Of a stretch of DNA of 64,000 bases, positions 1 to 64,000 are shown one piece after another. A program made the position numbers and the translations under genes. The notes beneath the pieces were generated by a model. The model was given only the letters and a program-made list of their open reading frames with translations. It made no database searches and was not told the DNA's origin. Positions within the stretch are counted from its first letter, which is position 1; the number at the start of each line of letters is the position of its first letter. Origin of the DNA: Saccharolobus solfataricus P2 (GTDB taxonomy: Archaea; Thermoproteota; Thermoprotei_A; Sulfolobales; Sulfolobaceae); NCBI RefSeq assembly GCF_000007005.1, contig NC_002754.1. One strand, given 5' to 3'.

Positions 1-924
1 TACGATTAATGGTTTTCTTCCTATTTTGTCAACTAGATAAATGCTAATTATCTGACCTGGCAAACCTGCAAGAAACTGTGCCAAATAGGTGAATTCTATG
101 GGATTTAGACCTAAATTTCCCGCTATTGTTATTGGTCCATAGATTGCAAATGTAGAGGAATACATATCGTAAAGAAGCCAGAGAATAGAAGATATAATTG
201 TAATTCCTATAGCTGATACGAATCTTTTTGAGAACGGGACTTCATCTGGAGAAATTGCAACTTTACTTTTTATTTCTTTTTCTAGTTTTTTTAGCTCTTC
301 TGGTTTCGGTTTAATTCTAGTTAAGAATTTATATGTTTCAGGAATTTTTCTCCTTAAGTAAAATACAGAAATTGCTGGGAGAATTCCCATAAACAATACT
401 ATTCTCCATATGAGATCATTCTCCATGTTCACTAACAGCAAGATTTGCTCAACAAATGCTGCAGTAACTGCACCCATTCCCCAAAGTAGTGCAAAAGTTA
501 CTATCATTCGTTTTCCTCTATTTTTGGGATTTGAATTCTCTGCAGTAATTATAGGAGAAAGAACATAATCTGCGCCAATCCCAAAACCTAAGATTATTCT
601 AGACATGACTAACTCTGCAAAATTTGTTGATATTGACTGAAATAGTATTCCTAAACTCATTAAAGCTACATCGAGACCGTAAATAAACTTTCTTCCTAGT
701 TTATCTGATAAAAAGCCTAATAGAATTGCGGAAACTGCTGCACCATAATATGCACTAGCTATAACTATCCCTTCCTCTAGTCCATTTAATAGAAATTCCT
801 TTTGTATATAATAGAAAACTAATGAAATCGCATAAAGTTCATATCCATCAGTAAATACTCCCATACCGGCTGTTAAGACGCTCTTGAATTCTAGTGAGGA
901 AAAGTCCGGTTTATTATAACCCAT
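1..924 (-). CDS. MFS sugar/phosphate (PHS-like) transporter, 3' end runs off the window
   Basis: Not in ORF track. Manual translation from ATG at 924: [34 protein letters not shown]...[10 protein letters not shown] (MFS motif A)...[17 protein letters not shown]...RGK. Confidence 0.9.
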
Positions 925-995
925 TTCGTACTGTGTATACTCTGTTGAGGTTATAAGAGTATCTAGAATTAGTATATACCAAGTAATAATATGTG

Positions 996-1085
996 CGGAC
1001 CCGCCGGGATTTGAACCCGGGACCGCCGGCTATCCTCCTTAGACGCTAGAAGGCCGGCGCTCCGTCCTGGCTGAGCTACGGGTCC
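996..1085 (-). tRNA. tRNA-Arg(TCT) with 15-nt intron at 37/38 (intron 1032-1046); CCA not encoded
   Basis: Reverse complement GGACCCGTAGCTCAGCCAGGACGGAGCGCCGGCCT-TCT-A-[GCGTCTAAGGAGGAT]-AGCCGGCGGTCCCGGGTTCAAATCCCGGCGGGTCCG folds as a cloverleaf; exon-intron junctions form a bulge-helix-bulge. Confidence 0.97.
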
Positions 1086-1128
1086 AACATAAAATGAGAA
1101 TTTAATAAAATAAGATTTTCTCATTCAT

Positions 1129-1464
1129 TTACTCGTACTCTCTCCATACTTTACCGCATTTCGTGCACTTATAAAATCTAGTAGGTGGCTCATCCGCCCT
1201 TCTAGTTTGTAATATCCAGAAATAGGCTTCATCATTTTTGCATGAAGGACATAGAACACCTTTTATTTTTTGTGCACCACTGGGCATTTCCTCCTCTTCT
1301 AATACTAACGTTTTTTCTTTAATACTATGTTTTACTTTACTCGTTACTACTATCGTTGTTTCTGGGACCTCTTTTTCATAACCACATTTGGTACATCTAT
1401 ATACGTTCTTGCCATTGGATTTCTTTGGAACCATCATAGAGTTACATTTGGGACAGAACTTCAC
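1129..1464 (-). CDS. tfs: Transcription factor S (TFIIS/RpoM homolog)
   Basis: Two Zn ribbons (CPKC..CTKC; CPSC..CTKC) and QTRRADEPPT acidic hairpin. Likely start is GTG 1464 (MKFCPKC); track starts at 1473. Confidence 0.95.
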   Translation of the reverse strand: MKFCPKCNSMMVPKKSNGKNVYRCTKCGYEKEVPETTIVVTSKVKHSIKEKTLVLEEEEMPSGAQKIKGVLCPSCKNDEAYFWILQTRRADEPPTRFYKCTKCGKVWREYE

Positions 1465-1482
1465 TACTATCACGCTACAAGC

Positions 1483-1755
1483 TTAACCATTTACTTTATC
1501 TATATTTAACTTTTCTGATAGTTTCTTTATGAGATTTTCACATATCTTCTCTAGTACTTGTTCTTTAAAGTTCTCACCAATTCCAATATTGGAATATTTG
1601 ATTTCGTCAACTATGGAAGATGTAGTTATTTGTTTAATTAGATTATCTTGATTTATATCCAGAAACATCTTCTCTAAGAAGTTACCTCTAAATACACATA
1701 TTGCATACAAATAGTTAACTTTAACAAATACTGCTATCCTTGTCTCCTTTTTCAC
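1483..1755 (-). CDS. Small hypothetical protein (90 aa) coupled to rpoL
   Basis: GTG start overlaps the rpoL TGA stop (GTGA); fills the gap between rpoL and tfs. Confidence 0.65.
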
Positions 1756-2030
1756 TTGGTTAATCCCTTTATTTCGTCGATATAGTGTGAGGTCATTCCT
1801 CTTATATTTTCAATGGCTTTCAATAAGGCATCTTTAGGAGTTATTGAACCATCAGTTAGTATTTTAACTATTATTTTATCAGATAAAGGATGTGGTTGAT
1901 AATATGAAGCAAAACTTACGCCACTAATTCTCCTCAAGGTACCCGCAATTAAGTTACCTAACGTATGATCCTCTCCTTCTATCTCTAATTCCAAGTAATT
2001 ACTTTCACTTTTTAGTATTCTAATTTCCAC
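1752..2030 (-). CDS. rpoL: RNA polymerase subunit L (Rpo11)
   Basis: [10 protein letters not shown]...YQPHPL motifs. Confidence 0.97.
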
Positions 2031-2589
2031 CTTTCTTCACCATATAAGATCCTATTTTTCGTTGTTCAATATTTCCGCATCTCTGACATTTTAAATTATT
2101 TTCGTCTTGCTTAATCAATAAATATCCACATCTTGAGCATCTAGCGTAAATAACACCAAGATCTTTCATTTTAATGGTCAAAGCCAAGGGAAAAGTGTAT
2201 GAAAGTAATTTAGCTTTAATTACATCTCCGATTTTTATAGCATCTGTTACATTATTAATTTTTTTATTACTTATTTGAGAAATATGTAAGTAAGCTGAAA
2301 TTGGTGACGCAAGACCTCTCTCCTCGATCCCTACTATTGAAACTAGTGCTGAGTCTTCTTTGATAGAATTAACAATGCCAATCACATATTTAGCCTTCTT
2401 CAAATGTTGAAATATAATTTTCTTAAATCCTAGTACGTTACTCTTCCTATTTAGCATATCATAAAAGATCTTTCCTACAACTGCGGCTCTAACTATACCA
2501 TTTTGTTCATACGTACCATCGCCAGTCATAAATTCTTCAATTACTGCTAACTCCTCTCCTGGTAAAGTTAATTCGCCTTGAGTTCTCAC
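2020..2589 (-). CDS. csl4: Exosome RNA-binding subunit Csl4
   Basis: [15 protein letters not shown]-terminus, S1 domain (LHISQIS, GDVIKAK), C-terminal Zn ribbon CSRC..CQRC..EQRK. Confidence 0.93.
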
Positions 2590-2594
2590 TTAGT

Positions 2595-3596
2595 TCACCA
2601 TGGAAAAATATAGGGTTCCAGACTATTATTTATGATCATTTTTGCCTCTCCAGGCGTTAATACTGGTTTTTCATAGTTGTATAGGTCATCTATTGGCAGT
2701 CTAGGACAAGATGTGACTAAAAATACGTCTATATAATTTCTATCTAAATTTCTAAGTATGTCTAGTGTTAATACCTTATTTGTTACTGTAAATACATCAT
2801 AGCCTTTTTCGGTTAACTTATCATAGAAATATTTTATCATGTTTGGTCTATTTTGTCCAACCTTAACCCCTTGTATAATTACCCAACTACGTTTATCTAA
2901 TGCTTGTAATATTTTACCATATCTAACTTTCAGTATCTTCCTAACATCATTTGTTATATCCTCACTTTTCTGTAAATACGGATCAAGTTTTATAGTTGGT
3001 TTGTTTGTAGCTAATCCTAAACCTAAAGCGTGAAATAATCCTCCTGATACAATCACATAAATATCTGCTTCTACTTCAGCAGCTTTATAATCACATCCTA
3101 AAACTTGTCCATCAAACATAAATCTATTAGATGGTTTACCTATAACTATATCGTATCCCTTATCTTCTAAGAAAGACTTAATTTTAGATAATAATCTTAC
3201 ATGTTGTAAAGTTGCCGTTAATGAGATTTTTCTTCCATTATATTTACTGATATCATTTTCTAAAGAATGAAGAGCATTTTCAGAAATATCTAAATTACTT
3301 TCAGCGTTAATAAATATGGTAGGAAACTTGGGATAGTACCACGTATAAGGGGTATGACCGAAGTGAATTATAAGGTCAGCATTTACTTGTTGTGCCTCAT
3401 CCTCTGCTATGTCGCAAGCACCCCAACTAGGCTCACCTGATATTATAAAATTAACGTTAGGTAGTTTTTCCCTTAACTTCTTTACTATATCTATAGAAAA
3501 ATACTTTAATCCTTCAGGAAATTGTAAAAGAACACGTTTCGCGTTCTTTTCACGTATCTCCTTGATTACACGTTCCTCTTCGAAATTATAGCTCAA
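2595..3596 (-). CDS. dph2: Diphthamide biosynthesis radical-SAM-like enzyme Dph2
   Basis: [31 protein letters not shown] (three Fe-S Cys), KPVLTP. Confidence 0.95.
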
Positions 3597-4129
3597 CTTT
3601 GAACCTCCTGTCTTACGAGCCTTAATGGAATGATCTCAATTCTAGTACGCAAAGGTAGTTTCTTTGATGCTATCTTTAACGCCTCCTTTGCAAATTCTAG
3701 ATGTTCTTTTTTAACTTTTATTACAATTAAAGTTTCTCCCAGTTTTTCAATCCTAGCAGCAGTACCTATTGGTGTACCAAAAGACAATCTCATTCCATCT
3801 TGCAATCTATCAGCTCCAGCAAACGCCATCATTTTATTCTCTCTTAGCACATGATGGGGATACTTTAATATCCACATAAAGAACGAAGTTTCACTTCCAG
3901 TTTTCTTAGATAACGTCTTAAGAGTAAGAGTTCTGACAGCCTCTAAAGCATTATGTCTTATTTGCCCTATCTCAGTAGTAATTAACCTAACCTCATAGTC
4001 ATAATCTCCATTTGGATTTCCAGAAGTGAACTTAGTTATCTTTGGCTGTGGAATACCAGGGATATATTCCTTCCTGGTATAGGCAGGACCGGAGAAATGT
4101 CTATAACATCTTCCAGGTCGTAGTGGCAT
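3593..4129 (-). CDS. rpl10e: 50S ribosomal protein L10e (uL16)
   Basis: [30 protein letters not shown]-like motif; TATA-like TTTAATAT about 30 nt upstream suggests a leaderless transcript. Confidence 0.97.
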
Positions 4130-4170
4130 TTAACATCACGATATAAACATTTATATTAAAGACTAAATAT

Positions 4171-4419
4171 TTAACTTATAGCATCAAATGACGATTGAAG
4201 CGCTTTTATATGTGCCAATATCTCGTCTGCAGTATTTCTAACTGTCATTAAATCGTTTGGTTTTGTAACTCTCATCTTTATTACAATCTCAAACTCTTTG
4301 CCTTCTACTTTGCTTTCAATTGACATTCCTTCTGGCAAATTTACATCATCAACTTTTAAACTTCTTATAAATAGTTCTGCATCCTTATATTCCGATGAGA
4401 TTCTTAACTCTATCATCAA
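4171..4419 (-). CDS. KEOPS Pcc1-like small protein
   Basis: 82 aa beta-alpha-beta-beta-alpha pattern ending ..LMTVRNTADEILAHIKA; lies directly after a RecJ/Cdc45-like gene, the usual archaeal position of pcc1. Confidence 0.65.
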   Translation of the reverse strand: MMIELRISSEYKDAELFIRSLKVDDVNLPEGMSIESKVEGKEFEIVIKMRVTKPNDLMTVRNTADEILAHIKALQSSFDAIS

Positions 4420-5434
4420 TTTTAATCAATCCTTCTTTCTTTACTGACGGAATAAAAAATCTACTAGTGAAAAGTCTATCATTGTCTCTGATTACTATCA
4501 TTTTATCTCTCCTTATTTTTTGTAACTGTAACAATATTATTTGTGCTAAGAGAGGAGAAGTGAGATTAGATGTCTCAACAATATAATATGACTGTTTATT
4601 TTCAATAGAATTGATTGAGAATCCCTTGGAGAGAGTTTGCCTAAATCTACTAATTAATGCCTCTGCATAAGAGGATGACAGGACAAACTGTAAGATCTCA
4701 TTACTGCCAATAGTATCAAACGAATAAATTAAAGAGAATGCCAACTCTAATATATCATAATCAAGATAAAAAAATCTATCCGTAATTATATCATCCCTAG
4801 TGAATTTTGGATTTTCTTTCACAATAGTAGAAATTATTCTGAAAAGTAATGTATTTAGCTGACTCTCATTCAAATCTTCTAATTTCGATATCTCACTAGC
4901 GTTTACCTCTCTTATGAGACTTATGGCATTTTCTCTATTGCCAGATATGCCAGGTATATAAGGATCTAGAGAAAACATTAACGATAAAAAGGCTGGTAAA
5001 GTTTTATATGCAGGAATTTTCAGATTTTTTTCGATAGTCATATCAAATTTCTCCATTTCCCTTATTGTCTCTAATTCCCATTCGGAAAGTGATCTTCTGT
5101 CTAATATTGTAGACGTTATAATACAACTAACAATTGGCAAGACATCTTCAGCAGTTATAGGTAAATATGAACAAAAGGAATTCTGACCCAAGAAATATTT
5201 TTTCTTATTATCTATTATCCATTTCCCGTTAGCGTCAAGTCTAATTTGTGTTTCACATTCTTCTGGAATGAACGAAAGAGTGAAAGAATTCTTAGTATTT
5301 TTGGAAATAATAAATGAAAATAGGATAGGCTCTATAGAATAGTACGCAGATAAACACAAATTATCCTTAGAATACACATTCCTAACTACTTCCCTTATTT
5401 CTTGATTATTCGGCTCTCCTAAGAATACTTCCAT
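4385..5434 (-). CDS. cdc45: Nuclease-dead RecJ/DHH-family protein, probable Cdc45 (RecJdbh) of the archaeal CMG helicase
   Basis: RecJ-like core (SLDPYIPGISGNRENAISLIREV) with no DHH motif; size and position match the Sulfolobales Cdc45 locus as I know it. Likely ATG 5434 (track 5464). Confidence 0.7.
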   Translation of the reverse strand: MEVFLGEPNNQEIREVVRNVYSKDNLCLSAYYSIEPILFSFIISKNTKNSFTLSFIPEECETQIRLDANGKWIIDNKKKYFLGQNSFCSYLPITAEDVLPIVSCIITSTILDRRSLSEWELETIREMEKFDMTIEKNLKIPAYKTLPAFLSLMFSLDPYIPGISGNRENAISLIREVNASEISKLEDLNESQLNTLLFRIISTIVKENPKFTRDDIITDRFFYLDYDILELAFSLIYSFDTIGSNEILQFVLSSSYAEALISRFRQTLSKGFSINSIENKQSYYIVETSNLTSPLLAQIILLQLQKIRRDKMIVIRDNDRLFTSRFFIPSVKKEGLIKIDDRVKNLIGI

Positions 5435-5436
5435 TA

Positions 5437-6333
5437 CTATCTCTTTAGAATTTCTTTTGACCATTTTTTAAGCTCTTCAAAGCTCATATCCTTAAAGAAA
5501 ATAGATCCAAGCAAGTTTGATATAATATAGTTCAATCTTGTAGCAAAGACGTAAGAGGGATTTAAAAATATTGATAACGCTAATTCTCCCACTATTGCTG
5601 CAGATGGTATCGGTATTAATATAGATACTTGGTATAAAAAAGAGATAAAAATTGACAAGAAAATATTATGTGTTACATAATAAAAATAACCTCCATATAA
5701 GGCAAAACTAAATATATCAATCATGATATAAATTACAAAATCCTTTGTGGTTCCTTGCTTAAGGTAATATTTAAATTCCATATAATCTGTAACAATTCGT
5801 TCCATTTTAACTATCTTAAAGATAAATTGTTCAATTTTATTTACTTTATCATGTTGCAAGTAAAAATACGACAATGCTCCTATCCATCCAGCTATGTTAA
5901 ATAATACGACTAGAATGAATACAAATTCTAATGGGTTAAAAAAGAATGGCAGCAGTAAAATATAGCCCAAACATATTGCGAGCACATCTATGGATCCTAT
6001 AAGAATAGAGTAGCTAAACGCTTGCCTTAAGTTTACCCCATATTTGTTGTAAACTAAACTTCTAACCAATTCTTGTCCAGCCCATCCAGGTACTAATAAA
6101 CCTACGAAGTTACCTAGTAATCTTGCTCTTAACGTTATATCTACTCTACGCTTAATTAGTAATGAATCCTTAAATGATGAGACGAAATTCTGGGCAGTAT
6201 ACGTTAAAAGAAAAATCAGAAAGAATTTGGGATCTTCTTGTAAAACATATATTATATTAATCTTAAATATGTATGCATAGACTATGATCACTATAAACGG
6301 AAGAAAAATAGCTGCAATGTATTTCTTATCCAT
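5437..6333 (-). CDS. UPF0104 / lysylphosphatidylglycerol-synthase-TM (flippase-like) membrane protein
   Basis: Multiple TM helices; LLGNFVGLLVPGWAGQELVR matches the family motif G.F.N...P..GG...R. Confidence 0.7.
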   Translation of the reverse strand: MDKKYIAAIFLPFIVIIVYAYIFKINIIYVLQEDPKFFLIFLLTYTAQNFVSSFKDSLLIKRRVDITLRARLLGNFVGLLVPGWAGQELVRSLVYNKYGVNLRQAFSYSILIGSIDVLAICLGYILLLPFFFNPLEFVFILVVLFNIAGWIGALSYFYLQHDKVNKIEQFIFKIVKMERIVTDYMEFKYYLKQGTTKDFVIYIMIDIFSFALYGGYFYYVTHNIFLSIFISFLYQVSILIPIPSAAIVGELALSIFLNPSYVFATRLNYIISNLLGSIFFKDMSFEELKKWSKEILKR

Positions 6334-7208
6334 TATCTTCCCCTTTTCTCAAAACATCCAATACTAGGATAGCATAAAGTTACATTCCCAAGATTTTTAA
6401 ACACTTTGGGCTCATCTAACTCAGGAATTTTCATATTAGTTCTAAATATTCCACATTTAGGTTTACTTATCTTTTGATATAGAAAAGGATACTCATTTAG
6501 AACGCATGTCTTACATTGTGAGTTCTTCTCGATGTTAATTCTCTCAATTTTTAATTCTCTAGAATCTATATAGAATAATGAATAATCCGGATTGCCTCTC
6601 AAGTGATTAAGCATTAAGTTAACTTGAAGTGTAGCTGTTAATTCTACTATTAGTGGAGTAGTTCCAATAACATCACATGAATTCCCAATTTCGTCTTGAT
6701 CTGAATAGTCAATAAAACAAGATAAACAGGAGGTTTGACTAGGGTCTATCAGTTTAGCAGAACCGTATTCACCATTAATTCCTCCATATATTAGGATTTT
6801 TCCTAATTTTACTATAGCATCATTTAACAATAGCTTGTAGTACAAGCTGTCTAATGCATCGAACACGTAATCCTTATCAGAAATTAGCCTCTCGACGTTC
6901 TCCTCGTCGAGTATATCTATAATATAATTAATTTTGATTGAAGAATTTATAAGGGATATTTTTTTAGCGCAAACTTCAGCTTTAGGTTTGCCTACATCAT
7001 TTTCATCAAATAAATGGACCCTATGTAGATTAGTTATATCTACCACATCTGCATCTACTATAGTTAACTCTTTAACTCCTAGCCTAGCTAGCAACTCTGC
7101 AACGGCAGTACCTAAAGCTCCACAGCCTGCAATTAATATCTTTAACTCATTTAACCTCTGTTGAATTCCTAATCCTAAAACTATTAGTTGCCTAGAATAT
7201 CTTTCCAC
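6333..7208 (-). CDS. ubaA: E1-like ThiF/MoeB/UbaA activating enzyme (Urm1/SAMP activator type)
   Basis: ERYSRQL, GCGALGT, DADVVDITNLHR, KPKAEV, DALDS, CLSC/CKTC Zn sites. True start probably GTG 7208 with TTTTTAAA at -30..-23; track extends to 7334 inside the opposite gene. Confidence 0.88.
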   Translation of the reverse strand: MERYSRQLIVLGLGIQQRLNELKILIAGCGALGTAVAELLARLGVKELTIVDADVVDITNLHRVHLFDENDVGKPKAEVCAKKISLINSSIKINYIIDILDEENVERLISDKDYVFDALDSLYYKLLLNDAIVKLGKILIYGGINGEYGSAKLIDPSQTSCLSCFIDYSDQDEIGNSCDVIGTTPLIVELTATLQVNLMLNHLRGNPDYSLFYIDSRELKIERINIEKNSQCKTCVLNEYPFLYQKISKPKCGIFRTNMKIPELDEPKVFKNLGNVTLCYPSIGCFEKRGR

Positions 7209-7257
7209 AAGATTATAATGTAGAATAATCTTTAAAAATAAGTGTTGCCTACTAAAA

Positions 7258-8103
7258 GTGGGGATTGATATTGTTCCAATGGAAAAAGGTGGAGGGAGTG
7301 ATGGAACTCCAATATCAATAGAGGAATTGGACAAGTTAAGACAAGTAGCTGAAAAGGCAAGAAGAAATGTAATAAAAATGCTATTTTATGATCAAACAAT
7401 ACATGTGGGATCGTCCCTAAGTAGCATAGAGATATTAACTACGTTAATATTCAAGCATATAAGGACGGATTCAAGCTTAGTGAATAAAGACTGGCTTATT
7501 TTAAGTAAAGGCCATGCAGCGCCAGCTCTTTATGCCGTTTTAGCTGAAAAAGGTTACATAAAAGAAGAGGAACTTTGGAGAATACAAGATATAACGGGAT
7601 TATTACAAGGGCATCCAGAAACTTTTATTCCCGGTGTAGATATGTCGACTGGTAGTTTAGGGCAAGGTTTGAGCTTTGGAATAGGTGTTGCTACTGGTAT
7701 AAAGATGGCCAACGGCACTGGAAGAGTATATGTCATAATGGGTGATGGTGAACAGGATGAGGGAGAAATATGGGAGGCTATGACGCATGCAGTAGTTAGA
7801 AATCTTGATAACTTAATTGCATTTATAGAGATGAACAATTTCCAGCTTGATGGTTCAACAGATGAGATAAAACCAAAGAACTTCTTACCTAAGGTATGGG
7901 AAGCAGTAGGTTGGAAAGTATTAAACTGCGATGGGCATGATTTCATTAGTATTACTAATGCAGTTAACGAGGCATATAAGGCAAGCAAGCCCGTAGTAAT
8001 ATTCGCTAAGACTGTAAGAGGAAAGGGGTTTCCTCCAATAGAAAATACCCATAAACAGAGGTCCAGTCCAGATGATGCAAGGAAATATTTACTCAATGCG
8101 TGA
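7258..8103 (+). CDS. Transketolase, N-terminal (TPP-binding) subunit
   Basis: [44 protein letters not shown] motif. Confidence 0.95.
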
Positions 8104-9013
8104 AACCTTCGGAAGGCTATTAGCAGACCTAGGGGATAAGAACAAGGATCTAGTCGTGATAACTGCAGATGTAGGAGACTCTACCAGAGCGCTATACTTT
8201 AGAGAGAAGTTTAAGGATAGATACTTTAATGTAGGCATAGCAGAGCAAGATATGGTGAATTTTGCTGCTGGCTTGGCTGCTGTAGGAAAAAAGCCCGCTA
8301 TAGTTAACTTTGGAATGTTCTTAATGAGAGCGTGGGAGCAGATAAGAAATAGTATAGCTAGAATGAATCTAGACGTCAAGATGTTTGTAACACACACCGG
8401 ATACAGTGACCACGGTGATGGTTCGAGTCATCAAGTTCTCGAAGATATAGCGCTAATGCGTGTATTACCAAACATGAAAGTAGTAGTACCAGCAGATCCT
8501 AAGGATATTGAAAGAAGCTTACCAGTTATAATTAATGAGGAAAGGGGTCCATTGTATTATAGGATAGGTAGAGAATATTCACCACCAATCACTATAGGAC
8601 AAGAATACGAATTCAAGATTGGTAAAGCTTATGTGATTAAGGATGGGAGTGACTTAGCCATAATAGGAGCAGGCGTTGTTTTGTGGGATGCACTAAAGGC
8701 GGCTGAAGAATTAGAGAAATTAGGAATTAGCGTAGCAGTTATAAATTTATTCTCAATAAAGCCTATTGACGAAAATACAATAGAATATTATGCTAGAAAG
8801 GCTGGTAAGATAATTACTATTGAGGAACATAGCATATATGGAGGTATTGGTTCTGCCGTTGCAGAGGTTACGGCTAGGCGTTATCCAGTACCCATAAGAT
8901 TTGTAGGTGCTACGACTTTTGGAAGATCTGCTAGAAGCCAAAGGGATCTACTAGATTACTATAATATAAACTATAAAACAATTATAAGGGAGGCAATTGA
9001 TTTATTGAAGTAG
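8072..9013 (+). CDS. Transketolase, C-terminal subunit
   Basis: [34 protein letters not shown]; alternative start ATG 8096 overlaps the upstream stop. Confidence 0.95.
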
Positions 9014-10054
9014 ATGACTGAAGAAATAACACGGCTGAGGGAAGAAATAGATAAGGTAGACGAGCAGTTAGTAAAGTTACTCTCATATAGATTAGAATTA
9101 TCTAGAAAAATAGGGAAAGCTAAGTCGAATTCTAATATAAGTGTTACTGACGAGAATAGGGAAATGAAAGTTAGAGAAAAATGGATTGCTAACGCAAAAA
9201 AGTATAATATTCCAAATAGTCTGGTTGAATCTATATTGCCTTTGATTTTTTCTTATTCTAAACTAGTTCAGATTAACCCAGGAGAGAAAGAAAGAGTAGT
9301 AATATATGGATATGGCGGAATGGCTAAATCGATCGTTTCTATTCTTTCATTAGCTGGGCATGAAGTATCGATTACTGGAAGAGATTTAAGTAAAGCGGAG
9401 ATGTTAGCTAATCAATTTAAATGTGTAAGTATGTCCTTATTAAAAGCAATAGATTGGGGGGATATAATTATATTTGCAATACCTCCTAGTGCAATATTAA
9501 ATAATTCCGATGAATTATTTTCAAAGGCACTTAAAGATAAGATTGTTATGGATATTAGTTCTTCTAAATTTAAAATATTTGGCTTCCTAGAAGAATTATC
9601 TAGGAAACTAGAGTTTAGGTATATTTCTACACATCCACTTTTCGGTCCTATTGAATACCCTATTGGAGAGAGAGTTGTAATTATACCTTCCAAAACTAGT
9701 TCTAATGATGATGTCATGAAGGTGGAGAATTTCTGGAGGAAAAGTGGTTTAGTACCCGTCATAACTGATGTTGAAACTCATGAAAAAGCAATGGCTATTG
9801 TTCAAGTTCTAACGCATTATTATCTTCTGGGTTTATCAAACGCAATTGATACTTTATCGTTAGAGTTAGGTGTAGATTACAGTAATTTCCATACTACAAA
9901 CTTTAGAGAATTAAACAAGATTTTAAAGCGGGTTAAAGATCTAAAAAATGTAATTACTGAAATACAAAATCAAAACCCTTATTCTTATAAAGTTAGAAAT
10001 ATAGGTTTAGAGGAGCTTAAAAAAATTAAAGAAGAATTAGAAGGAGGTAAATAG
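9014..10054 (+). CDS. Bifunctional chorismate mutase (AroQ) / prephenate dehydrogenase
   Basis: LREEIDKVDEQLVKLLSYR..RE AroQ domain followed by GYGGM Rossmann, DISSSK, STHPLFGP, HEKAMAIVQVLTH. Confidence 0.92.
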   Translation: MTEEITRLREEIDKVDEQLVKLLSYRLELSRKIGKAKSNSNISVTDENREMKVREKWIANAKKYNIPNSLVESILPLIFSYSKLVQINPGEKERVVIYGYGGMAKSIVSILSLAGHEVSITGRDLSKAEMLANQFKCVSMSLLKAIDWGDIIIFAIPPSAILNNSDELFSKALKDKIVMDISSSKFKIFGFLEELSRKLEFRYISTHPLFGPIEYPIGERVVIIPSKTSSNDDVMKVENFWRKSGLVPVITDVETHEKAMAIVQVLTHYYLLGLSNAIDTLSLELGVDYSNFHTTNFRELNKILKRVKDLKNVITEIQNQNPYSYKVRNIGLEELKKIKEELEGGK

Positions 10055-10055
10055 A

Positions 10056-11051
10056 ATGATCTTATATGTCCTTAAGGATAGAGCTGATTACTCTATACTA
10101 ATAGAAAAGCTAAATGAAAACTCAGCATCTTTCAAGATATTAAACCTATATGGTAAAAACTTAATATTAGCATGGCCAGATCAGAACGTGAAAGGTATCA
10201 TTGATAATAGTATAGAAATGGCTGTGGAAGTAAAGAAAAGCTATGTATTAGCTGGTAATGATTGGAAAAAGCAACCAACAGTGGTAAATGTAAAAGATGT
10301 AGAAATTGGAAGCAAAAAGGTAATAGTAGCTGCAGGTCCTTGTGCAGTAGAAAATGAAGAACAAGTCCTTACTACTGCTAAGGCTGTAAAAAGGGCTGGA
10401 GCATCATTACTTAGAGGAGGGGCTTACAAACCTAGGACAAGTCCATATTCCTTCCAAGGTCTCGGAGAAGAAGGGGTGAAAATCTTGAGGAGAGTAGGAG
10501 ATGAAGTAGGCTTACCTATTGTCACAGAAATAATGGATACAAGAGATTCCAATATATTTAGCCAATATGTTGATATGATACAGATTGGAGCCAGAAACGC
10601 ACAGAACTTCTCTTTATTGAAGGAAGTTGGAAAGTTAGGTAAACCAGTACTACTTAAGCGAGGTATGGGAAATACAGTAGAGGAATGGCTTCAAGCTGCA
10701 GAGTACATTTTACTAGAGGGAAATGGCAATACAGTATTATGCGAAAGAGGAATAAGAACATTTGAAAAGTCAACTAGGTTTACGTTAGATATAGGTGGGA
10801 TGGTAGCTGCTAAACTAATGACACATTTGCCCATCTGTGCTGATCCAAGTCATCCTGCGGGAAAAAGAGAATTGGTACACTCTTTAGCACTAGCTGCAGT
10901 CGCTGCTGGTGCGGATATGTTATTAATTGAAGTTCATCCACATCCAGAAAAGGCATTAAGTGATTCAGAGCAACAACTTACACCGGAATCATTCGAAGTT
11001 CTAATGAATCGAATTAGAACGCTAGCTAGAGCTTTAGGGAGAGATGCATGA
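10056..11051 (+). CDS. aroG: DAHP synthase type I-beta with N-terminal regulatory domain
   Basis: [52 protein letters not shown]. Confidence 0.95.
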
Positions 11052-12112
11052 GGGAAATCTTAGAAGATATTTGTTGCTCTGAAGTAAGAGTAGTAGTAGG
11101 AGAGGGATCACTTTCAAAATTATCTAAGATTAAAGACAATAACGCTGCAGTTATCTATTCAAGAAAAATTAGTATAGCAGATAAAATTAATAAATATTTA
11201 CCAAATGCATACTTCATCCCAATTAATGATGGTGAAAGTACTAAAGAATTATCTAGTGTAATATCTTTAGTAGAAAAGCTATTTGAAAAGAATTTCGATA
11301 GGGGGGATTATATTATAGGTGTTGGTGGTGGAACGGTAACTGATGTAGCTGGTTTCTTAGCATCTATATATTTAAGAGGATTAAATCTGATAAACGTACC
11401 AACGACCTTCTTAGGCATGGTCGATGCAGCAATAGGGGGTAAGAATGGAGTAAATTTCAATAATATAAAGAACTTAATTGGAACATTCTATCAACCAAGT
11501 ATGATAATTTCCGATTTAGAATTTTTGGAAACTCTACCAATAGAAGAACTAAAGAAGGGATTAGCTGAAGTAATTAAATATGGCTTAACTTTAGATAAAG
11601 AATTATATGATTACTTGTCTTTAAATAAGGAGAAGATACTAAATAAAGATAAACAAGCATTAGAAGATATAATCTTTAGATCTACACTTGATAAACTAAG
11701 TATTGTAAAAGAAGATGAGAGAGAGACTAAAGGAATACGAATAGTTCTAAATTTCGGCCATACGATAGGTCATGCTATAGAAGCTGGATCCTCTTTTAAT
11801 GTTCCACATGGCTACGCTATCTCTGTAGGAATGGTTTGTGAGGCTAAGATGGCGGAAGAGTTAGGTTATGCAGAGGAAGGAGTAGTAGAAGATGTGTTAT
11901 GGCTATTACAGATTTATGGTTTACCTTACGATATATCTCAAATAGATGCCCCAGTAGATCTTAAACTAGCATTAAATGCTATTAATATGGATAAAAAACA
12001 TAGGAAAGATGTAATTTTGATACCGTTTCCTACTAGAATAGGTAGCTGGAAAAAAGTTGAAGTTCCTCTAGATACCGTAAAGGGGTTTGCCGAACAATGC
12101 TTGAAGAAATAA
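11048..12112 (+). CDS. aroB: 3-dehydroquinate synthase
   Basis: [41 protein letters not shown]. Confidence 0.97.
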
Positions 12113-12906
12113 ATTATGATACTAAGTTATTCGGTCTAATAGGTAAAAACATAAAGTACACGCTATCCCCTTATATTCATAATTTCTCATTTAGAACACT
12201 AGGAATAAATGCAGTTTATCTAGTTTTTGATCTCGACGAAATGAAATTCAAGCGTAGTATTAGTGGGATATTGGAAATTGCAGAAGGACTTAATGTTACG
12301 ATACCGTATAAGGATGAAGTAATGAAATATTTGGATAATACTGATACGCACTCCACGAGAATTCAAGCTGTAAATACAATATATAAAAAAAGTGGTTATA
12401 ACACTGATTATTTAGCAATAAAAAATCTTGTAAGAAAGAAGATTAAGAATGTATCTGGCTACGAATGTTACATATATGGGGCTGGAGGTGCAGCAAAAGC
12501 AGCAGCTTTTGCGTTATCTGAATTAGGATGCTCTAGTATTAGTATTGTGAATAGAACAAAATCAAGGGCTTATGAGTTAGCTGAATTATTAAATAAGAAC
12601 GGTTATAACGCGTCAATTAAAGAGAATTGCAACATTACAAATAATATACTTATTGTCAATAGCACTCCTAATTCTTCTGTAGTCCCAGAGGACTGTGTTA
12701 AAAAATCTGATCTTGTTATAGAATTTGTTTATAGACCAGTTGAGACTGAGTTAATTAAAAATGCTAAAAAATATGGTATACAATATATAAACGGTCTAGA
12801 AATTTTAGTGAATCAAGCTGTAGAAGCGGAGAAGATATGGTTTAATAAGAGTGTGGCAGATGAAAAGATTATAGAGTATCTTTATGCCAGGGAACTCGTT
12901 TGGTAA
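12097..12906 (+). CDS. aroE: Shikimate dehydrogenase
   Basis: [39 protein letters not shown]. Confidence 0.96.
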
Positions 12907-14059
12907 ACTATTTAGAATAACCACTTTTGGAGAGAGCCATGGTCCTGCAGTAGGTGTAGTCATAGACGGTGTTCCTGCCGGTTTACCATTAACTGTTGAA
13001 GATATAAAGTTCGAATTAGAATTTAGAAGACCAGGTAGACTATACGTTTCTGGAAGGAGAGAAAAAGATGAGCCGGAAATATTAAGTGGGATCTTTAATA
13101 ATAGAACTACCGGATCTCCAATAGCAGTTATAGTACGAAATACTGATGTAATATCAAGTTTTTATGACGAGATTAAATATAAACCAAGACCAGGACATGC
13201 AGACCTTCCATTTATAATGAAATATGGATATGAAAATTGGGATTATAGGGGAGGTGGAAGAGCAAGTGCTAGAGAAACTGTAAGTAGAGTTATAGCTGGT
13301 GCAGTAGCTAAGAAGTTACTTATGCTAACAGATACTTGGATAGCTGGCCATCTTAGAAGTTTAGGCCCAGAAGAGTTGAGTGAAGAGGTAACATTTGAGG
13401 AGGTTCTATGCTCAAAATATAGCCCAGTAAGAGCTAGTAAAAAAGACCTTGAGGAAAAATATGAAGCATTAATAAAGAAAGCTACTCAAGAAGGGGATAG
13501 CTATGGCGGAATAGCTGAAGTAATAGCCAAGAATCCACCAATAGGTTTAGGAGAACCAGTCTTTGATAAGATGAAAGCTGAATTGGCTAAAGCAATAATG
13601 TCGATCCCTGCTGTGATGGGCTTCGAGTATGGTTTAGGTTTTATTGCTAGTAAAATGAAAGGAAGTGAGGCTAATGACGAGATTATAAGAAAGAATAATA
13701 GAATTGGCTGGAAGTACAATTACGCTGGAGGCATTTTAGGTGGTTTAACAAATGGTGAAGATCTTATAGTGAGATGTGCATTTAAACCTACTAGCTCGAT
13801 TAGAAAGCCTCAAAAGACCATAGATTTAAGGAACTTAGAGGAGAGTTATATTTCAGTAATTGGCAGACACGACCCAGCTGTAGCAATTAGGGGAGTTACT
13901 GTTGTAGAATCAATGGTAGCGTTAACCATAGTAGACCATGCAATGCGTGCAGGAGCTATTCCACTAGTTAAACTTACAGAGGACCAAGCTAATACAATAC
14001 AGCAACGTTGGGAGAGGTATGTGAAATCATGCAAGCCTATGGAGGAGTCTCAATCGTAA
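12884..14059 (+). CDS. aroC: Chorismate synthase
   Basis: [36 protein letters not shown]. Confidence 0.98.
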
Positions 14060-14835
14060 ACGCACTACCATCTTGGTATGGCTCATCTATGGCAATCAAT
14101 TTGAAGGTAAAAGTAGAAATTAGAGAAGGTAAGAGAGTTTATTCTCAAGAGAGTGAACTAATTAAGACCATTCTTAATTACTTTAAAGAAAAATATTCAA
14201 TACCGGATATTGAAGTTGATATTGAATCTGAACTTCCACAAAAGAGTGGACTAAAAAGCAGTAGTGCAGTTTCTGTAGCCCTAATAGCGGAGATTGCAAA
14301 GCAATATGATCTAAGGAATATTAACCCTCCAATATTATCTGCGATACTTTCACTGAAAGCTGGAGTGTCATATACCGGGGCACTTGATGATGCAGTTGCA
14401 TCATATTGTGGAGGAATAGCATTCACTTATAATAAGATGTTTAGAATAGTAAAGTTAGAGAATCTTGAGGATAATTTATCGATCCTCATATTAGCTAAGG
14501 GAGGGAGACAAAAACCTGTTAATCTAAACGAGCTAAGAAAATATAGTCACGTCTTTGAAGAAATTTTTAAGATAGCACTTAAGGATTACTTGACTGCTAT
14601 GAAGATGAATGGAATATTGATTGCTAATATTTTAGGCTATTCATTAGAACCAATAGAAATTGCACTGAAAAAAGGAGCGTTAGCTGCCGGGATTAGTGGA
14701 AATGGGCCTTCATATTTTGCAGTTTCTAAGAATGGAGAAGAAGGTCCGATATACGAAAGTCTTAAGAAATTTGGAGATGTTATTATAGTTAGGCCTGTAA
14801 GTCTTGATTGTAAAGATTTATCCATCAAAGATTAG
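14029..14835 (+). CDS. aroK: Archaeal GHMP-family shikimate kinase
   Basis: [23 protein letters not shown] motif, [14 protein letters not shown]. Likely ATG 14029 (track 14008). Confidence 0.93.
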
Positions 14836-16048
14836 TGGAATAATAAAAGCTCCTCAATCAAAAAGTCTAGCTATTAGGTTAATTTTTCTTTCACTTTTCA
14901 CTAGAGTATATCTTCATAACTTAGTTCTATCGGAAGATGTTATAGACGCTATAAAATCAGTAAGAGCATTAGGAGTAAAGGTAAAAAACAATTCTGAATT
15001 TATACCTCCAGAGAAATTAGAAATTAAGGAGAGGTTTATAAAATTAAAAGGTTCCGCTACTACTCTTAGAATGCTTATTCCAATATTAGCCGCAATAGGC
15101 GGAGAAGTGACAATTGATGCAGATGAGAGTTTAAGAAGGAGACCTTTAAACAGAATCGTACAAGCATTAAGTAACTACGGTATATCCTTTTCTTCTTACA
15201 GTTTGCCTTTGACTATCACGGGAAAGTTAAGTAGTAATGAGATAAAGATTTCTGGTGATGAGAGTAGTCAATATATTTCTGGCTTAATATACGCACTTCA
15301 TATTCTAAATGGCGGTAGTATTGAAATATTGCCCCCCATTTCATCTAAAAGTTATATTCTGCTTACAATAGATTTATTTAAGAGATTTGGTTCTGATGTT
15401 AAGTTTTATGGTAGTAAGATTCATGTTAATCCCAATAATTTGGTTGAATTTCAAGGCGAAGTGGCGGGAGATTATGGTTTAGCCTCGTTTTACGCGCTTT
15501 CTGCATTAGTTAGTGGTGGAGGAATTACAATAACTAATTTGTGGGAGCCGAAGGAATATTTTGGTGATCATAGTATTGTTAAAATATTTAGTGAGATGGG
15601 CGCTTCCAGTGAATATAAAGACGGTAGATGGTTTGTCAAGGCTAAAGATAAATATTCTCCCATAAAAATTGATATAGATGACGCACCTGACCTGGCTATG
15701 ACAATTGCGGGATTATCTGCAATAGCGGAGGGAACAAGTGAAATTATAGGGATCGAAAGATTGAGGATTAAGGAAAGTGATAGAATTGAAAGTATAAGGA
15801 AAATCTTAGGATTATATGGTGTAGGTAGTGAAGTAAAGTATAATTCTATTCTGATATTCGGAATTAACAAGGGTATGTTAAACTCTCCAGTTACAGACTG
15901 TTTGAATGATCACAGAGTTGCTATGATGTCGTCAGCCTTAGCTTTAGTGAATGGTGGGGTAATTACATCAGCTGAATGTGTAGGTAAAAGTAATCCTAAT
16001 TACTGGCAAGATTTATTATCACTAAATGCGAAGATTTCTATTGAATGA
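14804..16048 (+). CDS. aroA: EPSP synthase
   Basis: [38 protein letters not shown]; TTG start. Confidence 0.97.
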
Positions 16049-16707
16049 GACCATTAATTGTAGCTTCATTACCAATTAAAAAGATAGAAGACTTAAAACT
16101 TATAGAAAATTTTTTAGATGCAGATCTAATAGAACTAAGACTTGATTATCTAAGAGAAAGAGAAGTCAGTTTGATATCTGACTATTATGAATTTTTAGAT
16201 AAATATAAAAAGAAGTTAATAGTAACGTTAAGAGATAAAGGGGAGGGAGGAATAAATCAATTAGCGGATGAATTAAAGATAAAAATTTTAAATGAACTCT
16301 ACGAGAGACAATATCTGTATGATATAGAGGTTTCATTTCTTCAAAAATATGATATACCATACGATAATAGGATAGTTTCTGTCCACTATTTTAATTATCT
16401 TCCAACTCTAGAGAAGATAAAGGAAATTGTTAGCAAGTTTTCCGAAAAAGCGTTCAGCGTTAAGATTGCAGTTCCTAGTCTAAAAGGATATAAGGAGGTA
16501 CTCTTACCTCTTCTTGAATATGAAAACGTAACCGTAATTCCAATGAGTAATAATTCTTTAGAGAGGATCGCAGTGGGTCTACTGGGCTCAAAGTTAGTTT
16601 ATTCGTACGCAATTGAACCTTTAGCACAAGGGCAACTTTACTATAAAAAAGTTATCCAGATTTTTAATTATATTAACGATATAACAACTTCATCTTTAGT
16701 TACTTGA
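16045..16707 (+). CDS. aroD: Type I 3-dehydroquinate dehydratase
   Basis: [29 protein letters not shown]. Confidence 0.92.
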
Positions 16708-16982
16708 ACTCTGTATACTTTTATAGGCTTTTTGGAAGCTCCCTTTTTAGGTTCTCCACTATATATAGAAAAATGAGAAAAGTGACATTGACATACTAAT
16801 TCTTCTTTTATGATAACGCCATATTTTGAAAGATCACAACCTAAATGCGGGCATTTATTATCAAAAACAAAAAATCTATCTACTCCTAGATAAAAAACGA
16901 CTAATTCACGTCCATTAGGCAGTATAATTTTTCTCTTTTCACCAGTCTTAAAATCAGTTCTACTTATCCTTATATACTCCAC
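16668..16982 (-). CDS. Soluble Rieske [2Fe-2S] protein
   Basis: CPHLGC and CQCH ligand boxes; no TM or Tat leader; convergent 40-nt overlap with aroD. Confidence 0.92.
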   Translation of the reverse strand: MEYIRISRTDFKTGEKRKIILPNGRELVVFYLGVDRFFVFDNKCPHLGCDLSKYGVIIKEELVCQCHFSHFSIYSGEPKKGASKKPIKVYRVQVTKDEVVISLI

Positions 16983-17247
16983 GACTTTAATTATGAGCTA
17001 ACGGAGAAATTAAAGCAAACTATGTGTTAAGCATAAAAATAAGACTCTTATATAATAACATAACTTTAATAGAGTTATTGCTCTAAAAGGTAATGCCAAA
17101 ATTCTTCCTTATAGGTCATTTAATCTTGATAATCAAATGGCAAGATTTAAACATAATAGGTGTAGAATAATAAAAACTGCTTAAAAGATTATGAACAAAC
17201 AATTTATAAGATTGGGAGCAAAATAAGTAGATTAGAGGAAATCGAAG

Positions 17248-17541
17248 ATGTTAGAAATAAGTGAGGATCTTAAAGCAAAGCTTGATTATAGAATCTTTGA
17301 GATAGTTCAAAACTCACCTACTACCGAAATTAGAGCCATAATCATAACCTCTTTACCACCGTCAAGTGAGATATTAAATGAGGTCCAAAAAGAATCATTA
17401 AAGATAGAAAGAGTATTTAATATAATGAACGTCATTAAAGTCAGAGGAAAAGCAAAGACTATTGCATCCTTACTAGATAAATCCTTTGTGAAGTATATAA
17501 TGCTAGAAGAAGTTATAGTAAACACTCCACAATTAATCTAA
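17248..17541 (+). CDS. Hypothetical protein (97 aa), possible subtilase propeptide/I9-like fold
   Basis: One nt before xpd start; pattern IIITS..KIERVFNIMNVIKVRG....LLDKSFVKYIMLEE resembles I9 propeptides. Confidence 0.55.
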   Translation: MLEISEDLKAKLDYRIFEIVQNSPTTEIRAIIITSLPPSSEILNEVQKESLKIERVFNIMNVIKVRGKAKTIASLLDKSFVKYIMLEEVIVNTPQLI

Positions 17542-17542
17542 T

Positions 17543-19195
17543 GTGGAACTTAGAGAGTGGCAAAGCAAAATAGCTGAGAAAATTGTAGAAGCATTAAGAA
17601 ATAATTTTTTAGTTTCATTGCAAGCTCCTACGGGTAGTGGTAAGACTTTATTTGCACTTTACACTGCTCTTAAGGTTAAGCCAAAAGTAGCGTTTGTTGT
17701 AAGAACTCATAACGAATTTTTCCCAGTTTACAGAGAACTATCTTTACACTTTAAGGATAAAAAATACGGATTTTTAGTAGGTAAATCCTCTGCGTGTGTT
17801 TTTAGTTCATCTGACGTTGATGCTCAAGATATATATTGTAATGGATGTGAAATTTTTAACGCGTCCGCAGTTACCGTAACTGATTCGCCAAAGGTAAGTC
17901 TGAATAAGCTAAAGGAGGAGGGTAAAAAATTAGGATTTTGCCCTTATTATTCTCTTCTGGAGACCATAAAAACCGCTGATGTGATATTACTCACATATCC
18001 TTATCTGTTTATACCTTGGCTTAGAGAATCTTTAGATATTAATTGGGAGGACTATGTTGTTATAGTAGACGAGGCTCATAATATAGAGAACGTTTCTAAT
18101 ATAGAAGAGAAAAAACTAAACAAAAGAATTATAGAGATGGCAATTTCCCAATCTCACTCACAAAATGTGAAAGTAATATTGGAAAGACTTAAGGAAAATG
18201 TTGAAAAGGCAGTTTATTCAGAGGATAAATATATACTTATTGAAAAGGATAAATTAGACAATATACTACCTTCTAATGAAGAAATCGAGATTTTATCGGA
18301 AGAATATGATGAAATTAGGAAGATTATGATAAAAAATAAGACGGTAAGTAGGAATTATCTCGGATCGATTTTGAGGTTTTTTGATTTAGTTAATGATGAA
18401 GGAATTAGAGTTTTTTCATATTCTGGTTCCTTGATTGCAAAATATATAATACCCTCTTACTTTACTGATATACTTAACGATGAGAAAATTACGTATATGC
18501 TGATGTCCGGTACTATGCAACCCTTAGATTATCTTAGAAATATTATAGGAATTAAAAGGAAAATATTATATATTGATGCAGAAAAGGTTATGAAAAAAAG
18601 ATTAACTGGGACATATGAGTGTCTTATATCTATTGATGTTACAACTACTTATAGTTTAAGATCGGAACAAATGGCACGTAAATATGCATCATATTTACTA
18701 AAAATTTTCTATAATTCTAGAAGACATGTTCTAGCTATATTTCCTAGCTATGAATTTATGAGAATAGTATCTAAATTTCTAAATATAAGATATTTGGCAG
18801 AAGATACAGAAACTAGTATCGAAGAGATAATGAGCAATCTGAAAAAAGAAAAAACAATTATCATGGGTATAGCAAGGGGTAAGTTAGCTGAAGGAATTGA
18901 AATAGTTGAAAATGGATCTAGTCTAATATCAGATGTGGCAATGGTAGGTATCCCTTATCCTCCAATAGATGATTACTTAAAGATACGAGTTGAGGAGATA
19001 TCAAAAATCTTGAAAAAGGATATTAGTAACGAATTAATCAGTATACAAGCATTAATTGCTGTAAAACAATCCATAGGTAGGGCCATAAGGGGTCCAACGG
19101 ATAATGCAACTATATGGCTTCTTGATAAAAGATATGATAGTCTATGGTGGAAGAAAGAACTTAATTGCTTGAATGCAAGGAAAATTAAACTGTGA
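17543..19195 (+). CDS. xpd: XPD 5'-3' DNA helicase with 4Fe-4S domain
   Basis: APTGSGKT, four Cys (SAC, YCNGC, FCPYY), VDEAHN, MSGT, GKLAEGI, QSIGRAIRG. Confidence 0.97.
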   Translation: MELREWQSKIAEKIVEALRNNFLVSLQAPTGSGKTLFALYTALKVKPKVAFVVRTHNEFFPVYRELSLHFKDKKYGFLVGKSSACVFSSSDVDAQDIYCNGCEIFNASAVTVTDSPKVSLNKLKEEGKKLGFCPYYSLLETIKTADVILLTYPYLFIPWLRESLDINWEDYVVIVDEAHNIENVSNIEEKKLNKRIIEMAISQSHSQNVKVILERLKENVEKAVYSEDKYILIEKDKLDNILPSNEEIEILSEEYDEIRKIMIKNKTVSRNYLGSILRFFDLVNDEGIRVFSYSGSLIAKYIIPSYFTDILNDEKITYMLMSGTMQPLDYLRNIIGIKRKILYIDAEKVMKKRLTGTYECLISIDVTTTYSLRSEQMARKYASYLLKIFYNSRRHVLAIFPSYEFMRIVSKFLNIRYLAEDTETSIEEIMSNLKKEKTIIMGIARGKLAEGIEIVENGSSLISDVAMVGIPYPPIDDYLKIRVEEISKILKKDISNELISIQALIAVKQSIGRAIRGPTDNATIWLLDKRYDSLWWKKELNCLNARKIKL

Positions 19196-19202
19196 AATAG
19201 AA

Positions 19203-19997
19203 ATGGAAGTGCAGATTTTTACTCATAAAAACTGTGTAGAATGTAACATGCTTCTTGAGTATCTAGAGAATAAAGGACTATTGGGTAAAGTAAAAATCAT
19301 TGATACCGAATTATATCCATTTTTAGCTTTCGAAAAAGGTGTAATTTCAACACCGTCCATTTTTATTGATGGGAAGTTGGTATATGCTGGTATTGTAGAT
19401 TTTGAGGAGTTTGAAAGAATTTTAAGTGGGCAAAAGGTGACTAAACAAATAGATAAGGCTAGTTTGGTTGAAAAATTGATGCTTGGAATAGTGGATTCTT
19501 TTGCAGCAACAGCTTGGTTATATATTAACCGCGACTTTGATTCGTTTTTGGCTCAAAAGGATTTCGTAATGGCAGTAACTGGATTATCACTTTTGGACGA
19601 GAGGGAAGGGGATGAATACTATAATTACCTGAGAAATGTGATGGTAAAAGAAGGAGATAGGTATTTGGAGGAATGGAAACCTAGAATGCTAAGGAATATA
19701 TCGTCTAATTTCATTAGGGAAATATTTTGGCTATATGAGAGAAAAATAAGTAAGGAAACACTCACGCAGAAATATCCAGTAGAAGTTTTCGCCCATTGGT
19801 TGATGATAAGAAGTGGTGCAGTAGGAAGAGTGGGTCTAAGAATCTATCCACTTTCTGACTCCACTGTAATGAAAAGGGTATTAGAGGCATACAATTTCAT
19901 GTTAGAGAATTACGATGAGATATTTAATAAGGTTCAAAAAGAACAAATGGAGCTCAAGACTAAAAACAAAGAGCAAGTAAGGTATTTGCAACTTTAA
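19203..19997 (+). CDS. Glutaredoxin/thioredoxin-fold protein (CVEC) with helical C-terminal extension
   Basis: IFTHKNCVEC, STPSIFIDGK cis-Pro motif. Likely ATG 19203 (track 19173). Confidence 0.8.
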   Translation: MEVQIFTHKNCVECNMLLEYLENKGLLGKVKIIDTELYPFLAFEKGVISTPSIFIDGKLVYAGIVDFEEFERILSGQKVTKQIDKASLVEKLMLGIVDSFAATAWLYINRDFDSFLAQKDFVMAVTGLSLLDEREGDEYYNYLRNVMVKEGDRYLEEWKPRMLRNISSNFIREIFWLYERKISKETLTQKYPVEVFAHWLMIRSGAVGRVGLRIYPLSDSTVMKRVLEAYNFMLENYDEIFNKVQKEQMELKTKNKEQVRYLQL

Positions 19998-20201
19998 AAC
20001 CTAACCATTAAAGCTATGCTTTGTGGACTTGTAAAATTTTAGCAAACATTTAAGATATCTCACAAGCCTAAATTGTAGGCCTTGAGATTAATTGAAAGGG
20101 AAGATAATAGTGGTTTAGTGTAAAAATATTCAACAGATTAACTACGCATTAAAGCTAAAAGTGTTTTAAACTTTTTAATCTCAGTTAAAATAACTCATTT
20201 T

Positions 20202-20420
20202 ATGGAGAAATTAGATCTTAGGGGAAAGCCTTGTGAAGAATTTATTCTAGAGATTTCAAAATACCTAGTAGCAATGAAAGTAGGTGATAGTATATTAATA
20301 CTAACTGATAAAGACAGAGTCCTCTGTACTCATCAACTTCTAAGAAATGCTCCTAGATATCTTTTTAAAGCAGATCTAGTAGACGATCATGCGGAAATTA
20401 CTATAAAAAGACTAAGATAG
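20202..20420 (+). CDS. TusA/SirA-like small protein
   Basis: LDLRGKPC motif, 72 aa, [12 protein letters not shown] pattern. Confidence 0.75.
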
Positions 20421-20424
20421 AGAA

Positions 20425-22347
20425 CTATCTCATGTAACAAATTGAGTCATTAACAACTCTTAAGTTCGTACCCTTTTCTTGAAGTACCAGATCTATGAAC
20501 TTACCATAATCTAAGGCTATCCCCAACTCGCTGAGTTTTATACATCCCTCTTCTATTACTTTTTGCAAGATGAGATCATAGTTATCGTTAATCAAATTAA
20601 TAACATCGGCAATTTCACTCTTATGTGCTATTATGCTAGACAAATCTTGAATTACTTGGAAAGATGAGGATAACGTCTCTATTCTCTTACATATTGGCTT
20701 AGTGGAGTCGTTTATTTCTTTCTCAAGTAAGTTAATAAGATCAAATTCTTTATATCTACTTAATGAAGGTATCTCATTCTTGATGTATTCGTATTCCTCT
20801 TTAACTTTAGCTAACACAATAGAAGCTGTTTTTAAGCCTTGTTCTAAAAATTCTTTACTTTTTACCACAAATATAGCTGGTTTTTCATCACTAAGCTTTA
20901 TTATGTTTTTCAACAATTCTTGATTTGCATTTAAATTAAGTGAATTAGATAGCTGTAAAAACTTTAGCATCAGTTCTGTACAAGTTTTGCAAGTTTCTAA
21001 ATTTTCTTTATTAAGTAACCTATTAAAATACTTGATTGACATTTCTATATTAAATCTTATATCAGTTATTTCGTTATTATACTTCTTGCCTAATAACAAC
21101 TCTAATGAATTATATATAGATTCGATATATTTATACAATATTTGGACATTTACATTTACTCTAGATAGTAATTTTCTTATCTTAATTACTCCTTCATCAT
21201 TAATTTTTATAGCTTCAGATAATGGTTCTATTTTATCTAACACGATACCATAATTTTTAATTTCATCTACGATTTCATTATATCGTGAAATTTGATCGAA
21301 GAGATAATCATTAATACTTCTCTCTAACTCTAATCTTTTAGCGTTTAATTCCAGCTCGAGATTTTGCAAAGTCTTCATATCAGATATATTTTCTAGATTA
21401 CTTGAAATATCAGCAAAGAACTTATTATACTTTTGAATTAAAGGAGTTAGTTCTATATCATTAGTATCCTTTATAACTAATTTTATCTTTTCTAGTACTC
21501 CTTTTAGTTCATCTAGATTTTCAATAATTCTTTTTCTTGTATCAACTAATTCTTTTTTAATATAAAAATTGGCTTTAATCAGTGATACTATAGAAGGAAT
21601 TATATTTAAAATTATCGTTAATAACCCAGTTAAGGTTATTATTTCTAAAGCCTGACCATTTAGATAAAGAAAGATAGAAAGTGGAATACTTCCAATTAAA
21701 CTATATAGTTGACTTATACCAAATAATATACCAGCTGCTAGAGCTAATATAATAGATACCCAGAGCGAATAGTTATGTAATATGTATGATGTTGTGTTGT
21801 AGCTTAAAATGCTAGGTACTATTAGTATTAGTAGAGGTAATACGGAAAGAATATTTACTGTAATTCTACTATTCTTTTCAGCAATTCCAAACGGTAAAAA
21901 CAATAGAAAGAAAGGATTATATATTGATAAAAGTATAGAACTAGATGTTATTACACCTCCTATGGAACTATATTTTAAAATAGAAAATAGCGGGATTATG
22001 AATATAAAAATTAATGCTACCAGTAATTCTATTAGATATTCAATTGAGTAGCCTTGAATCAGAGGTAATAATGTAATATTGTATAATGTCTTAAAAACTA
22101 CTGCACTTTCTATAATATATATCGCTAAAAATATTATAGAAAGAGGTTTGTAGAAGAAAAATGAAATTACTGAGATAATAGCTATAACAAAATACACGTA
22201 ATCAATAGGTAAAAACGAAAAGAAGATTTTGTATGACAGAATTGCATTAATAACTGCAACTATTACTCTATTTATATATTCATATACAATATCACTATTT
22301 GCCTCCATGTTCTTTATAAACATACTTAGAATAATATTATCTCTCAA
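20425..22347 (-). CDS. Hypothetical membrane protein (about 260-aa multi-TM N-terminus, long coiled-coil C-terminus)
   Basis: 640-aa ORF; hydrophobic first 40 percent, heptad-rich remainder. Confidence 0.75.
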   Translation of the reverse strand: MRDNIILSMFIKNMEANSDIVYEYINRVIVAVINAILSYKIFFSFLPIDYVYFVIAIISVISFFFYKPLSIIFLAIYIIESAVVFKTLYNITLLPLIQGYSIEYLIELLVALIFIFIIPLFSILKYSSIGGVITSSSILLSIYNPFFLLFLPFGIAEKNSRITVNILSVLPLLILIVPSILSYNTTSYILHNYSLWVSIILALAAGILFGISQLYSLIGSIPLSIFLYLNGQALEIITLTGLLTIILNIIPSIVSLIKANFYIKKELVDTRKRIIENLDELKGVLEKIKLVIKDTNDIELTPLIQKYNKFFADISSNLENISDMKTLQNLELELNAKRLELERSINDYLFDQISRYNEIVDEIKNYGIVLDKIEPLSEAIKINDEGVIKIRKLLSRVNVNVQILYKYIESIYNSLELLLGKKYNNEITDIRFNIEMSIKYFNRLLNKENLETCKTCTELMLKFLQLSNSLNLNANQELLKNIIKLSDEKPAIFVVKSKEFLEQGLKTASIVLAKVKEEYEYIKNEIPSLSRYKEFDLINLLEKEINDSTKPICKRIETLSSSFQVIQDLSSIIAHKSEIADVINLINDNYDLILQKVIEEGCIKLSELGIALDYGKFIDLVLQEKGTNLRVVNDSICYMR

Positions 22348-22411
22348 AGATATATATGGTTTACTAGCTTTAGTAAGTTAAAGATATAAACGGTTCTTCA
22401 TATCTATACCT

Positions 22412-23047
22412 ATGACTCTCCAAATTCAGTTTAAAAAGTACGAGCTACCTCCATTACCCTACAAGATAGATGCATTAGAACCGTATATAAGTAAAGATAT
22501 AATTGATGTACATTATAACGGACATCATAAAGGCTATGTAAATGGAGCAAATTCACTCCTAGAAAGACTAGAAAAAGTAGTAAAAGGAGATTTACAAACA
22601 GGGCAATATGATATTCAAGGTATTATACGTGGTCTTACGTTTAACATTAATGGACACAAGTTACACGCCTTGTATTGGGAAAATATGGCACCAAGTGGAA
22701 AAGGTGGTGGAAAACCTGGTGGTGCACTAGCAGACTTAATAAACAAGCAATATGGTAGTTTTGATAGGTTTAAGCAAGTATTTACTGAAACTGCTAATTC
22801 ACTACCCGGGACTGGTTGGGCTGTTCTCTATTACGATACTGAGTCTGGCAATTTGCAAATTATGACGTTCGAAAATCACTTCCAAAATCATATAGCGGAA
22901 ATACCAATAATATTAATACTAGATGAGTTCGAGCATGCGTACTATCTTCAGTATAAGAACAAGAGAGCTGATTACGTTAATGCTTGGTGGAATGTAGTAA
23001 ATTGGGATGCAGCGGAAAAGAAGTTACAGAAATATTTAACGAAGTAA
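22412..23047 (+). CDS. sod: Iron superoxide dismutase
   Basis: [42 protein letters not shown]; TATA GATATAAA at about -29..-22. Confidence 0.99.
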
Positions 23048-23081
23048 ATAGTTTTTTATCTATTATCGCATTTTTCTTAGT

Positions 23082-24167
23082 ATGGTATCCGCAATTGTAC
23101 TAGCTGGAGGTTATGCTACTAGACTTAGGCCTTTAAGTTTGACTAAACCGAAAGCTCTTTTCCCCATTTTAAACAAACCTATACTGGGTTACATTTTGGA
23201 AAGTCTTATCAATTCCGATGTTAGTGATATATATTTATCATTAAGAGTAATGGCTGACAAGATAATCGATTACTTAAAGGATACTAGCATGCTAGATAAG
23301 GTTAAGATAGAAGTTGAAAGTGAACCTTTAGGTGATGCAGGACCTTTAAAATTGATCTCCCAGAAGTATAATTTAGATGATGACGTTTTGGTCATATATG
23401 GAGATATATATAGTGAGATAAATATAAAATCCCTTCTCGATTTTTATTATAAAAAGAGTTGTGATGCAGTAGTAGTTGGTACGGAAGTTGAAGATCCGAG
23501 AAGATATGGTGTACTTTATACAGAAAATGATGTCTTAGTAGAGTTAATAGAAAAACCTAAAAAACCTATAAGCAATTTGATTAACGGAGGAGTATATATT
23601 TTTAAAAAGGATCTATTCAAGTTAGTAGAAACTCCATCTTCTATTAGTAAGGATTTTTTACCTAAGCTACTTAGAACTAAGTCCATTTCAGTGTATAAAT
23701 ATCACGGGATATGGGCAGATATAGGAGTCCCAGACGACTATCTTAGACTCAATTTTGAAGTATTAGTACAGAAATACCCTAAGGGTTATATAAACTCGTC
23801 AGCTAAGGTCAGTGAAAAATCTACGCTTATTCCGCCCTATTATATTGGTTCGAAAAATGTTATTGGAGAGGATGCATATATTACCTCTAATACTATTTTG
23901 GGTAATGATGTAGAAATAGGAAAAGGAACATACATATCTGAGAGTATACTAATGAATAAAGTGCAAGTTAAAGAATATACATATATCTCAGGATCTATAA
24001 TAGCTGACAAAACTAAGATAGGGAGATGGAATCATATATTAGATGGGTCTATTTTAGGTGAAGAGGTAATTACTAGCGATGGAGTACTTATAAATCGACG
24101 TACGATAATCTTGCCTAATAAGGAAGTGAAGGAACACGTTTATGATAAAGGCAAAATAATACTATAA
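23082..24167 (+). CDS. NDP-sugar pyrophosphorylase (mannose-1-phosphate guanylyltransferase-like) with C-terminal LbH repeats
   Basis: [41 protein letters not shown], hexapeptide repeats. Confidence 0.9.
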
Positions 24168-24168
24168 G

Positions 24169-24882
24169 GTGACAATTATGATCCTTAGGGAAATTATTGA
24201 CGAATTGTCATATCAGTTGAAGCAAAGAAGAATTATTAACGTATGTGTTAGCCCTGCTTACACATCAGTAATGTTAGACGATCAATCCATAGGAATCTCA
24301 CATACTATAACAGATGGTGAGATAGAAGGTGCTGGTGAGATAATAGGGAAAAATGCTTATGATGTTGTGATAAACAATCTAGACTCAAACTTGCAAAGAT
24401 CTCTGTCTCTAGCAATTCTAAATGCTTTAGGGAGTATGATTGATTTTACGCAAGGTGATCCAATTAATTTATACTCTGGAGGAAAGCTTTGCGTATTTGG
24501 TTTTTCACCTCAACTGTCATATAGTAATTTTGATAGCGTTATCGTGTATGATTTCATGTCTACTGAAAATAAGAAGGTAGGTAACACAGAAATAAAACCT
24601 TACTCTTCACTATCTCGTGAAGTATGTTCTACTGCATTAATTTTCGCATCTTCTATAGTCAATAATACAATAGATAGGATTATTAGTCAGATCTCTGCTA
24701 ATCACCTAATTCTAACTGGCATTTCTTCGGTAGACGCTCCAATTACGCTTAAAAACCATGGATTTGAAGTGTTAGGAAAATTATTCCCAGTTGAGAAATA
24801 TCGAGTATTTCGAACAATCTGCGAAGGTGGCAGTAATAAGTTATTGAGTAAATATATAATGAGGTATTTTAAAAAGCTGTAG
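24169..24882 (+). CDS. DUF364-like (enolase-N + Rossmann-like) protein
   Basis: SIGISHT, RSLSLAILNAL, FASSIVNNTIDRI, LTGIS patterns. Confidence 0.55.
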   Translation: MTIMILREIIDELSYQLKQRRIINVCVSPAYTSVMLDDQSIGISHTITDGEIEGAGEIIGKNAYDVVINNLDSNLQRSLSLAILNALGSMIDFTQGDPINLYSGGKLCVFGFSPQLSYSNFDSVIVYDFMSTENKKVGNTEIKPYSSLSREVCSTALIFASSIVNNTIDRIISQISANHLILTGISSVDAPITLKNHGFEVLGKLFPVEKYRVFRTICEGGSNKLLSKYIMRYFKKL

Positions 24883-26047
24883 GTTGTATTTCATCAATTT
24901 TTGAATAACATTGCCCACTATAATATAACATAGAGTCATTGCAACCATTATTTTTTACTACAGTAATTCTGGCATCTATAATATTTAAGTAACGATTAGC
25001 TTTTATACTATCAAAAAGTTTAAGGTAAGCTATCGCTGCTCTTGCAATAACCTTAGGATTATTTAGAGCCCCTCCTAACGCGCTACCTAATCCCTTAAGT
25101 GCTAAATTCTTGTATGTTTCGTCACCAGTTATATTCCATAATCGTGAAAAGAATATAGAAGCTTCAGAGTTTGAAATTGGCTCTAAGTAAGGCACTTTAG
25201 TTATATTATCAATCTCCTTTATGTCCCTAAAACCTCTTTCATGTTGTAAATTATTCTTTATATAATCTGCAACCTTTATAGCGAGACTGAGATACTCCTC
25301 GTTTATAGTTCTCTCATATTCACTAACTAGTGCATTACCAGCTAATGCTTCATCGAGCAAAATTCCTTTAGTTTCTTTTTTCTTACTTCTATATACTTCA
25401 CCACTATTAATGTCTATAAAATCTAGTAATTTTTGTACACTAGTCACTCCGTAATTTACTAACATTGAAACGTTTGCAGAGGATTTCTCATCAATTTTTA
25501 TCTCTCCTTTTCCTTCTAAAAGATACCTAGCTACATCATCAGAGCATTTTATCTTATCTTTCGCTTTAAGGTATTCCTTGTATACATTAGTATAGGTTAA
25601 ATAAACTTCTATCATCCTAGTATCAGCTTCATATCCCCCAATCACTTTATTTATTGTTTCATAAATTATGCTAGGAGTGGGTTCTATAGGATCAGGGGTA
25701 TATCCCTCTAATTTTATACCTTTTACTATTCTTCTTTTATATTCATCTAGTAACTCTCTTAATTTATTTTCGATAAATTTCAAATCTTTAGATTCGATTA
25801 CCGCGAGTAAATCTAAAGTAGGACTAAGAATAGTAATTGTGGGTATCATTCCTCGTGTTAGTCTAATCGTATAGTGAATGTATTCTAGTGCATTTACCTT
25901 TTTGCCTATATATTTTGAAAAAATTGTAGAATCTTGTAGTTTTGAATAGATAGTATCACAGTCCTTACAGTTTTCATCAGTAAAAAACAATAATATGGGC
26001 TTGTCGAAGAATTTAGCGTCATCAATTGTGCGTGAATTTAGTATCAT
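24869..26047 (-). CDS. Short YyaL/DUF255-like protein (thioredoxin-like N-domain + helical barrel)
   Basis: [38 protein letters not shown]...YERT..EEYL, PISNS.A. Confidence 0.65.
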
Positions 26048-26090
26048 TATTAACCGTAAGGCTTATTTACATATAAAACTTCTACTATCT

Positions 26091-26420
26091 ATGAGTCGTC
26101 CAGCTACAAAATGGAAGTGTGTACTATGTAATAATACAATATATTGGGACGAATTATTCACTTATTTAAAAAACGGTGTTAGTCATTATACTTGTTTGAG
26201 AGATAAAGCAATAAGAAATGCTAAGATTGATAGCAAAGAATTAACTTTGCTTTTGGACTCTCTAGAGGAAGAACTAAAATCAATAGTTTCTTATAAGCAA
26301 AAGTTATCATCACTACAAAATGAGGAGGCAAAAAAGACGTTAGACCAAATTGAAAAGGATGCTGAGAAAAACGCCGGGATTTTAACTAGATTGATTGAGA
26401 AGTTTAGTGATCTTTCTTAA
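26091..26420 (+). CDS. DUF2175-like archaeal Zn-binding/coiled-coil protein
   Basis: [18 protein letters not shown]...HYTC then coiled coil. Likely ATG 26091 (track start overlaps the divergent gene). Confidence 0.7.
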
Positions 26421-26561
26421 TAACTGATGAGGATATTAGAATTAAATTATTTTATTAAATTATTTTATAAAAGTTATAAGATTATTTTAGATCAATTAAG
26501 CTGTCAATAAAACGATGAACCATATTTCTTAAAAATATAATAAGAGATAGTAGTATTTGAT

Positions 26562-27344
26562 ATGATCTCTGTTAAATTAGTCTCATATACGAATGATGGA
26601 GAGAAAGTCATTGCTATTGCTGCTAAGATGAGTAGGAGTAGAAAAGGTTGGGATTATCATGAGAAAGACATGACTGATGATGAAATTGAGACATGGATCA
26701 GAGATGCAATCCTTCACGGTTATTGGAGTGTTCTTGAGCATAGCGTTTATACTTTTTCTATAGAAGAAATTTCTCGTGTAGCTTCACATCAGCTTGTGAG
26801 GCATAGGATTGCAAGTTATACGCAAATGAGTCATAGGTTTGCTAAGCCTATAGACGAATACTACAAACCAATTATTCCGCCATCTGCCAAGAAAAGAAGT
26901 AAAGAGTTAGTGGAGAAAGCGTATAAGGAAGCCTATGACAACTATTACACACTTTTAGAAAGCGGTGTACCAGAGGAAGATGCAAGATATGTACTACCAA
27001 ATGGAGTAAATACAAATATTGTCGTCACAATGAATGCTAGAGAGTTATATAACTTCTTCTCGCTTCGACTGTGTTCAAGGGCACAGTGGGAGATTAGAGC
27101 AATAGCTTGGAAAATGTTAGAGGAGGTTAAGAAAGTTCATCCCCGACTATTCAAATATACTGGACCAAATTGTATAATACATGAAAACTTCATAAGAAAT
27201 GAAAATGAATCTATAACTTTAGAAGATATATTTAAAGATTACAAATTAGAGTTCATATCTCAAAGATGCATCGAGGGAGTATTGAGAGACGGAATAAAAA
27301 AATGCATCATAAATTCGCGTTCTGTATTGGATAATATTAAATAA
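26562..27344 (+). CDS. thyX: Flavin-dependent thymidylate synthase
   Basis: HWSVLEH-like, [22 protein letters not shown] signature, [20 protein letters not shown]. Confidence 0.97.
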
Positions 27345-27423
27345 CTATAGTATAGGATAGAACTTTTTACTGTAACTCTTTAACGAAGAGTATTTAAATG
27401 ATTACCTTTTATATACACATGCG

Positions 27424-27813
27424 ATGTCATTTACACAAGCTATTTTAGGTTTTGGTATTCCCATTGTAGTCTTTCTGGCTGCTGGGTATGGTCTTTATAA
27501 GTTCTTACTGCTGATACTTCCATCGAAGCCTAATCCCTTAAAGGTTAGCCGATTTGAGGCTGGTAATATCCCCACAGGATCAGGGAGGCTTTGGTTCCCA
27601 TTGCAATATTATGGTTATTTATTGCTTTATGTTACCTTAGAACCGATAATTGTATTACTACTTCCTATCGCATTTTCAAATTATTATTCAGTACCAGTAG
27701 CTTTCAGAGATCTATTATTAATAATTGTAGTGTTTATTGTTTTAATGTACCCCGTTTTGTATTATGCTATCAGACAAATTAATTTATTATACCAGTGGGA
27801 GATGAGAAGATGA
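27424..27813 (+). CDS. nuoA: Complex I-like subunit A
   Basis: KVSRFEAGN loop, [10 protein letters not shown]. Confidence 0.9.
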
Positions 27814-28304
27814 GCGAAGCGCTAAAAAGTCTTGTAAACGATTTGCAGACTAAGTTTAAATGTCAAGCCAAGATTGAAAGTGATAGACGGATAACTGTGA
27901 TTGTGCCTGATAAGAAAATCATAAGAGATGTGGCCAGCTTCTTAAAAGATTTTGGGTTTGATCATGTTAAGGCAGTAACTGGTATAGACTATCCTGAGCA
28001 CGAGAAACTAGAGGTGGTTTATCATATATCTTCATACTCTAATTTAGATCTGGCTAAAATCATATTAGCCTTAAGAACGACTGTAAGTTATAAGGATCCT
28101 TCTTTGCCTTCACTATATTCAATATTTGAAAGTGCGTGGACTGGAGAAAGGGAGACTTATGAGATGTTAGGAATCAGATTTGAGGGTCATCCAGATCTTA
28201 GAAGATTTTTCTTGGATGAGGATTTTGAAGGTGTATATCCATTGAGGAAGTCATATAAGATCAAGTTGGAGGGGGTCTTCGTTGACAAGCCAACCACAGA
28301 ATGA
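27810..28304 (+). CDS. nuoC: Complex I-like subunit C
   Basis: [42 protein letters not shown]; ATGA overlap with nuoA. Confidence 0.93.
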
Positions 28305-29514
28305 AATACAAGAACAACTACTTGCAGCTACTGGAATGTCTGTAGAATTTATACCAGTTCAAGGAGAGCTCAATGTCGGCCCGCAACACCCTGGCTCTGG
28401 TCATATGAGAATATTTGTTAAACTAAATGGTGACATCATAGAGGATGTAGACTTAGATGTCGGTTATGTTCATAGAGCAGTAGAAAAGCTTTCAGAAAAT
28501 AGGAATTACATGCACCTTATACCTTTAGTAGAGAGGCCGGCGATTTTAGATTCTATACATATGAATTTAGGCTACATAATTGCGGTAGAAAAGATTTTAG
28601 GAGTTGATGTTCCAGAAAGGGCGCAATACTTAAGGAGCTTTGCTGCGGAGGTAAATAGAATAGCTAGTCACCTCTACGGATTAGGAATTTTGGCAATATT
28701 CTTAGGCCATTCTACCGGTTTTATGTGGGGCTTTGGTGATAGAGAGGTATGGGTTACCATATTAGAAGCATTAACAGGGGCGAGGGTTACAAATTCGTAC
28801 GTAATACCAGGTGGGGTTAGAAAAGATATAACTCAAGAAATAAAAGAAATGACCATAAAGGCTATAGCATATCAACGTAAAAGACTAGAAGATTGGAAAA
28901 AAATTTTCTTTTATAATCCATCGATTAGAGCGAGGCTTGAAAATGTTGGAGTTATGAGTAGAGAAAATGCAATTAAATGGGGAGCTGTCGGGCCTAATTT
29001 AAGAGCTTCTGGAGTATACTATGACGTTCGAAAAATAGAACCATATGGGGCTTACGATAAGTTAGATTTTGAGATTCCAGTTTACAAGGAGGGAGATGGT
29101 CTAGCAAGAGGTTTGGTAAGATTAGAGGAAATCGAACAAAGTATGAGAATATTAGAGCAGATAATAAAGAATATACCTGAGGGTAATATCTTATCAGATA
29201 GATTCTTCAAACAGATACCTCCTATTAGACTTAAGAAGTATTGGGAGACATATCGACGCATTGTATTGCCAGGCTATTACGCTTCATTTAGACCACCTAA
29301 GGGTGAAGCAATATCTAGAGTTGAAGCTGGAAGGGGAGAGCTGGCATATTATGTAGTAAGTGATGGTTCTCCTAAGCCTTATAGATTAAGAATGATAACT
29401 CCTTCTTATAGGTTAATATATGTTTTTAAAGAGTTATGTAAAGGTTCACGATATGCTGATTTGGTTTCGATTTATGGTAGTCTAGATTATTTCCCTCCGG
29501 AGGCGGATAGGTAA
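28282..29514 (+). CDS. nuoD: Complex I-like subunit D
   Basis: [41 protein letters not shown]; no Ni-binding CxxC. Confidence 0.95.
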
Positions 29515-30572
29515 TGAGCGTTCTCTCAGCTTTGCAATATTATTTCTTTTATCCTTCATTTTTCTTAACAGTAATTTTCCCTGGTCTAATATTCACTCTA
29601 ATTTTTCTTTTAGTTACTATATGGTTTGAAAGAAAAGCAGCAGCTATAGTTCAACTTAGATACGGTCCTTACTATGCATCTAAACGATTAGGAGGTATAC
29701 TTCAGTTATTTGCTGACGCTATAAAATTTGTATTCTCGGAGATAATAATTCCTAATGGAGTAAATCAAACACTTTATGCAATATCTCCAGTTCTAGTATT
29801 AATATTTGCGTTTTTACCTATGGCTCTTATACCAATATCTACTATACCAACACAAGGATCTATATTGTCAGTTTATCATGGCATATTTTATGACACCCAA
29901 ATTCATCAAGGTATTTTAGTTCCATATTTCATAGAGTACAATTTAATAGGAATAATCGCACTGGAATCTCTATATCCAATACTTGTCATATTCTTGGCAT
30001 GGAATACAAACAATAGATTCGCTATAGTAGGTTCTATAAGGGAGGCTTATTTGTCAGTATCTTATGATGTATTAATCATAATTTCGACACTTGCATTAGG
30101 ATTAGAATATCACACACTTGATGTTGCTAAGATAGTGACTTCTGGAATACCGGGATTTATAGCTAATCCTATTGCGGCATTTGTATTCTTAGTTGCAATG
30201 TTAATAGGTTCTTCGAGGTTTCCATTTGAAATAGTAGAAGCTGAAACAGAGTTAGTTATAGGTCCTTATACTGAATATAGCGGTTTTCTATTTGTATTAA
30301 CCATGGCGGGTTCCTATGTGGCAAATTTGGTATATGCAATTCTCTTTGTGGACTTATTCTTGGGTGGTTGGCTTCCATTTACGGGATTTGTAGGTGCAAT
30401 ATTTACCGTTTTCAAGGCAGCAATAGTGGTATTTTTTGCTGTATTTCTTAGAGCGGTTTATGGAAGATACAGAATAGATCAAGCTTTAAGGGGAAGTTGG
30501 AAATATTTCTTTCCCTTAGCTTTAGCTTCCTTATTATTAGGTGTGGTGGTGGGTTATTTATGGATAAGGTGA
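29514..30572 (+). CDS. nuoH: Complex I-like subunit H
   Basis: [49 protein letters not shown]. Confidence 0.95.
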
Positions 30573-31063
30573 AAGAATATAAAAAAGAAAATATAGCGAG
30601 TTTATTTGCAGAACATATACAGTCCATAGTTACGGGTATAAAATATTTTGTAAAGCCTCAGAGAATCACACTGCAATATCCAGAAGATAGCCTTACTCTT
30701 CCTACGGGTTATAGAGGTATGATTAGGCTGTACAAAGACGTATGTATAGGCTGTACTTTATGCGCTTTGATATGTCCCGCAGATGCGATGAAAATGGTTA
30801 CAGAAAGTGGAAAGAAGTTTCCGCAAATAAATTACGGTAGGTGCGTCTTCTGTGGTTTCTGTGTAGACGTATGTCCAGTGGATGCTTTAAAGGAAACTAA
30901 AGTACATGATCTTGTTTTTAATAACAGAAAACAACTGATCTTCGATCCGGATAGATTTAACGTAGATATAGATGATGTGCCTATGCAAGATAAGCCTGTA
31001 AGAAAAGTAAAAGCAATAATAGATGAGAAGAGGGGTATAAAATATGTACCCGCAGACGAGTGA
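30560..31063 (+). CDS. nuoI: Complex I-like subunit I (2x[4Fe-4S])
   Basis: [30 protein letters not shown]. Likely ATG 30560 (track 30497). Confidence 0.95.
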
Positions 31064-31547
31064 GATAATACAATATATATTATTTGGTTTTTTTGGAGTT
31101 ATGACTATAGCCTTCTCAATATATATTGTTAGGGCTAAGAATGTGTTTTATGGTGCAGTGAGTCTAGCATTTCTAGGTTTAAGTATTGCAGCATTAATAG
31201 CATTAGAAGCTCCATCAACGTATGGTATATATTCAGTGTTTCATATTCTCTTGTATGTGGGAGCGACGGTAACTTTTCTTGCTATTTCGCTGGTAATGTT
31301 TAAAGATTTAGAGGTAAAATTTGGTAGAGGAGCATTAGGAATATTGGCTGGAGGGGCTGTAACACTCTTGTTTTTAATTATAGTTTTTATCTCTATTCCT
31401 CAAGTTTCTTCAGCAGAAGTACAACCAATTAATTTCCAAGTATTAGCTAATGATCTTATAGAGAATTATTGGTTTCCACTAATTATACTTGTTATAGCTT
31501 TATTAACTACTTTAATTGAGGCAATATCCTTAGCTAGGAGGGATTAG
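31044..31547 (+). CDS. nuoJ: Complex I-like subunit J
   Basis: Five TM helices, ILLYVGA motif; position in operon. Confidence 0.88.
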
Positions 31548-31549
31548 CC

Positions 31550-31837
31550 ATGATGGACCTCGGGTTATTAGGTATTACGATCTCAGGTTTACTTATAGGT
31601 ATAGGCATATATGGTTTATCTTCGACGTCAAATATCATTCGAGTACTGCTATCATCTGAGATTATATTAAATTCATCTATATTATTTGTTTTTTCCTATT
31701 CTTCCATGGTGGGAATGGTGTATAAGCCTATAGTATTTTCCCTCTTTGCAATAGGTATGGCTTTAACAGAAGTCGTAGTTGCATTTGCGGCTGTTATACT
31801 TTACTATAGGCAAAAGGATAAACTGGAGGTGGAATAA
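31550..31837 (+). CDS. nuoK: Complex I-like subunit K
   Basis: GIYG...[22 protein letters not shown]. Confidence 0.9.
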
Positions 31838-31838
31838 G

Positions 31839-34800
31839 ATGTTTCCTCTCTCCTTTATAATGTTAATAATATCCTTTATACTTGCAGTTAGTATATTTTT
31901 TGTTAGATCAAGAGTAGCCTCATTTATTTTGAGTTTTGTATCAATAGCCATAAATATCCCATTTTTGGTTTTTAGAGGTATTTTTGAAAACATATTCGTC
32001 TCGAAATATGTTGGAGACTTCGGAATTGTAGTAAACAATTTCAACTATCCATTTATAATAACTATTATAATTATTACACTATTGTCCGCAATATATTCCT
32101 TAAGGTATATGGAACATAAGTTTGATGAGGAGAGAAAAAGTAGCTGGGGTCTTTACTATGCTTTGTATACTTTATTTGCCCTTTCGATGCTATACACTGT
32201 ACTATCGACTAATCTACTGGAATTATATATATTTTTGGAGATTTCGTTAATTTCGTCATTTTTACTGATAGCGCTTTATGGGTATGGTGATAGACGCAGA
32301 ATAAGCCTTATGTATTTCATATGGACGCACATTGGTACAATATTACTCTTGGCTTCAATAATAGTAATAGGTCTTTCTACAGGCTCTATGAACATTTACG
32401 TTGATGCTTATACTTTTGCCAATTATTCAACTATATCCTATGGAATCCTAGTATTTATAATAGCAGTAGTTGGTATGTTTGTAAAAGGTGCTCAAGCTGG
32501 TTTCAACATATGGCTACCGTATGCCCATGGCGAAGCACCAACTCCTATTTCAGTATTGTTAAGTCCAAATATGGTTGGTTTAGGAATATTTGTAGTAATA
32601 ATTTACTATTATCTATTTCCCACTATGTCCTTCTTAGCTCCCATATTCATAGCTTGGGCCATTATCACGATGATTTATGGTGGTATTAACGCTCTGGCTC
32701 AAAAAGACTTTAAGAGGTTTTTAGCGTATTCTAGTGTTTCTCAAATGGGTTATATGCTATTAGGTGCTTCTATAGCATTTTTAAGCGGATTATCAAATTC
32801 CATTATTTCGTTGCCTATAGGAATATTGGCGAGTATTTTGATCTATGTATCTCATGGTTTTGGCAAAGCTATATTATTCATGAGCGCTGGTGCGTCAATT
32901 ACCGAACTTAATGAAAGGAATATTGAAAAGTTAGGGGGACTATATCTTTCTTCTCCCCTTCATTCAACATTAGCGTTTATAGGCGCATTGAATCTTTTGG
33001 GTCTGCCTCCTACAATTGGACTGATAAGTGAAGCATTGTTGATATTTTCATTAGGTACTATATTAGATAAGATAGGAATAGTAGGTTTTATAGTGATAGT
33101 AGCTTTTATAATGATCGCAATAGGTACCTCTTCGGCTTATATAGGTTATTTGTTCAAGACTGTGTACGCAGGTAAAAAGGAAACCAAGAATATTGATAAC
33201 GTAAAAGAGTATTCTATTCCAATGTTATTAATAGGAATATTTAGCATAATTACGTTCTTTATTCCTCAATATGTATCACCTTCTTTAGTATTCACGTCAC
33301 TGTTTTCAAATTCTACAATTTTGCCATTCATAGCGTTCTTGCCCGTTTTAGGTTCGCTAATCGCGCTAATAACTCCAAAGTCATTAAATCAAGATTTGAG
33401 AGGCGCAATAGTAGTGGTATCAATAGGTATTTCAATGGTCTTATCTGCTGTGTTATTAGTTAATAATTTAGGAAAACCCTTATTCGGACACCCTCAGTTA
33501 TCATATTCATTTGGTTATCTACAATTTAGTGCTAATTTGCTTCAATCCATTTTAGCCCTATTTGTATCTTCACTATCATTCTTTATAGCATTATATAGTA
33601 TAGGATACATGAGAGAAGATAACGTTTTAAGAAGGTACTGGGGTTTCTTTGGACTTTTCGTAACATCAATGTTATCTGTTGTTTTAGCTAATAACGTTTT
33701 ATTATTTATTGCTGGATGGGAGGGAACTAGTCTAGCATCTTATGGTTTAATTAGTTACTGGCTAGATGACAATGAAAGGAATGTAGTTGGAGATTTTGGA
33801 AGAAGAATATTCGGAATCGAAAATGTCTCCAAACCAACAACTAGTGGGATTAGAGCTTTAATTTTCACTCGTGTAGGTGATGTTGGCTTGCTAGCGGTAC
33901 TAGGATATTTGCTTTCATTATCAAGTTACAATTATATCTTATATCCCATTTCAAATGTATCGTCCACAGTATTTTCTGCATTGTACGCTGTAGCCTCACA
34001 TCCAGAAGGGTGGTTAATATTGCTAATATTCTTTTTAGGTGGGCTTGCTAAAAGTGCACAATTTCCTTTCACGCAATGGCTATTGACTGCTATGACTGGT
34101 CCCACACCAGTTAGTGCTCTAATACACGCAGCTACTATGGTTAATTTAGGGGCTATTCTTACATTCCTCACCTATCAATTTATACCAATAAATTCTAACA
34201 CTTATTTGTTCTTTGCCATAATGGTAGGAATAACATTATTTACAGCATTATACACAAGTATTAACGCTCTAGCCTCAAATGAACAAAAGGTAATTTTAGC
34301 TTATTCTACAGCGGATCAAATATCGTTAATGATATTCTCATCTTCTTTAGGTGCTTTACTTGGAAATGTAAGTTTAGGAATAATAATAGGGCTTATACAA
34401 ATGTTCGCACACGGACTATATAAGGCATCTCTCTTTATGAACGCTGGTTCCGTAATACATTACACAGAAAGTAGATATGTAGCTTCAAAACCATTATTAT
34501 ATAAGGAGATTCCTTCTGTGTTTATTTTACAACTAATTGCTGCATTAAACCTAGCCAATTTGCCGCCTTTAATAGGATTTTGGGCCCACAATATCATAGG
34601 TAATTTAGCTAGTAGTACTTCAACTACGATATTTTACTTGTATATAATTCTGGAATTTCTAGGTTCAATCTATATATTAAGATATATTGCAAGAACGTTC
34701 TTATGGAAGGGAGAGACAGATAAGACTCATGAACATGGGCACTTAAGTATCTTAATGGTTATAAGTCCTGCATTCTTGATATTAGGATCAATAATACTAG

Positions 34801-35225
34801 GTGTACTTTACTTTAATCTGGCGACCTTCTTTAATATTATACAATTTTCTGAGATAGATTTCCTTAGTTTAACATTATCTATAATAGGTTGGATAATCGC
34901 TTTTGCCATATATACTAGATATTTGAATTTAAGTTCTGTAAAGCCCCTAATAGATTTTGTTTATTATGGTTGGTATGTGAATCCAGCTTTTGATAAATTT
35001 GGATATCTTTTCAAAGATTTTGCTGGTGCTCTATTCAAAAACTTTGAGAGAGGAGTTATCGATTTAGGGCTGAACGAGAGATTACCTAAATCTATAGTAA
35101 ACTTTGGATCAAGAATCTATAATGTAGTCGAGGATCATATTCTTGGGGATTATATCATGTTATATGCATGGGGTATAGTTTTACTTTTAATTATAGTTTT
35201 GATTCTATTCGGGGTGATTGGATAA
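31839..35225 (+). CDS. Fused antiporter-like subunits NuoM (N-half) + NuoL (C-half), 1128 aa
   Basis: N-half: [33 protein letters not shown]-half: [55 protein letters not shown] 31839 with GGAGGTG SD. Confidence 0.93.
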
Positions 35226-36619
35226 TGGATCCTATGTATTATTTACCAATTTTAATACCATCAATTTTTATTTTGTTTTCATCTATATCAGTTTTATTTA
35301 TAGACAATGGTCTTGATGAAAATAGGTTTAGATTATCAGTAATACTTTCTGTAGTATTATTAGGAGTTAGCCTAGCGTTTTTAATATACTCGTGGACAGC
35401 TAGTGTTATAAACTATACTCTATTCTCTAAATCTCTACTTATAGACGTGCCGGGCTATTTCTTTTCAATAACTGTATTTAGTATAGGTATACTTGCTATT
35501 TTATTGAGTAAAGATCATATAATATCTTGGCCTACACGCTCTTCGATGCTGTCATTGATGTTGCTATCTTTACTAGGTCTATTTTATATGTCTTTTGCGA
35601 ACAATATTATCATTGTTCTCACAACTTGGGCAATATCATCAGCTGCAAGTTATGCAATAGCTATGCTTAGAAAGGATTACAAGTCAGTTGATGCTGGTAT
35701 TAAATATCTTATTATGGGGCTTTTATCGAGCTCAATAATGATAATTGGTTTTGCCTCATATCTAATTTCAACTGGTTCATTACTATTTACTACATCTGTG
35801 ATATATCCAAATCTCTTCTTTTTCTCTATATCTTTTATTTCAATAGCATTTTTATTTAAGATTGGAGCATTTCCATTTCAAGCATGGTTGCCAGATGTTT
35901 ACACGGATGCTGATAGAATATCAGTGGCTTTTATTTCAAGTGTGGGTAAGCTTATAGGTATAATTCCTTTATTTAGGGTAGTATATCTATCAGATCCTAA
36001 TATGGTAGAATTGGTTATATTCATAGTCATTTCAGTAGCTAGTATGTTGGTTGGAAATATAACCGCTTTTTCAAGGAGAGATGTTGCAGCAATACTTTCA
36101 TTTAGTTCTATAACTCAAATGGGCTATATCTTAATAGGTTTTGCAATGTTTACAGTATCTCCAGCCATAGCAGTTGTAGGCATTTTAGTACAATCCCTTG
36201 CATATGGAATAGCTCAAGTTGGTCTATTTGGTATAGTGAGTCACGTAGAGAAAGTATCTGGGACTTCTGATATTTCTGGTCTTAGAGGAATATCATCTCA
36301 AGATAAGCCACTAGCTTTTGCAATTGTTGTTCTTATATTAAGTTTACTAGGAATACCGCCAATTTTCGGGTTTTGGGGTAAGTTGTTCTTATTTGAAAGC
36401 TCATTCACATACCCTTGGCTTACTATAATAGCTGTACTTAATAGTGCAATTTCTGCCGGATACTATGTACCTATTGTTAGAGAAGTGTTTAGGGAAGGAG
36501 AATTTGAGGTTATAAAAAGTTCAGAAAGAAACATTGCAGTAGTCTCGGCAATTTTAAGTATAATACTAGGTATAGTTATTCCAATTGTATTTCAGATTTT
36601 GGTGAGTCAGATTGATTAG
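35225..36619 (+). CDS. nuoN: Complex I-like subunit N
   Basis: [32 protein letters not shown]-like, [11 protein letters not shown]; TAATG overlap, GGGGTGA SD. Confidence 0.93.
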
Positions 36620-37646
36620 AATTGCCTTAATTGGAGTAGGTAATGTGGCTTCTGCATTAGTGCAATCTATAGAACTGATTAGAAATGGCAAAGAGATTTA
36701 CGGAATATTAGATCTCCCAATAAGGCCAAATGATATAGAGATAGTAGCGGCTTTCGATATTGACAAGAGGAAAGTTAATAAGAGGCTTAGAGAGGCTATA
36801 TTCACTAAACCAAATGTAGTTGATAAGTATGTAGACGTTAAAAACGATATAATTGTAATGAGAGGTCCTACTCTCGATGGAAGAGTTGGGATTCTTTCAA
36901 ATATTATTGAAGAATCTGAAGAAGAACCTGTTGATATAGTTGACGTTTTAAAGAAAGAGAAGGTAGACGTGGTAGTAAATTTATTACCAACTGGGGCAAC
37001 AAGCGCAAGTAATTTCTATGCTAAGGCTTCCTTAGAGGCTGGTTCTGCTTTCATAAACACTACTCCTTCCCCAACTGCTAAGGAATTTAAAGATCAATTT
37101 ATGGAGAAAAGACTTCCAATCTTAGGCGATGATTTATTAAGTCAAATAGGAGGAACAATAACACATGCTGGTATTATTGAGTTTTTAAAAAGTAGAGGAG
37201 TAAAAGTTCTAAAGTCTTATCAAATAGACATTGCTGGTTCTACAGAAGCTCTCGTAGCCTTGGAAGACTGGAGAAAAGATCTCAAAAAGAGCTTAAAGTC
37301 CTCCTTCATATCTTCTTTTACGAACGACGTTGAAGTTGTAGCGGGGACATCTGATTACGTAGAGTTTCTAAAGGACAGAAGGGTTAGTTATATGGTAATT
37401 GAAGGATTATATGGAATAGGAGTTCCAATAAGAATTGACATTTCTCTGAAAACATACGATTCTTTCAATGCAGTAGCTCCTCTAATAGATCTAATAAGAA
37501 TTGCAAAGCTCTTAGGACGTCATGGTATTGGTGGTGCTGTAAAAGAGGTTTGTTATTACTACTTTAAAGACCCTCCAGAAAAGGCTAAGAGTATTATGGA
37601 TGCTAAAAGATCATTAGATTCCCTTTTAAATAAGCTTTTAGGATAA
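36612..37646 (+). CDS. myo-inositol-1-phosphate synthase family protein with degenerate active-site motifs
   Basis: [53 protein letters not shown]; TTG start coupled to nuoN. Confidence 0.85.
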
Positions 37647-37706
37647 GTCTTATTCTATTTTATTAATGATAAAAGTTTAGAACGAATCTCATCCTTTAAG
37701 GGGTTT

Positions 37707-37760
37707 AGATGATGTGTGAACCCCGGACTGATAAATGATGTGCGCGTGTGAGGACTGATC
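37707..37760 (+). ncRNA. Box C/D 2'-O-methylation guide sRNA
   Basis: C ATGATGT 37709-15; D' guide GTGAACCCCGGA; D' CTGA 37728-31; C' ATGATGT 37735-41; D guide GCGCGTGTGAGGA; D CTGA 37755-58. GC-rich guides in AT-rich intergenic DNA with canonical 12-13 nt spacing. Confidence 0.92.
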
Positions 37761-38874
37761 ATAATTCAATTACCTCCGAGTTTTCAAGTATCTTCTCGTA
37801 ATCAACATTTAGCCTCTCTTCATTCTTTAATATTTCATTAAGATCCTCAGAGGTCCTAGCTTTAGTTGAGATTGCGCAATATTCTGGAAGTTTTATTGAG
37901 TGTTTGTAAGTTCCAATTTTCCTTGCGATGTCAACGATTTCTTCCTTATCAAATCCAATTAGAGGTCTAAAAATAGGATACTTTATCCCATATTCAGTTA
38001 CGTATAAATTAGCCATAGTTTGTGACGATACTTGCGAAAGTGATTCCCCGGTGGTAATCGATTTAGCATTCGTTTTTTCGCACAGCTTTTCAGCCGTTTT
38101 ATACATCACTCTCTTTAACATGACTACACGGCTTCTTCTCTCAACTTGCGATAACTTAATAAACACATCTGTACCCTTTACGATAAATATTTTTAATTTA
38201 TGTCCTCCACTCCATCTTTTAAGCATATTTAATTCTTTTAATACTAACTCCTTATGTAGGTCTCCGCCCAAATTGAAGTTTAAAATAATGGGAACTGACC
38301 CTCTTTTCATCATCATCCATGTGGCTACAGGTGAATCAATGCCACCAGAAAACAACACAACTGTCTTCCCTGCAACACCGACCGGTAAACCCTTCGGTCC
38401 TTTAATAACCTTATGATAGAAGTACGTCATCTCATTTCTAATTTCTATAAATATCTCAACTTCAGGGTTCTCTAGATCTACTCCTTTAGAATATGGATAT
38501 AAAGCTTCACCAGCTCTTCTTTCAACATCTAGGCTAGTAAAACTGTGAGATCCTATTCTTTTTGCTCTTACTGCGAAAATTTTGCCTTTAACTATCTCCG
38601 CAAAAATTTCTTTAGCTTTGTTAACTATATCTTCCAAATTATTTGATTTAATTGCTATTACTGGCGAGAAAGACGATATACCGAATACCTCGCTAAGTGC
38701 CTCTATGTTCGCGTTATTATCGTTAACTTCTAATAGGATTACTCCTTGTGATCTCCATATTTTCCCTCCTCCTATAGTATTTCTTATATTATTGATTAAT
38801 GTATACTCAAAATTCCTCCTAGACCTTGGCGATTTAAGTGCAATTTCACCTGATGGTCTTATAATTACTAACAT
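37759..38874 (-). CDS. thiI: tRNA 4-thiouridine synthase ThiI (THUMP + PP-loop, no rhodanese domain)
   Basis: GEIALKS, FAVRAKR THUMP, LFSGGIDSPVA, TGESLSQVSSQT, RPLIGFDKEEI, PEYC. Confidence 0.95.
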   Translation of the reverse strand: MLVIIRPSGEIALKSPRSRRNFEYTLINNIRNTIGGGKIWRSQGVILLEVNDNNANIEALSEVFGISSFSPVIAIKSNNLEDIVNKAKEIFAEIVKGKIFAVRAKRIGSHSFTSLDVERRAGEALYPYSKGVDLENPEVEIFIEIRNEMTYFYHKVIKGPKGLPVGVAGKTVVLFSGGIDSPVATWMMMKRGSVPIILNFNLGGDLHKELVLKELNMLKRWSGGHKLKIFIVKGTDVFIKLSQVERRSRVVMLKRVMYKTAEKLCEKTNAKSITTGESLSQVSSQTMANLYVTEYGIKYPIFRPLIGFDKEEIVDIARKIGTYKHSIKLPEYCAISTKARTSEDLNEILKNEERLNVDYEKILENSEVIEL

Positions 38875-39064
38875 GATCCCTCACTCTCATGTAGTGCATA
38901 AATAGTTGTATTGCGTGCCTACAAAATTTTTGTCCGCATTCGCACTCAGAATAAATTATTTTAAAGCCATCAATTTTTATCCTTACCTTATAGTACCCTG
39001 CTACACATCTAGCACCCACAAAGCCTTCTATGAGATTATTATTAATGGATGTTATAATTATCAT
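38846..39064 (-). CDS. Small SWIM zinc-finger protein
   Basis: YKVRI....SECECGQKFCRHA (CxCxnCxH); overlaps thiI start by 29 nt. Confidence 0.75.
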   Translation of the reverse strand: MIIITSINNNLIEGFVGARCVAGYYKVRIKIDGFKIIYSECECGQKFCRHAIQLFMHYMRVRDHVSNYKTIR

Positions 39065-39130
39065 AATATAAAAGAGAGGATATAAAGAAAAATAAGGTTA
39101 TCTTCCATGAGACAAGTTATATCTTTAGAC

Positions 39131-40561
39131 TTATCCCCAGTAAGGACTAGAGGTGGAAGTTGTTGTAGTAGAAGTTGAGGATGACGAGGTCATTGGTGTG
39201 CTAGATGAAGAAGAAATTTCTGGTGCCGTCAGTATCCATGGTACTGGTTTAAAGAATGTTAAGTTTATTACTATACCATTTCCAACTATTATCGGATCCT
39301 TAAATATATAGCCTTTTGCTCCCCATGTCCACATTGACACGTTTTGACTTGGCGTTAATATTACAGTTATAAATGGATTAGCAAGACCGGTAATTGAGTT
39401 CACTGATGAGTAACTAAATGTGACATTTCCGTTTATTGCATAGGCGAAAGCTAGTATTGGGACTTGTCCATTCGGTGCATTCCCTGCATTTGCAGGATTA
39501 TAAAACACTATTGAGAAGTTAAATACACTCAGATTTCCACTAGGTGTAACTATTTTAGTGTTTGGCTGTATTGTGACAATCATATTGCCAGCTACTGCTA
39601 CCCCTCCTTGGGTACCATTTATTTCGTAACTATACACATTTACTGGAGTCAGACCATATACGCTACTTACACTTACTTGTACTGGTTTGGGTGTTTGGGC
39701 AACTGGCGTTTCTGATGACTCGAATATCCATATAACTGGCTTGAAGAACTGTACATTAACCATTACTCCATTACCATATAACCAATGGTCCACAAACTTG
39801 TAGCTTCCACCTATGTATGCAGTTCCATTAAATGTTCCACCAAACCAAGTCCAAGAGGTCCAAGTATTTGGAGCCCATACAACTGTTATTGGTGGTTGAG
39901 CTATAACTTTTCCATTGCTCATAGTTACTAACGAAATAGCTGGCGTTATCTGGTTGTTTACAGCGAATGCAAACGCATATAATGGCGTTAGGTTAGGTGC
40001 AGTCGGTGGTGAATATATGGCTTCAAGGCTAAAGGTTACTAATGAGAAATTGTATACAGATAACATTGTACCATTCGCTAATTCCGCATAGGTATCTGGT
40101 TTTACTATAACCATTACATTGCCAACTTGTAATGTATATCCTTGACCGCTACTGGCATTTATAGTTACTGTATCTATCCCACTAACCTTCATTATTGGTT
40201 CATTGAGATTATAGTAAACCGTATCTGATAATGCATTGACTTCTGTTGAGTTCCAAATTTCCTTAGTTATTTGCCAGCTTGCAGTAGTGATATTATAAAC
40301 GAAATATGCGGTTATTGCAACATGAATATCATATATCATTGGGAAATTAGGTTGACCTTGATTTACGAATCCAAAAAATACAGTATCGTTGGCTATGACT
40401 TCGGCTGTAGCATTCGATGGAGATAGATACACTTTAACTATTGGTGGTACAGCTGTCCCATTGGGTAATAGATTTTGGACATATGTTAAGGCAAAGATAA
40501 AGTATTGATCCCAAGTGTTGAAAACGTTTGTTATACTAGAAACTCCAGTATAAGTTCCCGC
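39131..40561 (-). CDS. C-terminal part (-1 frame) of a frameshift-split surface protein: rest of NTF2-like domain, two FFKPVxW repeat domains, Ser/Thr tail
   Basis: The frame of track ORF 39131..40432 stays open upstream to 40675 and overlaps the previous ORF; reads ..FKAGTYTGVSSITNVFNTWDQYF..; many N-x-S/T sequons. Confidence 0.8.
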   Translation of the reverse strand, partial: AGTYTGVSSITNVFNTWDQYFIFALTYVQNLLPNGTAVPPIVKVYLSPSNATAEVIANDTVFFGFVNQGQPNFPMIYDIHVAITAYFVYNITTASWQITKEIWNSTEVNALSDTVYYNLNEPIMKVSGIDTVTINASSGQGYTLQVGNVMVIVKPDTYAELANGTMLSVYNFSLVTFSLEAIYSPPTAPNLTPLYAFAFAVNNQITPAISLVTMSNGKVIAQPPITVVWAPNTWTSWTWFGGTFNGTAYIGGSYKFVDHWLYGNGVMVNVQFFKPVIWIFESSETPVAQTPKPVQVSVSSVYGLTPVNVYSYEINGTQGGVAVAGNMIVTIQPNTKIVTPSGNLSVFNFSIVFYNPANAGNAPNGQVPILAFAYAINGNVTFSYSSVNSITGLANPFITVILTPSQNVSMWTWGAKGYIFKDPIIVGNGIVINLTFFKPVPWILTAPEISSSSSTPMTSSSSTSTTTTSTSSPYWG

Positions 40562-40567
40562 TTTAAA
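40531..40567 (-). other. Candidate -1 ribosomal frameshift signal: heptamer T_TTA_AAG (40567-40561), 7-nt spacer, 10-bp hairpin (40553-40531)
   Basis: X_XXY_YYZ in the upstream ORF frame; hairpin TTATACTGGA-GTT-TCTAGTATAA contains the 0-frame stop. Confidence 0.45.
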
Positions 40568-41496
40568 TACCGGAGTAATTGTCCAATTAACACTAATTGT
40601 GCATTTGGAGCAAAATTTTGTGCTATTGTACTGCCTGGAAATTCTGCTCCTAATGCGTTCATCTGTGACAAGAATTCATCAAGCACTTGATTTGCTTGTA
40701 TTAAGTGTTGAGATGGATATCCTGTAATTACAGCTGATGGAGGTACCTCGTTTCCTTTCCATATTAATTCAGTAATTTCCGGAACTCCGTGAATGTATTG
40801 TACTATTATAGTATTGCTAGCATTAAATACTTGTAAATATACTGGATCAGCGGTAGGTGCTACAAAGTATTGTACAACGTCAGTTACATTGAACGTATTT
40901 CCATTAATTTGTGTTACAGTAGGTAATGCTGTGGTGTAGAAGTATACTGTCTCATAAGTTCCGAAGAAGTTAGCTAGCCAAGTTGTATTAAATGTGGTTA
41001 AGTTATATGTTCCGGCAAATGGCTGTCCCATTATATACGCAGTAAAGTTAGATGCTAACAAAGGAACAACATCTGAGGGAGATTCTATCGCTATGCCGTC
41101 ATAGAACTGTAATACTGCAGATAGAGCTGCGCCAGGTTTATATCCCGAAACGTTTAATTTGCTTATTTGCTGTAACATCTGTTCATATAAGGTCTTATAA
41201 TAAGTATAGTTTGTTTCCGCTTGCCTGTATAAGGTGTAATTATTCTTAGCTTCTGTTAATACTGCATTATACATGCCTTCTAGTAGTTTGTATTGGGAAG
41301 CTAGTTGTGAATATGTTTGATTTAATTTAGTATAATTTCCTTGCAATGCCATGTATTGACTATCTACACTCTGATACTCATTATATGCGCTAGTGTATCT
41401 CGAGTTTGCTACTGAATATTCATAAAAACCTATAGCTGCTATTACAATTAAAACTACTGCTACTATAGAGAATGCAATAGTTTTCATGTCTGCCAT
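40531..41496 (-). CDS. N-terminal part of the split surface protein: TM anchor, coiled-coil stalk, NTF2/SnoaL-like domain
   Basis: MADMKTIAFSIVAVVLIVIAAIG TM; Y/Q-rich heptads; VLQFYDGI..VVPLLASNF..GTY; ends in out-of-character tail LLRYLKRELILEFLV. Confidence 0.8.
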   Translation of the reverse strand: MADMKTIAFSIVAVVLIVIAAIGFYEYSVANSRYTSAYNEYQSVDSQYMALQGNYTKLNQTYSQLASQYKLLEGMYNAVLTEAKNNYTLYRQAETNYTYYKTLYEQMLQQISKLNVSGYKPGAALSAVLQFYDGIAIESPSDVVPLLASNFTAYIMGQPFAGTYNLTTFNTTWLANFFGTYETVYFYTTALPTVTQINGNTFNVTDVVQYFVAPTADPVYLQVFNASNTIIVQYIHGVPEITELIWKGNEVPPSAVITGYPSQHLIQANQVLDEFLSQMNALGAEFPGSTIAQNFAPNAQLVLIGQLLRYLKRELILEFLV

Positions 41497-41590
41497 TTTG
41501 GATCGAGAAGAAAGTTGAAACTTATTTAAAAAGTTTTTACCCAAATCTAGTTACTTGCATTTAAAATAAAATTCTTAATTACGGTTAGAT

Positions 41591-42643
41591 CTAGGCTGTA
41601 ATCTTAAGATTTTTGTATACTATTGCTCCAAGTGAAATTGAGGATATTAGAGTTAATATTGCTGAGTTTATTTCTATATCTCCAATACTAACTAAAGAAG
41701 GTATTAGAAATCCACTTAATGAGGCTAGGTTCATACTAGGCCCTATTTTTGTTACTTCAACTTTCATTAATTTAATTATAATAGGCAACAATGAATTAAG
41801 ACCCAATCCCAGTACTGTAAAAGGTATGAACATCCATGCTTTAAGCGTAATAAATGATGTAAATCCCAAAATTCCGATCATCAGAGAAGTCAGTAATGAT
41901 GAAATTCTAATGTTTCCGATACTTGGTAGAATTATATACGCTATAAATGAAATAGAATACGCGATTATCGTTTCTTCTATTGCATTATTCTCTCCTAATA
42001 GGGAAGGAATTAGCTGTAATATATATGCTGGCTCAAATCCTAGTAAAAATATTAACAATGCTTTCCACGAGAACGCTATACTTATACTTCCAGAATTAGA
42101 GAATAATTTCTTATCAATATTAGATCTCTTGATTAGCAAGAAAAATACTAATGAAAAAGAGCTTGTTATAAGTACCATTTTTCCCATTAGAAATGACATG
42201 AGTGCGGATAGTATCCATCCTAATGCCCATCCACCCATTGTCATTCCCATAATTATTTTGCTCCTACTCTGAGTTGCAAGTTCTACTGCTGCTGATGTAG
42301 CCAGGCCGAATAGAATTCCAGTTGCAACTCTTAATAGAATTAGTGCAAGGGTGTCTGTTCCCATAAAGAATTCTAATATATCCAAAATAGCCATATTTCC
42401 TAATGAGAGATAAGTTATTCTCTCAATATTTATTCTTGACATCAGAAAAGGATATGTTATTGGAGTTATCGCTCTTCCTATAAATGGGGCACCTATTAAT
42501 AAAAACTCCACTAAGCCCGTATAATCTGTATATTGTAGATAAAAAATGAAATTAGTAAGGAAGTAGGAAGATAATGTAAAGCTTAATACTGGTAGTATGG
42601 TGGTTTTCCTTAGTGGTATTTTTATTCCTAACATTTCAATCAA
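41591..42643 (-). CDS. MFS transporter
   Basis: About 12 TM helices; LRVATGILFG...ATSAAVE, GWALGW motifs. Confidence 0.85.
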   Translation of the reverse strand: MIEMLGIKIPLRKTTILPVLSFTLSSYFLTNFIFYLQYTDYTGLVEFLLIGAPFIGRAITPITYPFLMSRINIERITYLSLGNMAILDILEFFMGTDTLALILLRVATGILFGLATSAAVELATQSRSKIIMGMTMGGWALGWILSALMSFLMGKMVLITSSFSLVFFLLIKRSNIDKKLFSNSGSISIAFSWKALLIFLLGFEPAYILQLIPSLLGENNAIEETIIAYSISFIAYIILPSIGNIRISSLLTSLMIGILGFTSFITLKAWMFIPFTVLGLGLNSLLPIIIKLMKVEVTKIGPSMNLASLSGFLIPSLVSIGDIEINSAILTLISSISLGAIVYKNLKITA

Positions 42644-42890
42644 GATATATACTTTTCAGTTCAAATTTAAAATTAAGTACCATGTAAGTATAGTCTACTT
42701 ATACATTTCAGTATCAGTAATTATTATAATTACAGTTTTATGTATTTTTCACATATCACTAGAGTTCGATATTGCTAAATAAAAGATTCGTACTATATTA
42801 TGGAGATTTTCACAGCAGAAAGTAATAAGCTCTGGCTTCCTTCACCTTAAAAGGTTAAGGTTTCAGTTTTAAACACATTATGAGAATGTG

Positions 42891-42978
42891 CGGACCCGGC
42901 GGGATTCGAACCCGCGACCACCGGCTTTCTTCCGAAAGTTAGGAGGCCGGCGCTCCATCCTGGCTGAGCTACGGGTCC
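42891..42978 (-). tRNA. tRNA-Arg(CCT) with 13-nt intron at 37/38 (intron 42927-42939); CCA not encoded
   Basis: GGACCCGTAGCTCAGCCAGGATGGAGCGCCGGCCT-CCT-A-[ACTTTCGGAAGAA]-AGCCGGTGGTCGCGGGTTCGAATCCCGCCGGGTCCG. Confidence 0.97.
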
Positions 42979-43002
42979 AATTATTAGATTACTATAATCC
43001 CA

Positions 43003-43644
43003 TTAAAGTTTTTCTTCAAGATTAGCAATCCAAGGTCCCTTAAGTATCTTAAACGTGCTTTCGAAAAATATCGTGTTTAAGATAGTAGAAATTTTTTGTG
43101 ATTTGAACAGAATTACGAAATCGTTACTATAAACAGCTTTATTTGAAATTATTATCTCTTTATCAGCCTTGTTAACAGTTCTTATTTCTATTCCTTTTTT
43201 CCTTAATTTACTTGTTATTTCGCCACTTTTACTTAACTGTTTATCAAGTATTATTTCACATTTTATTCTATATTTCTCACAATATTCAGAAATTAGTATC
43301 AATGTATCGGATATTATCTCACTAGATTTGTGTCTTCCTAAACCTAGATCTCTAAGGAATCCATCATCACATAGATATAACTCGTCATTATTTATCGCAG
43401 AAATTAGTGTTAAAGCTAAATTATATCCGTCCAATACAACTTCTCTTTCTTCGTTGTTTATTTTTCCTTTAATTATTTCTATTTCCTTATCGGAATGTAC
43501 GCAGCGATATAATAAGAGTCGTTCTAAGCTAGATAAGTTGTATTTAGCAGCTATTATATCAAGGACAACCTTTCTAGAATAGTCTCTATTTAAAAAATAT
43601 TTATAATCCAAATAAGCCTCCCTAAAAACATCTGTGAAATACAT
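43003..43644 (-). CDS. DUF434-type protein with PIN-like C-terminal domain
   Basis: AYLDYKYFLNRDY..KY.L...ERLLLYR; VLDGYN, CDDGFLRD, ILDKQLSKSG, SNDFVI acidic PIN-like motifs. Confidence 0.7.
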   Translation of the reverse strand: MYFTDVFREAYLDYKYFLNRDYSRKVVLDIIAAKYNLSSLERLLLYRCVHSDKEIEIIKGKINNEEREVVLDGYNLALTLISAINNDELYLCDDGFLRDLGLGRHKSSEIISDTLILISEYCEKYRIKCEIILDKQLSKSGEITSKLRKKGIEIRTVNKADKEIIISNKAVYSNDFVILFKSQKISTILNTIFFESTFKILKGPWIANLEEKL

Positions 43645-43653
43645 AATATTCTC

Positions 43654-46356
43654 TTATAGCGATTTTCTTACTATATCTATTATTTCTTCTTTACTCTTTT
43701 TACTACTTAGAATTACGTTTGCAAATGTACCTTTTCCTCCTCCTTTTCCTCCTCCCTTTAGTAATTCTTCTACTATCTTATCTACTCTCATATTTTTAGA
43801 CGTGGCAATTTGTAATCTATTATCAGAGATGGATATTGCAATAGTATTATCTGTGGAAGTTAATTTTCTTAGTATCTCCTTGTTTTCCTCCTCGTCATTT
43901 AATCCCTCTATGATATATATTTTATTACCGTTAATTTCGTAAGGCTTCAGACTATTTAGCAATTCAGTTTCAACTATTCTTCTATATTGGATTATTAAAT
44001 TATTTTTTTTCTCAACTTCATTAAGTATTCTTCTCAATCTGCTAGGTAGTTGATCTGGAGAAGTACCTATTATTTTCGAAGCTTCAGCAATTTTTGCTTC
44101 AGTTTCCCTAATATAGTCAACTAACGCTGGTCCCGCAACATATTCAAGTCTTATTATACCATCTTGTATTCTCTCCACGTTAATTATTTTCACGGCTCCT
44201 ATCTCACTAGTATTACTTACATGAGTTCCTCCACAACTCTCTATATCCCAGTCCTTTATCTCCAATAATCTGATTGTTGCAGAATTAGGTACTCCACCCT
44301 CATATATCGATACTCCATATTTCATTTCAGCTTCCATTCTGTTCATTTCTAAAGGTTTAACTGGTCTTCTATCTGATATTACACTATTTGCGTAATTCTC
44401 TATTAGCTTAACTTCTTCCTCAGTTAAAGCTTTATGATGAGTAATATCTAGTCTTCCCTTTTCTGGCGTTTTTTCAGCTCCAGCTTGCCATATATGGTCA
44501 CCTAATACTTTTTTAGCGGCTGCAAGTATTACGTGTGTTACTGTGTGATGTCTCATTAAACGATACCTTCTTTCCCAATTAATTTCCCCTCTTACATTAT
44601 CTCCAACCTTTATTGTTGATGGCTCCTCCTTTAGTACATGTATTATCACATCGTTTACTTTCTGCGTATCTACAACTTCATATCTTTTACTACTTTTTTC
44701 ATCAATTATGAGGCCAGTATCACCTAATTGGCCTCCTCCCTCTGGATAAAATGTGGTCTTATCTAAAATCAAGTAGTTCTTATAGATTCCCAACACTTTT
44801 CCTTCAAAAGATCTCATATACTGGTCTTTATAGTATAATTTTTCAGTTGGTTGTAGTGTAGTAATATATTCTAATAAATCCTTGGGCAACTTAACCTTAT
44901 CATATACGTTTTTGATTGTTGAGGTTTGGTGTCTCTTAGCTACTAATGCGTAAAAGTTACGCGGTAGTTCAAATTTTACTCTCTTTTTCTTTAGTTCCTC
45001 TTCTAGTAGATCCGGGGGAACGCCATTAGAATCGTAAACTTGTATTAAGTCTTCTGTTGTAATTTCGCTCTTTCTAGCTAAAGTTGAGGCTATAGATGGA
45101 ACTTTTTCCAAAATCTTCTCAAATCTCTGTTGTTCTAGTTCCACTGCGTCTAATATGTAATCTTTATTCTTTAATACTTGCGGAAAATCTTCTTTCCAGA
45201 AGCCTATTTGCTCTTTTACTAGTTCATACAGTCTTACATCCGATTTGAGTAATCTTAGTACTTTTAAGGCTCTTCTTATAACGAGTCTGCCAAGATATCC
45301 TTCACCAGAGTTGGAAGGAACTAGACCATCAGCTAGCATTAGCATTATTGTTTTCGTATGGTCTAAGATCTGAAATACCTTAGCTGCCCTATCTAATTCT
45401 TCTTCAACATTCTTGATATCAATTCCTAATTCCTTGCTAACCATTTGTCTATGAATTTTTATAGTATCTGGGTTATCTGGGTCTATCTTACCAGCAAATC
45501 TAGATGCTACTTTTAGTAGTGTCTCATCTATGTAAGCTACTCCTATTTTGTCAAAGAATTTGTATACTAAATTACCATATATCGCATGAAATGCAGAGGG
45601 AGTCTTTTGTGTTACCCATGCAATCCTTTCCACACCATACCCGGTATCTACAATTTTTAATTTCAGTGGAATGTAATCACCATTATCAGTTATCTTATAT
45701 TGCATAAATACTAATGTTGCTAACTCTAATCCACCTACTGTAACTTCTAGGCAAGGTCCGGCGTTTCCTCCTCCTTCCCACCACGACTCTTTGAAGTTTA
45801 ATTCCTCTTCTGGTATTCCTAACTCCTTTGTGAAGAATTCTGTGGCATATGCTGTCGTTTCGTCCTTCCAATACACATAACGATCTGGATAGTTGAAGGC
45901 ATGATGTGCGGCCATTTCGAACGTAGTTAAATGCCTTCCAAACGTTACTCCCACATTATCTATATCTTCTAATCTTATTGAAGGTTGTGAAACCACTAGG
46001 GGATTTGCGGGTGGAGGAACTAAGCCGCTAGTCACATGGGGCTGAAAGTCAACAATGCTCGCTATTGTTAAGTATAAGTCCTCTCTCCATCTAGCCAAAA
46101 CTGGTTTAGGAGGTATCCTTGTATGTCCTCTCTTCTCAAAGAATGAAAGGAATTTCTCCCTGGCTTCCTTAACTGTTAATGGTTGGCTTTTTATATTTAT
46201 GTCAAAAAAATAATAATCAGTACAAGGTATATCTGAACAATATTCTTTTTTATCGTCCTTGGTCCAAAATGGTGTTTGGCATGATTTGCATATTTTTCGC
46301 TTAAAATCATTTTTGATAAAAAAATTTAGTTTGTACTCCTCTTCACTAGCTTTCAT
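43654..46356 (-). CDS. alaS: Alanine--tRNA ligase
   Basis: [65 protein letters not shown]. Confidence 0.98.
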
Positions 46357-46559
46357 ACAATAAAAAGAAAAGTATCTAAAGCTTAAAAACTGACTCCTCT
46401 CGTAATTTAGATTCTAAAACAAATAGCCATTAAGATTTCATTTAAGATTTCCATGAGGAAGGGACTAATCCATAAATTAAATTCTGTATTATAAAAACAA
46501 ATTTAAAATGTGACTATTTCTCGGAAAAAGTGTTACTTTTATTATCCTTTGTAAGAATT

Positions 46560-46880
<321 letters not shown>

Positions 46881-46886
46881 TCTTAT

Positions 46887-46926
46887 TCACACTCCACATT
46901 TTTGTCTTAGGTTATATAAATTTTTA
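46887..46926 (-). promoter_or_regulatory. Internal promoter (A-run BRE + TTTATATA) and SD (GGAGTGTGA) for rpl12
   Basis: Minus strand AAAAATTTATATAACC at 46925-46910, about 30 nt before the SD. Confidence 0.65.
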
Positions 46927-47939
<1,013 letters not shown>

Positions 47940-47943
<4 letters not shown>

Positions 47944-48596
47944 CTTAACTCTACTTTTACTACCTTACCCATAGTAGTTTTTACATATATATTCCTTACC
48001 TTTTGGGCGTACCCTTTAGATTCTATTACGTTTAGTACTGCTAGTGCGTTTTCAGCTAAGTCTGCAATTTGCTGGCTTTCAGTGCCTATAAATACTTGTG
48101 TTTGTGGTTGATCTTTCGTCTTAACTAATGTTGATCTCTTAAATCGTAGTATATATTCTGAGATGTCTGCAGTATTTGGCAATGGAGTCGGGAATTTCCC
48201 TCTTGGACCTAAAGCTGGACCTAATATTCTACCTACTAAAGCCATTGAGTCTGGGGCTATCAGAAACCAATCATTTTGACGAGCTATTTTTTTAATTGCC
48301 CTCTTGTTCCCTTGAAGTTTTTGTAATTCTTCTTTGGTTAAAATGGTGTTAGGTTCGGCTTTCTTTGCGTACTCTAGTTGCTGAATAGTTGGGACTACTA
48401 AAACTTTCTTTGTTTTTTCCGGAGGCTTAGGCAATACTACTATTTCTCTTAATTTTAAGTCTCCCTTTTTCATGTCTACTTCTTTAAACGTAACTATTAT
48501 CTCTACGCTTTGGACAAAGTTTCTCTTAGGGTTGTTTTCGGGAGATAGTGCTAGCTTAAGAGAAGCTTCAAGATTACTTCTATCAACAATTTGCAT
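47940..48596 (-). CDS. rpl1: 50S ribosomal protein L1
   Basis: [33 protein letters not shown]. Confidence 0.98.
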
Positions 48597-48597
48597 T

Positions 48598-49110
48598 TTA
48601 CTCTTTCACCCCATTCCATTCATTCTCATATTTTGCTAATAAATCATCGTATTTACCTTCTTCCACTTCCTTTACTAGTTCTTTAGGGTCTCTATTATCC
48701 ACTGTTAGTCCGATAGACTTAGCTGTACCTAGCATACTTTTTAATGCAGCCTTTAACGATTTAGTAGTTAACCCCGGTTTTTTCATAATTGCTATTTTAA
48801 TTACTTGTTCTAACGATAAATTACCTATCTTTTTATGTGCGGGATCTCCAGATGGTTCACTAGCACCGGCTTCCTTTAATAATAATGCAGTAGTAGTAGG
48901 TATTCCGACTTTTATCTCATATTTTTTAGTACTACTATCGACTTCTATAGTAACTGGAACTGACATGCCTTTAAAACTACTAGTAGCCTCATTTAATTTC
49001 TTGACAACTTCTCCTACATTTAACCCTAACTGCGAAAGTGTTGGCGCTAATGGTGGTCCTGGCTTAACATTACCTCCTTCTACCATTATTTTTATTGTTT
49101 TTATGGGCAC
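48598..49110 (-). CDS. rpl11: 50S ribosomal protein L11
   Basis: [25 protein letters not shown]; GTG 49110 with GAGGTGA SD (track 49119). Confidence 0.98.
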
Positions 49111-49115
49111 CTTAT

Positions 49116-49574
49116 TCACCTCTTTGAGACCTTAATTTGATCTAGAGGAACTGTGACTTGTAATGGAAATGCTGATTCTAAAATATTTAACACTACCTCT
49201 CCTTTAGCTTCCTCAACCCTTATCACTTGAGCTTGAGTACCCCTAAAGGGACCAGAAATTACTTCTACTACATCACCAGGTTTTACAGTAGGACCTACAG
49301 TTTTTCTAGATACAATCTTTAATATTTCATCTCTAGGTAGTAAACCTTGTGCAAGACCTCTTGCATTCCTTATCCCAGCAATTAATGGTTTAACTATATG
49401 TAAACCCTCTGCCTCTAGAACTACATATCCTTTTAAATTGGGTGGAACAATTATTGCGTATATTCCTTTAATATTATTAGTTTTTATTCTTTCTTCCAGC
49501 ATTAAAGCTACATTTATTTCTTGCCCTCCAACCACCTTTATAGCATAATAGTTTCTCATATTCGGTTTTTCCAC
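49116..49574 (-). CDS. spt5: Transcription elongation factor Spt5 (NGN+KOW)
   Basis: [33 protein letters not shown]; GTG 49574 with GGGGTG SD. Confidence 0.96.
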
Positions 49575-49578
49575 AAAA

Positions 49579-49767
49579 TTACACCCCAATTAATGTCAAC
49601 GCAAGTTGAATTATGTAAGCTAATACACCTACTACGGCTAATACTAGTAAAGTAACTTTAAGGTTAAGTGAGAAAAAGTTTCTATCCGGTTTCCTCGCTA
49701 CTGTAATTATTCTATTCCAATCCTCTCTAAGCCTTCTGAACCAGTTAATTATCTTATTTGAACTCAC
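49579..49767 (-). CDS. secE: Protein translocase SecE / Sec61-gamma
   Basis: RIITVARKPD amphipathic helix + single TM; canonical position. Confidence 0.92.
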   Translation of the reverse strand: MSSNKIINWFRRLREDWNRIITVARKPDRNFFSLNLKVTLLVLAVVGVLAYIIQLALTLIGV

Positions 49768-49798
49768 AGTAATTTATAATTGGTTTAAGGTATTTAAG

Positions 49799-50870
49799 TT
49801 AACTGAATAATCTCTGAATGAACCATTCGGCATTAAATGGAATTAGATCATCATAAGCCTGACCTATTCCTAAATATCCAACAGGCTTATTTAATTCATA
49901 AGCTAACGATAATATTACACCGCCTTTTACATCTGCATCGACTTTAGTTAATATTACTAGATCGAATCCAACATTATTTTCGAAGTATTTAGCTTGCTCT
50001 AATGCATCGTTTCCACCTAGGGAGTCTAAAACTAATATTTTTAGATTTGGCTTTGCAATATTAACAACTCTCTTTAGCTCATTCACTAAATCAGTGTCAG
50101 TATGCATTCTTCCAGCAGTATCTATTAAGACTACATCTATACCCCTACTTTTAGCTGCACGTATTGCATCAAAAGCAACTGAGGCAGGGTCACCTCCATA
50201 TCTACCTTTAATTAAAGGTATCTCTAAGTTTCTTGAATGAACTTCCAACTGTTCTTGCGCTGCTGCTCTAAACGTATCTGAAGCTGAAATAATACACGAT
50301 AAGCCATTTTTTTTAAGCATATATGCAAATTTCGCAATAGTTGTAGTTTTACCTACTCCGTTTATTCCGAAAAATATTATTATATAAGGTTTTGGTGATT
50401 TTTTTATTTCTTCTAATACATTTATGGCATTATTCTTTGTTATTATCTCAGTGATAGATTTTTTCAGAGAATCCTTTACTATTCTTTCAAGATCATCGCT
50501 TCGTTTTACCTTTTTGCCGATTATGTTTTCTTTCAGATCTTCAAGAATTTTCTCAGTAACTTCAAAAGAAACGTCACTTTCCAGTAGCTGATATCTCAAT
50601 TCCTCTATGAAGTCTTCTATATCTTTCTCCTTAATTTCTCTATATCTAAAAACATCAAAAATACTTCCACCACTCTTCCTCTCTTCTTTAGTTTCTTCCT
50701 TTACTTCACTAGTTACTGATTGATCCGTTATGTTATTACTAGTCTGCTGTTGATTACTAATAGTTGTCTCTGTAGAAGGGATATTTTGTTCGATCTTTTG
50801 TGTCTCTTCTTGCTCTCCCTTTAATTTATCTACAAAATTAGAAAAAGCTTTCCTTATTTTATCAAAACAA
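49799..50870 (-). CDS. ftsY: SRP receptor FtsY with non-canonical initiation
   Basis: GINGVGKTTT, DTFRAAA, DTAGR, TKVDAD. Frame open to 50875 (..CFDKIRKAFSNFVDKL..) with no in-frame ATG/GTG/TTG upstream of 50599. Confidence 0.95.
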
Positions 50871-50871
50871 T

Positions 50872-51315
50872 TTATTCACCTTGTTGTCTCCTGGCAGCTG
50901 CTTGCTGTATTTGATTTAGTATGTCAACTATCTGATTATATGTACTAGCAGCTTTTTGAAGTTCATTATTTAGATCTTGGGCTGCCTTACTTATCTCATC
51001 CTTTCTCTTATCAAGAATCTTTATAGCTGAGTCTAGGTCCACTTCTGCATAATAAGATAAACCTAAATGAACAGTTACCTTATCTCCTATTATACCCCCT
51101 ACTTTTGCTAAAAGATATCCTTTTCTATCAATGAAGACTAACATTTCTTTATTTCCACTCTTCATCGTCTCTATCGCTTGTTTTGCAGAGTCTATTGAGT
51201 TTATCGACTCTAGCAATTCTAGTTGAGTTCTCTGCAATGAATCTATGTACCTTTTTAGGTAATCTGCTTGTGCTATTAATTCGTCTAATGTTATACCTCC
51301 TTGTCCTTGACTCAT
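50872..51315 (-). CDS. pfdA: Prefoldin alpha subunit
   Basis: Coiled coil - beta hairpins ([12 protein letters not shown]) - coiled coil. Confidence 0.93.
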
Positions 51316-51321
51316 CTTTCA

Positions 51322-51582
51322 TCACATTATAATTTTATCAACTTTAGCTAATTCTCTTATTCTTCTATCTGGAATTTCTTCTTCCTTTATTTCACTTATT
51401 TGCTCTATTTTTATGTTATATCGCTTTATCTTATTCTTGCTGCCAAAATGTGAATAAACGTACTCAATAGCTTGTTTTTCATTCAATGCTCTAACTATCT
51501 TTACAAATTTTCTCTTTTCTGGATAGTGGGATTCGCCAAATAGTGCAGTTCCTTTGACAAGGTAAAATTTTATTCCACTCAT
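51322..51582 (-). CDS. rplX: 50S ribosomal protein LX (eL20/L18a)
   Basis: [32 protein letters not shown]. Confidence 0.95.
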
Positions 51583-51583
51583 C

Positions 51584-52255
51584 TCATTCACCTAATGCTT
51601 TTTGAATTCTTAAAATCTCTGGACCCGTAGTTGACGCGCCTACTAACGTTCCTTTATCGTTTGCGACTAGCCCACTTTTGATAAATACACTTCCAAAATT
51701 TACCGTGCCAATATCTATCTTAACTCCGAACAATTTTTCCAATTCTTTTAATTCTTTCTCACTTGTATCAACATGTACTAGTCCACCCTTATTTGTTATA
51801 ACTCCTACAGAACCTACGGTTATCATTTGAGCTATTTTCCCTCTTTTTATATCTTCAACACCTAAGGTCTCCTTTATTATCTTCTCTTCAATATCATTAA
51901 ATTCAGGGTAGATTAACGCGGCCTTATTATTTGCCAGTATTGTATTTCCTAGTGCAGTAACTTTTGAATTAAGAATCTCAACTCTGCAATCCCTTAGATT
52001 CTCCTTCAGAAATCTGAATTCATCATCAATTGTAGACTTAGGTAAAAGAATTCCGTTATCGTTACCGCTTATGAAAATACCTAAAAGAAAACTTCTGGAT
52101 ATTTCTGCTTCTAATAACTCCGTTCCTAATACTTGGGCAATATTTTCTTTTGTTTCGCTATCTAATCCTCTAGGTATGATTGTATATTTATTATTAGTAT
52201 AAATATAGACTCCTATATTATCTGTTCCAAAAACTGATAACCTTTGCAGATTCAT
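51584..52255 (-). CDS. eif6: Translation initiation factor 6 (aIF6)
   Basis: [39 protein letters not shown]. Confidence 0.97.
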
Positions 52256-52518
52256 CTACTTTTAATAGCTAGTCTCACAAGATATATTTTTTCTTCTATC
52301 TTACTAACTACTACTCTAATTTTACTTACTATTTTATCATTTCCGTTCTTTGATATTGATTTAGCTAATAGTGGATCTATTATTACCTTCTCCGCGTTAA
52401 AATGTCTTGCTACAACCTTTTTTATGAATTTTACTGCCCTTTTACTTCTACCAGTTCTCTTTCCAGTTTTTATTTTTCTTAAATTAATTATCATTTCAAA
52501 ATTATCTTTCTCTTTCAT
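52252..52518 (-). CDS. rpl31e: 50S ribosomal protein L31e
   Basis: INLRK..R.KRAVK.IK..V.RH. Confidence 0.95.
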
Positions 52519-52521
52519 TTT

Positions 52522-52677
52522 TTACACCTTTAGATCATTTCTCCTCCAATTTCTCCTTAAGGGATTGTATCTAACTCTTCCACGAGTCTTTAGAACTATC
52601 CATATTGGTATTGGAGAGTTCGCTTTTAAGGCTTTGGCTAATCTAAATTTCTTAGCTACTGGTTTATTTCTACTCAT
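52522..52677 (-). CDS. rpl39e: 50S ribosomal protein L39e (51 aa, below track cutoff)
   Basis: Manual translation [51 protein letters not shown]; ATGA overlap with upstream gene. Confidence 0.97.
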
Positions 52678-53030
52678 TTCCATCCTCTCTCTCTTATTTG
52701 TATTTTGAAATCACGTCTGTTCTGTTGTGAAATCTGTTCCAATATTTGCTTTAATTCCTCATCTGTTATTGGTATCTTTATTCTTCCAGATTGTGCTAGT
52801 GCAATTAATTGATTTTCCAGCGATTCGGCAAATTCAGGCTTAACTAATTTTATATTTGTTAGCCTCTGTCGTGCCTCAGGTGTTAATATTACTCTTAAGA
52901 TTGACTCTTTTTGGGATTCTAATTCTGCTTTTCTCTTTCTCTCTTCTTCTATTCTTTTTTGCTCTTGTGCAGCTTTTCTTCTTAATAATTCTTCTAATTC
53001 TTCATCATCATATGAGTTTGGAGTTGACAT
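52674..53030 (-). CDS. PDCD5-family DNA-binding protein
   Basis: [31 protein letters not shown]...ITDE.LK.IL. Confidence 0.93.
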
Positions 53031-53041
53031 CTTTTCACCCC

Positions 53042-53506
53042 TTATTCCAAGTATACCTTCAAAGAAGTATTATTCTCAGCCAGCTCTTTAAAGATTTCCA
53101 ACGCTAATTTATCTAATAATGACCTTCCTTTAGGACTTAAAGATCTTCCCTTATTCTTAATTTTTTGGACTAGCCCAGCTTTTTCTAATTGTTGAAATAT
53201 TAATCTATTTACATGACCAGGAGCTTTTACAAATTTTTCTGGTCTAGTCCCCCTTCTTTTTCTTCCACCGTAAATTGTTCTTGTTTTTTCTATTCCAATA
53301 ATTGAGTTAACGTAAAGTTTTCTTAGTAATGATGCGGCTCTTATATACCACCAATCCTCTGCGTTATCTGGTACTCTTTCCTTAAAGCTAGCTGTTTTAG
53401 CTAATAGTGCCCACTCTGGTGGATCTACAGTTTTCACATTCTCCTTTAGATATATTGCTAACCGTTTTATCAAAAGATCTGGAGGTACCATTTCAGCTGT
53501 TATCAT
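53042..53506 (-). CDS. rps19e: 30S ribosomal protein S19e
   Basis: [35 protein letters not shown]; likely ATG 53506. Confidence 0.97.
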
Positions 53507-53576
53507 TATAAGACTCAATTACATTCGTAGTATATAAGGTTTAAAATTTATCCTTTTTAATAACATATGATCTCGA

Positions 53577-54740
53577 ATGGAGTTTTATATAGCCGATTTT
53601 AAGCAGATTAAGGAGGGTAAAGTCACAGATATTTATTTTGAAAGAACATTAAAGACACTAGAATATCTTGGGATTAAAGACGCTAAAGTAAGGATGGAAG
53701 TACATTCTTACGGTTTACCTAAAGGTTATGAATGGGCTCTTTTTACTGGTTTAGAAGAAGTTCTTCATTTGTTGGAAGGAGTGCCAGTGAACGTTTATGC
53801 GATGCCAGAAGGTACCTTATTTAAAGAAATAGAACCGGTAATGATAATAGAAGGCAACTATTTAGATTTTGGTATTTACGAGACTGCCTTCCTAGGAATA
53901 TTGAGGCATTATTCTAGCATATCTACTAAGGCAGCCAGACTTAAATTTCTTGCAATGGATAAAACATTATTTTTCTTTGGCTTAAGATCTCTTCATCCTG
54001 CACTAGCCCCTATGGCAGATAGGGCAGCTTATATAGGCGGCATGGATGGAGTTTCTGGTGCCATGAGTAAGGAATATCTAGGAGTTGACCCTTCAGGTAC
54101 TATGCCTCATGCACTAATGCTTATTGTAGGTGATAACGTGAAAGCCTGGAAGGCTTTTGACGAGGCTATGGGATCTGAAGTTCCTAGAATAACCTTAGTT
54201 GATACATTTGAGGACGAAAGAACTGAAGCCTTAAAGGCTGCAACTTTACTTGGTAAGAAATTATATGGTATAAGGTTAGATACGCCGTCAAGTAGAAGAG
54301 GGAATTTTAGAAAAATTATTCAGGAGGTTAAATGGACGTTAAAGATACACGGTTATGATCATGTTAAGATATTTGCAAGCGGAGGGATAGATGAGGACGA
54401 TATAATTAACCTTCGAGATATTGTTGACGGATTTGGGATTGGAACGAGTATAGCATTTCCTCCAAGTGTTGATTTCAGTGCTGATATAGTGGAAAAATTT
54501 GTTGATGGTAAATGGGTGCCTTTTACAAAGAGAGGCAAATGGCCCGGGGCTAAGCAAGTATATAGATGTGGAAAGCTAAATGATGTAATTACCCTTATGG
54601 ACCAAGAACATCCTTCTTCAGATTGTAAGCCTCTACTGCAAAAATATATGGAAAATGGAAAGATTATAAAACCTTTACCTTCTCCAAAAGAAATAAGGGA
54701 ATACGTGATTAAACAGTTAACTGAATTGCAGAGTAGCTAG
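53577..54740 (+). CDS. pncB: Nicotinate phosphoribosyltransferase
   Basis: [40 protein letters not shown]. Confidence 0.93.
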
Positions 54741-55792
54741 CCTGTTATTATAATTTCTTTTTGATTCTCTATGCTTCTGTTAAATGCTATTTCGGTTATT
54801 GGCTCCATTCTTCTTATTGCGTTATATAACCTTAAGTTAAGCGCTCGCAATACAGCTATTAGGCTGGGAGATTTGACCTCTTTAAGCATTTCTTCTGAGA
54901 TTATAGCCTCAGTTATCAATACTCTTCTTAGTGTTCTTAATTCTTCCATCACTTCATTTATTAGTATGGTATCCTCTTTCGCTAGCACTTTTACCGCGTG
55001 GTCAATTACAGAAGAAGTTTGTTCTATATACATATTTATCTTATTCCATAATCTCTTCATTTCCTCAAGATCTGATGGATGTAAAGATAATAGATCTAAT
55101 GCTATCTCACTTATCTCATCGGCAGCTTCCTCTATTGCCTTTATTAAAATTCTATTTCCCACTATTTGTATTCTTTTAACACCTATCATATAGGCTAAGC
55201 TCCTATTCATTTGAGCTAATAGTAATTGCCTTAAAGCTAGATAATATAGTCTATCTACTTCCCTTTCTAATTCTATTACTTCTTGTAAGAAAGTTCTACT
55301 TGATTCTTTTATTCCGAGATCTAGGTAGTGAAGCATTTGTTTTATTGAATTTGATAATCTATTAATTAGATTATTCATAGTATACTTTGTAGGATCAAGA
55401 AAAGATTGTATTTGGATTGTATCTGTTGTCTGCGATACGATCTCTAATCCAATCAGATTCCTTATTGTATCTTTAACTTTCCTCAGTATATCCTCAGTAA
55501 AGATACCGCTTTTACTTTCAATATCTATCCTATCGTAGCCTAGGATGTATAATGAGTATATTACTCTGCTTACTAATTCACCTTGAACACTATCGTTTTG
55601 TATACTTATTTTCATCTCTTTTACTTTACTTTCTGCCTTTAGATTCGGTGGATATACTTTTAGACTACCATCCTCATCAACTTCTAGATATACACTTTCG
55701 CCTGGACTTAAAGAGACTTCTTTTACCCATTCTGCAGGTAGCGAAACCATAAGTGTAGATTTGCCGAACTTTTGAACTCTCCTAACTTCCAT
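54737..55792 (-). CDS. phoU: PhoU-family regulator with N-terminal SpoVT/AbrB DNA-binding domain
   Basis: [19 protein letters not shown]; [15 protein letters not shown]. Confidence 0.9.
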
Positions 55793-55853
55793 TAAATACT
55801 ACCTCCCACTGTATCATATAGTTCAAAGTTTATAAAAGTAGTTTTATACTATA

Positions 55854-56849
55854 CTATACTACTTTTACCTCGGGTATTTCTCCAAACATCTTAGTTAATA
55901 CTGGGCTTCCATTAGTTGGTATCATCCTTACACCGTATGGTTTTCGTTTTGTATACTGAATATAATAAACTGATTTCAATATATTCTCATATGTAACTAA
56001 ATCTGAATATATACCAACCATGTCAATGCCTGCGACACAAACATAGCTCATTAGTAATAAATCCTTTAAAGTTAGGCTACCCTCCTTAACTCTCTCCCTT
56101 AAAAGATTGTCCTCTGCAATTGGCAACATTAATTCTGAAAAACCGATAGGATTTACTCTATTTCTCCAAACTCCCTCAAATATCTCCCTATTTATTTCAG
56201 CTACTGCTGATAAATTTGAGATATCAAACATTTTCTTACTTCTACTTTCTACAATTTCTCCCACACTACTTTCCATCCATGGCGATAATGACGCATCTAT
56301 TCCTAAGTACTTTATATTTAATTTTTTCTCTAATTGTCTCCCTATTGTATCTGCCTTTGATAAGGCTTCATTTATCTTTCCTTGTTTAAATTCGTCTACA
56401 TATAGTAAAGATATTCCAAAAGAATCATAGACTGTATTTGCGGAGGAAGTTGGAAAATAGGGGGTTAATAGAAAATCTTGGTTAAATAATAAGGCAAACC
56501 TAGAAGCCTCCTCTGGCTCCAGACTAATGATAAGTTTTGCTAGATCTTTCAGATTATCTGTTGTCTTTACTAATACATGGACGTAAATTCTTTTATCAGA
56601 TTTCAATATATCCTTGATTTCTCTTAATCTCTTATCTTTCTCTTGGAGATTTATTAGACTAAATATAATTTCACTATGCGTTGTAGGTAATAATTCTATT
56701 AGTTTACTTAAGCTTAAATCAATAGGTGTAGGTGGTAATGAGATCCTTTTACTCCATATATTGTTATCATTTAATTTACTTAGTTTTTCCGTATAATCAC
56801 TAATTTTTGAGTAGTTGGTAACGAAAATTGTTATCGCTCTTATCATCAT
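55854..56849 (-). CDS. DUF711-like protein
   Basis: MMIRAITIF, YFP, GIDASLSPW, GFSELMLPIAED..L, CVAGIDMV. Confidence 0.7.
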   Translation of the reverse strand: MMIRAITIFVTNYSKISDYTEKLSKLNDNNIWSKRISLPPTPIDLSLSKLIELLPTTHSEIIFSLINLQEKDKRLREIKDILKSDKRIYVHVLVKTTDNLKDLAKLIISLEPEEASRFALLFNQDFLLTPYFPTSSANTVYDSFGISLLYVDEFKQGKINEALSKADTIGRQLEKKLNIKYLGIDASLSPWMESSVGEIVESRSKKMFDISNLSAVAEINREIFEGVWRNRVNPIGFSELMLPIAEDNLLRERVKEGSLTLKDLLLMSYVCVAGIDMVGIYSDLVTYENILKSVYYIQYTKRKPYGVRMIPTNGSPVLTKMFGEIPEVKVV

Positions 56850-56892
56850 TTTGTTTACACTTTTATAATCTTTGTAGAAGTTTAAATTACTG

Positions 56893-57294
56893 ATGAGTAA
56901 GATTACTATCTTACTTGCAGATAATAATATAGATAAACTGTATCATGGTCTGGTGGTAGCTTTAGGCGCAAAAGCGTTAGGTTGGGATGTTAAGTTTTTC
57001 GTGACATCGCAAGCAGTAGTTCTTTTCACAAAGGCAAAGAAGGGAAAAGGGAAATTAGGTTTACCTTTTTTTGCCAGATTTTTTGTTAGGCTTCAAATGA
57101 AGAGGTTAAATATTCCAAATCCTGAAAAATTAATTGATGACGCAATAAATCAAGGTGTTGAATTTTTTGTAGATGAGGCTGGTTTAAGGCTTGTAAACGC
57201 TAGAAGTGAAGATTTATTAGAAAATGTTAAATTATCAGGAACTATAACGTTTATATTGGAAGCAAAGGAATCAGATGTGGTGATTACGCTATGA
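56893..57294 (+). CDS. DsrE/DsrF-like (DsrE2) protein lacking cysteine
   Basis: [35 protein letters not shown]. Confidence 0.8.
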
Positions 57295-57521
57295 AAATTA
57301 TTGAATCGGATGAGATATGCCCAGTTATTTTAACTAAGGTAGTAAAGGAATGGGTTTCACTAGAAAACGGCGAAGAAGAGGAATTAGTTATAATTACCAC
57401 GTGGCAAGCGGTGGGGCAAGAGTTAGAGAAATGGTGTAAGGAAACTGGTAATTCATTTCTTGGCGTATCTAAAAAGGATGGGAAGTTAGAAGTAAGGCTC
57501 AAGTTAATTAAAAATAAATAA
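57291..57521 (+). CDS. TusA-family sulfur carrier
   Basis: ICPV motif, [14 protein letters not shown]; ATGA overlap with DsrE gene. Confidence 0.82.
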
Positions 57522-57562
57522 ATACCAGTTTCTCACTACTAAAATCTCGGTAGATCTATATT

Positions 57563-58456
57563 GTGTCAAATCCTCTTCACGTATTCTCAAATGAGCAAGA
57601 GTTACTAGAAGGTATGTGGCCTACTCCACTACTAAAACTTAGGATAGGAAATGACACATGGGCTAAACTAGAATTTTATAATCCTTTTAGCAGAAGTGTA
57701 AAAGATAGGACAGCGTGGTTCTTATTTAGGCAAGCATTACTAAAGAATGCAACTCATATAGTTGAAGCCACCTCTGGCAATACTGGAATAGCATTAGCGT
57801 CGCTATCTTCAATTTTCGGTATGCGATTCACAATGTTTCTTCCCGTAGTTGCTCCAAAGGTGTATAAGGTTTTTGTAAAGTTATTAGGAGGTAATGTTAT
57901 AGAGGCTGGTAATTCGACCAATGATGTAATACCCTTAGTAAAGAAGTTTGCAGAGATGACTAATGCGCTCAATTTGGATCAGTTCAATAATCCAATCAAC
58001 GTAATAGCTCACTATGAGACTACCGCAAGAGAAATTGATGAACAGTTAAGTTCTATTGGGAAGAAGCCTTCACGTATTATAGCTACCATGGGAACTGGGG
58101 GTCATATAGCGGGGATTGCTAAGTATTTTAAAGAGAAATATGGAAATGATGTAGAAATAATAGGAGTTCAACCCTCAGAAAATTCCAGAATTCCTGGAAT
58201 AAAGAGACAAAATGGCTCTAATTCTTTACTAAGGGACGTGAAGATAGATAGAGTAGTTGACGTAAGTTTGGAAGAAGCAATCGATGGGACTATTAGTGTA
58301 GCAAGGACTTCCGGGATTTTAATAGGTATAAGTGCAGGTGCTACTGTGGCAGCCTATAAGAAGATAAGTGATGTTTCCTCCACTACAGTGCTTATATTTC
58401 CAGATGATGCTTTTAAGTATGTTGATATTTTAGAGCAAACTTTAAAAGAGATATAG
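57563..58456 (+). CDS. cysM: PLP-dependent cysteine synthase family (CysM-like)
   Basis: [50 protein letters not shown]...KY. Confidence 0.9.
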
Positions 58457-58472
58457 GAGTAAGCAAATAACT

Positions 58473-58631
58473 GTGCCAGAAGTAATAGTTATAATGAATA
58501 AGAATGGAGATATTCTGGATTTTTCTCCCAGGAGTTTAGATATATCAAAATTTTTGTCTAAAAAGCCTAATGAGATATACGATGACGGAGAATTAATAAG
58601 ATTAAGAATAGATATAGCTAACGATGTTTAA
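58473..58631 (+). CDS. Small ORF missing from the track (52 aa), coupled to the downstream kinase
   Basis: GTG start: MPEVIVIMNKNGDILDFSPRSLDISKFLSKKPNEIYDDGELIRLRIDIANDV; fills the gap; stop overlaps the kinase ATG by 8 nt. Confidence 0.7.
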   Translation: MPEVIVIMNKNGDILDFSPRSLDISKFLSKKPNEIYDDGELIRLRIDIANDV

Positions 58632-59280
58632 AAATTCATACAGTCAGTCAAGAATCATAAAGAAGGATAACAACATATATGTGCAAAAATGTTATATGAC
58701 AATCTTTGGAATAAAGTGGTATTTTATCTCTACTTTCTTTTGGAATTATCCCTATGTGGCTGATCCTAAGGAAAGATTCGTTAGAGAACTGGATTTTTTC
58801 TTGGATAATGCGTGGAAAGATACAGTTGTTGTACCTAAACTAATCGATATTGATGCAAAAGAACTTTGCATTACTAGAGAGTTTATAGAAGGGGATGAAA
58901 TAAATGAGGAAAATATAGAGATCATGGCTAAGGGCCTAAGGGAAATTCATGAGGTTGGATATGTGCTAGGTGATACTAAAATAAGTAACTTTGTTATAGT
59001 AGATAAAAGTAAGTTAGCTGTTATAGATGCTGAGCAATCTTTTAAATCTAACAATTTATATTATAGAGCTTGGGATTTACTAGTATTTTTCCTATTTTTA
59101 AGTTACAAAATGGTTAATATAAGTCATTTCCAAGAGGTAGCTAAAAGATTTCTAGACGAATATATGCCAGATAAGAATATTGTGAAAGAATTCTTTGATA
59201 TGAAGAATATAAATCTAATGGGATTATATCCCCCCACTCATTTATATGTACTAAAAAACTTAATGAGTAATTTTTATTAA
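58624..59280 (+). CDS. Atypical RIO/Bud32/Kdo-kinase-like protein kinase
   Basis: VVPKL, REFIEG hinge, LREIHEVGYVLGDTKISN catalytic loop, VIDAEQ. Confidence 0.8.
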   Translation: MFKNSYSQSRIIKKDNNIYVQKCYMTIFGIKWYFISTFFWNYPYVADPKERFVRELDFFLDNAWKDTVVVPKLIDIDAKELCITREFIEGDEINEENIEIMAKGLREIHEVGYVLGDTKISNFVIVDKSKLAVIDAEQSFKSNNLYYRAWDLLVFFLFLSYKMVNISHFQEVAKRFLDEYMPDKNIVKEFFDMKNINLMGLYPPTHLYVLKNLMSNFY

Positions 59281-59448
59281 AATGGTTGTTGTATCTTTTA
59301 TAGTCTCTATATTGGAGTCTAAAATTCTTGAGCCACACGCTGGGCATCTATAGTAATATCTTATTACCTTTTTTGTACCATCAGTGCTTTCAGATTCCGC
59401 AATGAAGTCCATTCTAATTCTGCATTTTGGACAAATTACTGCATTCAT
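59260..59448 (-). CDS. Small Zn-ribbon protein (62 aa)
   Basis: CPKC...CPACG; likely ATG 59448 with TTTTTTAC at -31..-24. Confidence 0.7.
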   Translation of the reverse strand: MNAVICPKCRIRMDFIAESESTDGTKKVIRYYYRCPACGSRILDSNIETIKDTTTILIKITH

Positions 59449-59486
59449 ACATGTGTTTATAATCTTTTGAGGTAAAAAAGCTATTA

Positions 59487-60413
59487 ATGATTGATAGATT
59501 TGGTAGACCATTAGAAGATCTTAGAATAACGTTAACACACGCATGTAACTTTGAATGTTTCTTCTGCCATATGGAGGGAGAAGAAGGAGATAATTATCTT
59601 TTAAGTAAAGAGGATATTTTATTAGTTGCTAAAGTTGCTAGGAAATTTGGTATAAACTCTGTAAAATTAACTGGAGGAGAACCGACATTACGACGAGATT
59701 TAGTTGAAATAGTTCGAGGGCTTAAGCAATTAGGGTATGAAGACGTTTCTATGACAACTAATGGTTTTCTCCTAAAAGATTTAGCTCACAAATTAAAGCT
59801 AGCTGGGCTTGATAGGATTAATATCAGCCTTCATGCTGTTTCAAGGGATACATTTAAGAAAATTACGGGTGTAGATGCTTTTGATAGAGTAATTGAAGGG
59901 ATAAAAAGTGCCATAGATGTGGGTTTAGTACCAGTTAAGTTAAATTTTGTTGTAAATAGGAGAAATCGTGAAGAAGCCTTCAAGTTCATTGAGCTATCCC
60001 AAAATTTAGGTGTAAATGAGATACACCTTATAGAACTGCATCCGGTAGGGTTAGGAAAATTAGCTTTTAAGGAACATGATGATTTAAGAGAAATAGAAGA
60101 ATATATTGAGAAAATATCTATTAAAAAACTAATTAGGAAAAAGCATTTTAGACCACGTTATGTTTTACCCTCTGGATTAATAGTCGAAGTAGTTAAGCCC
60201 TATGCGAATCCGATATTCTGTGCTGGATGTAACAGGATCAGATTATCTGTTGATGGAAAGTTAAAGACGTGTTTATACAGAGAAGATAACGTAATAGATG
60301 TATTAGATATATTGAAAGGTGAATATTCCGAAGATGTTAAAGAAGAATTATTAGGAAGAGCCTTTATGATAGCAATAGCTATTAGAGAGCCTAACTTCAA
60401 ATATAAAATATGA
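59487..60413 (+). CDS. moaA: GTP 3',8-cyclase
   Basis: [13 protein letters not shown] radical [33 protein letters not shown]. Confidence 0.97.
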
Positions 60414-61468
60414 ATAGGTTAAGAAAGCTTAAGGCAATCCTAGAAGATAAGAAAGATAGTTGTGCCATAATATTTGGTTCTCCAAATTTATTCTACTTCT
60501 TAGAATATTCTGGGGCAGGAGCGTTAATTTATTGTGATTCACGCTTTACCTTACTTGTCCCTGCCCTAGAGATGTATAGAGCAGAGAATGTGAAAGATGT
60601 CGATATTGCAATTTATTATCCATCTAAAATCTTGGAGAATGTCATTGAAGGTAATATATTTAGGGCTATTGAAAAAATTGTTAATAAGAGCAACATAATG
60701 CTAGACGTAAGCTGGGTTGAGGCAAGTACGTATAAGGCGTTATCAGAAAAGTATAAGGTAATTGATTTTTCTAATGAGATAGTAAGGTTAAGAGAAGTTA
60801 AGGATAACGATGAGATAGAAAGAATAAGAAAAGCTGGTGAAATTACTGCTGTTGCAATGAAAATTGGTATGGAGAAATTGAGCGAAGGAACTTCTAACGA
60901 AAAACAAGTAGCGGGTATTATAGATATGACTATGAGATCTATGGGTGCTGAAGATTATGCTTTCCCATCAATAGTGGCATTTGGAGAGAATTCAGCGTAT
61001 CCACATCACATTCCTACAGATCGTGTATTAGGAAATAATGATATTGTACTATTTGATATAGGTGCGAAATATAATGGTTACTGCTTTGATAGCACCAGAA
61101 CTTTTGTATTTAAGAATAGTGAAGCAAAGAAAGTTTATGAAGTAGTTTTGGAAGCACAAATGGAGGCTATAGATGCCGTTAGGGATGGAGTAATGGCTTC
61201 TGAAGTAGATATTACTGCTAGGAGAGTTATAGAAAAAGCTGGTTATGGTAAATATTTTATACACTCTACTGGACATGGAGTTGGAGTAGAAATTCATGAA
61301 AGCCCTGCAGTTTCCATGAATTCCAAGCAGATATTGAAGGAAAATATGATTATTACCGTAGAACCTGGAATATATCTGAAAGGCAGGTTCGGTATACGTA
61401 TAGAAGATACCCTTATTGTAACTAAAGGAAAGCCCATCGTGCTAGAAACTGCTTATAAACTGTTGTAG
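60410..61468 (+). CDS. pepQ: Xaa-Pro aminopeptidase/prolidase (M24)
   Basis: [44 protein letters not shown]. Confidence 0.95.
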
Positions 61469-61521
61469 AAGTTTTTTAACAAAATAGTTATATTAGATTT
61501 CTTCACTAAACTATAAACGGT

Positions 61522-62148
61522 ATGCAAAAGACAGAATTAGACGACCAAAAATTAGTAGAAGAAATAGCTAGAAGGATTAGAGAAATTCTAGAACTACTGG
61601 GTGAGAATCCGGAGAGAGAAGGGCTTAAAGAGACGCCTGAAAGAGTAGCAAAGGCTTTATTAGAAATGACCTCAGGGTTGAGAACACCGCCTCCTCAAAT
61701 AAAGGTTTTCAATTTAGGCGACGATGGTGAAGTATACGAAAAGAATCAAATAGTACTAATAAAAGACGTTAACTTTTCGTCATTGTGTGAGCATCACATG
61801 TTGCCAATTATCGGAAAAATTCATGTAGCGTATATTGTTAGTAATAGCGGTAAGGTAGCTGGTTTTAGCAAAATAATTAGAATTGTGAATTACTATTCTT
61901 CACGTCTCCAAATCCAAGAGAGATTAGTAGAACAAATAGCTGATGCGATAATGAATAGCGAAATAAAGCCTAAAGGTGTCATGGTGATCGGGAACGCAAT
62001 ACATATGTGTTCATATGTCAGGGGAGTAAAGGATAAAGAGGCTAAGTTAGTTTCAGTAGCTTACAGAGGACTGTTTAAGACTAATAGGGCTTTACAAAAT
62101 CATGTATTTAGGCTACTCGATAATGCAAATAAGGTAAACTTATTATAG
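61522..62148 (+). CDS. folE: GTP cyclohydrolase I (type IA)
   Basis: [38 protein letters not shown]. Confidence 0.97.
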
Positions 62149-62167
62149 AGTTTTTTAGAATAATTAA

Positions 62168-63073
62168 TTGTTAATGGGCAGTAAAGATAAAGTTATATCT
62201 ATATTGAAGGAAAAAGGTCCTATATCCCAAACTGAATTAAGTAAACTTTCTGGATTATCGAAGAGCAGATTATCTGAAGTCTTATCCGAACTTGAGAAAC
62301 AAGGTATAGTAAAAAGGAGGAAGGTTTTAGGAAAAAACCTTGAGGTAAGTTTATCTCAAGATAGATTTTTGAGATTGGGAATTATAAGAGCTGCAGAATA
62401 TCCATTTATAATTCCATTTATTAAAAACTTGGAAAATAGAGGATATAGCGTTACTGTTAAAATTTATGAAAATGGAATTGATCTAACTAGGGATTTAGTT
62501 GAAGCAAAGTTAGATTTAGGCCTATCCCCGATCATAACGCAAATAATATTTTCGACGATATATCGGAATATAAGAATTATTGGGGGAGGCGCTAAAGGGG
62601 GAGGTGGTATTATAGGCAAAACTTGTAACAGAATTGCATCAACTGTAATGTCAAGTATGGAAATATGGGCGTTTAGTGAATTCAAGAATATTGAAATCAT
62701 TCCATCTTATAGTTCATATGAAATGTTAGACTTTCTTGAAAAAGGGATAGTAGATGGTATAGCAATTTGGGAACCTTTTTTGTCAATTTTAGAGAGGAAG
62801 GGACATAAGGTACATAGATTTACACCATTACACTGTTGTACTTTAGCAGTAAGGGAAACTATGGATTGGGAGAGAATAAAGAATATTTATGAAGAATCGT
62901 TTAGCTGGTTTAAATCTTCCATAGATAGATGGGTTTCAAGTTATTCAAACTTACTTAATATTGATTATAATATTCTAAAAGAAGCATCAAAAAATTATGA
63001 ATTCGATTATTACCTCGACCTTAAGGAGTTCAAAAACTCATTAAAAAATACTGGTATTTTTATACCAATTTAG
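62168..63073 (+). CDS. wHTH regulator fused to a NitT/TauT-type substrate-binding domain
   Basis: [31 protein letters not shown]; [27 protein letters not shown] motifs. Confidence 0.8.
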
Positions 63074-64000
63074 GAATCTAAATAATAGTATAACTCCATT
63101 GGGTGTGGATAACCTTGCAAGCTTCTTGCCTCATCTCTCTTTAAATCTATGTAAGTATCTAATATTGACGAATTAAATACTGGCTTCAAGAACTCTTTAT
63201 CACTTTCTAACTCATCTAAAGCTTCATTTAATGATCTAGGTAGTTCTTTTATTCCCAATTGTCTTCTCTTCTCTGGAGTTAGATGGTATATATTCTCATC
63301 CACTGGATCTCCTGGATCTATTTTCTTATTTACACCATCTAATGCAGCCATTAGTAAAGCAGCAAATGCTAGATACGGATTAGTGGATGGATCTGGAGGT
63401 CTATACTCTATTCTTTTTGCCTTTTCCATTCCTCTATAGTATGCTGGCACTCTAATTACGGCACTTCTGTTTCCCTTACTCCACGCAATGTAAACTGGAG
63501 CTTCAAACCCTGGTATTAACCTTCTATAACTGTTTACAGTAGGTGAGACTATTGCAGATAAAGCCCTAGCGTGTGTTAAAAGACCTCCTATTACATATCT
63601 TCCAAATTGGCTTATCTCTGCATATTCGTCATTAGGATCATACATTAAATTCTTCTTTCCATCTTTAGTCCATAAACTGAGGTGCGTGTGCATACCAGTT
63701 CCATTATCACCATAAATAGGTTTTGGCATGAAAGTTACTACTAATCCGTGTTTAGCGGCAATATTTTTAGCTACATACTTCAAAGTTTGGACCTTGTCTG
63801 CAGTATCTACAAGAGTAGAGAATCTGAAATCTATTTCCCCTTGACCTGCAGTTGCAACTTCATGATGTGTAGCCTCTATGGTGTATCCAAAGTACTTAAC
63901 TAAAGTATCGACTATCTCTACTCTTACATCCATTAGCTGATCAACTGGTGGTGCAGGGTAATATCCCTCTTTAAATCTTATTACAAAGGTTCCACTATCG
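63070..64000 (-). CDS. glnA: Glutamine synthetase type I, 5' end outside window
   Basis: [53 protein letters not shown]; frame open to window edge (..[10 protein letters not shown]..). Confidence 0.98.

Follow-up and report, generated by a model that had tools for sequence, protein, structure and literature searches.

The window analysed here, a 64,000-nt stretch of the chromosome of Saccharolobus solfataricus P2 (contig NC_002754.1), contains between an ino1-like gene and thiI a short element with the appearance of an archaeal box C/D sRNA, and the question raised by this locus is which RNA, and which of its nucleotides, the two guides of the element would select for 2'-O-methylation. A sequence-only reading of the window had answered that both guides are complements of tRNA-Val(CAC), with C34 and G51 as the predicted sites. 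In the present analysis the sRNA and the two sites are retained and the tRNA is replaced: the element is very likely a double guide, predicted to direct 2'-O-methylation of C34 and G51 in the elongator pre-tRNA-Met(CAU).

By the features of its sequence, the stretch 37709–37758 is a genuine box C/D sRNA (Table 1). A RUGAUGA-like C box lies near the 5' end and a CUGA D box near the 3' end, internal D' and C' boxes are present, and spacers of 12 and 13 nt and a loop of 3 nt give a compact C-D'-C'-D core of 50 nt, in line with the spacers of about 12 nt, the short loop and the length class of about 50–60 nt that are usual in Archaea. Archaeal guides form at least 9–10 bp with their targets, the nucleotide at N+5 included; here both guides form 11 bp with the target described below, and in both duplexes the N+5 nucleotide is Watson-Crick paired. 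A relaxed C-D'-C'-D pattern has a single match in the 64-kb window and none in each of 200 shuffled versions of it, so that the clean layout claimed by the sequence-only reading is borne out, and the limits it gave (37707–37760) are correct within 2 nt. Because the RNA-seq ends of the S. acidocaldarius ortholog, Sac-sR18, fall 5 nt outside the boxes, the mature sRNA probably extends about 5 nt beyond the core on each side, roughly from 37704 to 37763. A check of Rfam and of published lists for an earlier description, which that reading had proposed, gave a divided answer: no Rfam family reaches its gathering threshold at the sRNA, where RF01141 (sR18) scores 25.9 bits and snoPyro_CD 24.1 bits against a cutoff of 45 each and the sub-threshold matches are to several generic archaeal C/D families, while the published lists do hold the ortholog Sac-sR18.

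Table 1. Features of the sRNA locus (positions in the window)
Feature	Position	Strand	Remarks
Box C/D sRNA core	37709..37758	+	S. solfataricus ortholog of Sac-sR18
C box AUGAUGU	37709..37715	+	Consensus RUGAUGA, last A replaced by U
D' guide GUGAACCCCGGA	37716..37727	+	Predicted to pair with U47–A57 of tRNA-Met; N+5 is G51
D' box CUGA	37728..37731	+	
D'-C' loop UAA, 3 nt	37732..37734	+	
C' box AUGAUGU	37735..37741	+	
D guide GCGCGUGUGAGGA	37742..37754	+	Predicted to pair with C32–A37 and intron nt 1–5 of pre-tRNA-Met; N+5 is C34
D box CUGA	37755..37758	+	Invariant in 8 species
thiI, tRNA 4-thiouridine synthase	37759..38874	–	ORF; Pfam ThiI, THUMP, ThiI_fer; homologs
Myo-inositol-1-phosphate synthase-like gene (ino1)	36612..37646	+	ORF; Pfam; upstream same-strand neighbour

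As for the neighbours, it is possible that the ino1-like gene and the sRNA are co-transcribed. The thiI gene is a convergent neighbour that stands outside the guide system, and its stop codon (37759–37761, – strand) follows directly upon the D box, as had been noticed before. The heptanucleotide CUGAUCA, which consists of the D box and the adjoining UCA (37755–37761), is retained in S. acidocaldarius, where no thiI stop codon comes after it, and for this reason the UCA may belong to the 3' tail of the sRNA and be conserved not merely as the complement of the thiI stop codon. At the other end of thiI, a 72-codon ORF without a Pfam match (38846–39064, – strand) overlaps the start of the gene; the same ORF is called in the loci of relatives too (L001–L003, 2311–2529).

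The loci of relatives were obtained via thiI, and eight sRNA sequences, that of S. solfataricus and those of seven other Sulfolobales, were aligned. Six of the seven orthologs occupy the ino1/thiI spacer (Sulfolobus sp. E5-1-F, a further Saccharolobus assembly, S. tengchongensis, Sulfolobus sp. A20, Sulfurisphaera javensis and Stygiolobus caldivivus), the one of Sulfurisphaera overlapping the 3' end of the upstream, ino1-like gene. The seventh is that of S. acidocaldarius, whose ino1/thiI spacer holds no sRNA and whose ortholog is found about 1.1 kb upstream of thiI on the same strand. Across the eight species the UGAUG of the C box and the D' guide core GAACCCCGG do not vary and the D guide core is conserved as CGU(G/A)UGAG, whereas the guide ends and the flanks are variable; the D' box is degenerate (UUGA or UAGA) in S. 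acidocaldarius, Stygiolobus and Sulfurisphaera. The D guide of Stygiolobus has an A at the position opposite nucleotide 36 at which the remaining guides (7 of 8) have a G, and its complement, CUCAUAC, contains a CAU anticodon; this A suits CAU and is a mismatch to CAC. The published Sac-sR18 has the same sequence as the S. acidocaldarius ortholog, and Additional file 1 of the catalogue gives 17,730 RNA-seq reads for it (Dennis et al., 2015; PMC4644070). Sac-sR18 is in this sense highly expressed in its own species. In S. acidocaldarius sR18 has a divergent neighbour at a distance of about 80 nt, the likewise published C/D sRNA Sac-sR131 (L005, 1169–1225, – strand), with which it makes up a small sRNA gene pair; no counterpart of Sac-sR131 is seen beside the S. 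solfataricus sRNA.

The complements of the two guides are those that the sequence-only reading had given, UCCUCACACGCGC and UCCGGGGUUCAC, and the N+5 rule leads, as it had stated, to the C that precedes "AC" and to the second G of GGGG, which correspond to the wobble position C34 and to G51 of a tRNA. Nearly half of the tRNA genes of Sulfolobales have introns. Since such introns are common and since the Stygiolobus complement reads CAU, the search was turned to intron-containing tRNA(CAU) genes. A metagenome scan in which an insert of 8–38 nt was permitted after CTCAYA recovered many hot-spring crenarchaeal intron-containing tRNA(CAU) genes with both sites, all of one type that can be written as GCCGCCGUAGCUCAGCCUGGUUAGAGCGCCGGA-CUCAUA-[intron]-AUCCGG-UUGUC-CGGGG-UUCAAAU-CCCCG-CGGCGGCA. 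In cultured species the tRNA-Met gene was reached through the HMG-CoA synthase gene that adjoins it. In S. solfataricus P2 (AE006641) and 98/2 it has the intron cgcguaauauccgggaa and carries both CUCAUA, followed directly by the intron start cgcgu..., and UCCGGGGUUCAA; both sites lie in this pre-tRNA-Met gene, and the claim that both guides are complements of a single tRNA stands with the elongator tRNA-Met(CAU) in the place of tRNA-Val. The corresponding introns are cgguaauguaaaucugggau in S. acidocaldarius and cgguaaggggac in S. tokodaii, and the same gene type is present in three other Saccharolobus genomes. Stygiolobus is without a guide-target pair from the same species because its tRNA-Met does not adjoin HMG-CoA synthase.

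Archaea have three tRNAs with a CAU anticodon, and the isotype of the candidate had therefore to be decided. Rfam recognizes the genes as tRNA with about 61 bits (61.4 in S. solfataricus) and with 12–20 extra bases in the anticodon loop, and ARAGORN, when introns are permitted, calls them tRNA-Met(cat). The candidate has a G1-C72 pair and the anticodon stem CCGGA/UCCGG, and it is without the G29–31/C39–41 pairs; the initiator tRNA is ruled out by these characters. The sequenced elongator tRNA-Met of H. volcanii (GCCCGGG... and CCGCA-CUCmAUt6AA-PsiGCGG) shares with the candidate the acceptor start GCC and the pair A31-U39, while the tRNA-Ile2 of H. volcanii, which resembles Ile1 and has GGGCC... 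and G31-C39, is unlike it. The RNase fragments reported for the elongator tRNA-Met of P. furiosus imply the same U47-C48-C49-GGGG-U54 segment. By sequence resemblance, as distinct from aminoacylation, the target tRNA is thus of the elongator Met type. The isotype call has to be read as one of resemblance because another intron-containing gene of S. solfataricus, SSOt11, with a 25-nt intron, is also annotated as "tRNA-Met".

Several further observations concern these and other tRNA genes. The window itself has two intron-containing tRNA genes, at 995–1085 and at 42890–42978 (both on the – strand), with Rfam scores of 55 and 56.7 bits and with 17 and 15 loop bases unshown in the cmscan alignment; their anticodon loops, CUUCU and CUCCU, read as Arg(UCU) and Arg(CCU), and ARAGORN with its default settings wrongly takes both for tRNA-Pyl(cta). 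In S. tokodaii (L324) the elongator tRNA-Met gene (3370–3456) has a gene for a tyrosine-recombinase integrase (1996–3237, – strand) directly beside it, and in two hot-spring contigs (L224 and L241) a second copy of the 3' half of tRNA-Met, UCCGGUUGUCCGGGGUUCAAAUCCCCGCGGCGGCA, lies about 1.2 kb away from the intact gene; the adjoining integrase and the duplicated half suggest that mobile elements integrate at tRNA-Met. The second "CTCACA..." match in the same two contigs, considered as a tRNA-Val, is instead this duplicated half, an att-like remnant. An intron-containing tRNA(CAU) with GGUCCGGGGUUCAAGUCCCCG occurs in other crenarchaeal contigs, of about 54% GC. Finally, in three Saccharolobus-like contigs (L218, L273 and L296; 90% identity in HMG-CoA synthase) the tRNA-Met intron starts with gcggac..., and not with cgcg or cgg, a junction that would pair with none of the eight aligned guides; the sRNA of these organisms, if present, should have a different 5' guide part.

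In S. solfataricus the D' guide forms 11 Watson-Crick bp with its tRNA-Met segment (–21.5 kcal/mol, N+5 at G51), and the D guide 11 bp (–19.6 kcal/mol, N+5 at C34) with C32 U33 C34 A35 U36 A37 and the intron nucleotides c g c g u, the D duplex containing two G.U pairs, at U36 and at the last position. The bases CGCG, which the sequence-only reading had taken for C38 and the 3' strand of the anticodon stem, are in the tRNA-Met gene the start of the intron. In spliced tRNA-Met the pairing of the D guide at the site falls to 6 bp, and its best duplex anywhere in the molecule has only –12.1 kcal/mol; because 6 bp remain after splicing, the D guide would act solely on the unspliced precursor. The pairing is found in the relatives as well: S. 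acidocaldarius sR18 forms 10 bp (D) and 9 bp (D') with its own tRNA-Met, the Sulfurisphaera guide pairs equivalently with S. tokodaii tRNA-Met, and the Stygiolobus guide forms 10 Watson-Crick bp with the same S. tokodaii tRNA-Met, used as a proxy. In seven of the eight guides U36 faces a G, which places a G.U pair two positions from the target nucleotide, and in most species guide positions 1–2, beside box D, are unpaired.

A connection between the guide and the intron is seen in the comparison of genera. In Saccharolobus the guide positions 11/12 are G,C and face C,G at intron nucleotides 3/4, whereas in the other genera they are C,G and face G,U, so that one of the two changes is fully compensated and the other turns a G-C pair into a G.U pair. 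In these sequences the 5' part of the D guide covaries with the 5' end of the tRNA-Met intron, and the tRNA segments that do not vary, C48–C56 and C32–A37 plus "cg", are exactly those that face the invariant guide cores. Under a chance model with 5 Mb of random sequence at 65% GC and about 8.5 kb of stable RNA per cell, an 11-bp Watson-Crick match to the D' guide has a frequency of 1.4e-6 per nt, and an 11-bp match to the D guide with at most two G.U pairs one of 3.2e-5 per nt. The D match taken alone is not rare genome-wide, and comparable ones occur within genes of the window; both matches in one 92-nt RNA are expected about 3e-5 times, a figure in which neither the positions of the targets (a wobble base and a T stem) nor the covariation is counted. 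About 60 low-GC contigs (26–38% GC; L197–L316, e.g., L314, 111–187) have a tRNA-Val(UAC) in which the variable loop and the T arm, AUCCGGGGUUCAAAUCCCCG, agree with the D' target, and for this reason the T arm recognized by the D' guide is not unique to tRNA-Met across archaea.

Three other explanations of the sRNA have to be weighed against this one. In the reading with which the question opened, the D guide directs Cm34 of tRNA-Val(CAC) through the anticodon loop and the 3' stem, with this tRNA as its sole target or alongside pre-tRNA-Met, and this requires CUCACACGCG in the S. solfataricus tRNA-Val(CAC). The inference looked sound because many bacteria, and humans too, have the perfect complement of the D guide, CCUCACACGCG, as the anticodon arm of their tRNA-Val(CAC); moreover, the G opposite base 36 in 7 of 8 guides can pair with C36 (Val) as well as with U36 (Met), and Pyrobaculum sR45 is a predicted C34 guide for tRNA-Val. 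It is nevertheless unlikely, since a scan of 185,579 genomes contained no gene in which CTCACACGCG is followed within 3–10 nt by the D' target TCCGGGGTTCA, so that a Val tRNA cannot carry both of the sites that are present in tRNA-Met(CAU). Against it stand also the A of the Stygiolobus guide, which mismatches C36 of Val, and the covariation described above, as the guide 5' part tracks the tRNA-Met intron between genera and the Val anticodon stem would need identical changes. The tRNA-Val(CAC) of H. volcanii carries no modification at C34, and its arm is UUCACACGGAG. A scan for GCGCCTCAYA...CGCGY...GTTCRANNC returned, among the at least 120 matches listed, bacterial tRNA-Val(CAC) genes and GC-rich chance matches and none from Sulfolobales, the scans of viral contigs gave phage or bacterial tRNAs only, and among the loci fetched there is a single Val(CAC), from an organism of 54% GC. 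The C38–G41 stem of tRNA-Val(CAC) is CGCG in many organisms, and the D guide might read two tRNAs, the CAU of pre-tRNA-Met through the G.U pair and the intron CGCG, and the CAC of tRNA-Val through a G-C pair and the C38–G41 stem. There is a small chance that the D guide does serve two tRNAs in this way and, separately, that in some species the D' guide acts on 23S G963 as well as on tRNA-Met G51; in the former case the wobble ribose of both tRNAs would be under the control of a single guide, the intron of tRNA-Met would imitate the anticodon stem of Val, and the G opposite position 36 would be kept for both.

A further candidate is the helix 35 region of 23S rRNA, for which the supplementary table of the published catalogue lists Sac-sR18 as a double guide, with G963 as the D' target and G970* as the D target in the alignment numbering used there (Dennis et al., 2015; PMC4644070). 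The comparison was made with the S. acidocaldarius 23S rRNA of the same supplement as a proxy for that of S. solfataricus. The S. acidocaldarius D' guide, CAGAACCCC, does form 9 Watson-Crick bp with GGGGUUCUG of 23S, a number equal to that on tRNA-Met; the S. solfataricus D' guide, however, forms with the S. acidocaldarius 23S only 7 bp and –13.9 kcal/mol, against –21.5 kcal/mol for tRNA-Met, and the invariant GG beside box D' in the eight species faces U and A in 23S and C48 and C49 in tRNA-Met. The D duplex on 23S has a G:G mismatch at the N+5 nucleotide and two G.U pairs, which account for the asterisk that the authors put on G970*, and the two proposed sites overlap each other by 5 nt. The catalogue, besides, was searched against rRNA only, with tRNA matches not compiled (Dennis et al., 2015; PMC4644070). 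As the function of the sRNA as a whole, the 23S assignment is quite improbable; an rRNA target of the D' guide in some species is possible, and would leave the conservation of the guides unexplained. An action as an antisense regulator, or an origin as a by-product, of the mRNAs ending here (the 3' end of thiI or the 3' UTR of ino1), with the tRNA matches incidental, is suggested by the D box that abuts the thiI stop codon and by the overlap of the Sulfurisphaera sRNA with the 3' end of the upstream gene. This can be considered highly improbable: the overlap with thiI, from which the sequence-only reading had concluded that the sRNA is antisense to that mRNA, is a few nucleotides at most, the arrangement is not kept in S. 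acidocaldarius, where an sRNA with the same guides sits elsewhere, the flanks diverge around guide cores that do not change, and both guides would meet C34 and G51 of one tRNA by chance at the very low expectation given above.

Returning to the guidance of C34 and G51 in pre-tRNA-Met, the following course of events can be proposed. The sRNA would assemble with L7Ae, Nop5 and fibrillarin; its D guide would span the 5' exon-intron junction and set the wobble C34 five nucleotides from box D, to give Cm34, and its D' guide would bind the variable loop and the T arm and set G51 five nucleotides from box D', to give Gm51. Since the D duplex requires the intron, Cm34 would have to be formed before splicing. 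Both target regions are base-paired in the folded tRNA, so that access of the guides would need an unfolded precursor. In addition, a conserved GGG close to the intron's 3' end offers C32-U33-C34 a partner, and their pairing would give the central helix of the BHB motif recognized in splicing, as in H. volcanii; because C34 lies in this helix, guide binding and recognition by the endonuclease would be mutually exclusive. The sequence-only reading had held that the D target must lie 5' of the D' target for both guides to engage one tRNA; such a need is not established, and the published double guides more often have the D target on the 3' side of the D' target. In a survey of S. acidocaldarius tRNAs the fragments of Table S1 give neither Cm34 nor Gm51 for elongator tRNA-Met, the "Met CAU" fragments listed there, with Um51, come from a different CAU tRNA, and Nm50 and Nm51 are widespread in the tRNAs of this species (Wolff et al., 2020; PMC7668247). 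A guide for G51 of tRNA-Met was not found in the available literature, and a literature search with the guide and target strings returned nothing relevant.

What is new in this locus is the re-assigned target, the co-evolution of guide and intron, and the second guide; the sRNA itself is already known from the catalogue of the sister species S. acidocaldarius. The correction of the target from Val to Met probably applies to the published, rRNA-only assignment of Sac-sR18 too, and it extends the predicted intron-dependent, RNA-guided formation of Cm34 in elongator tRNA-Met from Euryarchaeota to Sulfolobales. The presumed role of Cm34 is to prevent C34 from misreading AUA. A tRNA intron whose 5' end co-evolves with a trans-acting guide offers one concrete reason to keep the intron, and the D' guide is a predicted guide for the poorly explained T-stem ribose methylations of Sulfolobus tRNAs. 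More generally, target searches restricted to rRNA or to spliced tRNAs overlook guides of this type.

The closest relative among known guides is Sac-sR18 itself, which agrees with the S. solfataricus sRNA in the order of the boxes, in the guide cores GAACCCCGG and CGUGUGAG and in the linkage to thiI, and differs from it in box variants, in the guide ends and in its location, which is upstream of thiI and outside the ino1/thiI spacer; the targets published for it are G963/G970* of 23S and not tRNA-Met. A guide for elongator tRNA-Met from Haloferax, sR-tMet, has reportedly been demonstrated by Joardar et al. (2011). The haloarchaeal sR-tMet was predicted in Additional file 5 of Grosjean et al. 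(2008; PMC2584109), and the D guide of the Haloferax RNA, GCCCUAUGAGUG, bridges the exon-intron junction of elongator pre-tRNA-Met by pairing with CACU-Cm-AUAggg. The likeness to the S. solfataricus sRNA consists in a D guide that spans the 5' exon-intron junction and has C34 at N+5, and in the core ...UAUGAG..., which matches GUAUGAG or GUGUGAG of the Sulfolobales guides; in S. solfataricus, too, the predicted duplex lies over the 5' junction and its target is an elongator tRNA-Met. Unlike the compact Sulfolobales sRNA, sR-tMet is about 62–75 nt long, with a long D'-C' segment, degenerate boxes (UGACGA, CCGA) and a D' guide that is no T-arm complement, so that the architecture differs and no homology is detectable beyond the guide core, which is dictated by the target. 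In Pyrococcus a box C/D sRNA for C34 of elongator tRNA-Met has been described (Clouet d'Orval et al., 2001, as cited in PMC7994747); compared by its description only, it is likewise an archaeal C/D guide for the wobble ribose of this tRNA, and it differs in that a second, T-stem guide is not reported for it. Other C/D guides of Sulfolobus direct methylation to C50 of tRNA-Gly(CCC) and to U34 and G18 of tRNA-Gln, as cited in Wolff et al. (2020; PMC7668247), and they share with the S. solfataricus sRNA the 5' strand of the T stem as a place of ribose methylation and the two sites per tRNA, whereas the tRNAs and positions are others, the S. solfataricus pair being C34, at the intron junction, and G51; in Pyrobaculum, dual guides on one tRNA are described as rare. 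Judged from the predicted duplexes, the mechanism is the same as that of Haloferax sR-tMet and of the Pyrococcus guide, and the putative G51 guide is an addition in Sulfolobales.

Follow-up and report, generated by a model that had tools for sequence, protein, structure and literature searches.

[quoted passage not shown] The +1 sites of the release factor RF2 gene (prfB) consist of CUU_U, or of UUU_U in a minority of species, followed by UGA (PMC5009743). A further case is CUU_AGG_C of Ty1 and ABP140 in yeast. In Archaea, fucA1 of S. solfataricus is the sole programmed frameshift that has been reported according to a review from 2021 (PMC8211752).

We analysed a stretch of 64,000 nucleotides from Saccharolobus solfataricus P2, referred to here as the window, in which ftsY begins 1 nt 3' of the prefoldin gene pfdA. 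ftsY encodes the SRP receptor and is generally held to be essential. The product is recognized as FtsY by the Pfam domains PF02881 (SRP54_N) and PF00448 (SRP54) and by its similarity to PDB entry 5l3w (E = 1e-131). This entry and 5l3s are NG-domain constructs of the S. acidocaldarius protein and are silent on the native N-terminus. We propose that expression of ftsY in S. solfataricus, and in all Sulfolobaceae, most likely requires a programmed +1 frameshift at codon 2. On the minus strand, positions 50880-50861 of the window read GGTGA-ATAAA-TTG-TTT-TGA-T, and the last pfdA codons, GGT GAA TAA with the stop TAA at 50874-50872, contain the Shine-Dalgarno (SD) sequence of ftsY. The FtsY frame (the 0 frame) is open from the ATA at 50875 to the stop at 49801-49799, and its first 92 codons (50875-50600) include no ATG, GTG or TTG; the first canonical start is the TTG at 50599. 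The sequence details that a first-pass annotation had given are all borne out here. The product would comprise 356 aa (MFDKIRKAFS...) after a +1 shift behind TTG-TTT and 358 aa after initiation at the ATA. All features are listed in Table 1.

Table 1. Features of the pfdA-ftsY region in the S. solfataricus window.
Feature	Position	Strand	Basis or remark
pfdA (prefoldin alpha) CDS	50872..51315	-	ORF list; Pfam PF02996 on the identical gene in other assemblies
Shine-Dalgarno sequence GGTGA	50876..50880	-	GGTG invariant in 24/24 Sulfolobaceae junctions, 6-7 nt before YTG
TGA stop closing the FtsY frame directly upstream, within GGTGA	50876..50878	-	Window sequence
ATA, rival in-frame non-canonical start (358-aa database entry MNCFDK...)	50873..50875	-	1 nt after GGTG
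TTG, putative start of a two-codon ORF that lies -1 to the FtsY frame	50868..50870	-	
Putative slippery tetranucleotide TTT_T	50864..50867	-	TTT invariant in 24/24; TTT_C in 17/24 relatives
TGA in the initiating frame, predicted A-site codon at the shift	50862..50864	-	CGA in 17/24 relatives
FtsY main ORF after the proposed shift, first codon GAT (Asp3), stop TAA 49801-49799	49799..50863	-	
FDKIRKAFSNFVDKL, conserved N-terminal amphipathic peptide, likely membrane-targeting helix	50822..50866	-	Periodicity, muH
FtsY NG (GTPase) domain, residues about 69-356	49802..50665	-	Alignment to 5l3s/5l3w
ATA, start of the 310-aa public annotation of ftsY	50729..50731	-	Conserved N-terminus lost
TTG, first canonical in-frame start (266-aa call), inside the N domain	50597..50599	-	

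In the proposed mechanism, the SD sequence GGTGA in the end of pfdA would set the initiator tRNA on UUG 50870-50868, one base out of the FtsY frame, and Phe-tRNA would read UUU as codon 2. The first translocation would then bring a slow codon into the A site, UGA in the window and the rare CGA in most relatives. During the resulting pause, Met-Phe-tRNA-Phe (anticodon GAA) is expected to slip one base in 3' direction from UUU to the overlapping UUU or UUC, in the window from UUU 50867-50865 to UUU 50866-50864. GAU would thereby enter the A site and be read as Asp (some relatives have Glu here), leading to MFDKIRKAFS... with 356 aa. Ribosomes that do not shift would release a dipeptide in the window and, in CGA-type species, a chain of 3-18 residues. 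That the slip occurs, and how efficient it is, is what we infer from the sequence. This core reading, an SD-led TTG out of frame, a +1 slip of tRNA-Phe at codon 2 and a product MFDK..., had been put forward in the first-pass annotation and appears to be upheld by the comparison with related genomes.

For this comparison, 24 junctions were drawn from Sulfolobaceae genomes among the matches listed, covering Saccharolobus, Sulfolobus, Sulfurisphaera, Stygiolobus, Acidianus, Metallosphaera, Sulfuracidifex, Ca. Aramenus and others; several come from MAGs, and the set leaves out Acidianus sulfidivorans, Sulfolobus tengchongensis and Metallosphaera tengchongensis. All 24 follow the consensus GGTG-N6-7-[T15/C8/A1][T23/C1]G-TTT-[C17/T7]GA, in which the core G-TTT is unchanged throughout, although these counts overstate the number of independent events because the junctions are phylogenetically related. 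The same GGTG...YTG-TTT-YGA arrangement is carried by 6/6 Sulfolobaceae-like metagenome contigs, for which the scan pattern was the downstream FtsY peptide alone. The composite GGTG-N6-YTGTTTYGA has a single match in the 64-kb window, and 100 shuffles produced no match, while the 9-mer YTGTTTYGA by itself is unremarkable (2.6 expected). That the site is kept at the exact junction in 24/24 Sulfolobaceae genomes and 6/6 metagenome contigs shows that it is no chance occurrence.

The pattern of conservation is informative about what is selected. Family members have the 'xxCFD' N-termini that had been predicted for orthologs, such as MNCFD, MICFD and MSCFD. Aligning the junctions, as the first-pass annotation had suggested, reveals that TTG-TTT-YGA is conserved as nucleotides and that the 'residue' before Cys is not: it is N, I, S, F, L, V or R, with a pyrimidine as last base in 23/24. 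Upstream of Phe, the nucleotides YTGT are conserved in the 24 junctions and the encoded amino acids are not. The third base of the nominal Cys codon TGT has an entropy of 0 bits, whereas the 12 other third positions of the 0 frame at offsets 6-39 all vary (0.41-1.68 bits), indicating selection on nucleotides rather than on the amino acid. Over the same offsets the mean entropy is 1.12 bits at codon position 3 versus 0.49 at position 1 and 0.34 at position 2. This three-base periodicity of variation begins at the Phe codon in the aligned junctions and, together with the conserved peptide FDKLKKAFSxF, shows that the 0 frame is under purifying selection beginning with Phe. Judged from the alignment, this shows that the ftsY 0 frame is translated from Phe onward. 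Conserved base pairs were not predicted by RNAalifold for 22 aligned junctions from -30 to +80. Since no conserved RNA structure was found, the shift efficiency could be low for a gene held essential.

The sequence around the shift has the properties expected of a slippery site. UUU_Y lets tRNA-Phe pair with the overlapping +1 UUY, and the tetranucleotide is UUU_U in 7/24 and UUU_C in 17/24 junctions. The A-site codon is UGA in 7/24 and CGA in 17/24, which is not independent evidence, as YGA arises automatically wherever Phe-Asp/Glu is encoded. Both codons qualify as slow, with slowness judged by codon usage: CGA is used 1.76 times per 1000 codons in the ORFs of the window and 1.01 times in CGA-type loci, and these values of 1.0-1.8 compare with 33-37 per 1000 for AGA plus AGG. 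The codon in the +1 frame is GAT, GAC, GAA or GAG and thus a common one (GAT 37.6 and GAA 44.1 per 1000 codons in the window).

With these features the ftsY site would work like the known UUU_Y +1 sites. In both, P-site tRNA-Phe can re-pair perfectly on UUY, the next codon in the unshifted frame is a rare CGN Arg codon (CGA in 17/24 in ftsY) or a stop, and RNA structure is not needed. However, the known examples are low-level and internal and yield an additional product, while at ftsY the shift would be obligatory for the sole useful product of a gene held essential and would take place at codon 2, right after an out-of-frame start, in an archaeal setting with family-wide conservation. Similarities also exist to prfB, whose short ORF closes with a slippery NUU_U and UGA near an SD sequence. 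Its main product cannot be made without the +1 shift, which competes with termination, as it would in the seven UGA-type ftsY species including that of the window. Unlike in prfB, UGA is not conserved at ftsY (CGA in 17/24), and the initiating ORF has 2 codons compared to about 25. The SD sequence of ftsY lies 6-7 nt from the start codon and GGTG ends 9-10 nt before the TTT shift codon, which is a normal initiation spacing, whereas the prfB SD sequence lies 3 nt before the shift codon and stimulates the shift. FtsY does not read the stop, hence no autoregulatory loop is expected. The label 'prfB-type' given in the first-pass annotation does not fit for these reasons (UGA in only 7/24, SD sequence at initiation distance from YUG, FtsY not an A-site factor), and the site is not a prfB-type autoregulatory one. 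Likewise, the suggested tuning by release-factor competition is not general, since 17/24 junctions have the sense codon CGA. Ty1 and ABP140 resemble ftsY in the P-site slip, the pause at a rare A-site Arg codon and the lack of a downstream structure (PMC5009743), but they involve another tRNA and codon in a eukaryote, and the site is deep in the ORF and joins two long ORFs. Ribosomal frameshifting in the same organism is the common ground with fucA1; there, the shift is -1 on A-AAA-AAT between two long ORFs in a non-essential gene of one strain, whereas that of ftsY would be +1, at codon 2 and conserved across Sulfolobaceae.

The N-terminus that would result from the shift is the one seen in other lineages. 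The MF-x-K-L-K amphipathic peptide is common to FtsY of the window and other archaeal FtsY proteins, and the N-terminal peptide has a muH of 0.66 versus 0.285 for shuffles. The motif F[DE][KR]xKKAF is preceded by an ATG or TTG directly in frame in 32 FtsY genes of other lineages, and a Cys-containing N-terminal extension was found in none of the FtsY genes compared outside Sulfolobaceae. The shifted product MFDK... thus appears to represent the ancestral FtsY N-terminus. The nearest outgroups start with TTG GTT TTC GAN, which is 2 nt longer than TTG TTT CGA N of Sulfolobaceae, and the frameshift site probably arose by a 2-nt deletion in the ancestral start. The predicted tryptic N-terminal peptide, MFDK, has 4 residues and is too short for identification.

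Other explanations for the odd start have to be weighed. Initiation at an in-frame non-canonical codon, in the window ATA 50875 coupled to pfdA termination, would lead to the 358-aa protein MNCFDK.... This form is found in NCBI and UniRef, P27414 in UniProt has an equivalent start, and an in-frame ATA or ATT is present in 9/24 junctions. In three Metallosphaera species an in-frame GTG overlaps the pfdA stop, and these may need no shift. The FtsY frame is closed by a stop 0-4 codons upstream of TGT in 24/24 junctions, and 12/24 have neither a canonical nor a near-cognate codon between this stop and TGT, so ATA initiation is not a general answer. Examples of junctions lacking an in-frame start are taa TTT TGT and taa CGT. 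The ATA of the window lies 1 nt after GGTG, as compared to a usual gap of 6-8 nt, the mode for the other SD-led ORFs in the window; a near-cognate in-frame start at a working SD distance is consequently not a conserved feature. The conservation of the nucleotides YTGT but not of the amino acids before Phe, and the missing Cys-containing extension in the FtsY genes compared from outside the family, also speak against it. The ATA alternative of the first-pass annotation is weakened accordingly, and we regard it as quite improbable. The reading that nothing special happens at this locus seems barely credible. It would ascribe the junction to a sequencing error or a strain-specific frameshift, or place the start downstream at TTG 50599 or ATA 50731, and gene callers indeed give versions of ftsY with 310, 266 and 208 aa. 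However, the junction is the same in three S. solfataricus assemblies (the window, 98/2 and P1) and kept across the family, which also excludes an extra T from sequencing as considered earlier. Periodicity and FDKLKKAFSxF point to purifying selection from Phe on, in many species a canonical start is lacking over 90-160 open codons of the FtsY frame, and the 266-aa form would lack part of the N domain.

Two further explanations remain to be weighed. Recoding could occur at the initiation step, with the initiator bound to YUG and the first Phe-tRNA placed on the out-of-frame UUY, or with a translocation of 4 nt. It would use the same conserved string YTG-T-TTY and yield the same MFD... product, and tRNA-Phe (GAA) pairs better with UUC, the +1 codon in 17/24 junctions, than with UUU. 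Yet this model would put no constraint on the skipped base, which is T in 24/24 junctions, and it would give the slow A-site codon nothing to do. The invariant T after YTG fits the need for a full UUU in the initiating frame, and we consider recoding at initiation unlikely. A correction at the RNA level would require the loss of one U, by polymerase slippage on the T run or by mRNA editing, resulting in TTG TTY GAN. Seven junctions, that of the window included, have a run of TTTT, and transcriptional slippage is known to correct reading frames (PMC5009743). Nevertheless, the 4-T run on which the first-pass annotation had drawn is not conserved; it is merely TTT followed by C in 17/24 junctions, and RNA-level correction explains the fixed distance between SD sequence and YTG no better than ribosomal shifting does. 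The slippage tracts known to us are considerably longer than TTT or TTTT, and we hold such a correction to be very improbable.

Frameshifting by tRNA-Phe at codon 2 remains our preferred explanation. The initiating codon is TTG in 15, CTG in 8 and ACG in 1 of the 24 junctions, always with 6-7 nt between GGTG and YTG or its equivalent. In Sulfolobales, CTG and ACG are weak starts or not proven to be starts at all, which counts against the frameshift model. The 9-10 nt between SD sequence and shift codon also count against it, given the 3 nt that promote shifting in prfB. In all eight CTG junctions a GTG within the SD sequence shares the CTG frame and is open through to CTG, and the short ORF could start there instead. 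A PfdA-FtsY fusion by a shift out of pfdA was considered and rejected. YTG follows the pfdA stop after 1, 2 or 5 nt depending on the genus, so that the frame relation of the two genes is not conserved, and the FtsY frame is stopped 0-4 codons before TGT. With respect to a leaderless start at the TTG, no TATA-like A/T box was seen by eye about 26-33 nt upstream in the window.

In public annotations of ftsY, lengths range from 208 to 392 aa, with starts at ATA or ATT or with truncations, and the truncated versions remove the conserved N-terminal amphipathic peptide. UniProt P27414 is among the mis-started entries. The MFD... product of FtsY is absent from about 15 billion database proteins. We found no literature report of a frameshift or odd start in ftsY in a search that covered few subscription journals, and one for N-terminal proteomics of Sulfolobus yielded nothing of use. 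An old remark on the start may exist, for instance in the 1990s literature on the 'dpa' genes of Sulfolobus and Acidianus. ftsY is not mentioned in two recoding reviews or in an S. acidocaldarius atlas paper.

On balance, we favour a scenario in which a programmed +1 frameshift became fixed in the ancestor of Sulfolobaceae through the 2-nt deletion and has been kept since. The shift may also serve as a sensor that ties FtsY synthesis to aRF1 activity, to the supply of tRNA-Arg(UCG) or to the wyosine state of tRNA-Phe. The role of the shift is likely to hold FtsY output low and fixed compared with the prefoldin and ribosomal-protein genes that precede ftsY. If this is confirmed, ftsY would be the first cellular archaeal gene, as far as we could find, with a reported +1 programmed frameshift, and the shift would be obligatory and family-wide in a core gene that is generally held essential. 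Its layout would be minimal, with an SD sequence, a start, UUU_Y and a slow codon, within the first 9 nt. It would provide a compact system for frame maintenance on the eukaryote-like ribosomes of archaea at high temperature, and the site would be useful for addressing the role of the wyosine modification of tRNA-Phe. It would also matter for the annotation of ftsY, of which public databases lack the predicted MFD... form. Finally, it would suggest a way for a receptor of low abundance to share an operon with prefoldin and ribosomal-protein genes and be made at a low, fixed ratio.

It is highly probable that ftsY is recoded by +1 in some form at its second codon, and we infer P-site +1 slippage as its likely mechanism. 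The first-pass annotation had described the pfdA-ftsY junction exactly, as became clear when coordinates, frames and codons were re-read on the minus strand (see the table). In the window, which is S. solfataricus DNA, ATG, GTG and TTG are absent from the first 92 codons of the FtsY frame, and the earliest canonical codon is the TTG at 50599. The GTG within the SD shares the frame of the out-of-frame TTG without a stop between them (GTG AAT AAA TTG TTT TGA).

Features of the pfdA-ftsY junction in the window
Feature	Position	Strand	Basis or remark
String with SD, putative start and putative slippery codon, GGTGA ATAAA TTG TTT TGA T	50880..50861	minus	sequence read
pfdA	50872..51315	minus	ORF; TAA stop at 50874-50872
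FtsY frame	opens at ATA 50875, stop 49801-49799	minus	just 3' of TGA 50878-50876

We compared junction DNA from 24 Sulfolobaceae genomes (Saccharolobus, Sulfolobus acidocaldarius, Sulfurisphaera, Stygiolobus, Acidianus, Metallosphaera, Sulfuracidifex, Ca. Aramenus, Acd1, HS-7 and other lineages), which are phylogenetically related and in part stem from MAGs. GGTG(A/G/C), 5-6 nt and [T/C]TG TTT [C/T]GA are found in all 24, with one exception in the start codon (ACG TTT TGA). G-TTT and GA do not vary, although the YGA is a consequence of coding Phe-Asp/Glu and hence not independent evidence. At the first base of the putative start, 15 junctions carry T, 8 carry C and one carries A; at the seventh base, 17 carry C and 7 carry T. 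Measured from the pfdA stop, the YTG is 1, 2 or 5 nt away, while the gap from GGTG to the YTG is constant at 6-7 nt over the family, thus the fixed reference point is the SD and not pfdA termination. A metagenome scan with a pattern limited to the downstream peptide F[DE][KR]xKKAF[ST] recovered the out-of-frame arrangement in 6/6 Sulfolobaceae-like FtsY contigs; the 32 FtsY genes with this peptide that it recovered from other archaea and from bacteria all have an ATG or TTG directly in frame. The nearest outgroups read TTG GTT TTC GAN in frame, and this string less 2 nt is the Sulfolobaceae version.

Substitutions 3' of the site follow a three-base periodicity in the FtsY frame, with a mean column entropy of 1.12 bits at third positions compared to 0.49 and 0.34 bits at first and second positions of the aligned junctions. 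Hence FDKLKKAFSxF is translated, which excludes downstream initiation. This pattern is interrupted precisely at the 'Cys' codon: its nominal third base shows 0 bits, and the remaining third positions at offsets 6-39 are all variable (12/12). The preceding residue is N, I, S, F, L, V or R, and its codon ends in a pyrimidine in 23 of 24 junctions. An invariant third base next to an unconserved residue indicates that the conserved unit is the YTG-TTT nucleotides of the other frame rather than an x-Cys dipeptide. Two alternatives had been proposed for the window. A sequencing error adding a T is excluded, because every base of the junction is the same in two further S. solfataricus assemblies and almost so in S. 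islandicus. Initiation at the in-frame ATA would yield the 358-aa protein found in databases, but, judged from the junction sequences, an in-frame start at ATA or ATT cannot apply in general: a 0-frame stop lies 0-4 codons 5' of the TGT in all 24 junctions, and 12 of them have no canonical or near-cognate codon in between. Moreover, the ATA of the window is only 1 nt from GGTG, whereas the TTG is 6 nt away, in agreement with the 6-8 nt at other SD-led ORFs there.

Bacterial ribosomes are particularly liable to shift at the second codon, and a modification of the wyosine family at position 37 keeps tRNA-Phe from slipping freely. The most economical reading is that the SD would steer initiation to the out-of-frame YUG, tRNA-Phe would read UUU, the ribosome would pause at UGA or the rare CGA, and Met-Phe-tRNA would slip +1 onto UUY, which is UUC with a full Watson-Crick match in 17/24 junctions. 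Per 1000 codons there are 1.0-1.8 CGA compared to 33-37 AGA+AGG, and GAN, read in the +1 frame, is common. Ribosomes that do not shift would terminate after 2-18 codons. The shift efficiency may be modest because the SD lies outside the spacing that stimulates shifting in prfB, and no conserved RNA structure was found at the site. UUU_Ynn has been described as especially liable to +1 shifting; established +1 sites include UCC_UUU_CGU and, in RF2 genes, CUU_U or UUU_U ahead of UGA (PMC5009743).

Some junctions deviate. CTG (8 junctions) and ACG (1) are weak starts. All CTG-type junctions (L002, L006-L009, L086, L088, L092) have a 6-nt gap, which always places the GTG of the SD in the YTG frame without an intervening stop; a 7-nt gap occurs only with TTG or ACG. 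Here the GTG, open as far as the CTG, might instead begin a 5-codon ORF. In three Metallosphaera (M. javensis L006, the M. sedula-like MAG L086 and M. hakonensis L088) an in-frame GTG overlaps the pfdA stop (GTGA) near locus position 1200, GGTGAGTGAAC/GC TGT TTC, with CTG TTT CGA kept. These may initiate conventionally and may be a lineage on its way to an ordinary start coupled to pfdA. M. yellowstonensis has GTA where these three have GTG. Of all junctions, only that of the Sulfolobaceae MAG CF.Pisc.bin.25 (L012:1480-1510) lacks the 'Cys' codon (taa CGT TTT GAT); in its shifted frame, ATA ACG TTT TGA, the short ORF would need as its start either ACG, which has the usual spacing from the SD, or ATA. 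This variant may be a MAG error or real.

The gene order eIF6, ribosomal L18a/LX, pfdA, ftsY, a 59-62-aa membrane protein (by its position alone, probably SecE/Sec61-gamma), Spt5/NusG, L11 and L1 is conserved in Sulfolobaceae (window ~48598-52255, minus; loci L081-L093). Thus, ftsY lies within a cluster of translation genes, which we assume to be highly expressed. Elsewhere in the window, ARAGORN called two 'tRNA-Pyl (cta)' genes (996-1085 and 42891-42978, both minus), which Rfam confirms as tRNAs of 88-90 nt. Their anticodon loops read by eye CT-TCT-AG and CT-CCT-AA, with an intron of 13-15 nt directly 3' of each, identifying intron-containing tRNA-Arg(UCU) and tRNA-Arg(CCU); the Pyl identity is an artefact.

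The predicted MFD(K/R)... N-terminus agrees with FtsY of other archaea and would form a strongly amphipathic helix (muH 0.66 compared to 0.285 for shuffles, 0.5% of which reach 0.66). ORFs of ~125-130 aa in L096, L098, L099, L101, L105, L112, L113 and many other metagenome loci start ATG GTN TTY GAN AAR ATH AAR AAR GCN TTY (MVFDKIKKAFS...) and continue ...EYLEIDL.... From their sequences they look like archaeal SepF-type proteins with an N-terminal amphipathic peptide common with FtsY, which fits a membrane-targeting helix that needs the extreme N-terminus.

Annotated FtsY N-termini in the family are MNCFD, MICFD and MSCFD, the odd 'xxCFD' type that the first-pass annotation suggested looking for, or otherwise truncated calls of 208-351 aa. 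In protein databases (clusters of P0001, P0002 and P0025) ftsY of S. solfataricus and S. islandicus is annotated at 358 (ATA start), 310, 266 and 208 aa, the 310-aa call being the same protein in S. solfataricus 98/2 and P1. That of S. acidocaldarius is given at 369 (UniProt P27414), 312, 305 and 208 aa, and Acidianus and Sulfurisphaera genomes carry two differing calls each. The predicted 356-aa MFDK... product is absent among ~15 billion proteins. The odd N-terminus has long been visible in databases, but its reading as recoding is not found in the literature searched: our search returned no report of the ftsY site, ftsY goes unmentioned in a large 2016 review of recoding, and a 2021 review lists one programmed frameshift only in Archaea (-1, fucA1; PMC8211752).

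The ftsY site would work like slow-codon +1 shifting at UUU_Y, and its UGA-type junctions also resemble the RF2 site in its rare UUU_UGA form. Of the four features that define the prfB system it lacks three, namely the conserved UGA, the SD 3 nt 5' of the shift codon and the autoregulatory loop, and a prfB-type assignment is therefore rejected. Of the original proposal the +1 recoding core stands, while the release-factor sensor gives way to UUU_Y with a slow codon. UGA at the shift holds for S. solfataricus and 7 of 24 junctions in all (with S. islandicus, a Saccharolobus MAG, S. acidocaldarius, Sulfurisphaera tokodaii, A. manzaensis and one MAG), and the remaining 17 have CGA. Four respects set the ftsY site apart from all known examples of such +1 shifting: it lies at codon 2 straight after an out-of-frame start, it is archaeal, it is conserved throughout a family, and the shift would be obligatory for a gene that is commonly regarded as essential.
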